IMG/VR virus record: IMGVR_UViG_3300045988_046012
Coordinates: 1 to 39,733 of that record
DNA length: 39,733 bases
Reading direction: 5' to 3' (one strand)
Origin: a virus
The notes beneath the pieces are model-generated. The model saw only the letters and a program-made list of their open reading frames with translations, was not told the origin of the DNA and made no database searches. Made by a program: the position numbers and the translations under genes. The number at the start of each line of letters is the position of its first letter. Positions within the stretch are counted from its first letter, which is position 1. Positions 1 through 39,733 of this stretch are shown here, one piece after another.

Positions 1-99
1 ATTTTTTTTGTGACAATCCGGTGCTGGCGCGGATTGCTTTAATTTGTTCCGATGGAGTCATATCTCACCATCCTTAAGCCACTTGTTGACATACTCAAC
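1..99. repeat. Terminal direct repeat, copy 1 (identical to 39635-39733); circular-assembly overlap or terminal redundancy
   Basis: Hand alignment: a+8T+gtgacaatccggtgctggcgcgg...catactcaac is present at both window ends, 99/99 identical. Confidence 0.95.
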
Positions 100-249
100 T
101 ACAGTATCCATATCAATATCATCCAGATCGTCATCATCTTCGGACAGCCCCACCCCTGCAAGGATTTGTTGGGCATCCTCCAGCGAGACCCGGGAAATGT
201 CTGCGGGTAATTTATCGTAGATGGTTAGCGCTACATCGTAGTCAGTCAT
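58..249 (-). CDS. Small, very acidic protein (63 aa), first gene of an operator-controlled operon; candidate anti-defence protein
   Basis: ORF track; strong SD on the minus strand (caaGGAGGaaacaaaaATG); run of D/E (SEDDDDLDDIDMD); stop overlaps the start of the HTH gene by 4 nt (ATGA) once the contig is circularised. Confidence 0.8.
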   Translation of the reverse strand: MTDYDVALTIYDKLPADISRVSLEDAQQILAGVGLSEDDDDLDDIDMDTVVEYVNKWLKDGEI

Positions 250-292
250 TTTTGTTTCCTCCTTGTATTAAGTATCTCCATTAACTGTCTTT

Positions 293-321
293 ATTATACT
301 ACACATGTGTGTAGTTGTCAA
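293..321 (-). promoter_or_regulatory. Sigma-70-type promoter with palindromic operator in the spacer (copy 1)
   Basis: Minus strand reads TTGACA (316-321), 17-nt spacer, TATAAT (293-298). The spacer holds the inverted repeat CTACACA-tg-TGTGTAG (299-314). Same architecture as 39456-39484. Confidence 0.75.
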
Positions 322-416
322 GCATCGAATGATATTTTTAAGAGATTTTTATGGGATTTTTCCCGCATGGTGGATTTACCAGAAATTTGGTACGGTATAG
401 GCAGGAGGTGGGGCAA

Positions 417-794
417 ATGTGGCGCTCTTACAACGCAAACCCAGACCGAGAAAATGTTGGAGACTGCGTTATCAGATCCATTTGCGCCGCAGAAAAATTG
501 CCGTGGGAGGACACATACATAGGGATATGTGCCAAGGGCCTCCTGCTCCACGATTTGCCGTCAGCTAACCGCGTTTGGGGAGCGTATCTCAGGCAGAAGG
601 GCTATACACGACACGCCCTGCCAAACACATGCCCGGACTGCTACACTGTGGCAAACTTTGCGGCGGATCACCCAACCGGAACGTATGTTTTGGCGCTCCC
701 CGCCCATGTCGTATGCGTCCGTGATGGTGACTGGATCGACACATGGGACAGCGGCGACGAGACACCCATCTACTATTGGACTAAGGAGGGATAG
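417..794 (+). CDS. Hypothetical protein, first gene of the accessory operon; possible Cys-His-Asp (papain-like) fold
   Basis: AGGAGG at 403-408, 8 nt before ATG 417 (internal Met of ORF 351..794). The pattern NVGDC ... AHVVCVRDG ... DTWDSG suggests a Cys/His/Asp triad; motif-level only. Confidence 0.7.
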   Translation: MWRSYNANPDRENVGDCVIRSICAAEKLPWEDTYIGICAKGLLLHDLPSANRVWGAYLRQKGYTRHALPNTCPDCYTVANFAADHPTGTYVLALPAHVVCVRDGDWIDTWDSGDETPIYYWTKEG

Positions 795-795
795 C

Positions 796-1209
796 ATGGC
801 CTATACACCATATGGCGGATATAATTTTGGCTACCAACCTAATATGTATCAGCCAATGCAGAGCCAACCCACGCAGGATCAGTTTGCACAGTACCGGCAG
901 AACCAGCAGCAGGGCATGATTTGGGTGCAGGGCGAGTCAGGGGCAAAAAGCTACCTTGTTTCCGCTGGATGTACTGTCCCCCTGTGGGACAGCGAAAATC
1001 AGACAGTCTACATCAAATCCTGCGATGCATCCGGCATGCCGTCGATGCGAATCATCGACTATACAGAGCGGGTACAGGCTCATGGTCAAGCTCCGGCGGC
1101 AGCTCCTAAACTGGAGTATGTAACACGGCAGGAGTATGACGCGCTCGCTGCCAGAGTAGACGCGCTGAGCAAAAAGGAGGCCACGCAGAATGCCGAACCC
1201 ACTGTTTAA
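796..1209 (+). CDS. Hypothetical protein with Q/N/Y-rich N-terminus
   Basis: AAGGAGGG 5 nt before ATG 796 (in frame of ORF 529..1209); starts right after the stop of the previous gene; low-complexity QPNMYQPMQSQPTQDQ then a globular part. Confidence 0.75.
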   Translation: MAYTPYGGYNFGYQPNMYQPMQSQPTQDQFAQYRQNQQQGMIWVQGESGAKSYLVSAGCTVPLWDSENQTVYIKSCDASGMPSMRIIDYTERVQAHGQAPAAAPKLEYVTRQEYDALAARVDALSKKEATQNAEPTV

Positions 1210-1414
1210 CGCCCTAGGCGGGAGCCAGATGCCCGGGCCACTGGGCAACTTTGCACAGATGATGCAGCAATTTCAGCAGTTTAAGGCAAACTTCCATGGA
1301 GACCCAAAAGCTGAGGTGCAAAAGCTGTTGCAATCCGGCAAAATGTCGCAGCAGCAATTAGACCAGCTCCAGGCGGCCGCGAAGCAGTTTCAGGCGTTGC
1401 TGGGTAATAAGTAA
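1190..1414 (+). CDS. Small Q-rich helical protein (74 aa)
   Basis: ORF track; GGAGG 1176-1180, 9 nt before the ATG; overlaps the previous gene end (translational coupling). Confidence 0.75.
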   Translation: MPNPLFNALGGSQMPGPLGNFAQMMQQFQQFKANFHGDPKAEVQKLLQSGKMSQQQLDQLQAAAKQFQALLGNK

Positions 1415-1466
1415 GCGATTCCGGCCGGAATTGAAATAAATCAAAATTTTGAAAGGGGGAGACATT

Positions 1467-2213
1467 ATGTCTCTGACAACTAGCGAGATGACCCCTGCTG
1501 ATATCGCGGCTGTGACCAACAACGGCGGCAATAGCGGCTGGGGATTCGGCGGCGACGGCGCATGGTGGATTATCATCCTGTTCTTGTTCGTTTTCTGCGG
1601 CTGGGGCGGCAATTGGGGCAACAGCGGTATGGGTGGCAACGGCGCGGGCGCCGTTGATGGCTATGTGCTGACCTCCGATTTTGCCAACATCGAGCGCAAG
1701 ATCGACAGTGTAAATCAGGGCCTTTGCGACGGATTTTATCAGCAGGCGCAGCTTGTCAACGGCACAAACATGGCGATGGCAAACGGCTTTGCACAGGCGG
1801 AGCTGTCCCGCTGCAACCAGCAGGCGGCGCTTATGCAGCAGCTTAACAACATGGCGATGCAGCAGGCTAATTGCTGCTGCGAGACCAGAGAGGCAATCCA
1901 GGGTGTAAATTACAACCTGGCAACCCAGAGCTGCGACACCCGCAACACTATCCAGAATACCACACGTGACATCATCGACGCGGTGAATTGCGGTTTCCGA
2001 AGCCTGGATCAGCGCCTGACCTCTCAGGAGATTGCGGCGAAGGACAGCAAGATTGCCGAGCAGAACCAGCAGCTTTTCGCGGCCCAGCTGGCAGCATCTC
2101 AGGCGGCGCAGAACAACTACCTGGTGTCTCAGCTCCGGCCTACCCCCATCCCGGCTTATGCATCCTGCAACCCCTGGGCTGCTGGATCGTATACCGGATG
2201 CGCCGGTTGCTAA
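1467..2213 (+). CDS. Membrane protein: G/N/W-rich N-terminus, one TM helix, Q/N-rich coiled region, Cys-rich C-terminal half
   Basis: SD aaGGGGGa 6 nt before ATG 1467 (the TTG 1449 start in the track is too close to the SD); hydrophobic WWIIILFLFVFCGW; motifs CCCETRE and C-terminal GCAGC. Confidence 0.75.
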   Translation: MSLTTSEMTPADIAAVTNNGGNSGWGFGGDGAWWIIILFLFVFCGWGGNWGNSGMGGNGAGAVDGYVLTSDFANIERKIDSVNQGLCDGFYQQAQLVNGTNMAMANGFAQAELSRCNQQAALMQQLNNMAMQQANCCCETREAIQGVNYNLATQSCDTRNTIQNTTRDIIDAVNCGFRSLDQRLTSQEIAAKDSKIAEQNQQLFAAQLAASQAAQNNYLVSQLRPTPIPAYASCNPWAAGSYTGCAGC

Positions 2214-2317
2214 CTGCATAGAGATCAACTGTTCGGGATTCCCGGACTGTTCGGCTCCTGCCGATAATGATTACGCGGCGGGGATCACACCCCGCCGCTT
2301 TTTGAAAGGAGAAAAAA

Positions 2318-2740
2318 ATGGCCGAGTACACAAATAGCAACGTTGTGGCGGTAGCTGCTGGTCAAAACGTACCGCTGACGGAGACCGCTGTAGCTGGGAA
2401 ATCCTGCGTAGTGCACCGGGAAGGCGCTGGTATTGTCACACTGCGTGGCCTGACAAATCAGTGCAAGGCCCGGTATAAGGTCAGCTTTGGCGGCAATATC
2501 GCCGTTCCTACCGGCGGCACTGTTGAGGCAATCACCGCAGCCCTGGCGGTTAACGGGGAGGCACTGGCTAGCACCACGGCTACCGTTACCCCTGCGGCGG
2601 TGGAGAACTATTTTAACGTCTATGTTGCGGCATTTGTCGAGGTGCCGCGTGGCTGCTGCGTAACCGTTGCGGCGAGAAATACTAGCACCCAGACGATCAA
2701 TTTTGCCAATAGCAATCTGATTATTGAGCGTGTGGCATAA
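2318..2740 (+). CDS. Hypothetical beta-rich protein (140 aa); reminiscent of BclA C-terminal / C1q-TNF-like jelly-roll domains
   Basis: SD gaaAGGAGaaaaaaATG; alternating beta-like pattern, no repeats; the similarity is recollection-level only. Confidence 0.7.
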   Translation: MAEYTNSNVVAVAAGQNVPLTETAVAGKSCVVHREGAGIVTLRGLTNQCKARYKVSFGGNIAVPTGGTVEAITAALAVNGEALASTTATVTPAAVENYFNVYVAAFVEVPRGCCVTVAARNTSTQTINFANSNLIIERVA

Positions 2741-2754
2741 GGGAGGGATATATA

Positions 2755-3159
2755 ATGAGTATGCAGGCAATGGACGAGCTGCGGGAAATGCTCTGCAAAG
2801 AGCTGGACGAGATCAGCCGGAAGGGCGAGCTTGGAGCTGGTGACCTAGATATCGTGCACAAGCTGACCGATACCATCAAAAATATTGACAAAATCGAGAT
2901 GCTGGAAGATGACGGTTATAGCCGTGACGGCGCATGGGAGGCCGACATGCGCGGCAACTATGGGCGCGGCAATAGCTACGCCAGTCGCCGGGGAACCCAT
3001 TATGTTAAGGGACATTATAGCCGTCGTGGGACTGACGGCTATAGCCGTACCGACAGCATTGAGGCATTCCGAGACCGTGCGCGGGAGATGATGCGGAACG
3101 CAACCGGCGAAGAACGCGAAGTGCTCCAGCGCTGCGTGGACGCTCTGGATCGGGCATAG
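2755..3159 (+). CDS. Hypothetical protein with helical ends and a central G/Y/S/R-rich low-complexity segment
   Basis: SD aaGGGAGGgatatataATG; central segment DGYSRDGAWEADMRGNYGRGNSYASRRGTHYVKGHYSRRGTDGYSR. Confidence 0.75.
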   Translation: MSMQAMDELREMLCKELDEISRKGELGAGDLDIVHKLTDTIKNIDKIEMLEDDGYSRDGAWEADMRGNYGRGNSYASRRGTHYVKGHYSRRGTDGYSRTDSIEAFRDRAREMMRNATGEEREVLQRCVDALDRA

Positions 3160-3173
3160 CCCAGGAGGGGCGT

Positions 3174-3482
3174 ATGCTTGATTTGGACGAGATTAACGCC
3201 GCCATCCAGGAACTGGAAAACGGCGAAACCACCCTAGCAAACTGCTCCAAACTAGCTACACTGCACACAGTAAGAGATCATCTAATAGAGACCGACTATG
3301 CGCCGTACTCCTATGCTTCTGCACCAGTGGTGGCCGTTTCTGGTGATAGCGATTTTTTACGTACCATTTTGGGCCGCGACAATCAGGCAGTGATGGATAT
3401 CATGGATGATCTCATGGATACGCTCAGGGTATCAATGCCCAAAGCGTATCGCAGCGTGATGGAGCGACTGCGGAGCATATAA
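3174..3482 (+). CDS. Hypothetical protein, last gene of the accessory operon
   Basis: SD ccAGGAGGggcgtATG; followed directly by a terminator hairpin. Confidence 0.75.
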   Translation: MLDLDEINAAIQELENGETTLANCSKLATLHTVRDHLIETDYAPYSYASAPVVAVSGDSDFLRTILGRDNQAVMDIMDDLMDTLRVSMPKAYRSVMERLRSI

Positions 3483-3484
3483 GT

Positions 3485-3508
3485 AGAGGGGCGGATAACC
3501 GCCCCTCT
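3485..3508. terminator. GC-rich hairpin, bidirectional terminator between the accessory operon and the integrase gene
   Basis: agaggggcgg-ataa-ccgcccctct, perfect 10-bp stem, followed by attatttgg. Confidence 0.75.
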
Positions 3509-3545
3509 ATTATTTGGTTATAATTAACTGTGAGCACACCAAAGG

Positions 3546-4871
3546 TTAAATATAGCCAGCTAATTCAAAATTTATTTCGCCGTCGTTGCTGACGGAGATT
3601 TTTTTAACGGTACGCCTCCAAAACTCACGACGCTCTGACGGCTCTAAACTGCCGTAAACATCCATCGTGGATTTTAATGCATCTACATCTATTTGCTCCT
3701 TTTCTTCCGGCTCCGGGGCTTCTAGCTGCTTCCTGAGCGATGTGTAGTCCTTTGCGTATACGTCGCGCTCTATCAAGTCGGACAGGTACAGATCTTTTAG
3801 TTTTTTCATTTTGCGCTTTATCGCCGCCTTGTCTACAGTTTGCTGATTGGATGCGTTCTGTTGGGCGATCTCTACATTATAGTTGATGCATCCGGATATG
3901 ATGTGATCTACCATGTACTGCTCCAGATCCTTTTCGCGCTCCCGGCGGCGATGGACGCAGGAGCGGCCTGCATAGCTCGGACACTTGTAGTACACGTATT
4001 CGCCGCCGTGGACGTGGGACATGGTGACGGACAGGCGACGGCCACACTCGGCGCAGAACACTATGCCGGTGAATAGATATATATGCTTTTGCGTAAAATC
4101 TCCGCTGTGACGGGTGGAACGTTCTGCCATGATGGACTGAGCAAGGGCAAAATCCTGCGGTGGGACGATGGGCGGGTATAACTGCTCACCGTTATCCGCA
4201 ACGCCAATATACCGCTTATTTTTGAGCATCTGCTTTGTGTTTTTGTAGGAGCGGGTGATACCATACTCGGATAGGAGATAGCGCCCAGTTGAGGTGACAG
4301 ACTGAGTGGCGATAAAGTGCCTGAACACATCTCGGACAACAGGGGCGGTTTCTGGGTCTTCCGTTAGCTTCCCTTTGACGATTTTTAGTCCAAGCGGTTG
4401 CGTGCCGTGATGGCACAAACCATTCTCCCGCTTATTTTTGTTTATGGTTTTGATTCGCTCAGATGTACGGTCAGCCTCTGACTCCGCGACCGATAGCATA
4501 ATGTTGACCTTAAATCTTCCGGCGCTGGTTTCTGTCTCATACTCCTCCTCAATCGTTTTCCAGCAGACGCGGTGCTCGTCCAAAACGTCCTGAACTTTAT
4601 AATATTCTTTGACATTTCTGAACCACCGGTCTAGCTTGGTAAATACAATCATCTCAATTTTACCAGCTCTAACATCGTTCAAAAGCCGCTGCAAATCCGG
4701 ACGCTTTGATGCTGGCTTTCTGGCTGATACTCCGGCGTCAACGTACACGCCCACTATCGTATGATGGTTTTCGTTTGCCCATTTTTTCAAATTTTCCTGC
4801 TGCACCCCGATTGACAAGCCGTGTATGGCCTGCTCCTCTGTGGACACTCGCGCATACAGCGCCACACGCAT
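3546..4871 (-). CDS. int: Large serine recombinase (phage integrase)
   Basis: N-terminal resolvase motif MRVALYARVSTEEQ, recombinase domain, Cys-rich zinc-ribbon region (CAECGRRL ... YYKCPS), C-terminal coiled coil; 441 aa. Confidence 0.9.
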   Translation of the reverse strand: MRVALYARVSTEEQAIHGLSIGVQQENLKKWANENHHTIVGVYVDAGVSARKPASKRPDLQRLLNDVRAGKIEMIVFTKLDRWFRNVKEYYKVQDVLDEHRVCWKTIEEEYETETSAGRFKVNIMLSVAESEADRTSERIKTINKNKRENGLCHHGTQPLGLKIVKGKLTEDPETAPVVRDVFRHFIATQSVTSTGRYLLSEYGITRSYKNTKQMLKNKRYIGVADNGEQLYPPIVPPQDFALAQSIMAERSTRHSGDFTQKHIYLFTGIVFCAECGRRLSVTMSHVHGGEYVYYKCPSYAGRSCVHRRREREKDLEQYMVDHIISGCINYNVEIAQQNASNQQTVDKAAIKRKMKKLKDLYLSDLIERDVYAKDYTSLRKQLEAPEPEEKEQIDVDALKSTMDVYGSLEPSERREFWRRTVKKISVSNDGEINFELAGYI

Positions 4872-5036
4872 ATTTATTCCTCCTTGATTTTATGGAGGGC
4901 CTGCGCTATAATAATTGTGCAGATTCCTCCAAATTGGGTTCTCCCTTTTTACTCCCCGATATCTGCGTAATGCCCTCGGTGCTCGGTACACCGGGGGCAT
5001 TTTTGTTTTTTTGAGGGCTAACCTTTTCGTTCTCCC

Positions 5037-5552
5037 TCATTGCTGGATTATCCCAATGTTTGGGTGCATGCGATCCCATATCAAATAAGACAGTAGCCCG
5101 GCAGCAACCAATATAAGCAGCAACGTGGCGATAGCTGCCCAGGTTATCATGATCTTTATCGTCTTAGACTTTCGCTTTATTTCTGCCTGCTGCTCCTCTA
5201 TGGTGGATTGCATGTGACTGATTCGCTCGGTGCGGTCTACGATCCCCTGCTGACGCTCTTTGTCTATCTCTTCGCGGGCAGCCAGCATAACCCTTAGTGC
5301 CTCTATGTTTTCCTGCGGTACGGTGTCTGGATTATATGCATCTCCGATGACCGCACGGGCAATTGCCTGGATCGTTGCAGGCCTGCATTGCTCGGCTGAT
5401 TCTATCGGAGCTGTCATGACCTTCTGGACGGTGGCTTTGCACACAGACTCCCCAGCTAATTCACAAGCATCTACAATCTGCTGGTATGTAATTCCCTTTT
5501 TATCTCTCATGGTTCGGATTTTCCGAATCAACTCGGCTTGATTCGGGGACAC
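5037..5552 (-). CDS. Membrane-anchored HTH regulator (N-terminal HTH, coiled coil, C-terminal TM helix)
   Basis: ORF track; KKGITYQQIVDACELAGESVCKATVQKV is HTH-like; hydrophobic C-terminus ITWAAIATLLLILVAAGLLSYLIW. Confidence 0.75.
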   Translation of the reverse strand: MSPNQAELIRKIRTMRDKKGITYQQIVDACELAGESVCKATVQKVMTAPIESAEQCRPATIQAIARAVIGDAYNPDTVPQENIEALRVMLAAREEIDKERQQGIVDRTERISHMQSTIEEQQAEIKRKSKTIKIMITWAAIATLLLILVAAGLLSYLIWDRMHPNIGIIQQ

Positions 5553-5767
5553 GATTTACCACCTCTTTTGTAAAATAGCACCAAAATAGTGCAATTATAG
5601 TACAAAAACATAGTTGAAATAGTATAAAAATGGTATTGCGTGGAAACGAAAACCGTGCTACTATGGTTTCAGCAAAGCACTGCGGGAGGTGAGCGACATG
5701 ACGCAGTGCCATGAGGATTACCCACCGCCGGAGGTGGAACAATTTATCAAACGACGCAGAAAACCAA

Positions 5768-6268
5768 TTAAAGATAGGAGTTGCTGGTAGTAGTGATCGG
5801 CTTGCTCTTGCAATAGGGCCGGAGATTTTCCCACAGGTAGCTCCCGGCAAGCGATCCTTCCGGCACCTCAAATACGATGGTATTTGCAGTTCCAGGCGCG
5901 GACTGCGGCTCGTAATTGAGAATAAAACAATCCACGTTTTTTTTGGCCTTGCTTTTAGTGCTGCCGATGATGGAGCCGACGATTGCCCCAGTGTCACCAA
6001 ACAGCAACCCACCGGCTACCGCCATACCAAGGGAGCGATTTCCAGCGTTTTGGATGTCCTGAGATTTTACAACGCCGCAACTAACAACCTGCTTGAGCTT
6101 CAGACGGCTGACGCTGCTTGACCCTTTGCCGGTAATAACCAATTCCTTGTTGTACATATCAAATACAACCTTTAGTTGCTGCCACTGGGACATCCCGGGC
6201 AAGCCCGATATGTGATTAAAATAGTATGTCGGGCGACGATCCGTGTTTTGATTGTTAAATAAGCCCAT
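5768..6268 (-). CDS. Hypothetical protein with a central glycine-zipper segment, located in the lysogeny module
   Basis: ORF track; SD on the minus strand (aacaaGGAGGaatcaatcATG); segment GMAVAGGLLFGDTGAIVGSIIG. Confidence 0.7.
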   Translation of the reverse strand: MGLFNNQNTDRRPTYYFNHISGLPGMSQWQQLKVVFDMYNKELVITGKGSSSVSRLKLKQVVSCGVVKSQDIQNAGNRSLGMAVAGGLLFGDTGAIVGSIIGSTKSKAKKNVDCFILNYEPQSAPGTANTIVFEVPEGSLAGSYLWENLRPYCKSKPITTTSNSYL

Positions 6269-6541
6269 GATTGATTCCTCCTTGTTTCTGATAAAATAAT
6301 TTTACCAAAAACAGAGAATTTTATCAAGGGCAAAAGAGCACGAAGGGAGAGAACGCGATTGTGCAAATTGTCAAAATGTCCTGATGTTACACACAACCTT
6401 GTCTAGACCTTGACTTAACTACCCGATGTTATCCAAGCGTTTATCCAAGCCACACCATTTTGTTGGCATCAACAGAATGGTAAACTGGTCGATTTCGACC
6501 AGTTTACATTGCCCGAATATACAATAAATAAGGAGGCACGT

Positions 6542-6664
6542 ATGGAAGAGGAATACAGAGACGAAATTAAGACGTTGGTCGACCAATGCGAAAACGAGCG
6601 GGATTTGTACCTGATTTGGTTATATGCCCAACATAGGGCAGAAAAGCATATGGGAAAAAAATAA
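6542..6664 (+). CDS. Small hypothetical protein (40 aa)
   Basis: Below the ORF-track size cut-off. AAGGAGG 6 nt before ATG 6542; reads MEEEYRDEIKTLVDQCENERDLYLIWLYAQHRAEKHMGKK; ends at the left half of a disrupted terminator. Confidence 0.5.
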   Translation: MEEEYRDEIKTLVDQCENERDLYLIWLYAQHRAEKHMGKK

Positions 6665-6724
6665 AATAAGGGAGCGGCTCTGATATGTACCCAGTTTACT
6701 GGACACTTTTATTGAATTGAACAA

Positions 6725-7612
6725 TTAACATTCCATCATGGATGCTTCCCGAAACTTAGAGGGAGGCATCCATTTTGTTTTCGCTTGGATTCGTCTGTTA
6801 TTGTAGTAGTCAATATACTCCGCAATTGTATTCTGAAAGGCTTCAAAGGACGGATACTCCTTCTCAAAGCCATAGAACATTTCGTTTTTCAGTCTGCCAA
6901 AGAATGTTTCCATGATGCAATTATCATAGCAGTTGCCCTTCCGGGACATGGATTGAATTACACCGTGATTCGCAAGTTCATTCCTATAAAACTCATGCTG
7001 GTATTGCCAGCCCTGATCCGAGTGCATGATCAGCCCCTGCACGGAAGGAAATCGCTGAAACGCTTTCGCCAGCATATCCTTGATCTGCTCCAGGTTTGGA
7101 CTGAGGGAAAGATTATAAGAAATGATCTCGTTTGTGTTCATGTCCAAAATCGGAGAGAGATAGCATTTGCCCCATGAAAGATTGAATTGTGAAACATCGG
7201 TTGTCCACTTTTGCAGCGGCCTCTTTGTACTGAAATCTCTATTGATGATATTAGCAGCAACTTTGCCAACTTCGCCCTTATAAGAATGATATTTTTCTTT
7301 CGGGCGCTTCCCCAGCAAGCCCAACTGGTGCATGATCCGCTGAACGCGTTTATGATTGACCTGATGACCGCGGCTCAGAAGCGCCTGATGCACCCGCCTT
7401 ACACCGTATCTTCCCTTGTTTTCGGCAAAAATGGACGATATTTCTGCGGATAACTCACTATTCCGCTCTTGAACCTTGTCTTTCTTGCTGATTTCATAGT
7501 AGTAGGTCGATCTGGAAAGGCCTAATGCTTCCAGCAAGTATTTCAGGGCATATCCTTCTTCACGGAGTTCTTTGACGAGCGTTGCTTTTTCGCCTTGAGT
7601 TGCTCTGCCCAT
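6725..7612 (-). CDS. IS3-family transposase OrfB (DDE / rve integrase core)
   Basis: ORF track; motifs WTTDVS, HSDQGWQY, NCYDNCIMETFFGRLKNE are typical of IS3 OrfB; probably made as an OrfAB fusion by -1 frameshift. Confidence 0.9.
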   Translation of the reverse strand: MGRATQGEKATLVKELREEGYALKYLLEALGLSRSTYYYEISKKDKVQERNSELSAEISSIFAENKGRYGVRRVHQALLSRGHQVNHKRVQRIMHQLGLLGKRPKEKYHSYKGEVGKVAANIINRDFSTKRPLQKWTTDVSQFNLSWGKCYLSPILDMNTNEIISYNLSLSPNLEQIKDMLAKAFQRFPSVQGLIMHSDQGWQYQHEFYRNELANHGVIQSMSRKGNCYDNCIMETFFGRLKNEMFYGFEKEYPSFEAFQNTIAEYIDYYNNRRIQAKTKWMPPSKFREASMMEC

Positions 7613-15247: not shown

Positions 15248-15791
15248 GCAACGGCATCGCCTGGAAACGTGCCGAGCTGATAAGCAATGGCATAGAATAG
15301 CCAAGACGTGCTAGGCAACGGAATGGCACTGCTTCCAAACGCAATGGAGATGATCGGAAGACCAATGCCGAGCAAAGGAAATGCGCAACCTAGATACGCG
15401 CTGAATCGCAAAGGCATTGAATTGAACCGCTTAGAATCGCAACTGCAATGGAATTGCATGGGAAAGCGGCGAAAAGCTACGAGCGGCAATGGAAATGTTG
15501 TGAAGAGAAGGGCATAGCAATGGCATAGCATAGCAAAGCAGAGAGGCGATATGCAACGGAACGGCACAGCGAGCCGCAAGGGAGAAGCCCAGAGACCCAC
15601 AGAGAAGCCAAGAGAAGCATAGAGAAGCAAAGCGAAGGAAGTGCATAGAACCGTTATGCATGGCAATACTTTGATTGGCAATGGATTGGCTGGGCAATGA
15701 ACTGAATTGCAATGGAATAGCATGGATATGGTTAGCAATGGAGTAGAGAAGCAATGCGGTGAACACAAAATTACCAAATGGAGGAATCAAA
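15248..15791 (+). other. 544-nt purine-rich non-coding spacer with iterated GCAAYGG motifs (candidate ncRNA or iteron origin)
   Basis: No credible ORF on either strand. 8 GCAATGG, 2 GCAACGG and 3 GCAATNN, all in the same orientation. Counted lines are 62-75% purine. No terminator at either flank. Confidence 0.7.
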
Positions 15792-16121
15792 ATGAAAACA
15801 ATCACAATTAACGAGGTGGGCTGGGACTTGCACCTCCTGTATCGGGAGGCAATCCAGACTAAGGCACGCCGGGGGCTATTTGGCTATATGCTCCGGACGG
15901 GGCGGGCTGACAACCTGATTTTCGGCGGCGCTTTCCAGCTGCTCAAACAGCTGGAGCCGGTCTGGGGTAAGGAGGCTTACAGCCTCCGCTCCGAGACTCA
16001 AGCGGCGCGTGATATTATTGCAGTCGCCGAGGTTGCTCTTGCGGGTGGCTTTGACCGGTTTGCGCTGTCCCGCCGGGAGATGCAGCGGACGATTAAGGCG
16101 CTGAACGATATCGAGATTTAG
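15792..16121 (+). CDS. Hypothetical protein
   Basis: GGAGG 15780-15784 before ATG 15792 (internal Met of ORF 15759..16121). Confidence 0.7.
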   Translation: MKTITINEVGWDLHLLYREAIQTKARRGLFGYMLRTGRADNLIFGGAFQLLKQLEPVWGKEAYSLRSETQAARDIIAVAEVALAGGFDRFALSRREMQRTIKALNDIEI

Positions 16122-16137
16122 TGAGGAGAGGATAAAG

Positions 16138-16455
16138 ATGGCTGATTACATTGACCGGCAGGCCGCAATTGCGGCACTGAGGAAATTTGCGGAGGAATGC
16201 AAGGATAGTACGGAGGCTGCAACTGCGGCGGCTATGGCGATTTCGGTGATTTCGAGGCTGCCGGGGCCGTGGGCGAGCGTGGGGGATAAACCACCACCCA
16301 AAAGACTCGGCGTGGCAGTAATCGTGCGTTATGGTAATTGTACATTTGTGAGCCACGCATGGTTAAACAGCTATGGTAAATGGGTCGGCATCCCGGCTGG
16401 TGGAACCGTCAGCAGTTGGGCCCCCATGCCGGATGTGCCGGAGGTGGCAACATGA
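16138..16455 (+). CDS. Hypothetical protein (DUF551-like C-terminus)
   Basis: SD GAGGAGAGG upstream; C-terminal W/P-rich end SSWAPMPDVPE. Confidence 0.7.
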   Translation: MADYIDRQAAIAALRKFAEECKDSTEAATAAAMAISVISRLPGPWASVGDKPPPKRLGVAVIVRYGNCTFVSHAWLNSYGKWVGIPAGGTVSSWAPMPDVPEVAT

Positions 16456-16556
16456 CAAATATTGTCTATAACACGGACTGCATGGTTGGGCTGCGGGAAT
16501 ACCCAGACAAGTATTTTGACCTTGCGGTTAATGAGATTCGGGAGGCGGTGAAGTGA
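16452..16556 (+). pseudogene. 34-codon stub matching the N-terminus of an N6A/N4C DNA methyltransferase
   Basis: MTNIVYNTDCMVGLREYPDKYFDLAV matches the usual lead-in to the DPPY motif, but continues NEIREAVK-stop. Confidence 0.6.
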
Positions 16557-18148
16557 TTGCCCACCTTGGAGATATCACAAAAATTGACGGTCTCAATGCC
16601 CCGATTGTGGATTGTGTAATTGGAGGATCGCCGTGTCAGGACCTGTCGGTCGCCGGGAAGCGTGCTGGTTTGGCCGGCAAGCGTTCCGGTCTCTACATGG
16701 AGCAAATCAGATTGGTCAAAGAAATGAGGGAGCAGGATGAACGAAATGGACGGACAGGTGAGTCTATTCGGCCCAGATACATGGTCTGGGAAAACGTCCC
16801 CAGAGCGTTCAGCTCCAATAAAGGGAAAGACTTTGCCGCAGTCATCGAAGAAGCAATCAAAATCGTCGAACCGGAAGCCCCCGGTGTTGAAGTCCCTGCA
16901 AAGGGGTGGCCTACCTGGGGTGGCTACCACGATGGAGTGGCAGGACGATGGAGCTTGGCTTGGCGAGTGCTTGATGCGCAATACTGGGGAGTCGCCCAGC
17001 GCCGCCGTAGAATCGCGCTTGTCGTGGATTTTGGAGGAGACACCGCAGGAGAAATACTATTTGAGCGCCAAAGCGTGTGCTGGGATATTGACACGAGCAG
17101 AACGGAGGGGCAAGGAACTCCCGATGGAGTTGCAGGCTGCATTAAAGATACAGTCTGGTGCATTAAAGGCAACGCAATAGACCGAAACACACAGCAGAAC
17201 GGTGGCTTTGTGAGAGAAGACGTATCTTATACCTTAGATGCTACTGATCACCATGGCGTTTTTGCTCCTGGAATGTGTGCTGCGTTCAAACTCGGAAATT
17301 CTGAGAAAGCAAGGTCAATCGGGTATAGCGTTGAATGCGCACCCACTCTAAATGCGGAATGCGGAGGGAACAAACCTGCAATATTGGATATGACTCATGC
17401 TTGCGATGTGATCCGAGATTGTGGTCAAATTGTACCAACTCTCCAGAGCAGGATGGGTACTGGAGGGAATCAAGTTCCGCTTGTATTTGATGACGCAAGC
17501 AAGCCCAATATTAAATGTTATAACCCATGGGATTCCCAATCTGCAAGAATATATGATGCAGATGGTATTTTTCATTCTCTCAATGCGAACGAAAATGGCG
17601 GGCAGAGTAGAGATTCCATATTTTATAAGAAATCCGTAGATAACATTGAATATAGTCCTGATATTAGTAGAACTTTGTTAGCTAAAAGCGCTTGTTCAAT
17701 GGCCTATGATCTTGAAACATATTGTGTTCAAAATAAATATGTTAGAAGATTAACCCCGCTTGAATGTGAAAGACTTCAAGGGTTCCCCGATGGATGGACT
17801 GATATCGGAGATTACATAGACAGCAACGGACGAAAGCGGAAAACATCGGATAGCTCCAGATATAAAGCACTTGGAAATTCCATTGCGATTCCTCCGTGGA
17901 CGTGGGTACTGAATCGGATTTGCGGGAACTACGACAGACCGGCCACTATGGCGAGTTTATTCGACGGAATCGGAGGGTTCCCTCTTATCTGGGAAAGGAT
18001 CAATGGTGAGGGCTCTTGCCTTTGGGCTTCTGAGATTGAAGAATTCCCAATGGCAGTTACACGGAAACGATTTGGAGGTATGCCGCGGACAGGTATGGAT
18101 ACGGGGAAGGCCGCACAGAAAGGCCGGAGAGGAGTATTGAGGAAATGA
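16553..18148 (+). CDS. C5-cytosine DNA methyltransferase with permuted motif order (III/IV-VI-VIII-TRD-IX-X, then I-II)
   Basis: GDITKI, GGSPCQDLSVAG (IV), ENV (VI), QRRRR (VIII), RRLTPLECERLQGFP (IX), GNSIAIP (X), then in frame MASLFDGIGGF (I) and WASEIEEF (II). GTG 16553 has GGAGG 7 nt upstream. Confidence 0.75.
   Translation: MIAHLGDITKIDGLNAPIVDCVIGGSPCQDLSVAGKRAGLAGKRSGLYMEQIRLVKEMREQDERNGRTGESIRPRYMVWENVPRAFSSNKGKDFAAVIEEAIKIVEPEAPGVEVPAKGWPTWGGYHDGVAGRWSLAWRVLDAQYWGVAQRRRRIALVVDFGGDTAGEILFERQSVCWDIDTSRTEGQGTPDGVAGCIKDTVWCIKGNAIDRNTQQNGGFVREDVSYTLDATDHHGVFAPGMCAAFKLGNSEKARSIGYSVECAPTLNAECGGNKPAILDMTHACDVIRDCGQIVPTLQSRMGTGGNQVPLVFDDASKPNIKCYNPWDSQSARIYDADGIFHSLNANENGGQSRDSIFYKKSVDNIEYSPDISRTLLAKSACSMAYDLETYCVQNKYVRRLTPLECERLQGFPDGWTDIGDYIDSNGRKRKTSDSSRYKALGNSIAIPPWTWVLNRICGNYDRPATMASLFDGIGGFPLIWERINGEGSCLWASEIEEFPMAVTRKRFGGMPRTGMDTGKAAQKGRRGVLRK
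16737..17180 (+). CDS. Candidate overlapping gene (+1 frame) embedded in the C5-MTase gene, 147 aa
   Basis: ORF track; GAGGG 6 nt before ATG 16737; non-random sequence ending KYYLSAKACAGILTRAERRGKELPMELQAAL. Confidence 0.4.
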   Translation: MNEMDGQVSLFGPDTWSGKTSPERSAPIKGKTLPQSSKKQSKSSNRKPPVLKSLQRGGLPGVATTMEWQDDGAWLGECLMRNTGESPSAAVESRLSWILEETPQEKYYLSAKACAGILTRAERRGKELPMELQAALKIQSGALKATQ

Positions 18149-18447
18149 AGCGTAAAACATTTGTGAAGCAGCTCATGGCGCTGGGCATCTCCCGGAATGA
18201 GGTAAACAGGCTGTGCCGGGAGGCGCTCGACAGTATGGCTAAATACCGGGGGAGCGGGCTGCCTGTTGGGCTCGCTTGGGAGTGCATTTTAGCGGCAACA
18301 ATCGGTCAGTTGGAAGACCTTTTAAGCGTCAATGCGGCGACAACGTGGTGGACTGGGACTGGTGACAAATTGTTTGCCTGGCAAATTAAGCGGAGCAAAG
18401 AGGATCCCCGGAGGAGCTGGAGCCGGAACCACCCTAACGGCTATTGA
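18145..18447 (+). CDS. Hypothetical protein
   Basis: ORF track; ATGA overlap with the MTase stop; GAGGA upstream. Confidence 0.65.
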   Translation: MKRKTFVKQLMALGISRNEVNRLCREALDSMAKYRGSGLPVGLAWECILAATIGQLEDLLSVNAATTWWTGTGDKLFAWQIKRSKEDPRRSWSRNHPNGY

Positions 18448-18486
18448 GGAGGATTGACATCCAAGAAAAGAACTGGAGGAATAGAC

Positions 18487-18780
18487 ATGACATTGATTGA
18501 GGAAATCCGGGACAAGGTTGGAGAAGCGGAGCTACTTGCACAGATGGCAGAGGAAGCGGCAGAGCTTAGCCAGGCAGCGCTCAAGCTGCGGAGAAAGCTG
18601 GACGGCAGTAATCCAACACCAAAAACGGAACGGGAGCTGCGGGCGAATCTGGTCGAGGAACTGGCTGACGTTGCTGTTTGCGTATCCGCGCTGGAACTGG
18701 ATACCAAATGGGAGCTGATGCGGAAAAAGATTTGCCGGTGGGTGGAAAGGTTGGAGGAAAACGATGAGGCTCAGAGATAA
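18487..18780 (+). CDS. MazG-like nucleotide pyrophosphohydrolase
   Basis: GGAGG before ATG 18487; EEAAEL ... EELADV acidic helix pairs are typical of MazG/NTP-PPase. Confidence 0.7.
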   Translation: MTLIEEIRDKVGEAELLAQMAEEAAELSQAALKLRRKLDGSNPTPKTERELRANLVEELADVAVCVSALELDTKWELMRKKICRWVERLEENDEAQR

Positions 18781-19060
18781 AACATATCGGGACTACGGAT
18801 TCAGGCACGGCGAGGAAAAGTACATTAAGCAGTTGGCTAGGCAACCTGGCTATGAGCAACGGTTGTTACTTTATGATTCTGCCTATGAGGCAAACAACGC
18901 ACTTGCGGATGATGTCGTATATTCGATCATCTCCGGCGTGAGCTATGACGAGATCATCAAAATCAGGTACATCCCAGCGACACGGGCTGATTTTTATGGT
19001 TACTGCCGCGCAACGCTAGCTTTGTTTCGGGAGAAAATGAGAGAGTACGGCGCAATATAA
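18764..19060 (+). CDS. Hypothetical protein (possible late-gene regulator, by position only)
   Basis: ORF track; GGAGGA upstream; last gene before a strong terminator and the late operon. Confidence 0.65.
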   Translation: MRLRDKTYRDYGFRHGEEKYIKQLARQPGYEQRLLLYDSAYEANNALADDVVYSIISGVSYDEIIKIRYIPATRADFYGYCRATLALFREKMREYGAI

Positions 19061-19102
19061 AAAATGGAGTACGTCAATGTGTATACGACGTACTCCATTT
19101 TT
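19059..19102. terminator. Rho-independent (bidirectional) terminator
   Basis: atggagtacgtc (19064-19075) pairs with gacgtactccat (19087-19098); A-tract before and T5 after. Confidence 0.8.
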
Positions 19103-19233
19103 GATGATATACTGTATATATATGCCAGGGGACAGTTCCGGGCTTATGTGATCAGTTGGCAGAGCAACTGTTACACATTCCGCAAACGCAATACCCGCTC
19201 GGGTGGTGACAACTCCACCCTCTGGCTTCATAC

Positions 19234-19344
19234 GCAGGTGCTCCGGTAGCTGGCTAATTTTTCATGCAATTCCTCCTCAAATTGCCCTTGGACGATCTCC
19301 TTTCTGATCTAAAAGCCATGGCGGTTCAAATCCGCCCACCTGCG
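19234..19344 (+). ncRNA. tRNA-like element: 7-bp acceptor-like helix plus canonical T-arm, with a non-canonical 79-nt insert
   Basis: GCAGGTG (19234-19240) pairs with CACCTGC (19337-19343). GGCGG-TTCAAAT-CCGCC (19320-19336) abuts the 3' strand exactly as in tRNA. No D-arm or anticodon arm could be fitted. Confidence 0.3.
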
Positions 19345-19495
19345 CAAGATAGAGCGCGGCACACCTCTCGACGATGTGCAACAGGCCGCGACATAATGCC
19401 CTCTACGGGCAAAGCGTAAGCCTGTGACGCATCAGGGCACCGCTAGCTCCCGGCGGGGTACAAATAGGGAGCGCAAAAACGGAGGAATGTATGCG

Positions 19496-20656
19496 ATGGA
19501 GATACAATACAGGCGGTTAAGCGAGATCACGCCGTACGATAAAAACGCAAAGACCCACGACAAAAAACAGATTGCCAATGTGGCGGAGAGTATCAAGCAA
19601 TACGGCTTTGTGCAGCCGATTGTGGTTGACCGAGACGGAGTTATTGTGATCGGGCACTGTAGGGCATTGGCGGCGAAGAAGCTGGGCATGAAAGAGGTGC
19701 CTTGCGTCTGCGTGGACGATCTGACCCCGGAGCAGGTGAACGCCCTGCGGCTGGTGGATAATAAGAGCAACGAGAGTGACTGGGATTTTGACCTTCTGGC
19801 TGATGAGCTGCCGGGGCTTGACCTGTCCGCTTTTGACTTTGACTGGGGCCTGCCGGAAGACCAAACGGAAGACATTGCTGAGGACGAAGCACCGGAAGTC
19901 GACGAAGAATCGGAGCCCATTACCAAGATGGGTGATATTTGGCAGTTGGGCAGACATAGGCTGATGTGCGGAGACAGCGCGTCCACGGATTGCGTACAAA
20001 AACTCATGGGGGGGGCACAAGCGGATCTTTTGCTTACAGACCCGCCGTATGGTGTTGATTATACAGGTAAAACAAAGGACGCGCTCAAGATCGAGAATGA
20101 TGCAAAAAGTGATGACGAGTTTATTGCATTTTTGCAGGCGGCATTTGAAGCGGCCGATTCCGTGATGAAGCCCGGTGCGGTGTTTTACATCTGGCACGCC
20201 ATTCTGAAAACGTACGCCTTCGAATCAGCGTGCCAGATGGTCGGGTGGGAAGTTCGGCAGGTTTTGATTTGGGTCAAAAACGCAATGGTTATGGGTCGGC
20301 AAGACTATCAGTGGAAACACGAGCCTTGCCTTTACGGTTGGAAATCTGGCGCGGGGCATTTGTGGGCATCTGACAGAAAGCAAACAACGGTGCTTGAGTT
20401 TGACCGACCGACGAAGAACAAAGAGCACCCGACGATGAAGCCCGTTGCGCTTTTTGACTATCAGATCAAAAACAACACCAAGGGCGGCGATATTGTACTT
20501 GACCTGTTTGCGGGGAGCGGTACAACCGTCGTTGCGTGTGAGCAGAACGGCAGAAATGCTTACGTTATGGAATTTGACCCGCGCTATTGCGACGTGATTG
20601 TAAAGCGATGGGAAAACCTGACAGGGGGAAAGGCGGTGCTTCTGAATGAAAATTGA
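19496..20656 (+). CDS. ParB-like nuclease domain fused to an N6A/N4C DNA methyltransferase
   Basis: N-terminal ParB-N motifs (PYDKNAKTH, GHCRALAA), then LLLTDPPYG and a C-terminal AdoMet-binding region DLFAGSGTT; GGAGG 10 nt before ATG 19496. Confidence 0.85.
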   Translation: MEIQYRRLSEITPYDKNAKTHDKKQIANVAESIKQYGFVQPIVVDRDGVIVIGHCRALAAKKLGMKEVPCVCVDDLTPEQVNALRLVDNKSNESDWDFDLLADELPGLDLSAFDFDWGLPEDQTEDIAEDEAPEVDEESEPITKMGDIWQLGRHRLMCGDSASTDCVQKLMGGAQADLLLTDPPYGVDYTGKTKDALKIENDAKSDDEFIAFLQAAFEAADSVMKPGAVFYIWHAILKTYAFESACQMVGWEVRQVLIWVKNAMVMGRQDYQWKHEPCLYGWKSGAGHLWASDRKQTTVLEFDRPTKNKEHPTMKPVALFDYQIKNNTKGGDIVLDLFAGSGTTVVACEQNGRNAYVMEFDPRYCDVIVKRWENLTGGKAVLLNEN

Positions 20657-20751
20657 GGAAGCACATGCAATCATTGCCAAAACAGACAGCCCGTATTTGA
20701 AGCGGGACATGGAGAAGTTTATCAAACGCCAACGGAGAAAGGAGGGCACGT

Positions 20752-21120
20752 ATGGCAAGGCCAAGAAAGGAAATAGATCAGAAGCAATTCGAGAACCTCT
20801 GCGGCCTGCAATGCACACTTGTGGAAATCTGCGGCTGGTTTGACGTGACCGATAAAACACTGGATAGTTGGTGCAAACGCACATATCATGCCAGTTTTTC
20901 CGAGGTATTCAAGCAAAAGCGAGGAGCGGGGAAAATTTCACTGCGTCGGAGTCAGTGGCAGCTTGCGACGAAGAGCGCGAGCATGGCTATTTGGCTGGGC
21001 AAGCAGTACCTGGGGCAGCGCGACGTGGTAGAGCAGACAATCGCTGTTGACACCGTCAAGGACGATGCGCTGAGCCAGAGCCTCCGAGAGCTTGCAGACG
21101 GCTTAAAATCCGATGATTAG
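20752..21120 (+). CDS. terS: Terminase small subunit
   Basis: AAGGAGGG before the ATG; N-terminal HTH-like region; immediately upstream of and overlapping terL. Confidence 0.7.
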   Translation: MARPRKEIDQKQFENLCGLQCTLVEICGWFDVTDKTLDSWCKRTYHASFSEVFKQKRGAGKISLRRSQWQLATKSASMAIWLGKQYLGQRDVVEQTIAVDTVKDDALSQSLRELADGLKSDD

Positions 21121-22348
21121 CGCAAAGCAAAAGCAGATTCTGGCTTTCCCGTACTCAAAATATGACGCGCTGATATGTGATGGCGCTGTTCGATCCGGCA
21201 AAACATCCGTAATGATATGGGCTTTTGTGGATTGGGCTATGCGAGAGTTTGACGGGCAGCGATTCGGGGTCTGCGGTAAAACTGTGGATTCTGCCTCTAA
21301 AAATATCATTGTGCCCTTTATCTCTATGACGTTGGCTAAAGAGCGGTATGCGCTCAAATGGCGGAGAGCTGACCGGATATTAGAGGTAAGACGGGGCCAG
21401 CGCGTCAACTATTTTGAGGTGTTTGGTGGCAAGGATGAAAGCTCGTTTATGTTGATTCAGGGCCGGACGATGGCCGGAGTGTTGCTGGACGAGGTGGCAC
21501 TTATGCCGCAGAGTTTTGTTAATCAGGCTCTTACCCGGTGCTCCGTAGATGGGGCACGGTATTGGTTTAGCTGCAACCCTTCCAACCCGCAACACTGGTT
21601 TTACCTGGATTGGATACAAAATCACGACAAGCATAACGCCCTGTATCTGCGGTTTGCAATGACCGATAACCCTAGCCTTAGTGATAAGACACTGCAGCGG
21701 TATCAGACCATGTACACCGGCGTGTTTTATGACCGGTATATCAGGGGCTTATGGGTGGCCGCTGAGGGGCTGATCTATGATATGTTCGGGGGCGATAACA
21801 TCACGGACGAGACCCCGACAAATGGCGAATGGTATATAAGCTGCGACTACGGCACGCTTAACCCATTTTCTGCTGGCCTTTGGTGCTGGGACGGGAAAAC
21901 CGCAACGAGAGTGCGGGAATACTACTATTCGGGGCGGGAAAACCGCATGAATAAGACGGATGAGGAATATTACCATGAAATGGAGACCTTGGCGGGAGAA
22001 CAAAACATACGCGCAGTCGTGGTCGACCCCTCGGCGGCTAGCTTTATCGAGACGATACGGCGGCACAGACGCTTCAACGTCCGAAAGGCGGTCAATGATG
22101 TTGTGCCAGGAATCACAACCACTCAGCGATACCTAGCAGATGGCACGATCAAGATACACCGGAGCTGCAAGGATGCAATCCGGGAGTTTGGCCTATATCG
22201 GTGGGACGAGAAAGCCACCGATGACAAGCCCATCAAGGAGAACGACCACGCGATGGACGATATCCGCTATTTTACAATGACAATTCTCCGGCACAAAGTG
22301 GGAAAGCCGGAATACAAGCCGCTTTGGAACGGAGGGATAGGCCATTAA
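21113..22348 (+). CDS. terL: Terminase large subunit (PBSX / Terminase_3-like)
   Basis: Walker A GAVRSGKT, Walker B LLDE, C-terminal nuclease-type acidic motifs (HAMDDIRY). Confidence 0.9.
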   Translation: MISAKQKQILAFPYSKYDALICDGAVRSGKTSVMIWAFVDWAMREFDGQRFGVCGKTVDSASKNIIVPFISMTLAKERYALKWRRADRILEVRRGQRVNYFEVFGGKDESSFMLIQGRTMAGVLLDEVALMPQSFVNQALTRCSVDGARYWFSCNPSNPQHWFYLDWIQNHDKHNALYLRFAMTDNPSLSDKTLQRYQTMYTGVFYDRYIRGLWVAAEGLIYDMFGGDNITDETPTNGEWYISCDYGTLNPFSAGLWCWDGKTATRVREYYYSGRENRMNKTDEEYYHEMETLAGEQNIRAVVVDPSAASFIETIRRHRRFNVRKAVNDVVPGITTTQRYLADGTIKIHRSCKDAIREFGLYRWDEKATDDKPIKENDHAMDDIRYFTMTILRHKVGKPEYKPLWNGGIGH

Positions 22349-22361
22349 GACATATCAGGAT

Positions 22362-23702
22362 TTGCTTGCAGTGGGCGACAACGAAAAAGAGCGGATGCGA
22401 TTTATCCGGGCGGCAATTGACGAGCATAAAAGCAGCGCTGAGTACCGGATCGCATTTGATGCGGAAGAATATGACCGGCAGCGGAATGTGACCATTTGCC
22501 GGTACCAGAAGTTTCTGTATACGCTGTCCGGGCAGGCTGTGCCGGACAACTACAGCGCCAATTACAAGCTGGCCTCCAACTTTTTCAACCGGTTTGTCAC
22601 CCAGGAGAACCAATACCTCTTGGGAAATGGCGTGATGCTGGAGGACAGGAAACACAAAGAGGCGCTGGGTCAGGATTTTGACAACAAGCTGCAAAACATG
22701 GGGCGGAATGCACTGGTACAGGGCGTGAGCTTTGGTCTTTGGAACCTGGATCATCTGGATGTGTTCAAACTGACGGAGTTTGTGCCGCTCTATGACGAGG
22801 AGACCGGTGCGCTAATGGCTGGAATCCGCTTTTGGCAGATTGACGCAGATAAGCCGCTTCGGGCTGTCCTCTATGAGACGGATGGGTATACCGACTATGT
22901 CAGACCCAAAAATGATGATATGCGGATCAAAAGGGAGAAGCAATCATACAAGCTGATACGTCAAAAGTCGGAGGCCTGCGCGGAGGAAGTCTTGCACGGC
23001 GAAAACTACCCAGGGTTCCCCATCGTCCCAATGTGGGGCAACCCACACCATCAAAGTGAGCTTGTGGGCCTGCGGCAGAGTATTGACGCTTACGACCTGA
23101 TAAAATCCGGCTTTGCCAATGACCTTGACGATGCTGCGACGATCTACTGGATCATCAACAATGCCGGTGGAATGGATGATCTGGACATGGCGCAGTTTTT
23201 GGAGCGGCTAAAAACTGTAAAAGCCGCCGCGCTTAATGCGGATGATGGAGTGTCGGCGGAAGCGCACACCATCGAGGTGCCGTATGAGAGTCGGGTGGCG
23301 TACCTACAGAGGCTGGAGAGCGACATGTACAAGGACTACCAGGCGTTGGATGTTACTAACCTGGTAGGCGGCGAAAAGACTACCGTGGAGATCAAGGCGG
23401 CGTATCAGCCGCTTGATAACAAAGCGGATCAGTTTGAATACTGCGTGCTGGATTTTCTCCAGCGGCTGTTTGAGATCGTTGGGATTGATGACAACCCGGC
23501 TTTCCAGCGCAATCAGATTGCCAATCTCTCTGAGCAGACCCAAATGGTGCTGATGGCGGCGGAATATTTGGATGAAGAAATGCTGCTCAAAAAGCTGCCA
23601 TGGCTGACCGCCGAGGAAATCGAGGATATGCAGAAACGAAAAGCGGCTGATGAAGCAGGCCGCATTATTGCAGGGCCGGTGATTGACGATGGCAACAGCT
23701 GA
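22362..23702 (+). CDS. Portal protein (SPP1 gp6-like)
   Basis: 446 aa, directly after terL. Start uncertain: TTG 22362, or ATT 22344 behind GGAGGG. Confidence 0.85.
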   Translation: MLAVGDNEKERMRFIRAAIDEHKSSAEYRIAFDAEEYDRQRNVTICRYQKFLYTLSGQAVPDNYSANYKLASNFFNRFVTQENQYLLGNGVMLEDRKHKEALGQDFDNKLQNMGRNALVQGVSFGLWNLDHLDVFKLTEFVPLYDEETGALMAGIRFWQIDADKPLRAVLYETDGYTDYVRPKNDDMRIKREKQSYKLIRQKSEACAEEVLHGENYPGFPIVPMWGNPHHQSELVGLRQSIDAYDLIKSGFANDLDDAATIYWIINNAGGMDDLDMAQFLERLKTVKAAALNADDGVSAEAHTIEVPYESRVAYLQRLESDMYKDYQALDVTNLVGGEKTTVEIKAAYQPLDNKADQFEYCVLDFLQRLFEIVGIDDNPAFQRNQIANLSEQTQMVLMAAEYLDEEMLLKKLPWLTAEEIEDMQKRKAADEAGRIIAGPVIDDGNS

Positions 23703-24690
23703 TCTAGGGCATAAATTAGCGGATCAGGAGCTTGCGAAACTCGAACAGCGGATATCTCAAGCGTATGGCGATGCGGCTGCGGAGCTATCAGAAACCATTG
23801 GTGCTTATTTTGAATCGTTCCGGCAACGGGACGAAGAAATGAAAAAGATGCTCCAACGTGGCGAGATCACCAAAGCGCACTATAACCAGTGGCGGTTAAA
23901 CCAGATTGGGCGCGGCGAACGCTATAAGCAGCTGCGTGATAAGATCGCCGAGCGTATGACCGACGCGACGGAGACTGCGACCAGCTATATTAACGATGTA
24001 ACCCCTGGCATATACAGTCTCAACCGTAACTGGACGGCATACGAAATTGAAAAGGTTGCCGGGAACGCAGATTTTACGCTCTGGAATGAGCAGGCTGTAA
24101 AAAGGCTCATAAAAGACAACCCCGACATGCTGCTGTATTACCCAGGAGACATAGCGATAAAATACGGGGATCACATCAAATGGATCCGCGAATGCGTCGG
24201 GAAGGCGATAACAAGTGCCATTTTGCAGGGCAAGAGCATCACTAAGATTGCAAACGAGCTACAGCAGAAGATTCCCGGCCTTAACAGGAGATTTGCAATA
24301 GGGACGGCCAGGACTGCAATAACCAATGCTCAGAATGCAGGGCGGCAGGATCAATATCTGCTTGCAAAGCAAATGGGAATTAAAGTCCGGAAGCGCTGGT
24401 TTGCGACGCTGGACGGGCGAACCCGCCATGCTCACGCCATGGCGGATGGTCAGACGGTTGACGTTGATGCAGATTTTGACGTTGACGGCTATAAAATGGC
24501 ATATCCAGGAGATAGGCGTGCGCCCGGTTATTTGCTCTATAATTGCCGCTGCACCATGCGGACGGTTGAGCCGGAAGGCATAGAGGCAGAGTCAAGGCAG
24601 CGAGTAGCCAAAGACCCGGAGACCGGAAGAAACATCTTGATCTCCGATATGACATACCAAGAGTGGCTGAGATGGAAGGAGGGGCAATAA
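23689..24690 (+). CDS. Head morphogenesis protein (SPP1 gp7 / Mu F-like)
   Basis: Follows the portal gene; C-terminal motif LYNCRCTM is typical of the family. Confidence 0.8.
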   Translation: MATADLGHKLADQELAKLEQRISQAYGDAAAELSETIGAYFESFRQRDEEMKKMLQRGEITKAHYNQWRLNQIGRGERYKQLRDKIAERMTDATETATSYINDVTPGIYSLNRNWTAYEIEKVAGNADFTLWNEQAVKRLIKDNPDMLLYYPGDIAIKYGDHIKWIRECVGKAITSAILQGKSITKIANELQQKIPGLNRRFAIGTARTAITNAQNAGRQDQYLLAKQMGIKVRKRWFATLDGRTRHAHAMADGQTVDVDADFDVDGYKMAYPGDRRAPGYLLYNCRCTMRTVEPEGIEAESRQRVAKDPETGRNILISDMTYQEWLRWKEGQ

Positions 24691-25091
24691 TGGCGGAGGT
24701 TACAATCACTAGCCATGCGGCTGAAACACTATTTGCGCTCCGCTCGGCGTGCAACCGTGCCTTGGAGCGCTGCGGCATGCAGGCTGATGGGTATGCACAA
24801 GCTGCGTGCCCTGTAGATACCGGCGCGCTTAGAAACTCCATTACTCATAAGGTCGTGGACAGTGAGAAGTCGGTATACGTTGGCACCAACCAGGAATACG
24901 GCGTATATGTTGAGATGGGAACCGGCAAATACGTTTCTGGCGGCAGGCCCACGCCATGGGCATACCAGGATGCACAGGGACGGTGGCACATGACGCATGG
25001 CCAACGCGCACAGCCGTACATCAAGCCCGCTGTGGCTGACCATATCGGCACATATCAAAATATCATCAAGGATGCGATGCAGAGTGGATGA
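24690..25091 (+). CDS. HK97 gp10-like tail/neck component
   Basis: GGAAGGAGGGG upstream of ATG 24690; motif CPVDTGALRNSI. Confidence 0.7.
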   Translation: MAEVTITSHAAETLFALRSACNRALERCGMQADGYAQAACPVDTGALRNSITHKVVDSEKSVYVGTNQEYGVYVEMGTGKYVSGGRPTPWAYQDAQGRWHMTHGQRAQPYIKPAVADHIGTYQNIIKDAMQSG

Positions 25092-25215
25092 TAAGATCAT
25101 CGAGGCAATCCAGGCAATTATCAGGCGCGGCAATGACGTGGAGATACGCCGGAAGGGCAACGGCTATGTCGTGCTAGAGGTAAAAAAGACAATCAAATAT
25201 ACGACTTCCGCGTAA
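25072..25215 (+). CDS. Small hypothetical protein
   Basis: Part of ORF 24997..25215; weak SD; start 25072 or GTG 25084. Confidence 0.35.
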   Translation: MRCRVDDKIIEAIQAIIRRGNDVEIRRKGNGYVVLEVKKTIKYTTSA

Positions 25216-25238
25216 TTGGGCGCGGGAAAGGGCAATAG

Positions 25239-25279
25239 GAGCCAACTACTAAGGATTTTTTAGTGGTTGGCTCTTTTTT
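25239..25279 (+). terminator. Rho-independent terminator inside the structural region
   Basis: gagccaactacta (25239-25251) pairs with tagtggttggctc (25261-25273, one G-U), then T6. Confidence 0.75.
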
Positions 25280-25364
25280 ATTTGGCAAAATCCGCGAAGC
25301 AATGCGGTTTTGATATCACAGTCGCCCCCGAAGAAATGGGGCCGAAGAAAAGGAGACTGAAACA

Positions 25365-25979
25365 ATGGCACTCACCAGAAAATTGCTCAAAGGAATGGGT
25401 CTCACCGAGGAACAGATGGACACCATCATTGAGGCACACACTGATACCGTGGACGGCCTGAAAACTCAGGTTGCTACCTATAAGGCCGATGCGGAGAAGC
25501 TGCCTGGCGTCCAAAAGGAGCTGGATGACCTCAAGGCAATAGGCGATGGCGGTTACAAGGAGAAGTACGATAAGGAGCACAGCGCCTTTGAGACTTACAA
25601 ATCCGAAATCGCCAAGAAGGAGACCAAAAGCGCCAAGGAATCGGCGGTAAAGGCTTACTACGAGAGCAAAGGTATCACCGGCAACGGCCTGGAGATTGCT
25701 ATGCGCGGCTCTAATGTGGAGATTGAAGCGGTAGAGCTGGAGGATGGCAAGATCAAGGACACGGCAGCTCTTGACGCTCTGGTAAGCGGCACCTTCAAGG
25801 GGCTGGTTTCCACCACTACCACCACCGGGGCAAACACAGCGGCACCCCCGGCAAACTCTGGCGGCATCAAGACCCGGGCAGATATCTACGCCAAGGATGA
25901 CAAGGGCAGATATATCATGTCCACACTGGAGCGCCAGAAAGCGCTTGCCGAATCTATGGCAAGCGAAAGCAACGCCTAA
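25365..25979 (+). CDS. Scaffolding protein
   Basis: AAGGAG upstream; helical, charged, 204 aa, immediately before the capsid gene. Confidence 0.75.
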   Translation: MALTRKLLKGMGLTEEQMDTIIEAHTDTVDGLKTQVATYKADAEKLPGVQKELDDLKAIGDGGYKEKYDKEHSAFETYKSEIAKKETKSAKESAVKAYYESKGITGNGLEIAMRGSNVEIEAVELEDGKIKDTAALDALVSGTFKGLVSTTTTTGANTAAPPANSGGIKTRADIYAKDDKGRYIMSTLERQKALAESMASESNA

Positions 25980-25999
25980 ACAATGAAAGGAGCTAATTT

Positions 26000-26911
26000 A
26001 TGGCTGCAAAAACTAATGTAACCACTAGCACGCAGTATACCACCACTGCTCGTGAGGTGGATTTTGTCACTCGCTTTGCCGACAACTGGGATGCACTCAG
26101 CAAGATTCTTGGCATCGTCCGGCCCATCCGGAAGACTCCCGGCACTAAGCTGGTATCCTACAAGGCCAGCGTTGACGGCACCCTGAATGGCGGCACAACC
26201 GTCGCTGAGGGCGACGAGATCCCCTTTACCAAAATGAAGGTGGAGCCTGTCTCCTATGGAGATATCGAAGTTGCCAAGTACGCCAAGAGCGTGACCATCG
26301 AGAGCGTCGCCAAGTACGGTGCACAGGTGGCAGTGGAAAAGACTGATGACGCTTTCTTAGTGGCGCTCCAGAATAAGGTGCTGGGCGATTTTTACACATT
26401 CCTGGGCACTGGCTCCCTGACCTTGACCCCTGCTACGTGGCAGGCCGCGCTTGCAAAGGCAAAGGGCAAGGTGCTGGACAAGTTTTCCGGCATGGATAAG
26501 GACGTGACCGAGGTTATCGGGTTTGCCAACATCATGGATTTCTACGACTATCTGGGCGACAAGGAAATCACCACTCAGACCGCTTTCGGCCTGACTTATG
26601 TCCAGAATTTCCTCGGGTACAGCACCCTTTTCCTCCTGCCTGATAAGTACGTGGCCCCCACTAAGGTCATTGCCACCCCGATTGAGAACATCGACCTGTA
26701 CTACGTCGACCCCGCAGACAGCGATTTTGCCAAGCTGGGCCTGAACTACACCGTAAAGGGCGAAACCAACCTGATCGGCGTACACGTTGAGGGCGACTAT
26801 TCCCGGGCGACCGGTGATATGTACGCCATCATGGGGATGAAACTGTGGGCAGAGTATCTGGACGGTATTGCTGTAGCAACTGTCACCCCAGCTACTAAGG
26901 CTGGCACTTAA
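26000..26911 (+). CDS. Major capsid protein
   Basis: 303 aa after the scaffolding gene; AAGGAG upstream. Confidence 0.8.
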   Translation: MAAKTNVTTSTQYTTTAREVDFVTRFADNWDALSKILGIVRPIRKTPGTKLVSYKASVDGTLNGGTTVAEGDEIPFTKMKVEPVSYGDIEVAKYAKSVTIESVAKYGAQVAVEKTDDAFLVALQNKVLGDFYTFLGTGSLTLTPATWQAALAKAKGKVLDKFSGMDKDVTEVIGFANIMDFYDYLGDKEITTQTAFGLTYVQNFLGYSTLFLLPDKYVAPTKVIATPIENIDLYYVDPADSDFAKLGLNYTVKGETNLIGVHVEGDYSRATGDMYAIMGMKLWAEYLDGIAVATVTPATKAGT

Positions 26912-26929
26912 AGCAAAGGAGGCAACGCA

Positions 26930-27433
26930 ATGCTGGAAGAAATCCTGAGAACCTGTAACAACTGGTTTTTGGTGCCGGGCGGCATCCATACCGGTACGTT
27001 TTCCGTCGAGGGTGGCAGCATTGCGTTGCCATTTTTGGCAGATGGCCAGTATTTCAGGGTTGTAGGCTCTGTTTTTAATGACGGCGTTTATCAGTATCCA
27101 CCCTCTGTGGTGGAACTGGTGGACGAAACGTTTGACGGCGCTATCTGGGCGCTTGCTATCCCCAAATCTGTTGTTGATTTGTCGGAGCGGGTACAGAAGT
27201 GGAACGAAAAATACCGGGCCACAGCTGCCGGGCCGTATCAGTCCGAGAGCTTTGGCGGCTACAGCTACTCCAAGGCGACTGACCCAAAGACCGGTGGGAC
27301 AGCGACATGGAAAACTGCATTTGCTGACGAGCTTTCCCGGTGGCGTAAAATCGGAAATCCGGCAAAGGATGTGCCAAAGCAGAGCGCCACATGGTATCGC
27401 AGGCCCTATAACCCGGACTGTCCGTGGAGGTGA
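26930..27433 (+). CDS. Head-tail connector protein
   Basis: Position after the capsid gene; AAGGAGG upstream. Confidence 0.65.
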   Translation: MLEEILRTCNNWFLVPGGIHTGTFSVEGGSIALPFLADGQYFRVVGSVFNDGVYQYPPSVVELVDETFDGAIWALAIPKSVVDLSERVQKWNEKYRATAAGPYQSESFGGYSYSKATDPKTGGTATWKTAFADELSRWRKIGNPAKDVPKQSATWYRRPYNPDCPWR

Positions 27434-27437
27434 TAAT

Positions 27438-27788
27438 ATGAGCCTGCTGGATGATTTCGGTCGTAAATGCTGCCTGATGGAAAAACGCCGAACCCCGGAC
27501 GGCGCTGGAGGCTGGGATGTGCAATGGGCGGAGGGCGCAGAGTTTGTCAATTACCAGGCCCTGGACACGTCCATGGAGGCCAGGAGAGCGGAAAAAGAGG
27601 GAGTAACTTCCGTGTATTCCGCCCTGGTTAAAAAATCTCTGCCCATCGAGTACAACGACGCATTTAAGGATTTAACTACCGGTACCACATACCGGGTTAC
27701 CTCCAAACCGGAGGACAAGGCGGCCCCAGCTAGTGCAAGCTTTGACCTTAAATTCTTCACTGCGGAGAGGTGGGCGCTGACCTCATGA
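27438..27788 (+). CDS. Head-closure / head-tail adaptor protein
   Basis: GGAGG before ATG 27438 (internal Met of ORF 27078..27788). Confidence 0.65.
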   Translation: MSLLDDFGRKCCLMEKRRTPDGAGGWDVQWAEGAEFVNYQALDTSMEARRAEKEGVTSVYSALVKKSLPIEYNDAFKDLTTGTTYRVTSKPEDKAAPASASFDLKFFTAERWALTS

Positions 27789-28153
27789 CAAAGGACAAGG
27801 CGCTATATGCGTGGTTTAACGAGTTCATGCCGTTTTACCCGGCATCATCGGTGCCGGATGATGTGATTTTCCCATACGGCACATACACCCTTGCTACCGG
27901 GGCTTTTGGGGCCGACCCGGTAAGCCTTACCGTCAACCTCTGGTTTTATACGGAGTCTGAGGCGGCGCCAAACCAAAAGGCGCAGGAGCTTTCTGAGCGC
28001 ATCGGGAGAGGTGGAGTGCTGATCCCGTGTGATGGCGGTGCGGTATGGCTTAAACGCGGCTCCCCGTGGTGCCAGAGTCTTGTAGACGAGGCAGACCACG
28101 GCATTAAGCGACGCTACATTAACATTACTGCTGAGTATTTTACTCAGGATTAA
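27785..28153 (+). CDS. Tail completion protein
   Basis: ATGA overlap at 27785; located before the major tail protein gene. Confidence 0.6.
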   Translation: MTKDKALYAWFNEFMPFYPASSVPDDVIFPYGTYTLATGAFGADPVSLTVNLWFYTESEAAPNQKAQELSERIGRGGVLIPCDGGAVWLKRGSPWCQSLVDEADHGIKRRYINITAEYFTQD

Positions 28154-28162
28154 GGAGGACAT

Positions 28163-28744
28163 ATGAGCAAATTTACTGTGATCCCTGAGAACACATTTTC
28201 TGAGTTGCAGCTCAACGCTGGTGTGCTGCTTAAGAAGTTCACCCCGGCAACCGCCGCCGCTCCTGCTGACGAGGACATCATCTGCGCGACTACAGGCGGC
28301 ATTACCGTGAGCTGCACCCCGACATTTTCTGACCTTGGCGAGGACGTCGACAACTGCCCTAAAAATACCAAGGAGCTCAAACATCTTGATGGTTGGGAAT
28401 GCAAGATGTCCACAACTGCACTGGGCACAAGCCCGGCAAACATTAAGCTCTCTCTCGGTTGCGCAGATGTCGATGGTACGGACACCACCAAGATTGTACC
28501 TCGAGTAGATTTGGCGCAGAGCGATTTCAGCGACATCTGGTGGGTTGGTGACCGTGCGGATGGCGGCCTGGTTGCAATCCAGCTCAAAAATGCACTTTCC
28601 ACTGGAGGTTTCTCCCTCAAAACCACCGACAACGGAAAGGGCCAGATCACCGTGGAGCTTACCGGTCATGTATCCATCAGCAAGCAGAGCGAGGTGCCTA
28701 TGGTATTTTATAGCGCCGCGGCTGCACCGGGCATCGGAGGTTAA
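28163..28744 (+). CDS. Major tail protein
   Basis: AAGGAGG upstream; 193 aa, upstream of the chaperone pair and tape measure. Confidence 0.75.
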   Translation: MSKFTVIPENTFSELQLNAGVLLKKFTPATAAAPADEDIICATTGGITVSCTPTFSDLGEDVDNCPKNTKELKHLDGWECKMSTTALGTSPANIKLSLGCADVDGTDTTKIVPRVDLAQSDFSDIWWVGDRADGGLVAIQLKNALSTGGFSLKTTDNGKGQITVELTGHVSISKQSEVPMVFYSAAAAPGIGG

Positions 28745-28747
28745 AAA

Positions 28748-29131
28748 ATGAAACTGTCTGAGTATCGCGGTGATGATGCACTGGAAGTCCTGGCGGAGTT
28801 GATTGAGCCCGCCGTGGAAATCCTTGCTGATGCTGACATTGCCGCCGCGTGGCGGGACAAAAACCCCAATAAAACTAGAGGGCAGAAGCAGCTGAAAGCC
28901 GTGTCTATTGCGATTAAAAAGCATAAAGAAGCGGTGATTGCCATTCTCGCCGCGCTGGATCACGAGACCCCGGACGAGTACCGGGAGAAAATCAATGTTG
29001 TGACGCTGCCGAAAAAGCTGCTGGAAGTGCTCAACGACAAGGATTTGCGCAATTTTTTTACCTCGCAGGAGCAGACCAAGGACGAACCCTCTGGCTCTGC
29101 TTCGGCGAGTACCGAGGTATCCGGACAGTAA
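28748..29131 (+). CDS. Tail assembly chaperone (G-like)
   Basis: Acidic 127 aa before the tape measure gene; contains a T7 slippery run near the 3' end. Confidence 0.8.
   Translation: MKLSEYRGDDALEVLAELIEPAVEILADADIAAAWRDKNPNKTRGQKQLKAVSIAIKKHKEAVIAILAALDHETPDEYREKINVVTLPKKLLEVLNDKDLRNFFTSQEQTKDEPSGSASASTEVSGQ
29053..29059 (+). promoter_or_regulatory. Programmed -1 frameshift site T TTT TTT giving a G-T fusion chaperone (28748..29391)
   Basis: AAT TTT TTT ACC in the zero frame; the -1 frame is open from the slip site through 29391 (checked codon by codon). Confidence 0.7.
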
Positions 29132-29377
29132 AAGCGTTTTTGGGCTATGCCGCCGCGTGTTATCGTCGCGACTGCGACAGACTGCGGTATCAGTGCTATG
29201 TCACCGACACCATTAAGATGATCGCAGAAAACACGGCAAAATACGCTGGCGGCATGGCCCCTTCTAAGCGGTATGCTGATCTCGTCTACCCCGCGCCCGT
29301 TGAAACTCGCAGCGCTGGAGAAATAATTGACAACATCTGCGCAAAACTAGACGCGATGGGAAAGGAGGCTAGAGCTT

Positions 29378-32300
29378 TTGGATGTATTTGATCTTTGCGC
29401 CCGGATCACGCTGGAAACGGGTGAATACGAAAAATCTCTCAACGGAGCGCAATCTAAAACGGCCTCGTTTGGAGACGTGTTAAAAAATACATTTAGCAAA
29501 ATCGCTAAGGCGGCCACCATTAAGAAAATCGCAGAGGCTGTATATGATGTCGGGAAAGCGGCTGTGTCTAGCTATGCAGACTATGAGCAGCTTGTGGGTG
29601 GCGTAGAAACGCTTTTTAAGGGCAGCGCATCTATTGTCGAGGGCTACGCAAAAACCGCTTACAAGACCGCTGGCCTGTCCGCAAATGAATACATGGAAAC
29701 GGTCACCTCCTTTTCTGCGTCTTTGCTGCAAAGCCTCGGTAATGATACCGCAAAAGCCGCCGACAAGGCCGACATGGCCGTCACCGATATGGCGGACAAT
29801 GCTAACAAGATGGGCACGTCGATGGAGGCCATCCAGAATGCGTACCAGGGCTTTGCCAAACAGAACTACACCATGCTTGATAACCTCAAATTGGGCTATG
29901 GTGGCACAAAGACCGAGATGGAGCGGCTGCTTAAAGACGCAGAGGCGCTAAAAAAGAAGCAGGGCGAGGTTGCCCATTACAGCGTTGATAGCTATGCAGA
30001 CATTGTCGATGCTATCCATGTTGTGCAGACCGAGATGGGCGTGACCGGCACTACTGCGCTGGAAGCATCTGAGACAATCTCTGGCAGTATGGCGAGCGCC
30101 AAAGCATCCATTGGCAACCTGCTCACTGGCATGGTTGATACCGATCAGGATATTATTGCTTTGGGGGAGCAGACCGCCGGGGCAGTAGCTACGGCGTTTG
30201 AAAATGTCGCACCGGCTATCGCCAATTTTATGACGGTCGGAGTCCGTGCAATTGGTGATGCGGTAGACCCAGCCAATAAGGTATCCCGTGCACTCGGGGA
30301 CATTGAGGCGGCTCAGGCACGGGTGACTAGCTCCAACAATATCCTAGAGCTAGTCTCCAGGTATAGGGCGCTGCAAGAGCAAGCGGAAAACTCCGAAACA
30401 TCGTCTAGTGAGCTGGCCAGCATTGAAAAAGAGCTTACATCCGTGAGAAACCAGCTGGCGACGGCAACCGGAAACGCAAAAATTGCGCAGTCCGAATCAA
30501 ATGACGAGCTCGCGGATGCAATCGAATATGAAGAAGCACTTGCACAGCGCGAGAAAGAACGCGCTCAGATGCAGTTGTACGAGGATGTCGCAAAGGGCGC
30601 GGCTGCGTACGGGGAGTCACTACATGAGCTGTCAGTTGTTAGTGGAGAGCTTGCGGACGCTGAAACGCAATATGCAGATACCACCGAGAACAAGACGAAA
30701 AACGCTGCTCAGGAATACTCCAACCTGTCAGACGAAATTGACGATCTTTCCGACAGCTTTTTTGACGGCGAAATCTCTGCCGATGAAATGCACACCAGAC
30801 TGGACGAGATCGCCGATAGTGTTTACAAGCTGACGGGCGAGAAAGTAGAATTCAGCGACATTTTAGCGGGCCAGGAGTATATCGACAATCTGAACCTTAC
30901 ATTTGACAATTTGGCGGATCGCACGATTGTCACTTATGAGGAAATGGACGCATTGCGCACCCGGCAGGACGATTTGACGGAGTCCACGGAATCCTACCGG
31001 GAAAAAGTCGCAAATCTCGTAGATAACGGGCTACTTACAGCGGACGAAGCTGCTGGGTATCTCGGCATCACTGTGGATGATCTCAAGGACGTGCTGGATG
31101 AAGTTGCAGAGTCTACAGACGATGTTGGCGAGTCTGCCGATGACACAGCGGAGGAACTCACAGACGAGCAAAAGGCCGCGAAAGACCTTAAAAAATCCTT
31201 GGCGGATATCGGCACTGAGGCTTATAACGCTCTGGAAGCTGGCGAAGACCTGCGGGACAAGTACGACGATCTGACCGGGCAGCTAGAAAGCCTAGACGGC
31301 GAGCTCGATGAAACCACGCTCAGCCTTGTAAATACGGCCCTGGAGACGTTGAATCTGGCAGCAACCAATCAGGAGCTTACGGAAGGATATCCCGGTTTTG
31401 CCACTGCTGCCCAAAATGCCGGTGTATCTCTGTCCAATCTGTCTGCATGGCTGATTGAGAATGAGGTGACCGCAGAGCAGTGGGGGTCTCAGGTTTCCAG
31501 CGCTGTTGACGGCGTTGTCAACAATTTTACGGAGGTAAAGACGTCAACGGGCCAAAGCGTCGCTGAGATGAAAACGGCGCTGGAGAGCAACATTGCGGCC
31601 TATACGACGTGGAACAGTAATATTTCGGCATTAATGGCGGGCGCTGTTGCGAGTGGCGACCAAAGCAAAATCGCCTTTGTCCAGGCCCTACAGGATATGG
31701 GAATTGGAGCTGCTGCTCAGGTTGCTGCAATGGCGGAGGACGTTGATGGGACGCTGGCCGAATTTGGGCCACTTTTTGCTGACGCTGCTGATCAAGGTAT
31801 GCTGGAGGTCAAAAACAGCATTGAAGGCGGCACCGCGCCTTCCAAAGCTGCGGCGAAATCCTCGATGGAGGCTGTTCAGGACGCAATGGAATCTATTGAT
31901 TTTGCGGCAACTGGCAAGGACGCAATGTCTGATCTTGCTAGCGGCATTAGGCAAAAAACCGGAACGGCTACCTCAGCAGCCAAAAGCGTTGCAACCAGCG
32001 CAAAGTCTTCAGCTGGGGACGTGAGTTTTTATTCGGTCGGCTACAACATGGATTACGGGATGGCAAGCGGCATCTGGGGCGGCAAAAGCCTGGTTACTAG
32101 CGCTGCGCAAAGCGTGGCCCGAGCCGCTTACAATGCCGCAAAGCGTGTCCTGGGCATTCATTCTCCGTCCACGGTATTCCGGGACGGGGTCGGCAAAATG
32201 ATAACAGAGGGCATTTCCACTGGAATGACCGCGCCGGACGTACTCCACGCCCTGGAGCTGGCATCAAGCGAGGTGTCCGACGCCGCTTACGACGGGATGA

Positions 32301-32494
32301 CTGCGCTGCCGTATGAGCTTGGCGTGGCCACCGGCACCGAGCGCTATGCAACGGCAGTTCGGGGCGGGAATGTTATCAACAATTACATCAACATTGACGG
32401 CGCAAAATACACAGATACAAACGAGTTGGCAGACGTGATCTCTGATGTGCTCGTGAGACGGTATAGACGGGAGGTGGCAGCACTTGGCGGATAA
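29378..32494 (+). CDS. Tape measure protein
   Basis: 1038 aa, helical and A/E/D-rich; TTG 29378 with AAAGGAGG 9 nt upstream. Confidence 0.9.
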   Translation: MDVFDLCARITLETGEYEKSLNGAQSKTASFGDVLKNTFSKIAKAATIKKIAEAVYDVGKAAVSSYADYEQLVGGVETLFKGSASIVEGYAKTAYKTAGLSANEYMETVTSFSASLLQSLGNDTAKAADKADMAVTDMADNANKMGTSMEAIQNAYQGFAKQNYTMLDNLKLGYGGTKTEMERLLKDAEALKKKQGEVAHYSVDSYADIVDAIHVVQTEMGVTGTTALEASETISGSMASAKASIGNLLTGMVDTDQDIIALGEQTAGAVATAFENVAPAIANFMTVGVRAIGDAVDPANKVSRALGDIEAAQARVTSSNNILELVSRYRALQEQAENSETSSSELASIEKELTSVRNQLATATGNAKIAQSESNDELADAIEYEEALAQREKERAQMQLYEDVAKGAAAYGESLHELSVVSGELADAETQYADTTENKTKNAAQEYSNLSDEIDDLSDSFFDGEISADEMHTRLDEIADSVYKLTGEKVEFSDILAGQEYIDNLNLTFDNLADRTIVTYEEMDALRTRQDDLTESTESYREKVANLVDNGLLTADEAAGYLGITVDDLKDVLDEVAESTDDVGESADDTAEELTDEQKAAKDLKKSLADIGTEAYNALEAGEDLRDKYDDLTGQLESLDGELDETTLSLVNTALETLNLAATNQELTEGYPGFATAAQNAGVSLSNLSAWLIENEVTAEQWGSQVSSAVDGVVNNFTEVKTSTGQSVAEMKTALESNIAAYTTWNSNISALMAGAVASGDQSKIAFVQALQDMGIGAAAQVAAMAEDVDGTLAEFGPLFADAADQGMLEVKNSIEGGTAPSKAAAKSSMEAVQDAMESIDFAATGKDAMSDLASGIRQKTGTATSAAKSVATSAKSSAGDVSFYSVGYNMDYGMASGIWGGKSLVTSAAQSVARAAYNAAKRVLGIHSPSTVFRDGVGKMITEGISTGMTAPDVLHALELASSEVSDAAYDGMTALPYELGVATGTERYATAVRGGNVINNYINIDGAKYTDTNELADVISDVLVRRYRREVAALGG

Positions 32495-33224
32495 CCCGTA
32501 TTTTATCTACGACGGTGTGGACTCCCGCACCCTAAAAATACAGATGCAGCGCGAAATCGTACTCGATGGGGCAAAACCAAACATCGAAAAAATCACGATC
32601 CCCGGCAGAAACGGGACACTAGACTACTGGGACGGATCGTACGAAAACCGTGAGGCAGTTGCAAGGTGCTTTATCCTTGACAACGATGCATCCGGGTATT
32701 TTGCACAGGCGCAGAAGTGGGCGCAATCCCCGCTGTACAAGCGGCTTGAGCTATCAAATGAGCCGGATGTGTATATGATGGCGACCGTTACAGACAGTGG
32801 AGACCGTGAAATCCTGCAAGGTGTTTTGGCCCCATTTAAAATCACATTTGATTGCAAACCGCAAAAATACCTAAAAACCGGTGAGACTGCGTTAGATATC
32901 ACAAATGGCGACACCTTGCACAATAGCTGGTTTGAGGCAAAGCCGCTAATCAGAATATATATAACCGGCGGTGGAGGGACTTCCGGGGCGTTAAAGGTTG
33001 GCAGTGCAACAGTCGTGCTCTCTGATGTTAGCTCTAATATTATGATTGACTGCGAGACGCAAAACGCATACTCAATAGGGCTAGGTGGCGCGATTGCCAA
33101 TGCCAACAACAAGATACAGACGCTCAATTTCCCAACGTTGCCACCTGGGGACACAGAAATATCGTGGGTTGGCGATATCTCAATCGCAAAAATGCAAATT
33201 GTACCTAGGTGGTGGAGGCTATGA
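32484..33224 (+). CDS. Distal tail protein (Dit)
   Basis: Follows the tape measure gene; TTG start with GGGAGG upstream. Confidence 0.75.
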   Translation: MADNPYFIYDGVDSRTLKIQMQREIVLDGAKPNIEKITIPGRNGTLDYWDGSYENREAVARCFILDNDASGYFAQAQKWAQSPLYKRLELSNEPDVYMMATVTDSGDREILQGVLAPFKITFDCKPQKYLKTGETALDITNGDTLHNSWFEAKPLIRIYITGGGGTSGALKVGSATVVLSDVSSNIMIDCETQNAYSIGLGGAIANANNKIQTLNFPTLPPGDTEISWVGDISIAKMQIVPRWWRL

Positions 33225-34405
33225 AACCGATTTTATACGACGAGACGGAAACATCGTACTCCAAAAATGGGCTTGGTGTACTGACTGATGCTATCAGTTG
33301 CGCAGTGACCCAGGAGCGGAACGGCTCCTATGAGTTGGAGATGGAGTACCCAGTGCTGGGGATCCATTTTGACAATCTCAAATTACAGCGCATTATTTTG
33401 GCAAAACCGGATGAATCCAGCAGGAACCAACCGTTTAGGATTTATGGCATATCCAAGCCCATCCTTGGGAACGTTACGGTGAGCGCTCGACACGTTGCAT
33501 ATGACCTCATGGGCATACCGGTCAAGCCGTTTAAGTCTACGTCGGCACCCGCTGCGATGCAGGCCCTGTCAGATAATGCGGCAGCTGATTGCCCCTATAC
33601 GTTTGAGACGGACAAAGAGACGGAGGCGACGATGACTGTTAGCATACCAACGTCGATTTGGGAACTCTTGGGCGGCAGTGAGGGCGGGATACTGGACGTA
33701 TACGGCGGTGAGTATGAGTTTGACCGCCACAAGGTCAAACTACATAAGGCCCGTGGAAGCAACAATGGTGTTGTGATCCGATACGGCAAAAACCTTGTCG
33801 ATCTCACGCAGGAGGAGTCCTGCGAGAACGTGTATACAGGTGTATACCCGTATTGGACGGACACTGAGGGAGCGCTTGTGCAGCTTCCGGAATATGTTCT
33901 CAATGCCGATGGGACCTACCCTGTAACTCGCATACTCTCTCTTGACCTAAGCGACGAGTGGGAAAATGCACCAACGGCAGAACAACTCCGGGCGCGCGCC
34001 ACTAGCTATATGAAGGATAACCAGATTGGCGTGCCTAGGGTGAGTTTAACAGTTGATTTTGTGCAAGATAACCAAATCGAGAAGGTCGGTTTGTGCGACA
34101 CGGTAACGATCTATTTTGAGACCCTCGGTGTATCCTCCACGGCAAAGTGCGTGGCAGCAGAATATGATGTCCTGCATGAGCGCTATAACAGTATTGACAT
34201 TGGATATGTTAAAGAGAGCTATCCAAGAATCGTCGCAAATCACCAGCGTAAAATCAGCTCTACGGCAAGTAAGCGGGATGTGCAGAGGACATCGGCGAGC
34301 ATCAGCGCATCGACCAAAGCAGAGCTAAGCGGATATGCCACCCAGGCATATGTCACACAACAGATTCAGGCGGCGGTTGTATCGACGTGGGAGGCGAGTT
34401 ACTGA
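33221..34405 (+). CDS. Tail-associated protein (Tal / prophage tail endopeptidase family N-terminal domain)
   Basis: N-terminus MKPILYDETETSYSKNGLGVLTDAISCAVTQERNGSYELEMEYP is typical of the family. Confidence 0.8.
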   Translation: MKPILYDETETSYSKNGLGVLTDAISCAVTQERNGSYELEMEYPVLGIHFDNLKLQRIILAKPDESSRNQPFRIYGISKPILGNVTVSARHVAYDLMGIPVKPFKSTSAPAAMQALSDNAAADCPYTFETDKETEATMTVSIPTSIWELLGGSEGGILDVYGGEYEFDRHKVKLHKARGSNNGVVIRYGKNLVDLTQEESCENVYTGVYPYWTDTEGALVQLPEYVLNADGTYPVTRILSLDLSDEWENAPTAEQLRARATSYMKDNQIGVPRVSLTVDFVQDNQIEKVGLCDTVTIYFETLGVSSTAKCVAAEYDVLHERYNSIDIGYVKESYPRIVANHQRKISSTASKRDVQRTSASISASTKAELSGYATQAYVTQQIQAAVVSTWEASY

Positions 34406-34406
34406 T

Positions 34407-35654
34407 ATGAGTACCCAGACGGACAAGCTCCAACAAATCGCCGATGCCATCCGGGCAAGTTCTGGATCGTCGGATCAGATTCGGGCATCGCTATTCTATC
34501 AAAAGATCAATCAGCTCAAGCGCTACCGCTGGGCTGATAGCACGCTGACCTACTGTGAGCCCCGAGCGTTGGAGGCTGTGGACGTTGCAAAAAGCTACTG
34601 GATCGTCCGGGCTTCTGGCCGGAAATTCGTCTATTCCGGCGGCGCGACATTCCTCGACGGTTCGCCGCTCAACAATGCTGCCGGGCAGGGGCTTATTGAC
34701 TGCTCCACCTATATTCATCTGGTCATGCGGGGCATTCCGTACCACAAAAGCCCCTATGTCAACACCGCCGCGAATGCAACCTACAACGCATCGGCGCTGG
34801 CTACCAATACGGCGTATGCCTGGGCTGATGACCATATCCGTTCCAGCGACACTTTGGGCGGCATGGTGCGCTACGCCGCCGACCTTGCCGCCTATTATTG
34901 GACGGCAGGACGGGCGTTTACCGATGCCTCCTTGCGGAAACCCGGAGACCTGATTTTCCATTCCACCCACCAGAACAACCGGTTTATGTCCATTTCCCAC
35001 GTCTCCATCGTGTCGGACAACATCGACCAGTATTACAACGTGACGGATGTCTCCAATACCGTTGTGCGCACGAATTACGCCAACCGGAATGCGGACATCG
35101 TCTTCTTTGCGCGGCCTGATTATGAGCGGCTCCCCCAGCAGACCTATACCTTCGACCCCAATCACAACTATCTGGCGTATCCATGGATCTTTGGTGACAG
35201 TAAAACCTACTCTTCCGGCGTTACCGCCACAGCGGCAGAAGCCGGAGTCACCACCTCCTGCTCTGGGGCGACGGCTTCAACCACAATCCCCATTGTGTCC
35301 TCCAGCTACCCTCTATATCTCCCCGCTGGGACTTATCAGTTATCCGGTGCCCCAGCGTATCAGGATCGCCGCGCCCGGGTGGACTACTCCTACTGGGGCC
35401 TGCGGCTGTATCCGGCGGACGGGCGCACCATCACCTCGCAAGTTAAGGGGTATACGTCGGCAAGCTACGGCTCCGCACCGACGGCAAGTGTCAGCCAATC
35501 CCAGGCGCTGGTCTGGGAGAAGGGCTATGGGGCAACGTTTTCCATTGACAGCCCAATGTCCTTCTACTGCAACATCTATATCTCCAAAACGCCCACGGCC
35601 TCCGCATACAGCGGCACAGACCTGTGGACGCCAACGTTAAGGAGGATCGCATGA
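34407..35654 (+). CDS. Tail protein with NlpC/P60-like cysteine peptidase domain
   Basis: [14 protein letters not shown] (Cys) and GDLIFH ... ISHVSIV (His); ATG 34407 within ORF 34335..35654. Confidence 0.7.
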
Positions 35655-36853
35655 TTATTGAGTTATCAAACGGCCTGAGCCACCTCTACCAGTGGGACAC
35701 AGGCCAAAAGGTCAAGATTCCGGGGGACGTCCCGACGGTGCATTTTAAATGGGGCAGCGATGCCGTCTCGTTTGATGCGGTTGACGGCTGGGTTGAGATT
35801 CCGCCGGAGCTGACGCAGAAGGCAGGGTATATCCTCCTTTGGACGTATAGGGAGGATCACACCCTGGACGCGGCGCGAATCCCGGTGGAGCGCAGGCCAA
35901 AACCGTCAGACTATGTGTATACCCCCACGGAGGTTAAAACGTGGGAGCAGCTGGACGAGCGTATCAAGGCGCTTGAGGACGGCGGCGGGGTTGCTGGCGT
36001 CACCAGCGTCAACGGCAAAACCGGCGTGGTAAAATTGACTGCGGAGGACGTGGGTGCTGCGACCCCTGAGGGCGTTACCAGCGCCGTTGACGCCGCTGCC
36101 GAAAAGCTACAGCCGAAGGGCGATTATATCACGCAGGATGGCTTGCAGAGCGCGACCAATGCCGCGCTGGCGCAGGCAAAAGCAAGCGGCGAGTTTGACG
36201 GTGCTCCGGGCGCAGAAGGCCCGCAAGGCCCGCAAGGCCCGCAAGGCCCAAAGGGAGCTACCGGAGCAACTGGCCCACAGGGCGAACGAGGCCCAACGGG
36301 AGACACAGGCCCACAAGGCCCCGCTGGGGCTGGGCTGGATGTCACCGGGGCTACCGTGGGCCAGACCGTTAAAATCGCGGCAGTGGATGCTAACGGTGTG
36401 CCGACCGCGTGGGTGCCGGTGGATATGGCGTCAGGCGGAGGCGCGTGGAAAAAAATCATTGATACTGATGTCGTGGAAGCCACACAGCAGTTTGTTTGTG
36501 ATGGGCTAAACTGCAACGAGATTTTCATAAAGTACAGCAAGATGGAAAACGCGACTAGTACAAATTCTGCGCAGGACTTGTACTTGAATGGCACGTTGAT
36601 TACGGCTAGCGGGGTTATCGTAAATAAAAGCGGTAGTGGCTTATACGGCTGGACGTTATGCCGGAACAACGGGCTTGTGTGGACTGTAGCAAGAAGCCCA
36701 GGCGCTATATCAGCAGCAAACATGCAGACAGGCAGTGTTTATGCTCCGTACAACTTGATATCTGGCGTTGGGCCGGCGACAAGACTAGAACTCAAGACGG
36801 CGAACGTGATTTATTCGCCGATTACTGGGAAACTTGAGGTGTGGGCGAGATGA
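35651..36853 (+). CDS. Tail fibre / receptor-binding protein with collagen-like G-X-Y stretch
   Basis: AGGAGG before ATG 35651; 15 uninterrupted GXY triplets (36200-36334). Confidence 0.8.
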
Positions 36854-37248
36854 AAAAATTTGTGAACGGCGAATACTTTGACATGACCGCCGAGGAAATT
36901 GCCGCCATGCAGGAAGCACAGCTCGAAATGGAGCGCAACGTTGCACCGCTAACGGACAATGACAAAATCGCATTGATGCTGGCGGCAATCCCGGAGGAGC
37001 CGGTGCCGACGGTGGCACCAAAGGTAGGGTATAAATGGCAACCGGTGTACAGCTCGTCCGCCGGATTTGCATGGGAGCTGGTGGAGGATCCCACGGCACT
37101 GGGCACATTGAAAAACCCACTGCGCTGGACGGAGGGGCGTGAGGTCAAGGCAGGGTACCACTATACCGACGGCACACATCTCTATGTCGCGCTGGAGGAC
37201 GGTGTGCCGACCGGGCTTGAGGACAAAACATATATTACGGAGGTGTAA
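36850..37248 (+). CDS. Hypothetical tail-fibre-associated protein
   Basis: ATGA overlap at 36850; lies between the fibre gene and the lysis genes. Confidence 0.65.
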
Positions 37249-37251
37249 TCA

Positions 37252-37518
37252 TTGGAGCTTGTGATTGCGATCGTGCCGCCACTCATTACAGGCGTGCTGG
37301 CGCTGGTAGGCGTGGTTATTACCAGCGCCAGCACGGCAAAAAAAATGCAGGCAAACCTGGAGAAAAACCAGGCTGTCACGGAGACAAAGATTGAGGAGCT
37401 GACCCGGGAGGTCAGGGAGCACAATGGATTTGCACGGCGGGTTCCCGTCGTTGAGGAGCAGATCAAGGTAATCAATCATCGGATTAAAGATTTGGAGGCT
37501 GAAAATCATGACCATTAA
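37252..37518 (+). CDS. xhlA: XhlA-like lysis-cassette membrane protein
   Basis: TTG start with GGAGG 8 nt upstream; N-terminal TM helix plus coiled coil; precedes the holin and amidase as in PBSX. Confidence 0.65.
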   Translation: MELVIAIVPPLITGVLALVGVVITSASTAKKMQANLEKNQAVTETKIEELTREVREHNGFARRVPVVEEQIKVINHRIKDLEAENHDH

Positions 37519-37732
37519 GAAGAAAATGTGGTGGAAGGCCGCCGGTATCCGCGCCGTGAAAACCGTGGCGCAGACGGCTGTAGCAATGATCCCCGCCGCC
37601 GTGACCATCGGGGCGGTGGACTGGGTAACTGTGGTAGGCACTGCGGCGCTGGCGGGCGTCGTGAGCCTGCTGACCAGCATCGCGGGACTGCCGGAAGTGG
37701 ACGAGAAGGAGGATAACAATGCATCTGTATAA
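37508..37732 (+). CDS. Holin
   Basis: 74 aa, two hydrophobic helices, charged C-terminus, immediately before the endolysin gene. Confidence 0.8.
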   Translation: MTIKKKMWWKAAGIRAVKTVAQTAVAMIPAAVTIGAVDWVTVVGTAALAGVVSLLTSIAGLPEVDEKEDNNASV

Positions 37733-38750
37733 GCATTACAGCGTCAATAATCCCTGCTACAAAAACAACGTCAACAAGGCTGACAGCCGGTACACCACGT
37801 TCCAGCAGCGCGGGCCTCTGGGGCTGATGCTGCACAGCGTGGGGTGCGCCCAGCCCAGCGCGAAGGTGTTTGCAGATCAGTGGAATCGGGGCGGAATTGA
37901 GGTTGCTGTGCACGCAGTGCTCCAGGCGGACGGCACCGTGTATCAGTGTCTCCCGTGGAATTATCGCGGCTGGCACGCAGGCGGAAACGCCAATAACACC
38001 CACGTGGGCGTGGAAATGGCGGAGCCGTCTCAGATCAAGTACACCGGCGGCAGCACCTTTACTGTGCTGGACAAGGCAGCGGCACAGGCACAGGCACAAG
38101 GCACATACCAGGCGGCGGTGGAGCTGTTTGCCAAGCTCTGCTATGACTACAAGCTTGACCCGCTGGCGGACGGCGTTATTATTAGCCACCATGAGGGATA
38201 CCTCAGGGGCGTGGCCTCCAACCACGGAGACCCGGAACACCTCTGGAGAGGCCTGGGCCTTAGCTACACCATGGACGGCTTCCGCCGGGACGTAAAGGCC
38301 GCAATGCCGACTGCATCCGGCAGCGCCACCAACAGCCGGAAGTATAAGCAGGGCTGGAACAAGGACGATAAGGGCTGGTGGTATGCGGACACCTCCAATA
38401 CCTACTACAAGGGCCGCTGGGCCAAAATCGACGGCAAGTGGTACAGCTTTGACAAGGAGGGCTATATGTTGAGCAATACGTGGCAAGTAGAGGCCGGAGG
38501 TGACACCTACTATCTCGGCGCGGAAGGAGATATGCAGACAAATATGGTTGTGGGACTGGGCAGTGACGGCAAGCTCCAGCCCAGTGAGCATTGGTGCCAC
38601 CTGCTATCGGATGTGCCCAGCGGGTACCGCGCAGAGCTGGACGCGCTTATTGCAAGCGGCAAGTTCAAGGGCAAGAGCGGCACCGGCGAAAATCTGGTGC
38701 TGGATATGCCGCTGAGTGCACTGCGGGTGCTGATTATCCTGAGCCGGTAA
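37719..38750 (+). CDS. Endolysin: N-acetylmuramoyl-L-alanine amidase (Amidase_2-like) with cell-wall-binding repeats
   Basis: N-terminal amidase motifs (HSVG ... AVHAV ... GWHAGG ... ISHHE) and GW/YY repeats (GWWYADTSNTYYKGRWAKIDGKWYSFDKEGYM). Confidence 0.85.
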   Translation: MHLYKHYSVNNPCYKNNVNKADSRYTTFQQRGPLGLMLHSVGCAQPSAKVFADQWNRGGIEVAVHAVLQADGTVYQCLPWNYRGWHAGGNANNTHVGVEMAEPSQIKYTGGSTFTVLDKAAAQAQAQGTYQAAVELFAKLCYDYKLDPLADGVIISHHEGYLRGVASNHGDPEHLWRGLGLSYTMDGFRRDVKAAMPTASGSATNSRKYKQGWNKDDKGWWYADTSNTYYKGRWAKIDGKWYSFDKEGYMLSNTWQVEAGGDTYYLGAEGDMQTNMVVGLGSDGKLQPSEHWCHLLSDVPSGYRAELDALIASGKFKGKSGTGENLVLDMPLSALRVLIILSR

Positions 38751-38765
38751 CAGGAGGGGGCGGAG

Positions 38766-38963
38766 ATGCAGATCAAGGACTATACGACATCAGAGCTGGA
38801 GCATTTCCGGGAAGCCTGTAATTTTACCAGTCTGGAGCGGGAGTTTTTTGACCTGCGGGCAGCGGGAATTACGATCGAAAGTTGCTGCGACGCAATGGGG
38901 TATTCCATCGGCGGGATACGGCATATTTCCGGGCGGGTAAAAAATAAAATGAAACGGGTATGA
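38766..38963 (+). CDS. Small HTH protein (sigma-70 region-4 / LuxR-like)
   Basis: ORF track; GGAGGGGG upstream; SLEREFFDLRAAGITIESCCDAMGYSIGGIRHISGRV. Confidence 0.65.
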   Translation: MQIKDYTTSELEHFREACNFTSLEREFFDLRAAGITIESCCDAMGYSIGGIRHISGRVKNKMKRV

Positions 38964-38995
38964 AAAATCCCCCACCTTTCGGTGGGGGATTTTTC
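38964..38995. terminator. Bidirectional rho-independent terminator
   Basis: aaaaatcccccacc-tttc-ggtgggggattttt, perfect 10-bp stem with flanking A and T tracts; serves convergent genes. Confidence 0.85.
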
Positions 38996-39137
38996 TTGCC
39001 CATTGAGGCTCCACTCAATCACCACTACGAGAAAAAGGGGAACTACAATTTTGATGGCAGGATTATTTCAATCCACAGGGGCTTTCACCCTGACAAGAGC
39101 ATATTAACACAGATGCGGTCAAATGTCAACAATTCTG

Positions 39138-39407
39138 TCAATCATAATCAAAACCGAGTTCACTTCGGGCCTCCCAGCCTTCAAACTCGTCGGGGTTGCC
39201 CCAAGTCTCTGTTGTTTTTCCTGCGTTAAAATTTTCAACCTCTTCGGCCCAGAAACTGACCTCTTCGGTGTACTGCTTTTCCGTGATTTCTGCGCCACAC
39301 ATCAGATGATCCTCCACGAGATCAGCAAAAAAATCTTCTCCCCAGCGTTCGCCGTCCCATGATCTCATGGTGAGTTCTTTTTCTGTGCCGTTTACATACA
39401 ATTTCAT
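39138..39407 (-). CDS. Small, very acidic W-rich protein (89 aa); candidate anti-defence protein
   Basis: ORF track; SD on the minus strand (caGGAGGacgacaaaATG); about 30% D/E; driven by operator promoter copy 2. Confidence 0.8.
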   Translation of the reverse strand: MKLYVNGTEKELTMRSWDGERWGEDFFADLVEDHLMCGAEITEKQYTEEVSFWAEEVENFNAGKTTETWGNPDEFEGWEARSELGFDYD

Positions 39408-39455
39408 TTTGTCGTCCTCCTGTCATGCTTTGGGGTAGCTCCCTTAACTGCCTTT

Positions 39456-39484
39456 ATTATAATACACACGTGTGTATATGTCAA
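39456..39484 (-). promoter_or_regulatory. Sigma-70-type promoter with palindromic operator in the spacer (copy 2)
   Basis: Minus strand TTGACA (39479-39484), 17 nt, TATAAT (39456-39461); perfect 16-bp palindrome ATACACACGTGTGTAT (39462-39477) in the spacer. Confidence 0.75.
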
Positions 39485-39503
39485 GAGAAAAATGCAAAAA
39501 TAA

Positions 39504-39695
39504 TTACTTTTTTTCGTCGGCGTCCAAAGCACGCACAGCCAGTCTGAGCAGCGGAATCACATAGGACGGCGGCGTTCTGTCTCCGGTCTCCCATGAAAGA
39601 ATGGTTCGCGCCGGAACACCGGTTTTATCTGCAAATTTTTTTTGTGACAATCCGGTGCTGGCGCGGATTGCTTTAATTTGTTCCGATGGAGTCAT
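39504..39695 (-). CDS. Small XRE/MqsA-like HTH regulator (63 aa), second gene of the wrap-around operon
   Basis: STGLSQKKFADKTGVPARTILSWETGDRTPP; its 5' end lies in the terminal repeat (equivalent to window positions 1-61). Confidence 0.85.
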   Translation of the reverse strand: MTPSEQIKAIRASTGLSQKKFADKTGVPARTILSWETGDRTPPSYVIPLLRLAVRALDADEKK

Positions 39696-39733
39696 ATCTC
39701 ACCATCCTTAAGCCACTTGTTGACATACTCAAC
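39635..39733. repeat. Terminal direct repeat, copy 2
   Basis: Identical to positions 1-99. Confidence 0.95.

Follow-up and report, generated by a model that had tools for sequence, protein, structure and literature searches.

A candidate anti-defence cassette and its Aca-like regulator in a temperate phage that probably comes from gut Clostridia

The DNA considered here, called the window throughout, is the whole of IMG/VR virus record IMGVR_UViG_3300045988_046012 (39,733 nucleotides). The same 99 bp stand at both of its ends as an exact direct repeat, by which the contig can be closed on itself. It is a circularly permuted or terminally redundant temperate phage genome, with 39,634 unique bases. 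Close to the junction, and in part across it, lie three small genes on the minus strand: one for an acidic protein of 63 amino acids (acidic63), one for a helix-turn-helix protein of the same length (HTH63), and one for a second acidic protein (orf89). Two promoters, P1 and P2, serve them, and a terminator ends the unit (Table 1).

Table 1. Features of the cassette and of the junction beside it, in window coordinates
Feature	Position	Strand	Description
Promoter P1	293-321	-	-35 TTGACA at 321-316, 17-nt spacer, -10 TATAAT at 298-293; 12/12 consensus
Presumed operator O1	299-314	.	Inverted repeat CTACACA-tg-TGTGTAG, entirely inside the P1 spacer
Conserved leader motif	272-292	-	AAAGACAGTTAATGGAGATAC, directly downstream of the P1 -10 element
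acidic63	58-249	-	63 aa, pI 4.05, 18 Asp/Glu; driven by P1
HTH63	39504-39695	-	63 aa, XRE-type
Promoter P2	39456-39484	-	TTGACA-17-TATAAT; 12/12 consensus
Presumed operator O2	39462-39477	.	Perfect 16-nt palindrome ATACACACGTGTGTAT inside the P2 spacer
orf89	39138-39407	-	89 aa, pI 4.08, acidic; cargo of P2, in the slot of AcrIC5 in sister phages
Bidirectional intrinsic terminator	38963-38995	.	-35.4 kcal/mol, z = -8.3; A run and T run on either side
Terminal direct repeat	1-99 (= 39635-39733)	.	Exact 99-bp match; marks the circular or terminally redundant junction

The initial annotation of this DNA recognized P1 and the acidic gene behind it, the inverted repeat in the spacer of P1, and the overlap of the acidic gene's stop with the start of an HTH gene. 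These are all present. The acidic gene is an intact open reading frame whose ATG, at 249, is preceded by the ribosome-binding site AAGGAGG (257-263), and its TGA stop is joined to the ATG of HTH63 in the sequence ATGA. The same annotation had the HTH gene begin at window positions 61 to 1 and continue from 39695 to 39504. The second interval stands as the complete gene. The first is a mere duplicate, given the 99-bp repeat: it is a second copy of the gene's first 61 bases and adds no further piece. In L001 and L008, two relatives whose assemblies run unbroken through what is the junction in the window, the acidic63 and HTH genes are contiguous.

P2 starts 20 bases past the stop of HTH63. Promoters matching the consensus at 12 of 12 positions are found nowhere else in the 39.7 kb of the genome than at P1 and P2, and by my own estimate a random sequence of that length would contain about 0.01 of them. 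The exact sequence TACACANNTGTGTA likewise occurs at only two sites genome-wide, one within each promoter. I presume that O1 and O2 are the binding sites of HTH63. They are not identical. The palindrome in P2 is perfect over 16 nt and that in P1 has a non-symmetric centre (CA), which could mean, if one is willing to speculate, that HTH63 has unequal affinities for the two.

Downstream of the -10 element comes a leader whose motif, AAAGACAGTTAATGGAGATAC, is found in 22 distinct promoter modules, whichever HTH allele accompanies them and even at loci that have no HTH gene. The leader may also be written CAGTTAAGGGAGATAC. The leaders of P1 and P2 are purine-rich and predicted to be unstructured (z about 0 to +1), and a search of Rfam for a known RNA element in the cassette gave no match. 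One might have thought of an RNA hairpin bound by the HTH protein, as with the structured 5' UTR known for Aca2. The conserved leader is unlike such a hairpin, because it is unstructured and matches nothing in Rfam, and it is conserved regardless of the HTH allele.

The neighborhood of the cassette was surveyed by PHROG scans. Upstream of the terminator, which serves both the transcript of orf89 and the lysis genes that converge on it, are the endolysin gene (37719-38750), tail-fibre genes, and one small gene. The other flank holds conserved genes on the plus strand, grouped in a block to which no function was assigned (417-3482), and beyond it a serine integrase on the minus strand (3546-4871). 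The cassette therefore occupies an accessory region with lysis genes (endolysin) on one side and the serine integrase on the other. Farther on, at 8173-8565, there is a cI-like repressor of 130 amino acids. HTH63 is then not the main lysogeny repressor, since this separate protein has its place at a divergent pair of promoters near 8.6 kb.

The best explanation of the carrier is that it is a temperate siphovirus from gut Clostridia. A megablast search with the whole window found no annotated relative among GenBank phages, just two short matches of 76% identity, one to part of the terminase gene of Flavonifractor phage Chenonceau and the other to an unannotated contig. Representative bacterial genomes scanned with profiles of acidic63 and the HTH protein yielded no close relative. 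The top HTH matches in those genomes were at most 55% identical, mostly from MAGs of Clostridia.

What is acidic63? Its family comprises 31 clusters (clustering at 90% identity) that are 58-100% identical to it. The members, all of 60-63 amino acids and all unnamed, come from contigs of phage size (about 39-43 kb). When 1.8 billion representatives were searched exhaustively with a profile, essentially one real cluster came back; the remaining matches were fragments and giant repetitive proteins, probably caught through an Asp-rich stretch. No relative appeared in Pfam (E <= 1), PHROGs, NCBIfam, PADLOC, or the sequences of PDB. The protein is a lineage-restricted orphan. It is also under purifying selection, with dN/dS of about 0.2 (0.17-0.23) at dS of about 0.5-1.1, and its first 13 residues are invariant. 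Structure prediction, one of the checks that the initial annotation had put forward, succeeded to the extent that AlphaFold2 gave a confident four-helix model (pLDDT 85). A fold match did not follow: Foldseek found nothing in PDB or BFVD at E <= 0.001.

The same questions put to orf89 receive similar answers. The family is smaller (11 clusters), and L012 and L014 have a homologue at the corresponding position. Relatives were absent from Pfam (E <= 1), PHROGs, NCBIfam, PADLOC, and a PDB sequence search, and the AlphaFold2 model (pLDDT 75) matched nothing in PDB at E <= 0.001 by Foldseek. Likenesses to calmodulin and EF-hand folds that came up in the Foldseek searches were weak and not significant (E > 3).

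HTH63 is easier to place. It is a bare XRE domain, matched by Pfam HTH_3 (E = 1e-8; 35 bits against a cut-off of 23) and by phrog_2104 (E = 1e-13). Its best named likenesses are the C-terminal HTH of the MqsA family, the P2 C repressor, HigA-2, 434 cI, and controller proteins of restriction-modification systems (C.BclI). Solved Aca proteins were absent from the matches, both at E <= 1 with the single sequence against PDB and at E <= 0.001 with the profile. The gene is under purifying selection, with dN/dS of 0.05-0.17.

Relatives for comparison were drawn from public assemblies and IMG/VR, and it is they that connect the HTH protein to the palindromes. L002 and L003 possess acidic63 genes whose products are 97% and 90% identical, respectively, to that of the window, but their HTH allele shares only about 56% identity with HTH63. 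The differences between the alleles are concentrated in the HTH helices (TQKEFEKAFGIPSRTYEAWEMG vs SQKKFADKTGVPARTILSWETG). Both promoters in both of these phages carry CCGCAC-N3-GTGCGG instead of TACACA-N2-TGTGTA. Allele A (VPARTILSWETG) goes with TACACA-CG-TGTGTA and allele B (IPSRTYEAWEMG) with CCGCAC-N3-GTGCGG. When the window is aligned with L002 at the nucleotide level, the flanks, the -35 and -10 elements, the leader, and the whole of the acidic gene are 90-98% identical, and the only segments that have been replaced are the spacer of P1, the body of the HTH gene, and the spacer of P2.

Then there are the phages that have lost both. L004 through L007 keep acidic63 and the promoter scaffold and are without the HTH gene and without the palindrome. 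At the other extreme, distant subfamilies of the HTH protein each adjoin a near-consensus promoter whose spacer contains a palindrome of its own, for example CGCACA-A-TGTGCG, (N)CCG-AAW-CGG(N), or GCACC-N5-GGTGC. Because regulator and operators are replaced in coordination, because they are lost jointly, and because distant subfamilies have their own palindromes, autoregulation through the spacer palindrome is the best-supported inference to be drawn from these comparisons. HTH63 is accordingly presumed to be an Aca-like autorepressor.

While the HTH gene is a conserved anchor, the small genes around it assort freely among phages, and most of what they encode is acidic (pI about 4.1). Between P1 and the HTH gene the window has acidic63 alone. 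Elsewhere the same interval holds a 62-aa or a 113-aa gene plus acidic63, or a 62-aa gene with a 123-aa gene, or, in loci lacking acidic63, genes of 107 or 108 aa. Across the relatives, at least five unrelated genes serve as the upstream partner of the HTH gene, and in L090 and L091 it ends an operon of four to six small acidic ORFs. The genes behind P2 vary too. P2 may be followed by orf89 or a homologue 46% identical to it, by an 83-aa acidic protein with a 196-aa basic protein bearing multiple zinc ribbons and others, or by a 113-aa acidic protein and a 181-aa HTH protein.

L003 has the layout P1(op)-acidic63-HTH-P2(op)-AcrIC5 homologue, with the last standing where the window has orf89. 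The product has 57 amino acids and is an AcrIC5-family protein of full length; its match to 7YHR, the AcrIC5 whose structure is solved, has E = 6e-12. L004 has an AcrIC5 copy as well (E = 4e-25 to Pfam PF22147; 88 bits, the cut-off being 27), and the gene after it matches AP2 weakly (E = 0.038). AcrIC5 orthologues are known from gut Firmicutes and Actinobacteria, and the AcrIC5 of Pseudomonas inhibits the I-C system of Eggerthella lenta (PMC7913775). In Cryptobacterium curtum, AcrIC5 adjoins a gene with an AP2 domain, an adjacency that was the basis for the discovery of AcrIB2 (bioRxiv 10.1101/2023.05.22.541795). L004 mirrors that arrangement, in the same setting of human or animal gut anaerobes. 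The window differs in having neither AcrIC5 nor AP2, and in the window and L003 the regulator is an XRE-type HTH protein.

The link to AcrIC5 is one of position. The hope of placing acidic63 within an Acr family was disappointed: neither it nor orf89 matches PF22147 at E <= 1, and profile-profile comparison (hhalign) gave probabilities below 1% both for kinship of the two to the AcrIC5 pair and for kinship of acidic63 to orf89. No gene in the window is homologous to any anti-CRISPR or anti-defence protein already known; it is in sister phages, L003 and L004, that AcrIC5 homologues occur, and no known anti-defence domain was found in the other cargo of the wider HTH family. It is by guilt by association that acidic63 is a candidate anti-defence protein, and orf89, from its place behind P2, is a candidate too.

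I propose that the cassette acts against host defences in the manner of acr-aca operons, a reading that I consider probable. The architecture that suggested it in the initial annotation has gained from the comparisons above: HTH protein and operator change together, the acidic cargo varies, and AcrIC5 lies under P2 in sister phages. The window itself displays the sequence-level features of such an operon, namely an HTH gene at the 3' end, an inverted repeat in a strong core promoter, and small cargo that varies. Aca proteins bind an inverted repeat inside a strong core promoter, producing the burst of expression followed by repression that characterizes acr operons (PMC9410906), and they can control an adjacent operon besides their own (PMC12282945, PMC13551039). 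For Aca1, deletion of the regulator is reported to impair fitness through runaway transcription.

In the model, P1 and P2 would fire at once when the DNA enters the cell, both being sigma-A promoters of consensus strength with strong ribosome-binding sites and unstructured leaders. The P1 transcript would yield acidic63 and then, by translational coupling through ATGA, HTH63; the P2 transcript would yield orf89. Once enough HTH63 has built up, it would attach (presumably in dimeric form) to TACACA-N2-TGTGTA in the 17-nt spacer of both promoters and exclude RNA polymerase, turning the burst into expression at a low steady state. Acidic63 and orf89 would be the payload, most likely inhibiting a host defence system. 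The leading candidate for the target would be type I-C CRISPR-Cas, because sister phages have an AcrIC5 homologue where the window has orf89. A small, highly acidic Acr such as AcrIC5 is believed to take up the DNA-binding site of the effector (PMC10478522).

There are other ways to view the cassette. The interval between lysis genes and integrase is the classical location of morons, and a locus found there with its own promoters and terminator might be a generic cassette for lysogenic conversion, in which a small HTH protein holds prophage accessory genes at a low level and the acidic proteins benefit the lysogen by means other than anti-defence, such as superinfection exclusion or an effect on host physiology. 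Some of the cargo in relatives does not resemble Acrs at all (the 196-aa zinc-ribbon protein, the 181-aa HTH protein, and the gene for the toxin ToxN that adjoins the cassette in L018). Furthermore, distant HTH homologues (L092-L099) stand upstream of lysis genes with no acidic cargo alongside, so the HTH family is not exclusively associated with anti-defence. Against this account stands the full-length gene of the AcrIC5 family that sister phages have behind the same promoter with its operator, an association that makes the account less likely. The cargo is moreover mostly small and strongly acidic, as are many Acr and DNA-mimic proteins (PMC10478522), and a consensus promoter joined to an autorepressor fits the burst-then-repress logic of acr operons (PMC9410906). 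I judge a role confined to lysogenic conversion to be unlikely.

The remaining views concern the tie between acidic63 and the HTH protein. Translational coupling through ATGA is often the mark of proteins that act together, and the 13 invariant residues at the N-terminus of acidic63 would suit a fixed protein interface, so acidic63 might not be payload but rather the regulatory partner of the HTH protein, as anti-repressor, co-repressor, or chaperone. Or the two might form a type II toxin-antitoxin system of reverse order, like HigBA or MqsRA, with acidic63 the toxin and the HTH protein both antitoxin and autorepressor. Those systems too have a small upstream gene, then an HTH gene, and an autoregulated promoter, and HTH63 does match HigA-2 and the C-terminal HTH of MqsA. 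The same comparisons tell against both. Acidic63 persists without the HTH gene in L004-L007, and the HTH gene without acidic63 in L012-L019, L084, and L085. A partner in regulation should hardly remain 97% identical when the protein it serves is exchanged for an allele 56% identical with a different operator, and I regard this possibility as very improbable. The toxin-antitoxin pair, which the initial annotation had offered as its alternative, falls because each gene occurs without the other, and also because at least five unrelated genes alternate in the upstream position. The comparison to MqsA, which the initial annotation had made part of its description of the protein as XRE/MqsA-like, extends to only positions 67-118 of the profile TIGR03830, with a score of 37.1 bits where the cut-off is 61.8, and HTH63 lacks the zinc-finger N-domain of MqsA. 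Acidic63 for its part, with a pI of 4.05, matches no toxin family in Pfam, PHROGs, PADLOC, or NCBIfam. A toxin-antitoxin pair is the least credible of the explanations considered here, with hardly any chance of being right.

Given the anti-defence reading, how does the cassette compare with the acr-aca operons already described (those of Aca1, Aca2, and Aca10, and of Aca11 and Aca13 of Streptococcus)? Both have a small HTH gene at the 3' end of the operon, a strong consensus promoter with an inverted repeat in its core (PMC9410906), sites for the regulator (presumed ones in the window) at its own and at the adjacent downstream operon (PMC12282945, PMC13551039), and variable upstream cargo, with AcrIC5 under the same control in the sister phages of the window. 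They differ in that HTH63 has no detectable sequence relation to solved Aca proteins and is only 63 amino acids long, a bare HTH resembling the C-terminal domain of MqsA. Instead of a pair IR1/IR2 there is a single palindrome, wholly within the 17-nt spacer. The structured 5' UTR motif is absent, and the payload is without a known Acr homologue.

Other small regulators bear comparison. The controller (C) proteins of restriction-modification systems and the small XRE repressors of phages (C.BclI, P2 C, 434 cI) have the same XRE HTH fold, rank high among the sequence matches with solved structures, and govern their own promoters through palindromic operators, as proposed for HTH63. C-protein switches, however, place the operator upstream of or across the -35 element, and that of the window is inside the spacer. 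A reading of HTH63 as a C protein was rejected, since neither this cassette nor that of any relative contains a gene for a methyltransferase or restriction enzyme, and with respect to the phage repressors, this phage has a separate cI-like protein. The antitoxins HigA and MqsA are similar to HTH63 in the sequence of their HTH and in gene order, the small upstream gene coming before the HTH gene. They differ in what has been described above: the score for MqsA is below its cut-off and the zinc finger is missing, and in the window's family the upstream gene, whose product is acidic, varies and can be done without, the pair not being obligate.

If the argument is carried further, it leads to a set of claims that I put forward tentatively, as possible but somewhat doubtful when taken together. 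Acidic63, and perhaps orf89, would represent a new anti-CRISPR or anti-defence family of gut Clostridia phages, with a small helical fold not seen before. HTH63 would represent a new Aca family (set apart, that is, from the solved Aca proteins only), with an operator wholly in the spacer and a specificity exchanged as a unit of regulator and two operators. The unit of promoter and leader would then be a portable module for high expression, into which cargo is shuffled.

Phages of strictly anaerobic gut Clostridia have few known anti-CRISPR or anti-defence proteins, or regulators of the Aca type. Since the concept of the acr-aca operon with control over multiple operons is already established, the advance here would be incremental rather than conceptual. 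What the locus offers is a compact pair of regulator and operator with two natural variants of specificity. The scaffold of HTH gene, palindrome, and promoter provides a conserved anchor for mining by guilt by association, and the cargo set it has brought to light consists of about a dozen small acidic proteins, at least one from a validated anti-CRISPR family. The locus is a candidate for a new family of Aca-like regulators, with operator specificities swapped in nature, and for new anti-defence proteins in phages of gut Clostridia. Should either acidic63 or orf89 prove to inhibit type I-C or some other system, it would be an inhibitor of use in the design of phage therapy and in the control of CRISPR tools.

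There is one element that every promoter of the cassette family shares: a leader motif, A(G/A)AG(A/G)CAGTTAAGGGAGATAC, which lies 3' of the -10 element throughout (22 distinct versions). It is retained whichever allele of the HTH, the presumed 63-aa autorepressor, accompanies it, and it is found also at loci that have no HTH at all. The motif is linear and by prediction unstructured. Combined with AT-rich DNA upstream, consensus hexamers and AGGAGG, it makes up a portable expression module. In Firmicutes, SD-like elements at the 5' end stabilise mRNA, and because the leader's GGGAG, close to the 5' end, resembles these elements, I suggest that it might stabilise mRNA as well.

Features of the window and of relative loci (handles beginning with L)
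Feature	Location	Strand	Match or extent
Leader motif	window 272-292 and 39435-39455; also L001-L019, L084-L088	minus	
125-aa conserved protein	window 417-794	plus	phrog_3754, E = 3e-28
Two overlapping transposase-like ORFs	window 6725-8106	minus	phrog_157, E = 7e-97; phrog_151, E = 2e-14
cI-like repressor	window 8173-8565		130 aa
Divergent 11/12 promoter pair	window 8608; 8641	minus; plus	
Cassette without HTH	L004 5189-6865; also L005-L007		
181-aa cargo protein behind P2	L002 5794-6339; L084 3626-4171		
ToxN-family toxin gene; RVT_1 gene (in listing order)	L018 2612-3130; 8059-8192		
HNH/NUMOD homing-endonuclease gene	L008 3344-3934; L010 3353-3943		
Distant HTH homologues	L092-L099, about 2650-4760 in each		50-58% identity

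What the promoters of the cassette drive is more varied. Residues 44-55 of acidic63, the candidate anti-defence protein behind promoter P1 (gene 58-249), form a conserved D44-x-D46-x-D48-x-x-V51-E52-x-x-N55, a pattern of residues with a loose likeness to the calcium-binding loop of EF-hands; the top Foldseek matches to acidic63 were calmodulin-like, none of them significant (E > 3). The cargo protein found behind P2, the second promoter, in two relatives has an N-terminal HTH akin to HTH63 and, C-terminal to it, a domain some 120 aa long. In the four relatives without the HTH (L004-L007), acidic63 is followed immediately by a 241-aa multi-zinc-ribbon protein, and a homologue of the anti-CRISPR AcrIC5 lies behind a promoter devoid of the palindrome, with a weak AP2 match (E = 0.038) in the gene 3' of it. 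This arrangement may supply the same cassette with a different regulator.

The phrog_3754-type gene divergent from P1 is found in all relatives; its GGAGG site makes ATG 417 a better start than ATG 351. Some relatives carry, and others lack, the homing-endonuclease gene as an insertion in the divergent block of genes of unknown function. In a single relative, L018, a gene immediately upstream of the cassette encodes the ToxN-family toxin, which belongs to type III toxin-antitoxin systems and abortive infection, and past the tail genes is a reverse-transcriptase gene, possibly part of a diversity-generating retroelement.

Elsewhere in the window, the divergent promoter pair flanks the cI-like repressor and an unannotated plus-strand 89-aa ORF, and this region (8173-8927) is probably the lysogeny switch. 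The transposase-like ORFs adjoin the repressor gene, which suggests an insertion sequence within the phage genome.

Then there are the distant HTH homologues (L092-L099), each preceded by a spacer-palindrome promoter and then a 38-44-aa peptide, and each immediately 5' of genes that, judged from their sequences, are holin-like and amidase-like. The HTH regulator family is thus employed beside lysis modules too.

What the first reader, a model, noticed from the sequence alone, without database searches (positions are those of the whole stretch)
15248..15791. 544-nt purine-rich non-coding spacer saturated with same-orientation GCAAYGG motifs in the replication module
Seen in sequence:
- The 544 nt between the TAA of 14651..15247 and the SD/ATG of 15792..16121 contain no credible ORF. 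Plus-strand frames are broken by stops. The two long minus-strand ORFs are low-complexity and lack an SD.
- The plus strand is strongly purine-biased. The three 60-nt lines I counted gave 37/60, 43/60 and 45/60 A+G.
- GCAATGG occurs 8 times (15284, 15341, 15445, 15486, 15517, 15678, 15709, 15735). GCAACGG occurs twice (15315, 15553). GCAATNN occurs three more times (15663, 15694, 15751). All are in one orientation, whereas a given 7-mer is expected well under once in 544 nt.
- The 3' part (15662-15760) forms roughly 15-16-bp degenerate tandem units. Short hairpins sit at 15444-15458 and 15641-15661.
- No terminator flanks the region, so it is probably transcribed within the early operon.

This is too long and too patterned for an ordinary intergenic gap. 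Candidate roles are an iteron or R-loop origin, a multi-site protein-binding (sponge or scaffold) RNA, or a precursor processed by the upstream RAMP-like protein.
Basis: seen in the sequence. Interest (0 to 1): 0.85.

Follow-up and report, generated by a model that had tools for sequence, protein, structure and literature searches.

The report
Phage VIPR guide-RNA repeat array
The "spacer" is most likely the guide-RNA array of a VIPR system, a phage-borne, CRISPR-like RNA-guided DNA-recognition system first described in two 2026 preprints, paired with the small Cas7-like protein gene just upstream; it is real and striking but belongs to a kind that is now known.

Summary
Region 15248-15762 is a phase-coherent lattice of about 101 units with a period of 5.18 nt. 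The units are 84 pentamers G-[C/A]-N-N-N and 16 hexamers, mostly GCAAYG.

The upstream 198-aa gene (14651-15247) encodes a minimal RAMP/Cas7-fold protein. It is homologous to the characterised Vipr protein of Escherichia phage SUSP1 (hhalign probability 85%, E 6e-6). A co-oriented array with a 5.1-5.2 nt period lies next to the homologous gene in 141 of 152 related loci, down to 44% protein identity and in MAGs labelled as several phyla. No other neighbouring gene is conserved.

This fits VIPR systems (bioRxiv 2026), in which one Vipr protomer binds each pentanucleotide repeat of a vrRNA and the variable bases pair with target DNA.

This clade differs from the characterised type II:
- Only one G per repeat is conserved, and the two residues that read the first G in SUSP1 are replaced.
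- Hexamers punctuate the array about every 31 nt.
- The arrays are long (100-730 nt).
- I found no family-wide tail and no conserved accessory gene.

An origin or iteron role is not supported. Expression, processing and targets are untested, and my target searches found nothing. Verdict: a new member of a known kind, possibly a distinct variant.

The parts
14651..15247 (+). vipr-like gene: a 198-aa minimal RAMP (Cas7-fold) protein with an RRM core, a helical insertion (residues ~22-54), a thumb hairpin (~123-147) and a G-rich loop G179-I-G-Q-W-R-N-S-G-M-G189
   Evidence: - AF2 model: pLDDT 76.6, pTM 0.74.
- Foldseek PDB top hits are Cas7 of type VII and Csm3 of type III, E ~1e-7, TM ~0.5.
- The family profile hits type VII Cas7, E 2.5e-6.
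- hhalign to SUSP1 Vipr: probability 85%, E 6.3e-6, 169 columns.
- No Pfam, PHROG or NCBIfam family.
- More than 7,800 relatives and 1,742 clusters at 50% identity.
15248..15762 (+). putative vrRNA array: about 101 tandem units (84 pentamers G-[C/A]-N-N-N, 16 hexamers, 1 heptamer) with a mean period of 5.18 nt. It starts at the first base after the vipr stop codon and the lattice fades by ~15762-15775, just before the next gene's ribosome-binding site.
   Evidence: - Spectral peak at 5.18 nt.
- Autocorrelation.
- Dynamic-programming decoding.
- Base composition by lattice phase.
- The same architecture occurs in 141 of 152 related loci.
15248..15741 (+). hexamer punctuation marks. Eleven are GCAAYG followed by G, starting at 15248, 15284, 15315, 15341, 15445, 15486, 15517, 15553, 15678, 15709 and 15735. 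Degenerate copies such as GCAAAG lie at 15372 and 15408. Spacing is mostly 26, 31 or 36 nt.
   Evidence: - Motif positions and decoding.
- In 71 non-redundant arrays the hexamer-to-hexamer gaps are 26 nt (172), 31 nt (207) and 36 nt (123).
- The 31-nt consensus is G-C-r-A-n-G-G-M-A followed by GMNNN units.
15641..15661 (+). local hairpin (TGCATA / GAACCGT / TATGCA), followed by a short break in the lattice (ACTTT). It may be a vrRNA boundary or tail; its status is uncertain.
   Evidence: - Read from the sequence.
- Identical in L001 and L002.
- The region as a whole folds no better than shuffled sequence (z +0.39).
15780..16121 (+). GGAGG ribosome-binding site (15780-15784) and an unrelated 109-aa gene (15792-16121). 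It is not part of the cassette.
   Evidence: A homologue follows the array only in the three closest relatives, L001-L003.

Best explanation
Region 15248-15762 is the guide-RNA (vrRNA) array of a VIPR system, and gene 14651-15247 is its Vipr protein.

Proposed mechanism:
1. The array is transcribed with the gene from the early operon.
2. Protomers of the small Cas7-like protein bind the RNA one per pentamer. They read the invariant G (and the following C/A) through the thumb and the G-rich loop, and flip those bases out.
3. The resulting helical ribonucleoprotein filament displays the variable bases of each unit.
4. Those bases pair in a gapped, non-contiguous register with double-stranded DNA of a target, probably a competing phage or other mobile element, and silence it.

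The hexamers (GCRANG + G, about every 31 nt) are punctuation. They are either boundaries or processing sites of short guides, or one extra nucleotide per roughly six-subunit helical turn.

Shown here: the fold and homology of the protein, the lattice, its family-wide linkage and co-orientation with the gene, and the position-specific constraint.

Inferred from the published SUSP1 and P. fulva systems: transcription, one protomer per repeat, DNA targeting and the biological role.
For: 1. Protein.
- RAMP/Cas7 fold and a profile hit to type VII Cas7.
- Full-length hhalign match to the ORF at KT454805 28474-29061(-), probability 85%, E 6.3e-6. I identified that ORF as SUSP1 Vipr because its H17, E71, M72, K82, K88, R138, D177, W178 and R179 match the residue numbers in the cryo-EM paper. 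One residue does not fit: the paper's T175 reads as V175 in this ORF.
- The SUSP1 flank shows the published GGYNN repeats and a tail hairpin.

2. Array.
- Sharp 5.18-nt period, 101 units, G at unit position 1 in 93% of units.

3. Linkage.
- Of 152 loci holding a homologue (44-99% identity; MAGs labelled Clostridia, Eggerthellaceae, Planctomycetota, Chloroflexota and others), 126 have an array with a 5.1-5.2 nt period directly downstream and 15 have one directly upstream.
- In every one of these the array is purine-rich with G>C on the gene's coding strand.
- No other gene is conserved next to it.

4. Constraint.
- Between homologous arrays, substitutions are 2.7% at the G, 8.7% at position 2 and 10-17% at positions 3-5. 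The commonest indel length is 5 nt.

5. Fit to the single-G code.
- Across 46 diverse members, the residues equivalent to SUSP1 H17 and D177 (which read G1) are T/S (41 of 46) and Q (44 of 46).
- The equivalents of W178 (stacks on G2) and R179 are W (46 of 46) and R (45 of 46).

6. Literature.
- VIPR is a ~20 kDa phage RAMP plus tandem pentanucleotide vrRNAs.
- The alternative repeats NNNGG, YNNNG and NNNNG, and 'staggered' arrays, are reported (10.64898/2026.04.26.720920).
Against: - The canonical GGY/NN consensus is absent. Only one G is conserved, so the pairing code is unknown for this clade.
- No family-wide structured 3' tail was found, and no vap accessory gene is conserved.
- With about 100 units in a continuous tract, the arrays are far longer than the 9-16 repeats of a characterised vrRNA.
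- I found no promoter-like or terminator-like sites for separate vrRNAs and no hammerhead ribozymes.
- No natural target was found under any tested rule (dinucleotide or trinucleotide readout, skips of 0-3). The 1.1-Mb local set gave nothing above shuffled controls, and four exact-pattern scans of IMG/VR gave 0-3 hits per scan, none extending beyond the nine units searched.
- hhalign probability is 85%, not above 95%.
- No expression data are available.
Confidence: 0.8

Rival explanations
1. RNP decoy or anti-defence element. The Cas7-like protein coats the long purine-rich RNA to form a filament that guides nothing. Instead it sequesters or mimics host factors, for example type III/I CRISPR backbone components or another RNA-binding defence protein, in the manner of RNA anti-CRISPRs.
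For: - The arrays are very long and continuous (100-730 nt).
- They are purine-rich, with A over-represented at position 3.
- They lack recognisable tails.
- No target was found.
- The cassette is carried by phages in an early operon.
Against: - In interior units, positions 3-5 are nearly equiprobable (information content under 0.13 bit) and evolve fastest. That is expected of information-carrying guide positions, not of a decoy.
- The protein is homologous to a Vipr shown to guide DNA binding.
- The lysines aligned with SUSP1 K88 and its neighbourhood are conserved: K100 is K or R in 39 of 46 members, and K101 is K in 41 of 46.
Confidence: 0.08
2. DNA-level element. The array is a replication origin or iteron field, or a centromere-like site. 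It would be bound as duplex or unwound DNA by the RAMP-like protein or by the replisome organiser.
For: - In this window it lies among recombination and replication genes.
- All repeats point the same way.
- The period of 5.18 nt is half of 10.36 bp, close to the B-DNA helical repeat.
Against: - The cassette moves independently of replication genes: the window's initiator, loader and DUF1064 genes co-occur with it in only 2-3 of 152 loci.
- Hexamer spacing behaves as a 26/31/36-nt super-repeat with independent variation. Successive gaps correlate at r = +0.13 and variance grows with distance, so it is not a correction to a fixed helical lattice.
- There is no AT-rich unwinding element, and cumulative GC skew does not change direction across 13000-18000.
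- Unit sizes of 5-6 nt are unlike 17-22-bp iterons.
- The partner protein has an RNA-binding RAMP fold.
Confidence: 0.05
3. Neutral, slippage-generated minisatellite with no function. It merely tends to sit next to this gene.
For: - Length varies between close relatives (427, 544, 605 and 735 nt).
- Indels are mostly multiples of the unit length.
Against: - The lattice, the G-M signature, the hexamer punctuation and the co-orientation persist down to 44% protein identity and across MAGs labelled as different phyla, while the actual sequences diverge.
- The substitution rate is position-specific.
- Phage genomes are compact.
Confidence: 0.02

Closest known systems
VIPR systems (Viral Interference Programmable Repeat), best characterised as type II in Escherichia phage SUSP1 and a Pseudomonas fulva prophage (bioRxiv 10.64898/2026.04.26.720920 and 10.64898/2026.04.26.720927)
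   Same: - Phage-borne cassette with a small (~20 kDa) single-RRM RAMP that has a thumb, a G-loop and a helical bundle.
- A long flanking intergenic tract of tandem pentanucleotide repeats on the same strand, with conserved G-containing positions alternating with variable ones.
- The G-loop W-R pair is conserved.
- No CRISPR array and no other cas genes.
- The authors list the alternative repeats NNNGG, YNNNG and NNNNG, and 'staggered' arrays.
   Different: - The repeat is G-[C/A]-N-N-N (one conserved G, about three variable bases) rather than GGY-NN.
- The residues that read G1 in SUSP1 (H17, D177) are T/S and Q here.
- Arrays are continuous tracts of 100-730 nt (20-140 units) punctuated about every 31 nt by a GCRANG hexamer. 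SUSP1 has ~100-nt vrRNAs of 9-16 strict pentamers, each ending in a structured tail (compare).
- No conserved vap gene.
- The hosts are mostly gut Clostridia.
- I could not see the paper's figures or data tables, so I cannot assign one of its seven types.
Class 1 CRISPR backbone filaments (Cas7/Csm3/Cmr4/Csf2 on crRNA)
   Same: - Same protein fold and the same way of holding RNA: thumb, G-rich loop and periodic base flipping.
- These are the best structural matches.
   Different: - The period is 5 nt (mean 5.17), not 6 nt.
- The RNA itself carries the periodic signature.
- There is no repeat-spacer CRISPR array, no Cas5/Cas6/large subunit and no adaptation genes.
- The RAMP gene stands alone in phages.
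TRAP-trp leader and similar ring or filament RNA-binding proteins that read short motifs at 5-6-nt spacing (from general knowledge)
   Same: A protein oligomer would read a short conserved motif repeated every 5-6 nt on an otherwise unstructured RNA. The RNA here shows no fold stability beyond shuffled sequence.
   Different: - The protein fold is unrelated.
- TRAP reads 11 (G/U)AG triplets in a regulatory leader. It has neither a 100-unit array nor variable, information-carrying positions.

Membership tests
VIPR (Vipr protein + vrRNA) | Small stand-alone RAMP protein (~20 kDa) with a single RRM core, a thumb, a glycine-rich loop and a helical bundle | tested here: met
   - 198 aa.
- The AF2 model shows b1, a helical insertion at 22-54, helix 71-85, a long hairpin at 123-147, helix 162-178 and a G-loop at 179-189.
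- Foldseek top hits are Cas7/Csm3.
- The BFVD top hit is a phage protein named 'Cas system-associated RAMP superfamily protein', TM 0.88.
VIPR (Vipr protein + vrRNA) | Homology to an experimentally characterised Vipr (SUSP1) | tested here: met
   - hhalign of the family profile A3 against SUSP1 ORF 28474-29061(-): probability 85%, E 6.3e-6, 169 aligned columns spanning both proteins.
- The ORF's residue numbers match nine of the contact residues named in the paper; T175 reads as V175.
- Support is moderate, not overwhelming.
VIPR (Vipr protein + vrRNA) | Flanking intergenic tandem pentanucleotide repeats (YNNGG, or the related NNNGG / YNNNG / NNNNG the authors accept), at least 4 units, next to the vipr gene | tested here: met
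   - 101 units with a period of 5.18 nt, starting at the stop codon.
- Present in 141 of 152 loci, always co-oriented with the gene.
- The canonical GGY is NOT present. The consensus G-M-N-N-N corresponds to the authors' YNNNG/NNNNG classes.
VIPR (Vipr protein + vrRNA) | Conserved motif positions are constrained while the intervening positions vary between related vrRNAs | tested here: met
   - Substitution frequency between homologous arrays: G 2.7%, position 2 8.7%, positions 3-5 10.1%, 12.9% and 16.6%.
- Interior units have information content under 0.13 bit at positions 3-5.
- The pairs compared are not phylogenetically independent.
VIPR (Vipr protein + vrRNA) | Each vrRNA ends in an invariant structured 3' tail (type II) | tested here: inconclusive
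   - No family-wide tail was seen.
- One local hairpin lies at 15641-15661 and is conserved in L001 and L002.
- The whole-region fold z-score is +0.39.
- No ribozyme or other Rfam family was found.
- The authors describe other architectures without such tails.
VIPR (Vipr protein + vrRNA) | Accessory vap gene next to vipr (described as 'typical', not universal) | tested here: not met
   - No neighbouring gene family is shared by more than 6 of 78 diverse loci, apart from the vipr-like gene itself and two families that look like spurious ORFs over the arrays (one of them not individually checked).
- The window's neighbours recur in only 2-3 loci.
- A 66-aa HTH-like ORF follows the array in 26 of 152 loci but not in this window.
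VIPR (Vipr protein + vrRNA) | vrRNA is expressed and co-purifies with Vipr, with one protomer per repeat | not testable with these tools
   Needs RNA sequencing, pull-down or cryo-EM.
VIPR (Vipr protein + vrRNA) | Variable bases specify a DNA target in a gapped register (1-nt skip rule), with natural targets in competing mobile elements | tested here: inconclusive
   - Exact gapped k-mer searches used 72 arrays (71 non-redundant loci plus the window's own array) against 1.1 Mb (the window plus 152 loci, arrays masked). Readouts at positions 4-5, 3-4, 2-3 or 3-5 with skips of 0-3 gave nothing above shuffled controls, except residual array self-similarity at a 5-nt period.
- Four IMG/VR scans with 18 specified bases gave 0-3 hits per scan, none extending beyond the nine units searched.
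- The rule and the guide boundaries for this clade are unknown, so the power is low.
Class 1 CRISPR-Cas (Cas7 backbone) | CRISPR array of 25-40-nt direct repeats separated by unique spacers, other cas genes, and 6-nt crRNA periodicity | tested here: not met
   - Repeat analysis found only the 5-nt lattice and its multiples.
- Period is 5.18 nt.
- The neighbours are phage recombination, replication and methylase genes.
- The PADLOC library gave only a marginal Cas6 G-loop hit, E 0.06.
Iteron-type replication origin | 17-22-bp iterons bound by the cognate initiator, linked to the initiator gene, with an adjacent AT-rich unwinding element | tested here: not met
   - Units are 5-6 nt.
- The linkage is to the RAMP gene, not to the initiator.
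- GC content is 0.41-0.53 with no AT-rich block, and cumulative GC skew is monotonic.
CsrA/RsmA-type sponge RNA | Multiple GGA motifs presented in hairpin loops of a structured sRNA | tested here: not met
   - The conserved dinucleotide is G-C/A, and G is rare at position 2 (3-4%).
- There is no structure beyond shuffled sequence.
- No Rfam match.

The most novel reading that the evidence does not exclude
This large clade has more than 7,800 proteins in the metagenome search. It is mostly found in gut Clostridia phages, but also in MAGs labelled Eggerthellaceae, Planctomycetota and Chloroflexota. It may be a VIPR architecture that has not been characterised, with four distinctive features:
- A single-G code. 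The G1-reading H and D residues are replaced family-wide by T/S and Q.
- About three variable bases per pentamer, which implies a pairing rule different from the published NN / 1-nt-skip code.
- Arrays of up to about 140 units, punctuated every 26, 31 or 36 nt by a roughly 9-nt conserved mark, GCRANG-GMA. This could mean either a tail-less array processed into ~31-nt mini-guides whose lengths step by 5 nt, or very long filaments with one extra nucleotide per roughly six-subunit helical turn.
- No accessory gene.
Probability: 0.35. Interest if true: 0.65.

Novelty: new member of a known kind. Interest (0 to 1): 0.5.

Why it matters
VIPR systems were reported only in 2026, as a new and very compact mode of RNA-guided DNA recognition and as a possible ancestor of CRISPR RAMPs. 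So far they have been characterised in one type, from E. coli and Pseudomonas phages.

This window shows that a very abundant family of temperate phages of human and animal gut Clostridia carries a self-contained two-part version: one protein gene plus one array.

Its repeat grammar is simple enough to decode computationally: G-M-NNN units with a hexamer mark every ~31 nt. The amino-acid changes line up with the loss of one recognised G.

If the variable bases are guides, these arrays are a large, unread record of phage-phage or phage-host conflicts in the gut. The single-G, three-variable-base version could also define a second recognition code with higher information density per protomer.

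For genome annotation, the 5.17-nt spectral signature is a cheap and specific detector for such loci. It also explains the spurious antisense ORFs that arise over them.

Tried and rejected
- Protein coding on either strand: rejected. There is no 3-nt periodicity, the motif falls in all three frames, and the minus-strand ORFs are composition artefacts.
- tRNA, tmRNA or a known RNA family: none.
- Stable RNA or ssDNA fold: none, z +0.39 and -0.43.
- CsrA sponge idea (GGA motifs): dropped, because position 2 of the unit is C or A.
- Half-helical-turn dsDNA lattice (5.18 x 2 = 10.36 bp): tested through the statistics of hexamer spacing. Successive gaps are not anticorrelated and variance grows with distance. 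The long-range coherence therefore comes from a 26/31/36-nt super-repeat, not from a physical helical constraint.
- Origin or iteron: rejected on linkage.
- Co-conserved accessory gene: none found. A 66-aa HTH-like ORF occurs in only a subclade.
- Target prediction: the local gapped k-mer searches and four IMG/VR pattern scans were negative or at chance level.
- Technical dead ends: the search for related loci with the diverse alignment A3 failed for lack of a conserved stretch, so A1 was used. The first array-extent heuristic was too crude and was replaced.
- The paper's figures and data tables were not available as text, so no VIPR type could be assigned.
Full report
**1. What is in the sequence**

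The 544 nt between the TAA stop of 14651-15247 and the ATG at 15792 were read directly.
An eleventh starts at 15248. All eleven are on the + strand.
- The whole 39.7-kb window has only 30 matches on both strands, against 17.4 expected from shuffles.
- The + strand is 65.8% purine.
- There is no tRNA and no Rfam family at gathering or relaxed thresholds.
- No + strand promoter-like or terminator-like site was found in or next to the region.

**2. The real repeat is a pentamer lattice**

Base autocorrelation peaks at lags 5, 10, 15/16, 21, 26, 31 and 36.
- The power spectrum has one dominant peak at 5.18 nt, with power 17. The flanking genes peak at 3.0 nt.
- In 400-nt windows scanned for the 5.0-5.4 nt band, the highest-scoring windows are those overlapping 15100-15800.
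- Phase-binned composition gives G, then C/G/A, then A-rich positions.

Dynamic-programming decoding splits 15248-15775 into 101 units.
- 84 are pentamers, 16 are hexamers and one is a heptamer.
- G is at position 1 in 93% of units and C or A at position 2 in 93%.
- The hexamers are mostly GCAAYG and fall roughly every sixth unit.
- The RNA folds no better than shuffled sequence on either strand (z +0.39 and -0.43).

**3. The array travels with the upstream gene**

The 198-aa product of 14651-15247 has no Pfam, PHROG or NCBIfam match. It nevertheless belongs to a very large family, with more than 7,800 hits and 1,742 clusters at 50% identity.

I collected 80 IMG/VR loci and 72 loci from GTDB genomes.
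- Protein identity to the query ranges from 44% to 99%.
- The GTDB records are mostly Oscillospiraceae, Lachnospiraceae and other Clostridia MAGs.
- Others are labelled Eggerthella, Collinsella, Pirellulales, Sedimentisphaerales, Dehalococcoidia, Anaerolineales and Verrucomicrobiota.

In 141 of the 152 loci, a stretch with a 5.10-5.20 nt period lies right beside the gene.
- 126 lie downstream and 15 upstream.
- The other 11 have none, or one shorter than 100 nt.
- All 141 arrays are purine-rich with G>C on the gene's coding strand.

Nothing else is conserved beside the gene.
- In the diverse loci the only other recurrent 'families' look like antisense artefacts of the arrays.
- The window's own neighbours accompany the cassette in only 2-3 loci.

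The cassette is therefore a mobile two-part module, and its position in this phage's replication region is incidental.

The window itself is a temperate siphophage or prophage.
- It carries a serine integrase, a repressor, Erf, NinB and SSB genes.
- It also has a DnaD-like initiator, methyltransferases, terminase, portal, major head and tape-measure genes.

**4. Grammar of the arrays**

In 71 non-redundant arrays (4,845 units), 82% of units are pentamers and 17% are hexamers.
- The pentamer consensus is G(0.97)-C/A(0.87)-N-N-N.
- The hexamer consensus is G-C-[A/G]-A-N-G.
- Hexamer-to-hexamer spacing is sharply peaked: 26 nt (172), 31 nt (207), 36 nt (123). That is 5, 6 or 7 units, with a standard deviation of 1.86 units against about 5.4 for random placement.
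- Successive gaps are not anticorrelated (r = +0.13) and variance grows with distance. The structure is a super-repeat of about 31 nt, not a correction to a duplex-DNA helical lattice.

The 31-nt consensus (n = 207) is G-C-r-A-n-G | G-M-A-n-n | G-M-n-n-n (three times) | G-M-a-n-n.
- The interior variable positions are almost equiprobable.
- The same design holds in the most distant members. Examples are GCAAAG + GCNNN in the Planctomycetota-labelled loci and GCGAAG/GCGACG in the Eggerthella locus.

Between homologous arrays the substitution rate by unit position is as follows.

| Unit position | Substitutions |
|---|---|
| 1 (G) | 2.7% |
| 2 (C/A) | 8.7% |
| 3 | 10.1% |
| 4 | 12.9% |
| 5 | 16.6% |

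The commonest indel length is 5 nt. The indels among the window, L001 and L002 are mostly multiples of the unit length (36, 10 and 16 nt).

**5. The protein**

The AlphaFold2 model (pLDDT 76.6, pTM 0.74) shows these elements:
- an RRM core;
- a helical insertion;
- a long beta-hairpin, the thumb;
- a C-terminal G-rich loop.

Structure and profile searches agree.
- Foldseek against the PDB returns only CRISPR backbone RAMPs at the top: type VII Cas7, Csm3, Cmr4 and Csf2, with E down to 1e-7 and TM about 0.5.
- A profile of 46 diverse members hits type VII Cas7 by sequence, E 2.5e-6.
- The best BFVD match is a gut phage protein that its depositors named 'Cas system-associated RAMP superfamily protein', TM 0.88.

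**6. Identification**

A literature search found two 2026 preprints on VIPR (Viral Interference Programmable Repeat) systems: 10.64898/2026.04.26.720920 and 10.64898/2026.04.26.720927.

According to these papers:
- A ~20 kDa phage-encoded RAMP, Vipr, is flanked by long intergenic regions that encode vrRNAs.
- Each vrRNA has 9-16 tandem YNNGG pentanucleotide repeats followed by a tail.
- One protomer binds each repeat, forming a right-handed helical filament with six subunits per turn in the binary complex.
- The GGY bases are flipped out, and the NN bases pair with double-stranded DNA while skipping one target base.
- The natural targets are competing phages and satellites.
- Seven types exist, with alternative repeats NNNGG, YNNNG and NNNNG. 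Some have 'staggered', ribozyme-interspersed or single-vrRNA architectures.

I fetched phage SUSP1 (KT454805).
- ORF 28474-29061(-) carries H17, E71, M72, K82, K88, R138, D177, W178 and R179 exactly as numbered in the structure paper. One residue differs: the paper's T175 reads as V175.
- The ORF's flank shows GGYNN repeats followed by a hairpin tail.
- hhalign of my family profile against this protein gives probability 85%, E 6.3e-6, over 169 columns spanning both proteins.

In the alignment the SUSP1 G-loop G-D177-W178-R179 corresponds to G-Q182-W183-R184 here, and H17 corresponds to T17. The table gives the counts across 46 diverse members.

| SUSP1 residue | Role in SUSP1 | Position here | Residue in 46 members |
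|---|---|---|---|
| H17 | reads G1 | 17 | T or S in 41 |
| D177 | reads G1 | 182 | Q in 44 |
| W178 | stacks on G2 | 183 | W in 46 |
| R179 | contacts Y3 | 184 | R in 45 |

This matches an RNA in which only one G per repeat is conserved. I read the repeat as the authors' YNNNG/NNNNG class. In that reading the conserved G is the equivalent of G2 and the following C/A is the equivalent of Y3. This mapping is an inference.

**7. Mechanism proposed**

The array is co-transcribed with the gene. Protomers load one per pentamer on the G-M signature, and the filament displays the variable bases for gapped pairing to a DNA target.

The hexamer mark with its neighbouring unit (GCRANG-GMA) could be one of three things:
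- a boundary or processing site of ~31-nt guides whose lengths step by 5 nt;
- the published 'staggered' arrangement;
- one extra nucleotide per roughly six-subunit turn.

I cannot decide among these without RNA ends.

**8. What failed or remains open**

- No conserved vap gene was found. A 66-aa HTH-like ORF follows the array in 26 loci but not in this window.
- No family-wide tail was found.
- No target was found. The local searches used 72 arrays against 1.1 Mb under twelve dinucleotide rules and three trinucleotide rules. They gave nothing above shuffled controls, except array self-similarity at a 5-nt target period.
- Four exact IMG/VR scans with 18 specified bases each gave 0, 1, 3 and 1 hits. 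None extended beyond the nine units searched.
- These tests have little power, because the rule and the guide boundaries are unknown.
- The paper's figures and data tables were not readable. I therefore cannot say which of the seven types this is, or whether the ~31-nt punctuation is what the authors call staggered arrays.
- Only four unannotated records in the phage GenBank collection carry the protein.

**9. Verdict**

The origin idea was not.
- The element belongs to a kind described in 2026, so it is not categorically new.
- It is a member, and possibly a distinct variant, from a very abundant gut-phage clade.
- Its grammar is well defined, and the protein substitutions are consistent with that grammar.

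Noticed in passing
window 16380-18148 (+): The 531-aa C5 DNA methyltransferase ORF (phrog_116) has motif IV (GSPCQD) near its N-terminus and motif I (LFDGIGGF) near its C-terminus. It also has a low-GC stretch at 17500-17800 (GC about 0.35) and a 58-aa ORF fragment just upstream. It may be a permuted, fused or disrupted methylase.
   Followed up: no
window 6725-7612 (-): An IS-type transposase (phrog_157, E 7e-97) sits inside the lysogeny module, between the serine integrase (3546-4871) and the repressor (8173-8565).
   Followed up: no
L020 ~5097-5297 and 25 other loci (e.g. L054, L006, L083): A 66-aa HTH-like ORF (MEHPAYRDNLEQILAFTGG...) lies 36-243 nt downstream of the array in 25 of its 26 loci (26 of 152 loci in all), on the same strand. 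It is absent from the window. It may be an accessory (vap-like) gene of a subclade.
   Followed up: partly
window 15169-15777 (-) and 15431-15805 (-); equivalent ORFs in 26 other loci: Long stop-free antisense ORFs run across the arrays because the + strand is T-poor. They cluster as a spurious protein 'family' and could be mis-annotated as genes.
   Followed up: partly
L144 4180-4500: About 12 tandem copies of a 27-nt coding repeat (GCTGCATCTGCTACCGGC...) lie in a gene downstream of that locus's vipr homologue. The repeat is unrelated to the pentamer lattice; it appeared as a 3.38-nt harmonic.
   Followed up: partly
L023 and L058 (IMGVR_UViG_3300045988_041897, 66,889 nt): One contig holds two copies of the vipr gene and array 44.7 kb apart. 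This is probably a concatemeric or over-assembled phage genome.
   Followed up: no
window 14638-14653 and 15777-15794: The vipr-like gene and the gene after the array have nearly identical ribosome-binding contexts (ATGGAGGAATCA followed by 2-3 nt and ATG). This suggests that the cassette was inserted, or duplicated its flank, at a gene boundary.
   Followed up: no
window 13000-13200 (+): A strongly A/G-rich stretch (AT skew 0.6) lies inside the DnaD-like replication-initiator gene and encodes a charged EAEEGRRKKEEG linker. Minus-strand terminator-like hairpins were predicted there at 13170-13196.
   Followed up: no

Follow-up and report, generated by a model that had tools for sequence, protein, structure and literature searches.

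The analysis of a 39,733-nucleotide stretch of viral DNA (IMG/VR record IMGVR_UViG_3300045988_046012; the whole stretch is referred to here as the window) confirmed that it carries a natural "Type B" circular permutant of C5-cytosine DNA methyltransferases (C5-MTases), as defined in the classification of Albert et al. 2018. The encoded protein has the same fold as other C5-MTases, but its topology is permuted, with motifs I and II placed after motif X. The Type B layout was reported to be absent from nature, though functional when engineered (PMC5944983), no natural example was found in literature searches, and canonical and zeta-type are the only m5C enzymes in a classification from 2025. So far, the case that DNA methyltransferase topology evolves by circular permutation has rested on a few natural classes, and for C5 enzymes only a break in the variable region was known before, while the one systematic engineering study, in which the break between motifs II and III was the best tolerated, asked why nature leaves it unused (PMC5944983). 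The window gene, together with more than 100 sequence clusters, shows that the II/III break is used by nature, abundantly, in gut phages of Clostridia. There is also a second open reading frame in the +1 frame of this gene, and it is highly probable that a natural Type B C5-MTase plus a second, embedded gene is the best explanation of the locus overall.

The list of open reading frames and the raw sequence showed a frame of 531 codons on the + strand, which starts with GTG and is preceded by the GGAGG sequence that the first-pass annotation had pointed out (Table 1). Motif mapping and the alignment to M.HhaI upheld all motif labels of that annotation, and also its description of a chain that continues in frame from motif X into motifs I and II without a stop and ends 35 residues after motif II; its figure of about 20 residues between motifs X and I needed only a small correction, to 19 residues between GNSIAIP and MASLF. 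The residues characteristic of C5-MTases were found, including the Pro-Cys of motif IV, ENV of motif VI, QxRxR of motif VIII, and motifs IX and X on the C-terminal side of the target-recognition region (TRD), as were those of the AdoMet site, which are FxGxG in motif I, the acidic residue of motif II and the aspartate of motif III (GDI, aa 6-8); these AdoMet-site motifs correspond to M.HhaI 15-57 and 59-64. The canonical linear I-to-X order is absent, and the motifs follow instead in the order III-IV-VI-VIII-TRD-IX-X-I-II. Profile searches gave a PF00145 match at 1e-34, divided into four stretches, with 120.9 bits versus the Pfam cut-off of 22, and a TIGR00675 match with 119.4 bits versus a cut-off of 100.65. 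The TRD contains an AT-rich stretch at 17400-17800 with a GC content of 0.35-0.43.

Table 1. Positions of the permuted methyltransferase gene, its parts and the adjacent or embedded reading frames in the window.
Feature	Position	Strand	Details
34-codon ORF, deletion scar	16452..16556	+	alignment with 96%-identical relative L005
Shine-Dalgarno-like GGAGG	16541..16545	+	7 nt upstream of GTG start; read from sequence
Gene for the circularly permuted (Type B) C5-MTase	16553..18148	+	531 aa; III-IV-VI-VIII-TRD-IX-X-I-II
Catalytic domain, N-terminal half	16568..17011	+	aligns to M.HhaI 59-169
Motif III GDITK	16568-16582	+	aa 6-10
Motif IV GSPCQ, catalytic Cys28	16625-16639	+	aa 25-29
Motif VI ENV	16790-16798	+	aa 80-82
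Motif VIII QRRRR	16997-17011	+	aa 149-153
Variable region (TRD), modular	17075..17743	+	roughly aa 175-397
Motifs IX and X	17744..17887	+	phmmer alignment and motif mapping
Motif IX RRLTPLECERLQGFP	17744-17788	+	aa 398-412
Motif X GNSIA	17873-17887	+	aa 441-445
X-to-I junction IPPWTWVLNRICGNYDRPAT	17888..17947	+	29-residue X-to-I spacing in 120/120 relatives
Transposed AdoMet-binding module	17948..18076	+	Met466 (old start), motifs I and II, helix AVTRKRF; aligns to M.HhaI 15-57
Motif I FDGIGG	17960-17977	+	aa 470-475; no stop before
Motif II WASEIE	18023-18040	+	aa 491-496
Non-conserved C-terminal tail and stop codon	18077..18148	+	downstream of old II/III break
Embedded ORF, +1 frame of methyltransferase gene	16737..17180	+	147 aa; ATG; GAGGGAG at 16726-16732 upstream
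Embedded-ORF conserved C-terminal domain ESRLSWILEETPQEKYYLSAKACAGILTRAERRGKELPMELQAAL	16989..17144	+	overlaps motif VIII, ILFE and main-frame linker

The position of the break was defined by a phmmer comparison with PDB sequences, in which residues 467-511 of the window protein aligned to M.HhaI 15-57 and residues 6-59 to M.HhaI 59-112. The two blocks meet at M.HhaI 57/59, which places the new termini exactly within the loop that connects motifs II and III. At the other joint, the X-to-I junction is the old C-terminal helix fused in frame with the old N terminus. Hence, the protein has all the properties of the Type B layout, with the new N terminus between motifs II and III, the old termini joined, and everything contained in one chain.

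The structure of the protein was predicted using AlphaFold. The prediction with 60 close relatives gave a pLDDT of 36.5 and was dropped, and 127 more diverse permuted sequences were used instead. The AlphaFold2 model from this alignment had a pTM of 0.67, with pLDDT values of 85-98 for residues 1-175 and 400-510, so that both halves of the catalytic domain were confidently predicted. Within the N-terminal half the values were 82-97, except for the flexible catalytic loop 30-40 (block mean 68), while pLDDT was low in the TRD and below 50 in the C-terminal tail, which differs in length and sequence between relatives. The transposed module was predicted to form strand 466-469, helix 475-484, strand 489-493 and helix 497-507, with pLDDT of 94-98. 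The pLDDT and pTM values suggest that the I-II module could pack against the region of motifs III and IV. In the Foldseek search the top PDB structural matches of the model were all C5-MTases, and about 155 columns were aligned to M.HhaI, M.HaeIII and M.MpeI with rmsd of 1.6-3.4 A. Because Foldseek depends on sequence order, only the III-VIII half aligns well; matches over 470 columns, with rmsd of 18-20 A, were discarded as meaningless.

To see how general this arrangement is, the window protein was compared with its relatives. The permuted order was found in all 120 of the best database matches, each of which lacked a stop between motifs X and I and had an X-to-I spacing of 29 residues. Among the best 150 representatives of 50%-identity clusters, 107 were complete Type B proteins and only 3 were canonical. 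In the set of 127 sequences, which are about 50% identical, L469, F470, G472, G474 and G475 of the transposed module were invariant, as were P27, C28, Q29, E80, V82, G441, N442 and S443, while N81, Q149, R150, R151 and R153 were kept at 90% or more; in the motif IX region T401, E404 and L408 were invariant (alignment A3). The C-terminal I-II module is among the best conserved parts of the protein and is under purifying selection. The overall length of the relatives varies from 374 to 1201 aa. These data bear out the view of the first-pass annotation that the gene encodes a permuted enzyme, and the search of relatives for the same X-to-I junction, which it had proposed, found the fixed spacing in all 120 best matches.

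The conservation data also bear on other explanations of the gene. Met466, encoded by ATG at nt 17948, is conserved at 90% or more, and fragments [1-61] and [62-395] of M.MpeI complement each other efficiently (PMC5944983), which could mean that a separate peptide of about 65 aa, complementing the III-X body in trans, is an additional or even the main form of the I-II module. However, a separate peptide would need neither the common frame without a stop nor the invariant linker that always join the two parts, and in sub-clades Met466 is replaced by leucine (...ATLGSLFDG in L009, ...AALGSLFDG in P0246), which makes this explanation improbable. An even smaller chance is given to the view that the locus is a decaying remnant of two tandem dcm genes with no functional enzyme, which was the alternative raised in the first-pass annotation. 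Two deletions in a tandem pair would yield exactly such an arrangement, the window copy carries the substitutions G84R and P148A at sites conserved at 90% or more within its own clade, and some relatives are frameshifted or lack the catalytic cysteine (L007, L021, L009, P0018). Alanine at the second of these sites is normal in the P1 and Vibrio relatives. Simple decay is contradicted by the missing X-I stop and the fixed linker length in 120 relatives, the retention of the order over more than 100 clusters at 50% identity, the invariance or near invariance of the I-II module and of every catalytic residue, the start at a conserved methionine with a good Shine-Dalgarno sequence, and the confident model of both halves; as an evolutionary route to the present gene, the tandem pair is likely. 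An assembly artefact, such as a collapsed repeat or chimeric join, has a negligible probability, given that, even though the window is one assembled sequence, the same junctions recur in many independently sampled and assembled contigs (Logan, ENA, JGI, NCBI MAGs, GenBank phage isolates) and a 96%-identical gene is present in a 41-kb contig. In the index of the contig collection the relative P0039 appears in 181 blocks, and the 23 contigs that were read, from Logan, ENA and JGI samples, place it mid-contig in phage genomes of about 40 kb with conserved neighbours. A further 21 loci are in Clostridia and Oscillospiraceae MAGs.

The natural Type B permutant differs from the other known C5-MTases with rearranged motifs in its break point, as the first-pass annotation had noted for M.BssHII and plant DRM. 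The zeta-class or Type H enzymes (M.BssHII, M.Alw26I, M2.Eco31I, M.Esp3I, M2.BsaI) are likewise natural permutants of the same fold with motif X before motif I, and their presumed origin is also permutation by duplication. Their break is in the variable region, which gives the order (TRD-)IX-X-I...VIII, while in the window enzyme VIII-TRD-IX is contiguous and the chain is broken between motifs II and III. Plant DRM2 is another active C5-MTase with a rearranged motif order, which matched the window protein only partially in sequence and in structure. In DRM enzymes motifs VI-X come first and are followed by I-V, whereas in the window protein motifs III and IV precede VI; DRM2 also differs in being eukaryotic and in having UBA domains. 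The canonical enzymes of the same subfamily, which include those of Streptococcus Javan phages, the C5 part of phage P1 Dmt, and P0386, share the motifs of the window protein (SLFDGxGGFP, WASEIE, GSPCQDLS, WENVPG, WGVPQRRRR, ILFE, RRLTPxECERLQGFPD), a similar modular TRD and the embedded +1 ORF, but they keep the I-X order, and their overall identity to the window protein is 32-39%.

The II/III break and the order III...X-I-II are also found in enzymes made in the laboratory, namely engineered Type B permutants (PMC5944983) and the first group of directed-evolution cpM.HaeIII variants. Those are constructs with CG or GGCC specificity, while the window enzyme is natural and belongs to a large family in phages, in which the TRDs are long and modular and the X-to-I spacing is fixed. 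Among all engineered permutants, those of Type B showed the highest activity, near that of the wild type (Albert et al. 2018, PMC5944983). By analogy with two of the engineered permutants, cp62M.MpeI as well as cp58M.SssI, the product of the ORF at 16553-18148 is probably an active single-chain DNA cytosine-5 methyltransferase. It was also suggested that the Type B layout might reduce AdoMet affinity in vivo (Albert et al. 2018, PMC5944983). In this arrangement, the chain opens at the loop ahead of motif III, passes through motifs IV, VI and VIII into the modular target-recognition region, and continues to motifs IX and X, after which the short fixed linker couples the old C-terminal helix to the old N terminus. 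The first strand-helix-strand-helix of the Rossmann fold, with motifs I and II for AdoMet binding, is thus supplied last, and it could fold back beside motifs III and IV to complete the cofactor pocket. Like other orphan phage methyltransferases, the enzyme may protect phage DNA from host restriction by methylating it. Split or targeted methyltransferases could be built on natural Type B enzymes as ready scaffolds, and a Type B class should be added to annotation pipelines and to classifications by motif order (REBASE-type, topology classes C and F).

The origin of the permutation was considered by comparison with differently broken sisters. Five Type H-like sisters (P0246, P0325, P0361, P0367 and P0377) have the same X-to-I junction, while their motifs II and III are contiguous, and the termini of P0246 and P0325 lie in the variable region. 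Since these sisters share the junction but are broken in the variable region, a fused tandem duplicate that underwent duplication, fusion and truncation is the likely origin as judged from the sequences. A tandem duplication would have been followed by in-frame fusion as the first copy lost its stop, and later the first copy would have lost motifs I-II and the second copy motifs III-X. The new start would then correspond to the methionine that canonical relatives carry in ...RFPNMKHLGDI...; in such relatives, for example P0386, the intact junction ...VTKIRFPNMKHLGDITKI is seen. No full I-X-I-X tandem-fused intermediate was found among the best 150 representatives, in which the long proteins are explained by long TRDs or inteins. 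The sisters with a shared fusion junction give direct comparative support to the duplication-fusion-truncation route.

The second open reading frame, embedded in the +1 frame of the methyltransferase gene, is conserved within this subfamily across Firmicutes, Proteobacteria (P1 Dmt among them) and Actinobacteria phages. The +1 frame was open and similar in 117 phage records; it stayed open over 135-165 codons in all 12 diverse genes, more than synonymous-codon shuffles would yield (P of 0.001-0.16 per gene), and was also open in all 15 further genome loci that could be analysed. An ATG or GTG is located 10-24 codons before ENV in 14 of the 15 further loci and in every diverse gene but that of Mycobacterium phage Omega, where the distance is 58 codons. 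The start codon is 0-8 codons from the upstream stop of the alternative frame in the 12 diverse genes examined for this. Many of the starts are preceded by a GGAG-like sequence, and their placement is partly due to the codons for KEMRE and NAID in the main frame. Gene calling has produced about 1150 proteins from this ORF, roughly 144-154 aa long and named only as "uncharacterised" or "hypothetical protein"; none of them has a Pfam match of its own, and a few frameshift fusions carry PF00145.

The openness and similarity of the +1 frame at 16737-17180 could also be by-products of a strongly conserved main frame, in which case the ORF would not be a gene. The first 95 or so codons overlap highly conserved methyltransferase motifs, the alternative-frame GKTSP and GESP follow directly from the main-frame WENVP and WGVPQ, the shuffle P values of individual genes are only in the range given above, and the embedded protein had no match in Pfam, NCBIfam or PDB profile searches, while its sole match in PHROGs was phrog_16143, labelled "DNA methyltransferase", at 1e-7. 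Past ILFE, however, the alternative frame is far better conserved, with pairwise identity over a 32-codon segment of 0.64, versus 0.35 for the main frame. Nucleotides in this part vary least at third positions of the main frame and most at its first positions, with entropies of 0.77, 0.59 and 1.22 by alternative codon position, and this pattern holds across phages of hosts with GC contents of 39-64%. The main-frame third-position entropy falls from 1.5-1.7 to 0.47-0.76 bits only over 16989..17144, and in the same segment most changes between the window and its relative L005 alter the main-frame residue but are silent in the alternative frame. The position of the start codons and the lack of the +1 ORF in E. 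coli Dcm also argue against a by-product, which makes it an unlikely explanation. The substitution signature of a second coding frame is confined to the C-terminal 50 or so codons of the embedded ORF, and these codons are under purifying selection.

With regard to the function of the embedded gene, it appears somewhat probable that the +1 ORF is a translated, ancient overlapping gene of the whole phage C5-MTase subfamily, including P1 Dmt, in which the helical C-terminal domain of about 50 residues acts in trans as a methyltransferase-binding subunit or regulator, and in which a poly-G frameshift can turn it into the N-terminal assembly domain of a beta subunit (alternative domain-TRD-IX-X). 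The protein would be translated from its own ATG and could be an accessory subunit or partner of the methyltransferase. A conserved ORF in another frame of a C5-MTase gene recalls M.EcoHK31I, which like M.AquI is a naturally two-subunit C5-MTase, and whose beta subunit is encoded wholly in another frame within the alpha gene and is required for activity (PMC2836561). As far as the description of M.EcoHK31I allows comparison, its beta subunit carries motif IX, while the embedded protein has no recognised methyltransferase motif, and it lacks motif IX because that motif lies in the main frame. In L035, L036 and L038 the +1 frame runs on into TRD-IX-X-I-II, which results in overlapping alpha-like and beta-like ORFs. 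A search with a proteobacterial alternative-frame protein returned only "uncharacterised protein" and no named relative such as EcoHK31I beta. Literature searches for an overlapping gene in C5-MTases found none; the nearest case was an HNH insertion, out of frame, in the methylases of mycobacteriophages (PMC11855218), which is not comparable. If translated, the embedded ORF would be one of the rare same-strand overlapping genes that are deeply conserved in dsDNA phages, including the classic phage P1, and it would affect the way in which these methyltransferase genes ought to be mutated and read. Together with the natural Type B and Type H permutants and their common junction, it would let this family be seen as a living record of how duplication, fusion, splitting and overprinting shape methyltransferase topology.

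Frameshift fusions between the two frames were found in FP_Toutatis, P0154, P0204 and P0311. Programmed frameshifting that joins the N-terminal part of the methyltransferase to the alternative-frame domain was considered and rejected, as the junctions are at different places. Junctions at poly-G tracts occur in the MAG locus L034 and in the Faecalibacterium phages FP_Toutatis and Lelie, the two cultured relatives, in which the deposited gene is out of frame at such a tract (G9 and G14). These fusions are indels or phase variants and not one conserved shift site. The hhalign comparison of the alternative-frame domain with E. coli Dcm pointed to the expected segment, Dcm 306-338, with a probability of 1.8% and E = 0.028, which is no more than a lead towards homology of this domain with the post-VIII segment of canonical enzymes.

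The source of the window is a temperate gut phage; the window also holds a serine recombinase, a terminase, a portal protein, a Mu-F-like protein, an amidase and a second ParB-N6/N4 methyltransferase. The 34-codon ORF immediately upstream of the permuted gene begins with 26 codons from the start of an N6/N4 methyltransferase, which run on into the final 8 codons of a small ORF, and its stop overlaps the GTG start of the C5-MTase (GTGA). The relative L005 retains at this place an intact 210-aa N6_N4_Mtase gene and a 61-aa ORF.

The ORF, its GTG start codon and the GGAGG sequence upstream of it (see the table) were found at the same coordinates in the ORF listing and in the raw sequence as in the first-pass annotation, where the gene had been read as a permuted C5-cytosine methyltransferase (C5-MTase). 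Motif mapping showed that the protein opens with motif III, and that motif X is followed in the same frame by motif I and motif II. The Pfam DNA_methylase profile matched the protein in four stretches (1e-34), and the TIGR00675 score was above the cut-off. When the protein was aligned to PDB chains using phmmer, residues 467-511 corresponded to M.HhaI 15-57, and residues 6-59 to M.HhaI 59-112. Because of this correspondence, the protein is by alignment an exact circular permutation of a canonical C5-MTase, the new termini being located in the loop that connects motif II to motif III. The main reading of the annotation, including the motif order, is upheld.

Positions of the permuted C5-MTase, its motifs, the embedded ORF and neighboring features of the window.
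Feature	Position	Strand	Details
Permuted C5-MTase	16553-18148	+	531 codons, GTG start, stop included; GGAGG 7 nt 5′
Motif III	residues 6-10		GDITK
Motif IV	residues 25-29		GSPCQ
Motif VI	residues 80-82		ENV
Motif VIII	residues 149-153		QRRRR
Motif IX	residues 398-412		RRLTPLECERLQGFP
Motif X	residues 441-445		GNSIA
Motif I	residues 470-475		FDGIGG
Motif II	residues 491-496		WASEIE
Embedded ORF	16737-17180	+	147 codons, +1 frame, ATG after GAGGGAG
34-codon ORF (deletion scar)	16452-16556	+	just 5′ of the C5-MTase gene
ParB-N fused to N6_N4_Mtase	19424-20656	+	second methyltransferase
Large serine recombinase	3546-4871	-	
Terminase large subunit, SPP1-type portal, Mu-F-like protein	21113-24690	+	
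Amidase with choline-binding repeats	37719-38750	+	

A word-index search for relatives returned at least 8000 matches, and the best 120 (51-96% identical to the window protein, with 86-100% of the query covered by a single local alignment where one was reported) were used for a motif scan. These matches had the N-terminus M(L/I/T)HLGDITKI, motif X preceded motif I in 120/120 of them, always at a distance of 29 residues, and PCQ was intact in 118. HMMER was also run exhaustively on 1.84 billion cluster representatives and recovered 3322 proteins at E ≤ 1e-30. The top 150 of these each represent a separate 50%-identity cluster; 107 of the 150 were complete with motif IV near the N-terminus and motifs I-II at the C-terminus, and only three had the canonical order. 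At the level of sequence, the permuted order is a trait of the family. The alternative offered in the first-pass annotation, two tandem dcm genes decayed by deletions, gives way to this search of relatives for the same junctions, since simple decay of the locus is made very unlikely by the shared order, the fixed spacing and the 107 clusters.

Misassembly is ruled out by the occurrence of the same gene in contigs of different samples, in GenBank phages and in GTDB MAGs. One relative, P0039, occurred in 181 index blocks of the contig collection, many of the contigs being ~40 kb long, and in four loci from different samples its gene was located mid-contig between DUF6378 and DUF551 genes, with SSB, HNH, RusA and ParB-N6/N4 methyltransferase genes nearby. 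A 41-kb contig carried a 96%-identical copy of the window gene. Full permuted matches in GenBank phages came from human faecal phage contigs and from the cultured Faecalibacterium phages FP_Toutatis and Lelie, while among GTDB genomes the gene was present at 21 loci, in gut MAGs (human, yak, sheep and chicken) assigned to Oscillospiraceae, Oscillibacter, Faecousia, Ruminococcaceae and other Clostridia.

In an alignment of 127 sequences about 50% identical to the window protein, the invariant columns were P27, C28, Q29, E80, V82, T401, E404, L408, G441, N442 and S443 in the core, and L469, F470, G472, G474 and G475 in the transposed module, while ~90 further positions were at least 90% conserved. 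The structure prediction proposed in the annotation was obtained from this alignment using AlphaFold2 (mean pLDDT 70, pTM 0.67), and both halves of the core were confident, with ten-residue block means of 82-97 over residues 1-170, except the catalytic loop 30-40 (68), and of 87-98 over residues 400-510; only the TRD and the last 19 residues were uncertain. The C-terminal module was predicted as strand-helix-strand-helix, which matches the expected beta1-alphaA-beta2-alphaB. The top PDB matches in Foldseek were M.HhaI, M.HaeIII, M.MpeI, DRM and DNMT1 (about 155 columns, rmsd 1.6-3.4 Å). From the confidence values we infer that a single AdoMet-binding domain would form by packing of the two halves. 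Judging from its conservation and predicted fold, the permuted protein looks functional. Caution applies to the window copy, which differs from its 96%-identical relative at two positions with at least 90% conservation in its own clade: G84R (window 16802), which changes ENVPG of motif VI to ENVPR, and P148A (window 16994), just before motif VIII. Both substitutions alter the main-frame protein but leave the embedded one unchanged, and alanine is the usual residue at position 148 in the relatives from P1 and Vibrio.

Circular permutants of M.MpeI and M.SssI have been constructed, and the accompanying REBASE survey listed 27 natural permuted C5-MTases, all of Type H, with the break in the variable region (Albert et al. 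2018; PMC5944983). A topology classification preprint of December 2025 assigned m5C enzymes only to classes C (canonical) and F (M2.Eco31I, zeta), and our literature searches found no later report of a natural C5-MTase of Type B, in which the break is between motifs II and III. Because the window gene has every sequence feature of a C5-MTase except motif order, while it failed the tests for zeta/Type H and DRM-type enzymes, it is best classed as a natural Type B member of the superfamily, the counterpart of the engineered Type B class. The break point indeed differs from those of M.BssHII-type enzymes and DRM, as had been annotated. The permuted family is common in gut phages, which answers a question posed explicitly in earlier work.

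Canonical relatives, such as P0386, contain the sequence ...WASEIEPFPIKVTKIRFPNMKHLGDITKI..., and the permuted genes begin at an internal methionine of this region and end just past ...AVTRKRF. Directly before motif I, M466, which is at least 90% conserved, is the retained methionine of the old start. The Type H/zeta-like order (TRD)-IX-X-I-II-III-IV-VI-VIII was found in six clusters (P0246, P0311, P0325, P0361, P0367 and P0377), in which the X-to-I junction is as in the window Type B enzyme, but the II-III junction is intact (...YDYDPTMASLFDGIGGFPLLWEQL in P0325 versus ...YDRPATMASLFDGIGGFPLIWERI in the window protein). Since these clusters share the X-to-I junction of the window gene, the two natural topologies appear to derive from one fusion. 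A tandem duplicate probably fused and was then trimmed at different places, which would give two topologies with one fusion junction; no full I-X-I-X intermediate was found among the best 150 of the 3322 representatives.

The more surprising element of the locus is a candidate gene embedded in the +1 frame, which extends from just 5′ of motif VI to about 55 codons beyond motif VIII. A tblastn search with its translation gave matches in 117 phage records, and at every locus where the frame was checked (13 diverse genes and 15 genome loci) the match was located +1 relative to the reading frame of a C5-MTase gene from the WGVPQRRRR...ILFE subfamily. The hosts were Streptococcus, Ruminococcus, Clostridium, Vibrio, Pseudomonas, Enterobacter, Salmonella, E. 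coli (P1 Dmt) and Mycobacterium, and the embedded ORF, also present in loci L006, L011 (P1 dmt), L012-L019 and L022-L039, is shared by the whole of this subfamily across phages that infect Firmicutes, Proteobacteria (P1 Dmt among them) and Actinobacteria. In 12 diverse genes the alternative frame was open for 135-165 codons around motif VIII, and for a mean of 34-103 codons in synonymous-codon shuffles that kept protein and codon usage (per-gene P = 0.001-0.16). Of 17 further loci 15 were analysable, and the frame was open in 15/15; it was not open in E. coli Dcm. The candidate start was 0-8 codons from the preceding alternative-frame stop in the 12 genes, and an ATG or GTG was located 10-24 codons 5′ of ENV in all the diverse genes, except in Mycobacterium phage Omega (58 codons). 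The proteobacterial versions all start with MQ(S/L)T, and GGAG-like sequences are frequent 5′ of the candidate start. The product is occasionally called by gene callers (767 and 390 proteins, about 144-154 aa), with source names of only "uncharacterised" or "hypothetical protein"; apart from PF00145 in a few frameshift fusions, the called proteins lacked Pfam matches, and profile searches of the embedded protein against Pfam, NCBIfam and PDB were also negative.

Over 32 codons from KY(Y/F)LS onward, aligned without gaps in 12 genes, the mean pairwise identity was 0.64 in the alternative frame versus 0.35 in the main frame. The nucleotide entropy at the alternative codon positions was 0.77, 0.59 and 1.22 bits, so that the third position of the main frame was the least variable and its first position the most variable. 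In the codon alignment, the main-frame third-position entropy was 1.5-1.7 bits near motif IV, dropped to 0.47-0.76 over ~45 codons from ALVVDFGG to the linker, and returned to 1.3-1.8 past the alternative stop. Between the window and its 96% relative, the changes in the first part of the overlap were mostly silent in the main frame, while after ILFE 6/7 changes were nonsynonymous in this frame; in the alternative frame four of the seven were silent and the remaining three amounted to two conservative changes. We conclude that the C-terminal ~50 codons of the embedded ORF probably encode a peptide under purifying selection, while the ~95 codons before them seem to stay open chiefly so that translation can proceed into this part from the start site.

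In some relatives poly-G tracts (G7 to G14) occur at two fixed sites. In loci L035, L036 and L038 the first TRD module contains a G7-G8 tract (site IRGGCDGGG) that sends the main frame, encoding III-VIII, into a stop, and the alternative frame continues through TRD-IX-X-I-II, which results in two ORFs overlapping by about 150 codons, the alternative domain being N-terminal in the second. At the other site, main-frame TWGG, the tract is G7 (in frame) in L001, G8 in L034, G9 in L041, and G9 and G14 in the cultured phages FP_Toutatis and Lelie; the methyltransferase is out of frame there in L034 and in both cultured phages. Depending on the number of G residues, the gene is read as one continuous chain, as a pair of overlapping ORFs or out of frame, which may reflect phase variation or homopolymer error. 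The window gene contains no homopolymer of 6 or more. Tracts were also observed in L039, and in Mycobacterium phage Omega a G8 tract follows shortly after the embedded ORF. The annotation of Omega divides the methyltransferase into gp127 (I-VIII) and gp128 (TRD-IX-X), two genes that share one frame and have a stop and 6 nt between them.

Two-subunit C5-MTases occur naturally, for example M.EcoHK31I with motif IX on its beta polypeptide (PMC2836561); unlike this polypeptide, the embedded ORF has no motif IX. Using hhalign the alternative domain was aligned, without significance, to the E. coli Dcm segment after motif VIII. In a 74-kb phage lineage (L009/L010, 24 contigs; ORF 2865-4571) the permuted methyltransferase has lost motif III and the catalytic cysteine (..EAHLVRQDLSVAGKR..), and its frame is still open for >560 codons. 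The embedded ORF of this lineage is intact, and it alone has been called as a gene at this locus. As a working hypothesis, the embedded protein could be an accessory subunit or a partner that binds the catalytic domain.

The window is an essentially complete ~40-kb genome of a temperate siphovirus-like phage of a Gram-positive gut host. Comparison with the locus of the 96% relative (L005 3145-4004) showed that the 34-codon ORF preceding the C5-MTase gene is a deletion scar: an N6/N4 methyltransferase gene is reduced to its first 26 codons (MTNIVYNTDCMVGLREYPDKYFDLAV), without DPPY, and runs directly into the final 8 codons of a 61-aa ORF. The relative has intact copies of both. The 61-aa ORF (MRVLIACEESKTECMAFRALGHEAYRCDI...) presumably resembles an N-terminal fragment of another methyltransferase-like Rossmann protein. 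The GC content was 0.35-0.43 in the TRD at 17400-17800 versus 0.51-0.58 in the catalytic parts, and the relatives P0002 (82% identity) and P0003 (78%) contain different modules over about 17625-17740, which suggests a recent swap of the recognition module. Intein-like insertions split motif IV at the catalytic cysteine in P1 Dmt (L011, isolate OP279344; GGTPC/FTAGH...VVHN/CQAFS), in P0367 (GGSPC/FPAGT...VVHN/CQDLS) and likewise in P0282.

Follow-up and report, generated by a model that had tools for sequence, protein, structure and literature searches.

Evidence for a protein-coding gene overprinted on the catalytic region of a circularly permuted C5 cytosine methyltransferase gene in phages

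The virus record IMGVR_UViG_3300045988_046012 encodes a C5 cytosine DNA methyltransferase, here called Dcm, and the catalytic region of this gene contains a second open reading frame. The question raised by this locus is whether the nested frame encodes a protein of its own. The window analysed here is the whole stretch of 39,733 nucleotides (positions 1 to 39,733 of the record). The initial annotation had proposed a possible overprinted gene at 16737-17180 on the plus strand. This frame is real; it is present in the list of open reading frames, starts with ATG and encodes 147 amino acids, with a translation identical to the one initially given. It is a complete open reading frame located wholly inside the methyltransferase CDS 16553-18148, on the same strand and in a different frame, the offset of 184 nucleotides (3x61+1) corresponding to the +1 frame. 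We conclude that 16737-17180 is very probably a real second protein-coding gene, overprinted on the +1 frame of a mobile-element C5 methyltransferase gene. The observations that establish the basis of this reading are the open reading frame, its start signals, purifying selection at the protein level in the alternative frame, and the presence of the gene in the same frame and place in phages of several phyla.

The features of the locus are listed in Table 1. A GAGGG ending 6 nucleotides 5′ of the ATG was confirmed in the sequence, as were two double readings of the same nucleotides, in which the Dcm stretch MVWENVP (16781-16801) is read as TWSGKTSP in the alternative frame, and QYWGVAQRRRRIALVVDFGG (16979-17038) is read as NTGESPSAAVESRLSWILEE. 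The alternative-frame TGA upstream of the start seals the 5′ side, so that a ribosome frameshifted anywhere upstream would terminate there. Within the dcm CDS, alternative-frame stops are located at 16554, 16617 and 16725, followed by 453 stop-free nucleotides, and then at 17178, 17211, 17235, 17349 and further positions; the frame is terminated in the window by the TAG at 17178-17180. When codons were resampled with the Dcm protein kept, a stop-free alternative frame was obtained by chance in approximately 7% of the resamples. The open frame of the window is by itself mildly unusual, and its significance comes from the comparative evidence. The promoter scan detected no internal sigma-70-like promoter on the plus strand. 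The nested gene would be transcribed on the dcm mRNA, and would be translated independently from its own Shine-Dalgarno sequence and ATG inside the Dcm codons K-E-M-R-E.

Table 1. Features of the dcm locus and of the nested frame, in coordinates of the window.
Feature	Position	Strand	Description
Probable overprinted gene, +1 frame	16737..17180	+	147 codons + TAG; product 16.0 kDa, pI 9.3; ORF list, homologues, open frame in relatives, selection tests
Shine-Dalgarno-like GAGGGAG	16726..16732	+	made by Dcm codons for (K)EMRE; 4-6 nt 5′ of ATG
Alternative-frame TGA	16725..16727	+	three codons 5′ of ATG; same TGA (Dcm ...ATG AGA...) before the start in most relatives
Alternative-frame N-terminal ~92 codons	16737..17012	+	Ser/Lys/Pro-rich, predicted disordered; over Dcm motif VI and the stretch up to motif VIII
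Alternative-frame conserved C-terminal module, SRLSWILEE..KYYLSAKACAGILTRAERRGKELPMELQAALKIQ	17013..17156	+	spans the tail of Dcm motif VIII, 'EILFER' and the variable linker that leads to the target-recognition region
C5 cytosine DNA methyltransferase, circularly permuted	16553..18148	+	531 aa, GTG start (ORF list); Pfam PF00145 1e-34, TIGR00675
Dcm motif III GDITKI	16568-16585	+	sequence
Dcm motif IV GGSPCQDLS	16622-16648	+	sequence
Dcm motif VI MVWENVP	16781-16801	+	sequence
Dcm motif VIII QYWGVAQRRRR	from 16979	+	target-recognition region after it
Dcm motif IX RRLTPLECERLQGFP	from 17744	+	sequence
Dcm motif X GNSIA	~17873	+	sequence
Dcm motif I SLFDGIGGF	17954-17980	+	sequence
Dcm motif II WASEIEEF	18023-18046	+	sequence

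The host protein belongs to PF00145, and motifs I, IV (PCQ), VI (ENV), VIII (QxRxR), IX and X were all located. However, the canonical order from I to X is not kept, and the protein runs III, IV, VI, VIII, target-recognition region, IX, X, I and II. Since the protein starts at motif III and motifs I and II follow motif X, the host enzyme is circularly permuted. The search with phmmer against PDB aligned host residues 467-511 with residues 15-57 of M.HhaI, and host residues 6-59 with residues 59-112 of M.HhaI. Circularly permuted methyltransferases include M.BssHII and plant DRM2, and DRM2 was among the PDB matches of the host enzyme. Similar to these enzymes, Dcm is permuted; it differs from them in its permutation point, which is located between motifs II and III. 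The permuted layout of the host had been missed in the initial annotation. Dcm relatives match host residues 2-508 contiguously, and the nested gene is also present in methyltransferase relatives of canonical order. Comparison of the relatives revealed that the downstream target-recognition region is modular and recombining.

For the comparison of the nested frame, eighty relatives were picked by the Dcm protein alone, independent of the alternative frame. In all 80 of these relatives, the alternative frame is free of interruption and its product is homologous, and the Dcm frame is open across the overlap in 79 of the 80 genomic loci. The alternative product was also matched in each of the 82 loci of the first round, consistently in frame +1 of Dcm and uninterrupted. 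Stops in the alternative frame were counted within homology bounds set for each locus, and compared with a null in which codons were resampled with the Dcm protein kept; the 132 loci contain one stop in total, versus 2.9 per locus under the null. Identity of the alternative product to that of the window is 59% across loci, versus 33% under the same null. A start codon is present at the homologous place in 152 out of 154 loci (ATG in 136, GTG in twelve and TTG in four), and AAGGAG or GGGAG precedes the start in relatives. The nested frame therefore possesses conserved translation start signals of its own, although these are weaker or unclear in the distant members P1 and Chantilly, which lack an obvious Shine-Dalgarno sequence before the first ATG.

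With the 147-aa product as query, 767 database homologues were retrieved at E<=1e-3 (best 1e-53, 60-69% identity), the majority of which had been annotated as genes in their own right, of ~143-154 aa. A second search retrieved 1,255 homologues, and the profile search 4,510 cluster representatives (50% identity). The initial annotation had suggested that a motif, ES.LS.ILE...KYYLS.KAC.GIL.RA..RGKELP, occurs in proteins of Firmicutes mobile elements. The motif is real and widespread among the homologues, and it does occur in Firmicutes; however, it is not restricted to them, and the gene reaches far beyond.

The search with tblastn and the alternative-frame peptide matched 138 phage records, more than the catalytic core of the enzyme retrieves, and at higher identity. 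In thirteen out of fourteen annotated phage records, at GC contents of 0.38-0.65, the match is offset by +1 from the annotated methyltransferase CDS and is open for 131-192 codons; the examples include P1, Omega, CP-T1, zjk6, DMCA, Chantilly, Pan4 and Javan108. The nested frame is present in P1, in mycobacteriophage Omega, and in phages of Vibrio, Pseudomonas, Caulobacter, Akkermansia, Pseudanabaena and Streptococcus. The hosts belong to Firmicutes, Actinobacteria, Alpha- and Gammaproteobacteria, Verrucomicrobia and Cyanobacteria, and the nested gene is kept in the same place, unannotated, in phages of at least five bacterial phyla. In P1, it is present in the +1 frame of dmt, at ~63008-63502 of OP279344.1, also unannotated. 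Bacteria that carry prophages of the type found in the window include Flintibacter muris DSM 110149, Intestinibacillus massiliensis and Acutalibacter isolates. Gene callers repeatedly pick the alternative frame over the intact Dcm frame. A literature search that also covered characteristic peptides such as GILRRAE brought up no published description of the nested gene.

Some proteins join the two frames. Hybrids that start as Dcm and continue in the alternative frame were found (P0034, P0050, P0084, P0113 and P0117), and the annotated 201-aa 'Dcm' of Faecalibacterium phage FP_Toutatis is also such a hybrid. In nine of the 80 genomic loci, an in-frame fusion joins the alternative-frame domain to the target-recognition region and C-terminal half of the enzyme, and many database proteins of 400-730 aa begin with the alternative-frame domain and continue into the target-recognition region and motifs IX-X. 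In the fused relatives, the break in the enzyme falls after motif VIII, and of the two resulting halves the C-terminal one carries the alternative-frame domain. This is similar to M.AquI, a C5 methyltransferase split in the variable region into two subunits, with the activity of the halves being putative in the fused relatives. We know of no described split or permuted C5 methyltransferase with a nested gene.

Fusions to the C-half always possess one extra G compared with contiguous sister loci, located in a run of G6-G11. In the context ...ATCA(G)nCTGTGACGG, G7 corresponds to contiguous Dcm in 21 loci, and G8 to the fusion in three (L089, L091 and L098). At a second tract site, G6 is contiguous and G7 is fused, and other tracts are G9 and G11. 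Homopolymers of at least ~7 bases that set the frame are thus present in relatives, as read from consensus assemblies, in which assembly error is possible. These tracts sit just 3′ of the conserved C-terminal stretch, and the window lacks one. The fusion to the C-half of the enzyme via poly-G is another point that the initial annotation had missed. Poly-G contingency loci are known from the phasevarions of Campylobacter, Neisseria and Haemophilus, in which a slip turns the enzyme off. Similar to phasevarions, the tracts of the relatives are located in a methyltransferase gene, and a change of one base alters which frame continues. Unlike in phasevarions, the additional G joins the nested product to the DNA-recognition half of the enzyme, and the window is free of tracts.

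The existence of hybrids, of the 400-730-aa proteins and of fused loci would also agree with a different use of the alternative frame, either via programmed frameshifting or as the N-terminal part of a second methyltransferase subunit, with the free 147-aa frame being a truncated form. The true products would then be trans-frame proteins, joining either the Dcm N-part to the alternative-frame C-part, or the alternative-frame domain to the target-recognition region and motifs IX-X. We consider this very unlikely, as the junction from Dcm to the alternative frame lies at a different position in every hybrid, which leaves no conserved slip site, and the alternative-frame TGA closely precedes the conserved start codon. 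The fusions differ from their sisters by one G, which points to indels at the DNA level and not to ribosomal events. Moreover, the window has neither a tract nor an alternative frame continuing beyond its TAG, and the frame is free-standing, ending soon after the conserved helices, in most loci and in all thirteen annotated cross-phylum examples. Identification as a programmed ribosomal frameshift product was rejected, with no junction between the frames at a fixed position among the hybrids compared.

Even less probable is that the alternative frame is not a gene, and is open and similar through the conservation of the Dcm core (by codon bias, recombination, or a homogenised constant 5′ module), in which case the homologues would be mis-called shadow frames. 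Part of the pattern does agree with this explanation, such as the alternative-frame identity and the stop-free chance per locus that the Dcm protein alone gives, and the clearly modular, recombining target-recognition region downstream. Nevertheless, the start codon is swapped for GTG or TTG and not lost, and Ralstonia phage YO034_1 possesses a Dcm relative without the alternative-frame motif, so conservation of the enzyme alone does not automatically yield the alternative-frame sequence. Synonymous variation also stands against it. Synonymous differences in Dcm amount to 0.51 upstream and 0.47 downstream of the overlap, where the equally conserved motifs III-IV and IX-X-I are located, but drop inside the overlap to 0.26 and then to 0.09 (Wilcoxon p 1e-6 to 5e-10, 32 disjoint pairs). 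The suppression in the host frame is confined to the overlap, across which the wobble entropy of Dcm decreases from ~1.26 to 0.35.

Selection in the alternative frame was estimated with an OLGenie-like dNN/dNS ratio, with flanking +1-frame regions as controls. Over the entire overlap, the ratio amounts to 0.48 [0.35-0.64], and in the last third to 0.25 [0.15-0.36], versus 0.90 and 1.18, values of ~1, in the flanking controls. Purifying selection is therefore present in the alternative frame itself. The first two thirds gave 0.79 [0.59-1.07], which is not significant alone and would also fit a frame that is not a gene. In 16737-17012, both frames are constrained, with Dcm being dominant, and part of the alternative-frame conservation is the shadow of Dcm motifs. 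In the last third, the relation is the opposite, as the Dcm frame has a dNN/dSN of 0.97 and thus shows no purifying selection. In 17046-17153, the most variable position is the first of Dcm codons, which is the third of the alternative frame, and in 17048-17137 the wobble entropy of Dcm (0.35) is lower than its first-position entropy (0.7-1.07). This bears out the initial idea that the EGQG stretch of Dcm is the shadow of RGKEL in the alternative frame, with 0.25 for the alternative frame versus 0.97 for Dcm over 17046-17153. In the linker after 'ILFE', the enzyme tolerates almost any sequence, and the alternative frame dictates the sequence there. Across phyla and the same range of GC, the C-terminal segment read from the same nucleotides is 63% identical in the alternative frame versus 37% in the enzyme frame.

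Least probable of all is a constraint on the nucleic acid, such as an RNA structure or a DNA site for dcm regulation or for recombination in module swapping. In its favour, the constraint peaks where the constant catalytic part meets the swappable target-recognition modules, and the poly-G tracts of relatives lie just 3′. Against it, the variation is periodic in the alternative frame (third position free, first and second fixed), the ratio of the last third is a protein-level signal, amino acids are kept with different codons across the GC range, and nucleotide searches retrieve close relatives only, whereas the peptide retrieves 138 phage records. The open frame, the start codons, the synonymous suppression and the dNN/dNS ratios strongly support the initial reading of an overprinted gene under selection, a gene that we infer from sequence.

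The product of the nested gene would be a ~16-kDa protein with a disordered N-half rich in Ser, Lys and Pro, and a small basic helical C-terminal module. The codons of the N-half share their DNA with Dcm motifs VI-VIII, squeezed by both frames, and those of the C-terminal module lie over the tolerant linker. In the AF2 prediction, pLDDT of the N-terminal half is mostly < 60, and < 50 at residues 1-9, 15-43 and 74-84. Basic helices are predicted in the C-terminal module at residues 89-101, 111-124 and 130-140, with pLDDT > 90 for residues 111-140. The C-terminal 55 aa have a pI of 8.9-9.9 in four lineages, and the consensus of the module is ...SRLSxILE...KYxLSxKACxGILRRAxRRGKxLPxxLxxAL.

Scans with Pfam, NCBIfam and PADLOC could not detect a family for the nested protein or for seven distant cross-phylum homologues. 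PHROG gave a single match, the small phrog_16143, which owes its label 'DNA methyltransferase' to association. The PDB sequence search with the profile of the nested protein returned nothing at E<=10. Two AlphaFold models (pLDDT 58 and 62) were compared with PDB and BFVD using Foldseek, and no structural relative outside the own family was found in these databases. The real Foldseek matches are a 'cytosine methyltransferase' of the fused type and an 81-aa phage Thibault protein, both from the own family. A controller (C) protein or other helix-turn-helix regulator was rejected, with no HTH family match and no DNA-binding fold above Foldseek noise. The protein may still bind DNA, as the predicted helices 111-124 and 130-140 are basic.

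Our best guess is that the nested protein may be a basic accessory or regulatory factor, made together with the enzyme, binding DNA or protein and acting with or on the methyltransferase or methylated DNA. This suggestion is based on the charge, the predicted helices, the obligate linkage to the enzyme, and the fusions. The main functional alternative would be a role in anti-defence. A more specific proposal, possible but rather doubtful, is that the nested protein is a functional partner forming a switchable system with the enzyme, or an anti-defence factor inseparable from it. The ordinary state of such a switch would consist of full-length enzyme and free 16-kDa basic protein. In poly-G lineages, a one-base slip would truncate the catalytic half and graft the nested protein onto the DNA-recognition half, which may yield either a two-piece enzyme or a binder that is sequence-specific but does not methylate. 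As an anti-defence factor, the free protein would counter, for example, methylation-dependent restriction, and would be tied to the enzyme that creates this need.

One of the closest known arrangements is that of the spanin genes Rz and Rz1 of phage lambda, in which Rz1, of ~60 codons, is entirely nested in the +1 frame of Rz and the products form one complex of known function. Rz1 possesses its own start signals, is co-transcribed with Rz, and was long missed by annotation. Similar to Rz/Rz1, the gene described here, known from its sequence alone, is complete and nested in the +1 frame of a gene of tailed dsDNA phages. Unlike in Rz1, the host is the catalytic core of an enzyme, the nested frame has 131-192 codons, and the phages belong to at least five phyla. 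In E. coli, vsr, encoding the very-short-patch repair endonuclease, overlaps the 3′ end of dcm in the +1 frame by few codons and is co-expressed with it. The nested gene is likewise +1-coupled to a C5 methyltransferase gene and of similar size (~150 aa). However, it lies whole inside motifs VI-VIII, and a Vsr-type repair endonuclease was rejected, with no Vsr or nuclease family match in Pfam, NCBIfam or PDB.

Tymovirus p69 is overprinted on the methyltransferase domain of the replicase, and participates in movement and silencing suppression (PMC8227390). Similar to p69, the nested product would be a disordered or basic de novo protein in an alternative frame over a methyltransferase domain, it is a new protein without homologues outside its clade, and the ancestral frame is told by its wider phylogenetic distribution (PMC8227390). 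Unlike p69, which belongs to an RNA virus and an RNA-capping methyltransferase, the gene described here is found in DNA phages, over a DNA C5 methyltransferase.

The nested gene overlaps the catalytic motifs in an enzyme family that ranks among the best studied. Among tailed dsDNA phages and bacteria, long nested genes with support from selection are, to our knowledge, very rare; annotation pipelines, as far as we know, bar nested genes by rule. Thousands of 'hypothetical proteins' and odd 'methyltransferases' (consisting of the alternative frame only, hybrid, or fused) are now explicable, and gene callers are seen to discard an intact methyltransferase frame for the nested one. Recoding or engineering of such methyltransferase genes by 'silent' changes would unwittingly mutate a second protein. 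The family also represents a clean natural case in which the functional module of a de novo protein is placed over the unconstrained linker of its host gene, and its presence in dmt of P1 makes it immediately testable in E. coli. If the reading as a partner or anti-defence factor is true, the biology of a family with thousands of members, one of them in P1 itself, would so far have gone unstudied.

The window encodes a C5 cytosine methyltransferase, Dcm, and a second open reading frame lies wholly within its gene; the two starts are 184 nt apart, which places the nested ORF in frame +1. The 147-residue translation quoted in the initial annotation is the product in the ORF listing, and the GAGGG noticed ahead of its ATG belongs to a longer Shine-Dalgarno-like sequence. 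The proposed double reading of two catalytic motifs was also correct, as motif VI, MVWENVP, becomes TWSGKTSP when translated in the alternative frame, and motif VIII, QYWGVAQRRRRIALVVDFGG, becomes NTGESPSAAVESRLSWILEE. Alternative-frame stops in the dcm CDS fall at 16554, 16617 and 16725, the next 453 nt are free of them, and afterwards they recur every 20-230 nt. Since no stop appears in ~7% of codon-resampled versions of the sequence encoding the same Dcm protein, the open frame, judged on this sequence alone, is only mildly unusual.

Features of the nested ORF and its host gene in the window, and poly-G tracts in relatives (L numbers are fetched loci)
Feature	Position	Strand	Details
Host C5 cytosine methyltransferase	16553..18148	+	GTG, 531 aa; Pfam PF00145 at 1e-34, TIGR00675
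Nested ORF	16737..17180	+	ATG, 147 aa (ORF listing)
Shine-Dalgarno-like GAGGGAG	16726-16732	+	sequence
Alternative-frame TGA	16725-16727	+	sequence
G7-G11 tracts	~0-150 nt 3′ of alternative-frame homology		L089, L091, L097, L098, L104, L105, L131, L135, L154

Relatives were collected in two ways. With the methyltransferase protein as the sole bait, 311 IMG/VR relatives were found (45-63% identity overall) and 80 viral loci were fetched, all of which match the alternative product, always in frame +1 and uninterrupted, in ORFs of 138-182 codons. With the alternative-frame profile as bait, 80 genomic loci were fetched from Clostridia, e.g. Oscillospiraceae, Acutalibacter, Intestinibacillus, and Flintibacter, and in 79 of them Dcm stays open throughout the nested ORF. 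Over 132 loci only one alternative-frame stop was found in total, versus 2.9 per locus when codons were resampled with the Dcm protein kept, and identity of the alternative product to that of the window was 59%, versus 33% under the same null. Of 154 loci, 152 have a start codon at the equivalent position (136 ATG, 12 GTG, 4 TTG), directly 3′ of an alternative-frame TGA and preceded by AAGGAG or GGGAG, which is formed by the Dcm codons K-E-M. Start, ribosome-binding sequence and open frame are thus retained in relatives.

Selection was measured on 64 sequences, all below 95% nucleotide identity. Wobble entropy of Dcm is ~1.26 upstream and 1.15-1.5 downstream of the overlap, and drops to 0.86, then to 0.35, within it; at 17048-17137 wobble variability is below that of the Dcm first position (0.7-1.07), which is the third position of the alternative frame. 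The suppression of synonymous variation anticipated by the initial annotation was also found in the fraction of differing codons among identical amino acids, which is 0.51 upstream and 0.47 downstream, 0.26 at Dcm residues 63-164 and 0.09 at residues 165-200 (Wilcoxon p = 1e-6 to 5e-10, 32 disjoint pairs). In an OLGenie-like count, dNN/dNS of the alternative frame was 0.48 (0.35-0.64) over the whole overlap, compared with 0.90 and 1.18 in the upstream and downstream control +1 frames, consistent with the predicted selection on this frame. In the last third it was 0.25 (0.15-0.36) and dNN/dSN for Dcm was 0.97, so the enzyme frame appears unconstrained there, and EGQG in Dcm is, as proposed, a shadow of RGKEL. 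The first two thirds gave 0.79 (0.59-1.07), not significant alone. By these regional ratios, the N-terminal part of the alternative protein mostly reflects a trade-off with Dcm motifs VI-VIII, and it is the C-terminal module that selection protects.

The homology search with the 147-aa translation returned 767 homologues at E<=1e-3 (best 1e-53, 60-69% identity), most of them 143-154 aa long and called as separate genes. A profile built from 49 members matched 4,510 cluster representatives (clusters at 50% identity), and for 3,054 the match reached E<=1e-10. Searches of Pfam, NCBIfam and PADLOC assigned these proteins to no family, the PDB sequence search gave no match, and the only structural matches in Foldseek were members of the family itself. 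By sequence homology, the product belongs to a large, real protein family.

The initial annotation placed similar segments in Firmicutes mobile elements; the family is real and is not confined to Firmicutes. In a tblastn search of 50,697 phage records, the alternative protein matched 138, whereas the catalytic core encoded by the same DNA matched 106. Fourteen annotated records were taken from the 138, and in thirteen the match lies at +1 relative to the methyltransferase CDS as annotated: E. coli phage P1 (dmt), Mycobacterium phages Omega and Porcelain, Enterobacter phage CobraSix, Pseudomonas phage zjk6, Streptococcus phage Javan108, Providencia phage PSTRCR_117lys, Roseobacter phage CRP-822, Akkermansia phage Chantilly, Caulobacter phage DMCA, Vibrio phage CP-T1, Pseudanabaena phage Pan4, and Sinorhizobium phage NV1.1.1. 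The nested ORF is open for 131-192 codons at GC 0.38 to 0.65, is annotated in none of the thirteen, and shares W.G(K/R)TSP, ...NTSEWPNDAAVCSLSxxLE and (R/K)Y(F/Y)LSxKACxGILRRAEKRGKxLPxxLxxAL. Across these phages the last ~39 codons have a mean pairwise identity of 63% (minimum 51%) in the alternative frame, whereas the enzyme frame over those nucleotides averages 37% (minimum 16%). Identity to P1 and Omega is 50-56% in the alternative frame, versus 33-38% for the catalytic core. A search with the Roseobacter-phage version revealed 1,255 further hypothetical proteins of ~150 aa.

Five control phages were picked by the enzyme frame alone. Three possess the nested gene (Morganella, Pseudomonas TC7, and Terrisporobacter). 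Citrobacter phage Omnitron (L187) retains the N-terminal part, with the C-terminal module scrambled after ...ACAGLI, and Ralstonia phage YO034_1 (L183) lacks the conserved C-terminal motif despite a 329-codon open +1 frame (high GC). These two phages mark the boundary of the nested-gene family; with one lacking the motif and one decayed, enzyme conservation does not by itself generate the alternative sequence.

The window methyltransferase is circularly permuted, beginning at motif III (GDITKI), with motifs I-II (SLFDGIGGF...WASEIEEF) last, after motif X. In the 80 IMG/VR relatives that were kept, the match runs unbroken over its residues ~2-508, so the permutation extends throughout the family; relatives with the canonical order exist too. 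The nested gene was found in both orders alike, and is therefore older than the permutation. G+C is 54.5% in the overlap versus 44.8% in the rest of dcm at 17181-18148 (window mean 52.5%), which fits either a mosaic gene whose 5′ part is constant and whose target-recognition part has been swapped, or constraints from dual coding. Upstream, 16452-16556 encodes the 26-residue N-terminus of an N6/N4 adenine/cytosine methyltransferase (MTNIVYNTDCMVGLREYPDKYFDLAV) that ends 8 codons further on, exactly at the start of the permuted dcm; full-length versions occur in related phages (e.g. L002 724-1407, L018), and the fragment looks like a remnant of gene replacement. Homing-endonuclease genes accompany these methyltransferase genes. 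In L002, a GIY-YIG/NUMOD3 gene (3123-3818) ends right where the permuted dcm begins. Mycobacteriophage Schatzie (L182) has an HNH gene (527-1144) within an intron-containing methylase annotated as 'unable to determine intron boundaries'.

Many database members are fusions of 400-730 aa, in which the nested domain is N-terminal and the target-recognition region and motifs IX-X come after it, joined in permuted types by motifs I-II. This state was found in 9 of the 80 genomic loci, where the N-terminal half of Dcm stops and the alternative frame continues, with every switch located at a run of Gs immediately 3′ of the conserved module. In ...ATCA(G)nCTGTGACGG, the 21 loci with G7 encode a contiguous enzyme and those with G8 (L089, L091, L098) a fusion; a second site is contiguous at G6 and fused at G7, and runs of G9 and G11 occur at further sites. 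Compared with sister loci, a single added G cuts the catalytic half short and joins the nested ORF to the half that comprises the target-recognition region and the C-terminus. The tract looks like a candidate phase-variable switch, or contingency tract, read from consensus assemblies in which assembly error is possible. The window has no such poly-G tract.

Other hybrid 'methyltransferases' pass from the Dcm frame into the nested frame (proteins P0034, P0050, P0084, P0113, and P0117), including the 201-aa 'DNA-cytosine methyltransferase' annotated in Faecalibacterium phage FP_Toutatis (L176, 1180-1785). Programmed frameshifting is disfavoured for them; the junction differs in each, which argues for ordinary indels. 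In contigs from the Roseobacter-query search, and likewise in L001, gene callers pick the nested ORF and a truncated C-terminal half and skip the intact Dcm frame (L179, and L177, 450 codons at 2314-3666); this clade is systematically mis-annotated in metagenomes. In Omega (L164, 1814-3118) the methyltransferase halves gp127 and gp128 carry annotations as two genes that share a frame, with one stop codon and 6 nt between them; the nested ORF (1989-2462) finishes before the stop. The dmt of P1 isolate OP279344.1 (L163, 901-3942) has 1,013 codons and, read by eye, a candidate intein within motif IV (GGTPC|FTAGH...VVHN|CQAFS).

The alternative protein has 16.0 kDa and pI 9.3. Its C-terminal 55 residues are basic in four lineages (pI 8.9-9.9), and pI varies between 4 and 9 for the N-terminal part. 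The AlphaFold model (89-sequence alignment, mean pLDDT 62) is mostly low-confidence over the N-terminal 84 residues (pLDDT <50 at 1-9, 15-43, and 74-84) and predicts helices at 89-101, 111-124, and 130-140, with pLDDT >90 for residues 111-140. Residues invariant across phyla include G18, L95, L99, E100, L109, C114, L118, R120, and G125. Promoter prediction found none on the + strand inside dcm, so translation from the dcm mRNA would be the simplest reading.

The best reading of the ORF at 16737-17180 is an overprinted gene nested within dcm. To our knowledge, every C5 methyltransferase has motifs VI and VIII, which makes the enzyme frame ancestral and the +1 frame the newcomer. The nested gene would have arisen in one clade of mobile-element methyltransferases and then spread with that clade. 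A basic DNA- or protein-binding accessory factor or regulator that works with the methyltransferase is proposed with low confidence, on the grounds of its obligate linkage, its basic helical module and its ability to be fused to the DNA-recognition half; the chief alternative is an anti-defence function. Coupling of dcm with vsr is known, and nested +1 genes are known in phages, e.g. lambda Rz/Rz1, which likewise places a gene in the +1 frame of a phage gene. No description of this nested gene was found in the literature searched, and a systematic review of viral overlapping genes mentions just the tymovirus case, p69 overprinted on the replicase methyltransferase domain (PMC8227390). The breadth of the nested gene, its location over the catalytic core of the enzyme and its immediate testability in P1 make it of high interest.
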